Position numbers and translations under genes: made by a program. A DNA stretch of 6,024 nucleotides, taken from assembly GCF_006345805.1 (NCBI RefSeq), contig NW_021829448.1, positions 1 to 6,024 of the forward strand, read 5' to 3'. Shown here piece by piece: positions 1 to 6,024 of this stretch; position 1 is the stretch's first letter, and each line of letters starts with the position of its first letter. The DNA comes from Octopus sinensis. Its lineage: Eukaryota. A model generated the notes under the pieces. That model saw only the letters and a list, made by a program, of their open reading frames with translations, had not been told where the DNA came from and made no database searches.

Positions 1-127
1 ACCCACCACCACCACTGCAAGAGCCGCCATGACCACCACTACTGCCATTACCACCACCATCCACCACCGCCTCCACCACCACCACTATCAACAACAACAA
101 CAACAACTACTACCACCACAACTACAA
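1..127. repeat. Compound trinucleotide microsatellite (CCA)n/(AAC)n/(CTA)n, probably truncated by the window start
   Basis: Imperfect ACC/CCA runs at 1-86, then an AAC run and CTA/CCA units to about 127. Confidence 0.9.
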
Positions 128-222
128 CGGCAATAACCCATCATCAGCCGGGCACATCTAGAGATCATACTTGATTTAAGCAGTTTTATAGACAAGCAAA
201 AAATAAACAAAGGAAGTGAATA

Positions 223-320
223 CCACCACACACACACACACACAATCTTACACTCACTCACACACAAACAAGCACACACACACACACACATAGGCACTCG
301 TACACTCGTACACACACCCA
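223..320. repeat. Imperfect (CA)n dinucleotide microsatellite
   Basis: CA runs interrupted by short variants (CACT, CAAA, CTCG). Confidence 0.9.
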
Positions 321-427
321 TAAACACTCACAGCGCACAAGATATGTCTTCCATTAGCCTAGATTTTGTCGCTGCCATACCCATAATCCTTTGCGTGGCC
401 TCCGTGTGGCAGTGGCAGTAAAATAGG

Positions 428-598
428 TGTGTGCGTACGTGTGTGTCTGTCTGTGCGCGTGCGTGTGATTATTATCATTATCGACGCCATCATAATCATC
501 ATCATCATCATCGTCATTATCATCGTCATCGTCATCGTCGTCATCGTCATCGTAATCGTCGTTGTCGTCATCTTCATCATCATGATTATTATTAACTG
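428..598. repeat. (TG)n tract followed by (ATC/GTC/ATT)n trinucleotide tract
   Basis: TG/CG alternation at 428-466, then ATT/ATC/GTC units at 467-598. This is the source of the poly-Asp and poly-Met ORFs. Confidence 0.9.
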
Positions 599-628
599 TT
601 ATTGAGTCTTCTTTCAATTGTAATTTCA

Positions 629-747
629 CCTCCTCTTCTTCTTCTTCTTTTTTTCTTTCTTTCTTCTTTCTTTCTCTCTTCTTCTTCTTCTTCTTCTTCT
701 TCTTCTTCTTCTTCTTCTTCTTCTTCTTCCTCCTCCTCCTCCTCCTT
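629..747. repeat. Homopyrimidine tract containing (CTT)17(CCT)6
   Basis: 119 nt with no purine on the + strand. Perfect CTT x17 at 678-728, then CCT x6 at 729-746. Confidence 0.95.
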
Positions 748-927
748 ACTCTTCTTTATTACCTTCATCTCATTTTACCGTCTTTTCCATTTCTTGCACC
801 TCGACGTTTCTTTTTTGTAACTCCCACCACCCCACCACCGCCATCCCCAACACACACGCGCACAGACAAATTGTAAACAGCCCCTGTGATATCACCCTTC
901 TCTACACCCCTATGGCTAACAAGAGAA

Positions 928-1032
928 ATCATCATCATCATCGTCATCATCTTTCATATTATTATTATTATCGTCATTATCATCATCATTATTATTATTA
1001 TCGTCATTAATCAATCATTAATCATCATTTTA

Positions 1033-1079
<47 letters not shown>

Positions 1080-1104
1080 TTAGTATTAATCATTATTATT
1101 ATTA

Positions 1105-1138
<34 letters not shown>

Positions 1139-1433
1139 CATTATTATTATTATTATTATATTATCATTATCATCATTATTAATTATTATTATATTATTAT
1201 TAATTATTATTATTATTATTATTATTGTTATTATTATTATTATTATATTATTATTATTATTATTATTATATTATTGTTATTATTATATTATATTATTATT
1301 ATTATTATTATTATTACTACTACTATTATTATTATTTCTATTATTTTTATTATTATTATTATTAATTATTATTATTATTATTATTAGATTATTATTATTA
1401 TTTCATCATCACATCATTATTATTATTATTATT
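928..1433. repeat. Long imperfect (ATC)n to (ATT)n microsatellite, about 500 bp
   Basis: ATC units grade into ATT units with frequent single-base phase shifts. Confidence 0.95.
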
Positions 1434-1434
1434 T

Positions 1435-1518
1435 GTAGCAGTGGTAGAAGTAGTGGTTTGTAGTAGTTGTTTTGTTGTTGTTGCTGCTGTTGTTGTGTTG
1501 GTGGTGGTGGTGGTGGTG
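1435..1518. repeat. Compound (GTA)/(GTT)/(GGT)n microsatellite
   Basis: GTA-rich units, then GTT units, then GGT units. Confidence 0.85.
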
Positions 1519-1685
1519 TCGAGGTAGAGGATAAGTGCTGGGGGTACGGTTAGCACATTAAATCCTCTTTATCATTATCTCATTCATAAAAAAAAACTTC
1601 TAAATAATGTACATCTGGAGCAGCTCAGTGAATGAATTGAGCGAATGACTAACTCATCTTGTGCTACATATTCAATGATCCGTGT

Positions 1686-1748
1686 AGGGAGGGACAGGAG
1701 GAGAGGGGAGAGGGAGAGAGCGAAGGAGAGAGAGAGGGAGAGGGAGTG
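1686..1748. repeat. Purine-rich (GA)n/(GGA)n tract
   Basis: Almost exclusively G/A on the + strand. Confidence 0.8.
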
Positions 1749-1799
1749 GTAATGGGGTGGAGGTAGACATTTTTTTACGTGTGTTTTAGAATTTTGTGT

Positions 1800-2088
1800 A
1801 GGTATAGATATGGAGTCGTGTGTGTGTCTTAATATGTATGCGTATGCGTCTATGTATATGCATCCATAAATATATATATAAGTATGATTTTTATAAGTAT
1901 TTATATGAATTTATATGTGCATTATATGTGGTACGCGTGTGTACAAACACGTATACGCATAATTATTTTATACACGTATAATTTATTTATATATATGAAT
2001 GTATATACGCGTACTCACCCACACATATATATGTGGCTACACATACACACACACATATGTTATATATATATATATATACGTATATGTT

Positions 2089-2134
<46 letters not shown>

Positions 2135-2416
2135 TATAAATATATATGAATATATGTGAATGAATATACGCGACTCACCCACATATATATGTGGCTACAT
2201 ACATACATATATTTATATATATATATTCATATATATTCATATATATACACACACACAAACATATACGTATATATATATATATATATTATATTATATATAT
2301 TATATATATATGTATATGTATATATATGTAGCCACATATTATATGTGGGTGAGTACGTGTATATACATTCATATATTTATATATATATATATATAAAATA
2401 GACACAAGCATATACG

Positions 2417-2455
<39 letters not shown>

Positions 2456-2703
2456 GTATTATGTATATAGCCACATATATATGTGAGCGAGTATGCGTTT
2501 ATACATTCATATATATTCATATATACACACACATATATGTATATATATTTATATATATATACTGAGAAAGAGAGAGACAGAGACAGAGACAGAGAGGCGT
2601 AGATAGATATGTAGGTATAATTGTATCCAATACACGCGCACATACATATATGTATGTAATTATGTATGTATATTTTCTTTGAGGTTTAACTTTTTATGTA
2701 TGT
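1800..2703. repeat. (TA)n/(TG)n/(TATG)n low-complexity block containing a composite ~140-160 bp repeat in two forward and two inverted copies
   Basis: Core ATGAATGTATATACGCGTACTCACCCAC(AC)ATATATATGTGGCTAC at 1995-2040 (+), 2156-2198 (+), 2328-2372 (-) and 2468-2510 (-). A GA/GACA tract lies at about 2564-2596. Confidence 0.85.
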
Positions 2704-2706
2704 ACG

Positions 2707-2930
2707 TTAAGCCCGGCTCAACCCTGAGATCAAAGGTGTTCCAGCTGTGATCTATCCTTTTCGTTGTTGTTGTAGTTGTAGTCGTTATCGTTGTTGATTA
2801 AACCCGGCTTTACCCTCAGATCAAAGGTATTCAAGCTACAACATATCGCGTTCGTGTTGTTGTTTAGCCCCAGGTCAGCCTGGTTTGAGCACATCTAACG
2901 TCAAAGCTTCCCAGTTTGGATCATTTCGTA
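2707..2930 (-). mobile_element. Three tandem 3'-tail fragments of a retroposon (SINE/LINE-type), units B and C ending in an (AAC)n tail on the minus strand
   Basis: Units A (2707-2746) and B (2798-2837) match at 34/40. Unit C (from about 2863) shares TTAGCCCC..CCTG..TCAAAG..CCAG. (GTT)n tracts precede B and C on +. Resembles, from memory only, an abundant octopus repeat ending ...CTGACCTGGGGCTAAACAACAAC. Confidence 0.55.
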
Positions 2931-3046
2931 TTTTATTCAGACACCTGCATTCAGGAGGCCACGGTTACGCTATCTAATGCTGTGGTTCACAGTCGGGGTC
3001 CATATGGCCCTTTGGGGATGGGGGAAGGAGTTCACATGAGATTTTG

Positions 3047-3480
3047 TGGATCTTTTCGGTTTGAACGGCAGTTTTTTAAAATAATTTCCACGTAACTAAA
3101 CACTTTTAAACTTCGTATACTGGTAGAATGTGTTTATAAAACATCTTTTTCTCTTGGCTTTATTGAGAAAATTCTATAGTTTGTAAGATATTTGTTGTTT
3201 TGTTTTCTACAATTTCTGCAATTTCAACCATCACTGATGTCTATTGAGATGAAAAACATTCTGTGCCGTATGAATATGTCCCTCGTTTAAGAAACCGATT
3301 GGGTTTATTTACATTTGTGAAGAAAAAAGATACCCTTCCCCCCACCCCTAACCCTAACACTAACTAACCCTAACCCTAAAACAGATTGAAATGCAATAGA
3401 TCGATACTAGGGTCATAAATATGGGTGACAATTTCATATGACACCGCTAGAAAAACTGCCGTTCAAACCGAAAAGATTCA
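3047..3480. mobile_element. MITE / non-autonomous DNA transposon, 434 bp, superfamily unassigned
   Basis: Perfect 27-bp TIR ATCTTTTCGGTTTGAACGGCAGTTTTT (3050-3076) and its reverse complement (3451-3477), extendable to 30 bp with 1 mismatch. Direct repeat ATTTTG at 3041-3046 and 3481-3486 is a candidate TSD. No transposase ORF inside. Confidence 0.85.
3346..3379 (-). repeat. Telomere-type (TTAGGG)n-like repeat inside the MITE
   Basis: The + strand reads CCCTAA CCCTAA CACTAA CTAA CCCTAA CCCTAA: four perfect units, one variant and one partial. Confidence 0.85.
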
Positions 3481-3629
3481 ATTTTGTTGTTAAAAGTCAA
3501 GTGCGGATTACTCTTCTACGATGCACAAAATATTTCTTTTACTTGCGTAGGTCATGTAAAGGAGTAAAAGCTTCCTTGCAAGTTCGTGACATCCCGTTCT
3601 ACAGTGTGCTGTGGTATTGATGTAGCATT

Positions 3630-3721
3630 CATACTGGTTTCATGTTTTGGCACAGAGCCAGCAGTTACGAGGGAAGGGGCAAGTCGATTACATCAACCCG
3701 ATGCTCAACTGGTACTTATTT
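3630..3721 (-). mobile_element. 3' half of a tRNA-derived SINE (tail type 2), 5'-truncated, inverted relative to its neighbours
   Basis: Reverse complement AAATAAGTACCAGTTGAGCATCGGGTTGATGTAATCGACTT...CTGCTGGCTCTGTGCCAAAACATGAAAC aligns to 4031-4116 at about 68/86 by manual alignment. Confidence 0.85.
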
Positions 3722-3952
3722 GGTGGCGAGCTGGCTGAATCGTTAGCACGCCGGGAAAAATACTTCGTGGTATTTTGTCTGTCGCTACGTTCTGAGTTCA
3801 AATTCCGCCGAGGTCGACGTTGCCTTTCATCCTTTCGGGGTCGATTAAATAAGTACCAGTTACACACTTGGGTCGATGTAATCGACTTTGTCCCTTTGTC
3901 AGTCCTTGTTTGTTCCCTCTATGTTTAGCTCCTTGTGGGCAATAACGAAATA
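3722..3952 (+). mobile_element. Apparently full-length tRNA-derived SINE (tail type 1, LINE-like tail)
   Basis: tRNA-like head with A-box-like TGGCTGAATCGT and B-box-like GTTCAAATTC. A 120-nt body is shared with 3953-4072 (98/120, ungapped). The 3' tail ends ...CTTGTGGGCAATAACGAAATAG. Matches my recollection of an abundant Octopus SINE. Confidence 0.85.
3732..3806 (+). promoter_or_regulatory. Internal RNA polymerase III type-2 promoter (A box 3732-3743, B box 3796-3805) of the SINE head
   Basis: TGGCTGAATCGT resembles the TRGCNNARYGG consensus and GTTCAAATTC resembles GTTCRANNCC. Spacing is typical of tRNA-derived SINEs. Activity is unknown. Confidence 0.65.
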
Positions 3953-4123
3953 GGTATTTTGTCTTTCGTTACAGTCTGATTTCAAATCCCGCTGAGGTCG
4001 ACTTTGCATTTTATCATTTCGGGGTTAATAAAATAAGTGCCAGTTGAGTTCTGGGGTTGATGTAATCGACTTAATCCCTTCTTTGAAATTGCTGGCCTTG
4101 TGCCAAAATTTGAAACTGTATTA
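3953..4123 (+). mobile_element. 5'-truncated, older SINE of the same body family (tail type 2)
   Basis: Starts at GGTATTTTGTCT (equivalent to 3769), lacks the A box and has a mutated B box (TTTCAAATCC). Shows CpG decay relative to the 3722 copy. Tail ...TTGCTGGCCTTGTGCCAAAATTTGAAAC. Confidence 0.85.
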
Positions 4124-4618
4124 GATTACGAAGATAGAACGAAGTACCTGTTGAATATTGAGCAAGATGTAGTGTTCCTTTTTATTGATTGATTAAGCAA
4201 AGATTACTAAACAAGATTTCCAAGATTTCCAACAACCAGATTTCACTCACGTGGTTTCGATCGATCCGGCCTAAGAGGCAGTTGAGCGTAAAGGAATGGG
4301 AAGCGAACTCGAAACTGCATAGATGAGATGTGATCATTATAACTACACAACCACATGCATACTCTGTTGAAATCTTCACTTATAATCAAACATCTTAAAA
4401 AGATATCCATGAAAGTATTCTATCAAAATTTCAGGTGTATTTCTGTTCTAGATGCCAGGTAAATAATGACGAACTATTTTACTAAATTTTTAATTGTTTT
4501 AAAAGATATTGAAATTAAGGTAGTGTATTTCATGAGAAATAATGTAGACGATTCGATCGGTTTAATCTCCGATTGTCATCAGACCAGATTATTTAAGATT
4601 AGCAACGCTATTTCTTAT

Positions 4619-4683
4619 CCACGCTGCTTCGAAAGCACATGGTTGCAAAGCGAACTTCTCAGCAACACAACTACGCTTGCACC
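4619..4683 (-). mobile_element. Degenerate 5' head of a second tRNA-derived SINE family, B-box region apparently deleted
   Basis: Minus strand GGTGCAAGCGTAGTTGTGTTGCTGAGAAGTTCGCTTTGCAACCATGTGCTTTCG resembles a recalled octopus SINE head (GGCGCAGGCGTGGCTGTGTGGT..AGAAG.TTGCTT..CAACCA.GTGGTT). There is no second copy in the window to confirm it. Confidence 0.4.
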
Positions 4684-4686
4684 TTT

Positions 4687-5177
4687 TATGTATGTACGTA
4701 CATACAAGGGATGTATGTATGTATGTATGTATGTATGTATGTATGTATGTATGTATGTATGTATGTATGTATGTATGCATGTATGATATGTATGTACGTA
4801 CGTACGCAGACGTACTGTATGTATGTATGTATGTATGTATGTATGCATGCATGCATGCATGTATGTATGCATGTCTGTATGTATGTATGTATGTATGTAT
4901 GTACGTACGTACGTACGTGTTTGTATGTATGTATGTTTGTATGTATGCATGTATGTATGTATGCATGTATGTATGTATGTATGTATGCATGCATGTATGT
5001 ATGTGTGTATGTATGTATGTATGCATGTATGTATGTATGCGTATGTATGTATGTTTCTATGTATGCATATATGCATGTATGTGTGTGCGTGTATATATAT
5101 ATACGTGTGTGTGTGTGTGCCATATATATAAGTTTGTATGCATGCGTGTATATATGTATACATTCATGTATGTATGT
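4687..5177. repeat. Long (TATG)n tetranucleotide array with TACG/TGCA/TGTG variants
   Basis: About 490 bp of TATG-based units. It generates the MYVC and HTYI repeat ORFs. Confidence 0.95.
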
Positions 5178-5525
5178 CAGTGTGTATGGGGACTGGAGCA
5201 AGTGCGTGTAACCATGATAACAAACAGGTGACTAAAGACAGCTTTGTCTATTGAAGTGTACGCATCAGTTAATTTGAAAGGAAAAAACGGATGACGGTTA
5301 AAAGCTTTCAACGGCAGCCATATTATCATTGAACGTATCGCATGCATCGGGTGGCCCATCTTTAAAGTTACGCGAGAAACATGAAATTTGGGAATGTAGG
5401 AAACGGTTCAAAGTAATTCTCATTTCTTACATTCTTTGTTTCAGAATTTATTTATTTATTTCATTTACTTTGTTATTAGTTTATAATAATTGTCAAGGAT
5501 TGAGTTAATGTGGTGAATATTACAA

Positions 5526-6024
5526 AGAGATAGATAAGTTTCTTTATTGGCCACACAGGGCTGCACACAGATGGGACAAGTTACAAGGTAGAGCTTTTCT
5601 TTTGGGGGATGAAAAAAAACAAAAAAACAAAAGAATAAAAAGGGGTGGCGTAGGTTTTCGATCAAGAGGGATCGTAAAAGGAAAGAAAAGGACAAAAAAA
5701 AATAAAAATTAAAATAAAAATAAAAAGAATAAAAGGAAAAAAAGAAAAGGAAAAAAAAGGAAACAAAAGAAAAGAGAATGAAAAAAGAAGAAAAAAGGGG
5801 ATAAAAAGGGGAAGAGGTAAAAAAACGATCAATAGGGATCGTGTATCACAGTGTTATGATATATGGTGTAAGGGGAAAGCAAGTAAGGTTTATCGTGGAA
5901 GGAAGAAAAGCCTACGAAAAAGACCACGGTATCCTTGGTCAATATTGTTATATGTTACCACATTTGTTTGCAAGTGGGTAACCCTCTGTTTTCAATTTCT
6001 GGGTTCATAGGATTATGCTCAAGG
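5526..6024 (-). mobile_element. Probable 3' end (3' UTR, possibly the last ORF2 codons) of a non-LTR retrotransposon (LINE), truncated by the window end
   Basis: On the minus strand: a possible terminal frame ..LSIIL-stop (TGA at 6007-6005), a ~460-nt UTR with a long U-rich tract, AATAAA (5548-5543) and a short TATC-type tail (5526-5537). The 3' 50 nt are homologous to the SINE tail at 3904-3950. An L1/Tx1-like affinity is recollection only; no RT sequence is visible. Confidence 0.6.
5543..5548 (-). terminator. Polyadenylation signal AATAAA at the 3' end of the LINE-like element
   Basis: TTTATT on the + strand, 5 nt from the tail. The equivalent position in the SINE copy reads AATAAC. Confidence 0.55.

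What the first reader, a model, noticed from the sequence alone, without database searches (positions are those of the whole stretch)
3904..5588. SINE and its putative partner LINE in one window: shared 3' tail with a conserved mini-hairpin
The SINE tail 3904-3950 (+) CCTTGT---TTGTTCCCTCTATGTTTAGCTCCTTGTGGGCAATAACGAAA aligns with the minus-strand terminus 5588-5539 CCTTGTAACTTGTCCCATCTGTGTGCAGCCCTGTGTGGCCAATAAAGAAA at 37/50 columns with one 3-nt gap, and both end at the same point. Each has a small hairpin just before AATAA: GCTC-CTTGT-GGGC (3928-3940) and GCC-CTGTGT-GGC (5561-5550). Shared tails recognised by the LINE reverse transcriptase are established for stringent pairs such as eel UnaSINE1/UnaL2. 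If this LINE is L1/Tx1-like, as I recall, that would be unusual because mammalian L1 relies on poly(A) rather than a specific tail. Together with the tail swap, it suggests a SINE that captured a new LINE's 3' end.
Basis: partly seen in the sequence, partly recalled or inferred. Interest (0 to 1): 0.75.

Follow-up and report, generated by a model that had tools for sequence, protein, structure and literature searches.

The report
Orphan octopus SINE-type tail, no LINE
The 50-base match is real, but it is a lone, decayed copy of the 3' end-piece that octopus short repeats (SINEs) carry; nothing in this window is the long autonomous element (LINE) it was taken for, so the finding is mostly ordinary.

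Summary
The window is octopus DNA. The alignment holds: 3904-3950(+) against 5588-5539(-) gives 37/50 columns with one 3-nt gap. Its local score is 22, against a shuffle mean of 6 and maximum of 12. The match rises to 41/50 against a consensus of eight SINE copies.

The LINE reading fails in this window. 5589-6024(-) has no ORF, no Pfam domain and no copy in about 140 kb of Octopus DNA. Much of it is low-complexity sequence. Homology is confined to about 55 nt, with no SINE body and no target-site duplication.

Octopod tRNA-CORE SINEs end in a shared 3' module: a 4-bp GC stem, a CTTGT loop, 6 nt, GAAA, then ..TAT. It occurs in three tail variants on one SINE body. Compensatory stem changes support the hairpin: 79/80 cells pair, with covariation 0.85 against 0.25 in shuffles. 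The one unpaired cell is in the 5549-5561 copy. A model built without window sequences does not detect that copy.

Best reading: an orphan, 5'-truncated, decayed retrocopy of the tail. Its source RNA, SINE or unknown LINE partner, is unresolved. The L1/Tx1 assignment has no basis.

The parts
3720..3953 (+). SINE unit 1: tRNA-like head (A/B-box-like), CORE-like middle, type-A tail
   Evidence: 88% identical over 226-231 nt to an O. vulgaris copy, L001 10150-10380. Its ORF hits Octopus hypothetical proteins. Copies with 14- and 17-bp target-site duplications exist in L003. ARAGORN and Rfam do not call a tRNA.
3904..3953 (+). Type-A 3' tail module. Stem 3928-3931/3937-3940, loop CTTGT 3932-3936, spacer AATAAC, GAAA, TAG-GTAT
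   Evidence: Model R2, built without window sequences, scores 3918-3958 at 42.4 bits, E 2.5e-6. Covariation across 20 tails.
3953..4125 (+). SINE unit 2: starts at SINE position ~52 (GTATTT..), no head, type-B tail. Stem 4093-4096/4102-4105, loop 4097-4101
   Evidence: 81% identical to 3769-3896 (D6). R2 scores it at 35.6 bits. The tail-B RNA folds better than shuffles, z = -2.5. The same A-to-B junction recurs in L003.
3637..3719 (-). 5'-truncated SINE copy in inverted orientation, type-B tail. Stem 3657-3660/3648-3651
   Evidence: Inverted repeat I1, 3637-3699 against 4054-4116, 79% complementary. Aligned. R2 gives 19.6 bits.
5533..5588 (-). Orphan, decayed type-A-like tail ('tail-L'): CCTTGTAACTTGTCCCATCTGTGTGCAGCCC[TGTGT]GGCCAATAAAGAAACTTATCT
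   Evidence: 37/50 to the window SINE tail. 41/50 to the tail-A consensus. Scores of 21-23 to Argonauta SINE tails. No SINE body upstream and no TSD of 6 nt or more. Stem has a C.C mismatch. Not found by R2.
5589..6024 (.). Flank claimed to be LINE: A/G-rich low-complexity tract (5589-5830) plus about 190 nt of unique sequence. Not part of any recognisable element
   Evidence: No relevant ORF. No Pfam family in six frames. No match in about 120 kb of Octopus DNA. Its 17-nt near-palindromes at 5660-5676 and 5826-5842 are absent from all loci.

Best explanation
WHAT IT IS. 5533-5588(-) is a solitary, mutated copy of the type-A 3' tail module that terminates octopod tRNA-CORE SINEs. The flank at 5589-6024 is ordinary non-repeat and low-complexity DNA, not a LINE.

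THE MODULE. It reads: T/G-rich lead-in, then a 4-bp GC stem, CTTGT loop, 6-nt spacer, GAAA, then ..TAT. By analogy with stringent SINE/LINE pairs, it is the element that a LINE reverse transcriptase binds to start target-primed reverse transcription (inferred).

HOW THE ORPHAN AROSE (inferred). An RNA carrying this tail was copied from its 3' end, and synthesis stopped after about 55 nt. That is extreme 5' truncation. Alternatively, the rest of the copy was lost later. The copy then decayed, acquiring a stem mismatch, loop changes and a 3-nt indel.

SOURCE RNA. On abundance a SINE is the likelier source, at roughly 2:1 over the unidentified LINE partner. The sequence cannot decide between them.

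THE COMPARISON SINE. 3720-4125 is one composite element: head, CORE and tail A run directly into a headless second unit with tail B. In this copy 'tail A' is internal.

SHOWN: the homology, the module, the covariation, and the absence of any LINE features here. INFERRED: the recognition role and the truncation mechanism.
For: - The window is Octopus DNA.
- Homology is significant but confined to about 50-55 nt.
- There is no SINE body upstream (local score 10 against a null of 9.7) and no TSD.
- There is no ORF and no Pfam domain.
- The flank is not repeated in about 120 kb of Octopus DNA.
- About 30 module instances were found in about 185 kb of octopod DNA plus the window. Every one except this sits on a SINE body.
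- 5'-truncated SINE copies are common in the same sample, for example L003 21437-21594.
- The hairpin is supported by compensatory changes between tail types. The orphan carries the only broken pair, and an independent model misses it. That fits a dead copy, not a master element.
- SINE copies with tail A have ordinary 14-17-bp TSDs, so the tail is used in retrotransposition.
Against: - The orphan is not simply a copy of the O. vulgaris tail-A consensus. It differs by a 3-nt indel and six substitutions.
- Its terminus, GAAACTTATCT, resembles Argonauta tails (GAAATYTATCT) more than Octopus tail A (GAAATAGGTAT). So its source may be an older SINE subfamily or the LINE lineage itself.
- No TSD was found, so insertion by retrotransposition is not demonstrated.
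- The sample is small: about 140 kb of Octopus and 36 kb of Argonauta DNA.
- The covariance model was trained on SINE tails, so it could miss divergent LINE tails.
Confidence: 0.6

Rival explanations
1. The 55-nt piece is a heavily 5'-truncated copy of the true LINE partner of the octopod SINEs. Only the tail was copied, and the flank is not LINE.
For: - LINE copies are typically 5'-truncated (established knowledge).
- The piece lies wholly inside the putatively LINE-derived part of the SINE tail.
- It differs from the SINE-A consensus by an indel and by its terminus. It is about as close to Argonauta tails (scores 21-23) as to single Octopus SINE-A copies (score 24).
- A-like tails on two different SINE heads in Argonauta imply that a LINE source exists.
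Against: - No LINE with this tail was found in about 185 kb of octopod DNA.
- All other module instances, about 30, are on SINEs.
- The stem is broken and the loop altered.
- The only LINE 3' ends I could test do not match. The RTE 3'UTR profile gives E = 9. One R4/Dong-like copy ends instead in a different hairpin plus (ACAT)n.
Confidence: 0.27
2. One reading: 5526-6024(-) is the 3' part of a LINE, L1/Tx1-like, whose RT ORF lies beyond the window end.
For: - Only the 50-nt tail similarity.
- L1-Tx1, CR1, RTE and Dong-R4 LINEs are all active in O. vulgaris according to PMC13282606.
Against: - No ORF and no Pfam hit in 5200-6024.
- 240 nt of low-complexity sequence lies directly upstream of the tail.
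- There is no second copy of any part of 4541-6024 in about 120 kb of Octopus DNA.
- Homology does not reach the start of the SINE's tail-specific region.
- Nothing in the sequence assigns a clade.
Confidence: 0.05
3. The similarity is chance or compositional, arising from T/G-rich sequence with repeated TTGT motifs.
For: Both sequences are T/G-rich. The tails as single RNAs fold no better than shuffles.
Against: - Score of 22-30 against shuffle maxima of 12-13.
- It is the best non-self hit in the window.
- The same segment also matches Argonauta SINE tails through to the terminus.
Confidence: 0.01

Closest known systems
Stringent SINE/LINE pairs with a shared 3' stem-loop tail, e.g. eel UnaSINE1/UnaL2 and the CORE-SINE partnerships with L2, CR1/L3 and RTE tabulated in PMC3747384
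   Same: - tRNA-type head, CORE-like middle and a specific non-poly(A) tail.
- The tail carries a short stem-loop with compensatory changes, followed by a short terminal repeat-like end (..TAT/ATT).
- The same tail sits on different SINE heads, in Argonauta.
- Tail exchange occurs within one SINE family.
   Different: - No LINE carrying the tail has been identified, here or in the accessible literature. Octopus is absent from the pair table of PMC3747384. RepeatMasker labels OK and OR2 only 'SINE/tRNA-Core'.
- The stem is only 4 bp.
- No functional test exists.
Octopus tRNA-derived CORE-SINEs OK / OR1 / OR2 (Ohshima and Okada 1994; cited in PMC4824008 and PMC4758252)
   Same: - Same host genus.
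- tRNA-Core architecture.
- Very high copy number: SINEs are 11.6% of the O. vulgaris genome (PMC13282606).
   Different: - I could not compare with the published consensus sequences, which are not held. Which named family 3720-4125 belongs to is therefore untested.
- The Repbase lengths inferred from RepeatMasker output, 465 nt for OK and 484 nt for OR2, are nearer the 406-nt composite than the 234-nt monomer.
Octopus RTE-clade LINE (RTE-2_OV type; PHD-finger-bearing RT) seen in L003, L004 and L005
   Same: An abundant LINE in the same genomes. Its 3'UTR ends in a short repeat, (AAATC)n. RTE is a common partner of CORE-SINEs elsewhere.
   Different: A profile of seven 3'UTRs does not detect tail A, tail B or the orphan: best E = 9.1. 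A single pairwise hint, p = 0.0025, did not hold up.

Membership tests
SINE/LINE pair sharing a 3' tail (stringent type) | Tail similarity between the two elements well above chance | tested here: met
   37/50 columns, score 22 against a shuffle maximum of 12. 41/50 against the consensus.
SINE/LINE pair sharing a 3' tail (stringent type) | One partner is an autonomous LINE: the tail is attached to a 3'UTR and an ORF with RT (and EN) | tested here: not met
   No ORF. No Pfam family in six frames of 5200-6024, while the control ORF gives RVT_1 at 3.6e-15. The flank is not repeated. No LINE with this tail in about 185 kb of octopod DNA.
SINE/LINE pair sharing a 3' tail (stringent type) | Conserved stem-loop in the tail, kept by compensatory changes | tested here: inconclusive
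   Met among SINE tails: 79/80 cells paired, 3 of 4 pairs changed on both sides, covariation 0.846 against 0.246. Not met in the putative LINE copy: C.C mismatch, altered loop, missed by model R2. The covariation rests on few independent events, type A against types B and C.
SINE/LINE pair sharing a 3' tail (stringent type) | The LINE mobilises the SINE in trans through the tail | not testable with these tools
   Needs a retrotransposition assay.
Octopod tRNA-CORE SINE | Pol III-type tRNA-derived head | tested here: inconclusive
   A/B-box-like motifs are visible (TGGCTGAATCG; GAGTTCAAATTCC). ARAGORN and Rfam call no tRNA. The class name SINE/tRNA-Core comes from RepeatMasker output in PMC9115989.
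Octopod tRNA-CORE SINE | Dispersed high-copy family with target-site duplications | tested here: met
   More than 25 copies in about 140 kb of Octopus DNA. TSDs GTATTGTTATAACC and GTACTTATTTAATCGAC. Related copies in Argonauta.
L1/Tx1-clade LINE | ORF2 with APE and RT; A-rich or poly(A) 3' end | tested here: not met
   No ORF and no domain. The tail ends ..GAAACTTATCT, not poly(A).
RTE-clade LINE 3'UTR (octopus family in L003/L004/L005) | Sequence homology to the family's 3'UTR | tested here: not met
   nhmmer with a seven-copy profile: best window hit E = 9.1.

The most novel reading that the evidence does not exclude
The orphan at 5533-5588(-) is a truncated copy of the still-unidentified LINE that mobilises the octopod CORE-SINEs. 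On this reading the stem / CTTGT-loop / N6 / GAAA / ..TAT module, conserved from Octopus to Argonauta and kept by compensatory changes, is that LINE's RT recognition element. The module would then be a direct probe for fishing out the LINE behind the SINE expansion that makes up about 12% of octopus genomes.
Probability: 0.27. Interest if true: 0.5.

Novelty: new member of a known kind. Interest (0 to 1): 0.3.

Why it matters
SINEs are about 11.6% and LINEs about 12.9% of the O. vulgaris genome (PMC13282606). Their expansion is often linked to cephalopod genome evolution.

In the sources I could read, no LINE partner is assigned to the octopus SINEs. This window does not supply that partner.

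The follow-up does define a compact, structurally constrained 3' module shared by three tail variants and by two SINE families in a second octopod family. That makes the partner question directly searchable in the available chromosome-scale assemblies.

The specific claim, SINE plus LINE in one window with L1/Tx1 affinity, should not be carried forward.

Tried and rejected
1. EXTENDING THE CONTIG. Exact-protein look-ups with window ORFs 4466-4786(+) and 5465-5695(-) found nothing on record.

2. FINDING OCTOPUS DNA IN THE DNA COLLECTIONS. I scanned with a 22-mer of the SINE B-box region. There were no hits in JGI metagenomes or IMG/VR. There was one hit in an archaeal genome; no tRNA is called there and I take it for chance.

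3. RTE AS THE SOURCE OF THE TAIL.
- One pairwise alignment of the orphan to an RTE 3'UTR looked suggestive: score 13, p = 0.0025.
- A profile of seven RTE 3'UTRs gave only E = 9.1. Rejected.

4. A DEGENERATE SINE BODY UPSTREAM OF THE ORPHAN. Local score 10 against a null of 9.7. Rejected.

5. FETCHING OCTOPUS LINE FAMILIES THROUGH PROTEIN SEARCH. The RTE ORF returned only one usable O. vulgaris protein. No CR1 or L1-Tx1 seed was available, so those clades' 3' ends were not examined. One R4/Dong-like copy (L003) ends in a different hairpin plus (ACAT)n. A second, in L004, is cut by an assembly gap.

6. LITERATURE.
- Sequence-string searches found nothing.
- Ohshima and Okada 1994, Ohshima et al. 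1996, Gilbert and Labuda 1999 and the octopus genome paper are not held.
- The SINEBase supplements are not held.

7. FOLDING ENERGY. It did not support the hairpin for type-A tails. The support comes from covariation only.
Full report
SOURCE AND ANATOMY

The window is microsatellite-rich eukaryotic DNA. An ORF read through the repeat at 3647-3925 hits only 'hypothetical' or SINE-exonised proteins of Octopus vulgaris and O. bimaculoides. The window is therefore octopus DNA.

Three pieces of one SINE family lie at 3637-4125:
- An inverted, 5'-truncated copy at 3637-3719(-).
- A unit with head, CORE-like middle and 'tail A' at 3720-3953(+).
- Directly abutting it, a headless unit that starts at SINE position ~52 and ends in a different 'tail B', at 3953-4125(+).

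ARAGORN and Rfam call no tRNA. The Rfam hits are sub-threshold microsatellite artefacts. RepeatMasker output in PMC9115989 labels the octopus SINEs OK and OR2 as 'SINE/tRNA-Core', with no LINE suffix.

THE OBSERVATION

The alignment of 3904-3950(+) with 5588-5539(-) is reproduced exactly: 37/50 columns with one 3-nt gap. The local score is 22, against 5.95 +/- 1.14 and a maximum of 12 in 5000 shuffles. It is the best non-self match of the tail in the window.

I fetched octopod DNA through annotated proteins:
- O. vulgaris: L001 (20 kb), L003 (51 kb) and L005 (21 kb).
- O. bimaculoides: L004 (49 kb).
- Argonauta hians: L007 (36 kb).

Eight tail-A copies, one of them the window's own, give the consensus CCTTGTTTGTCCCCTCTGTGTTTAGCCCCTTGTGGGCAATAAAGAAATAG. 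The minus-strand segment, 'tail-L', matches it at 41/50 columns with score 30 against a null of 6.4. The homology is real.

IS THERE A LINE AT 5526-6024(-)?

No evidence supports one, and several lines argue against it.
- The longest minus-strand ORF there is 76 aa, and none resembles RT or EN.
- All six frames of 5200-6024 give no Pfam family at E <= 1 beyond noise. A control octopus RTE ORF gives RVT_1 at 3.6e-15.
- 5589-5830 is A/G-rich low-complexity sequence.
- blastn of the whole window against about 120 kb of Octopus DNA finds many SINE matches but nothing beyond position 4540. In that sample plus L005, the 3' end of one RTE family recurs more than ten times.
- There is no SINE body upstream of tail-L either (score 10 against a null of 9.7), and no target-site duplication of 6 nt or more.
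- Homology starts at CCTTGT. That is 10-14 nt inside the tail-A-specific region, not at its junction with the SINE body.

The segment is therefore an isolated piece of about 55 nt.

THE TAIL MODULE

A scan for short hairpins around CTTGT-like loops, followed by a loop-anchored, gapless alignment of 20 tails, showed one shared architecture across three tail types on the same SINE body:
- Type A: GCCC[CTTGT]GGGC AATAAA GAAA TAG GTAT
- Type B: TGGC[CTTGT]GCCA AAATTT GAAA C.. GTAT
- Type C: GGGC[CTTGT]GCCT AGAGTA GAAA AG ATTATT..

In the 4-bp stem, 79 of 80 cells pair and 3 of 4 pairs show changes on both sides (GC to CG, UA to GC). The covariation score is 0.846. Shuffles give 0.246 +/- 0.06 (0/500 reach the observed value), and slid registers give at most 0.284.

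Two cautions apply. The covariation rests mainly on the split of type A against types B and C, so it reflects few independent events. And as single RNAs, type-A tails fold no better than shuffles (z = -1.3 and -0.2), whereas tail B does (z = -2.5).

Covariance-model searches found about 30 instances in about 185 kb plus the window. Every instance I inspected, apart from tail-L, is preceded by SINE body.

TAIL-L AGAINST THE MODULE

- Tail-L carries the only unpaired cell, a C.C at columns 12/22.
- Its loop is TGTGT, not CTTGT.
- It has a 3-nt insertion.
- Its terminus is GAAACTTATCT.
- A model built only from non-window sequences recovers the window's three SINE tails (42.4, 35.6 and 19.6 bits) but not tail-L at E <= 5.
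- Tail-L folds worse than shuffles (z = +0.8).

The 'conserved mini-hairpin' therefore holds for the SINE tails. It does not hold for the copy that was to be the LINE.

WHERE TAIL-L COMES FROM

Argonauta has A-like tails on two different SINE heads. This implies an external, presumably LINE, source for the tail.

Tail-L matches the Argonauta tails with scores of 21-23 (null about 8.5, maximum 16), including the terminus GAAATYTATCT. It matches single Octopus tail-A copies with score 24.

Tail-L is thus a variant of an old, slowly evolving tail lineage. It is not a plain copy of the young O. vulgaris tail A. This is compatible with an older SINE subfamily or with the LINE lineage.

On numbers, SINEs dominate: all other instances are on SINEs, and truncated SINE copies are common. 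I put SINE origin at about twice the probability of LINE origin, and I mark this as inference.

THE PARTNER LINE

It remains unidentified.
- An RTE-clade family (RVT_1 plus PHD finger) is frequent in the loci. A profile of seven of its 3'UTRs does not detect any of the tails: best E = 9.1. An initial pairwise hint, p = 0.0025, is therefore discarded.
- An R4/Dong-like element ends in a different hairpin plus (ACAT)n.
- No CR1 or L1-Tx1 copy was available to test. Both clades are reported active in O. vulgaris (PMC13282606).
- Octopus is absent from the SINE/LINE pair table of PMC3747384.

TAIL SWAP AND AGE

All three tails sit on one SINE body, so tail exchange is real.

Tail A occurs 7 times in 92 kb of O. 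vulgaris DNA and not at all in the 49-kb O. bimaculoides locus.

At one orthologous site, O. bimaculoides has a simple type-B monomer (L004 ~9661-9884). O. vulgaris has the same SINE with two extra ~184-bp tail-A units inserted between head and body (L003 ~9294-9884). Tail-A units therefore spread after the two species split.

Argonauta shows, however, that A-like tails are themselves old.

The recurring junction ..GAAATAG|GTATTTCG.. is seen in the window and at three L003 sites. It coincides with a GGTAT(T) microhomology between the SINE 3' end and its own position ~50. TSDs of monomer copies also begin with GTA.

VERDICT

The sequence observation is sound. The hairpin is real in SINE tails but degenerate in the second copy. 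The 'partner LINE in the window' is not there. The feature is an orphan SINE/LINE-type tail next to a composite SINE. That is an ordinary product of retrotransposition in a repeat-rich genome. A useful by-product is a defined 3' module that can be used to search for the missing LINE.

Noticed in passing
window 3720-4125; L003 9294-9884, 48149-48422; L004 9661-9884: Composite SINE. Tail A runs straight into a headless unit that starts at SINE position ~52 (junction ..GAAATAG|GTATTTCG..), and this recurs at several loci. At one orthologous site O. bimaculoides has a plain B-type monomer, while O. vulgaris has two extra ~184-bp tail-A units inside it. The junction lies at a GGTAT(T) microhomology between the SINE 3' end and its own interior. 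This suggests template switching or self-targeted insertion.
   Followed up: partly
window 3700-3722; L003 48400-48425: In both places a sense SINE head abuts an antisense SINE at the same spot (..ACTGGTACTTATT|). In L003 this is a true insertion with a 17-bp TSD, GTACTTATTTAATCGAC. TSDs of three tail-A copies all begin with GTA, which hints at a target preference.
   Followed up: partly
window 3047-3480: MITE-like element with 30-nt terminal inverted repeats, 97% complementary (TGGATCTTTTCGGTTTGAACGGCAGTTTTT). It holds a telomere-like (CCCTAA)n run at about 3340-3380. A related copy lies in O. bimaculoides at L004 18583-18758, 75% over 179 nt.
   Followed up: no
window 2173-2198(+), 2467-2492(-), similar near 2008 and 2340; L003 600-672(-): The motif ACTCACCCACATATATATGTGGCTAC recurs on both strands inside the TA/ACAT microsatellite block; 0 matches are expected by chance. 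An R4/Dong-like LINE in L003, with a CCHC/RHD endonuclease motif, ends in a comparable hairpin followed by (ACAT)n. These microsatellites may therefore be seeded or targeted by that LINE type.
   Followed up: partly
window 5660-5676 and 5826-5842: Two 17-nt near-palindromes, CGATCAAGAGGGATCGT and CGATCAATAGGGATCGT, bracket the A-rich low-complexity tract. There is no copy in any fetched locus.
   Followed up: partly
window 960-1430; L003 27050-27290, L004 31780-32050, L005 8140-8360: Type-C SINE tails end in (ATT)n and sit inside (ATT)n on both sides. The window has a ~470-bp (ATT)n tract. SINE 3' ends may seed or target this microsatellite.
   Followed up: no
L003 34217-35715: The last ~15 nt of an RTE ORF plus its 3'UTR are amplified into a tandem array of at least five copies, 90-97% identical, directly downstream of the element.
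   Followed up: no
L002 3318-3339 (Natrialba taiwanensis contig): A 22-nt exact match to the SINE B-box region in an archaeal genome. No tRNA gene is called there (ARAGORN). I take it for a chance hit.
   Followed up: yes
L006 (ENA metagenome scaffold, 2.7 kb): A metagenome scaffold encodes an RTE-type RT 70% identical to the octopus RTE. It is probably cephalopod or other molluscan DNA within a metagenome assembly.
   Followed up: no
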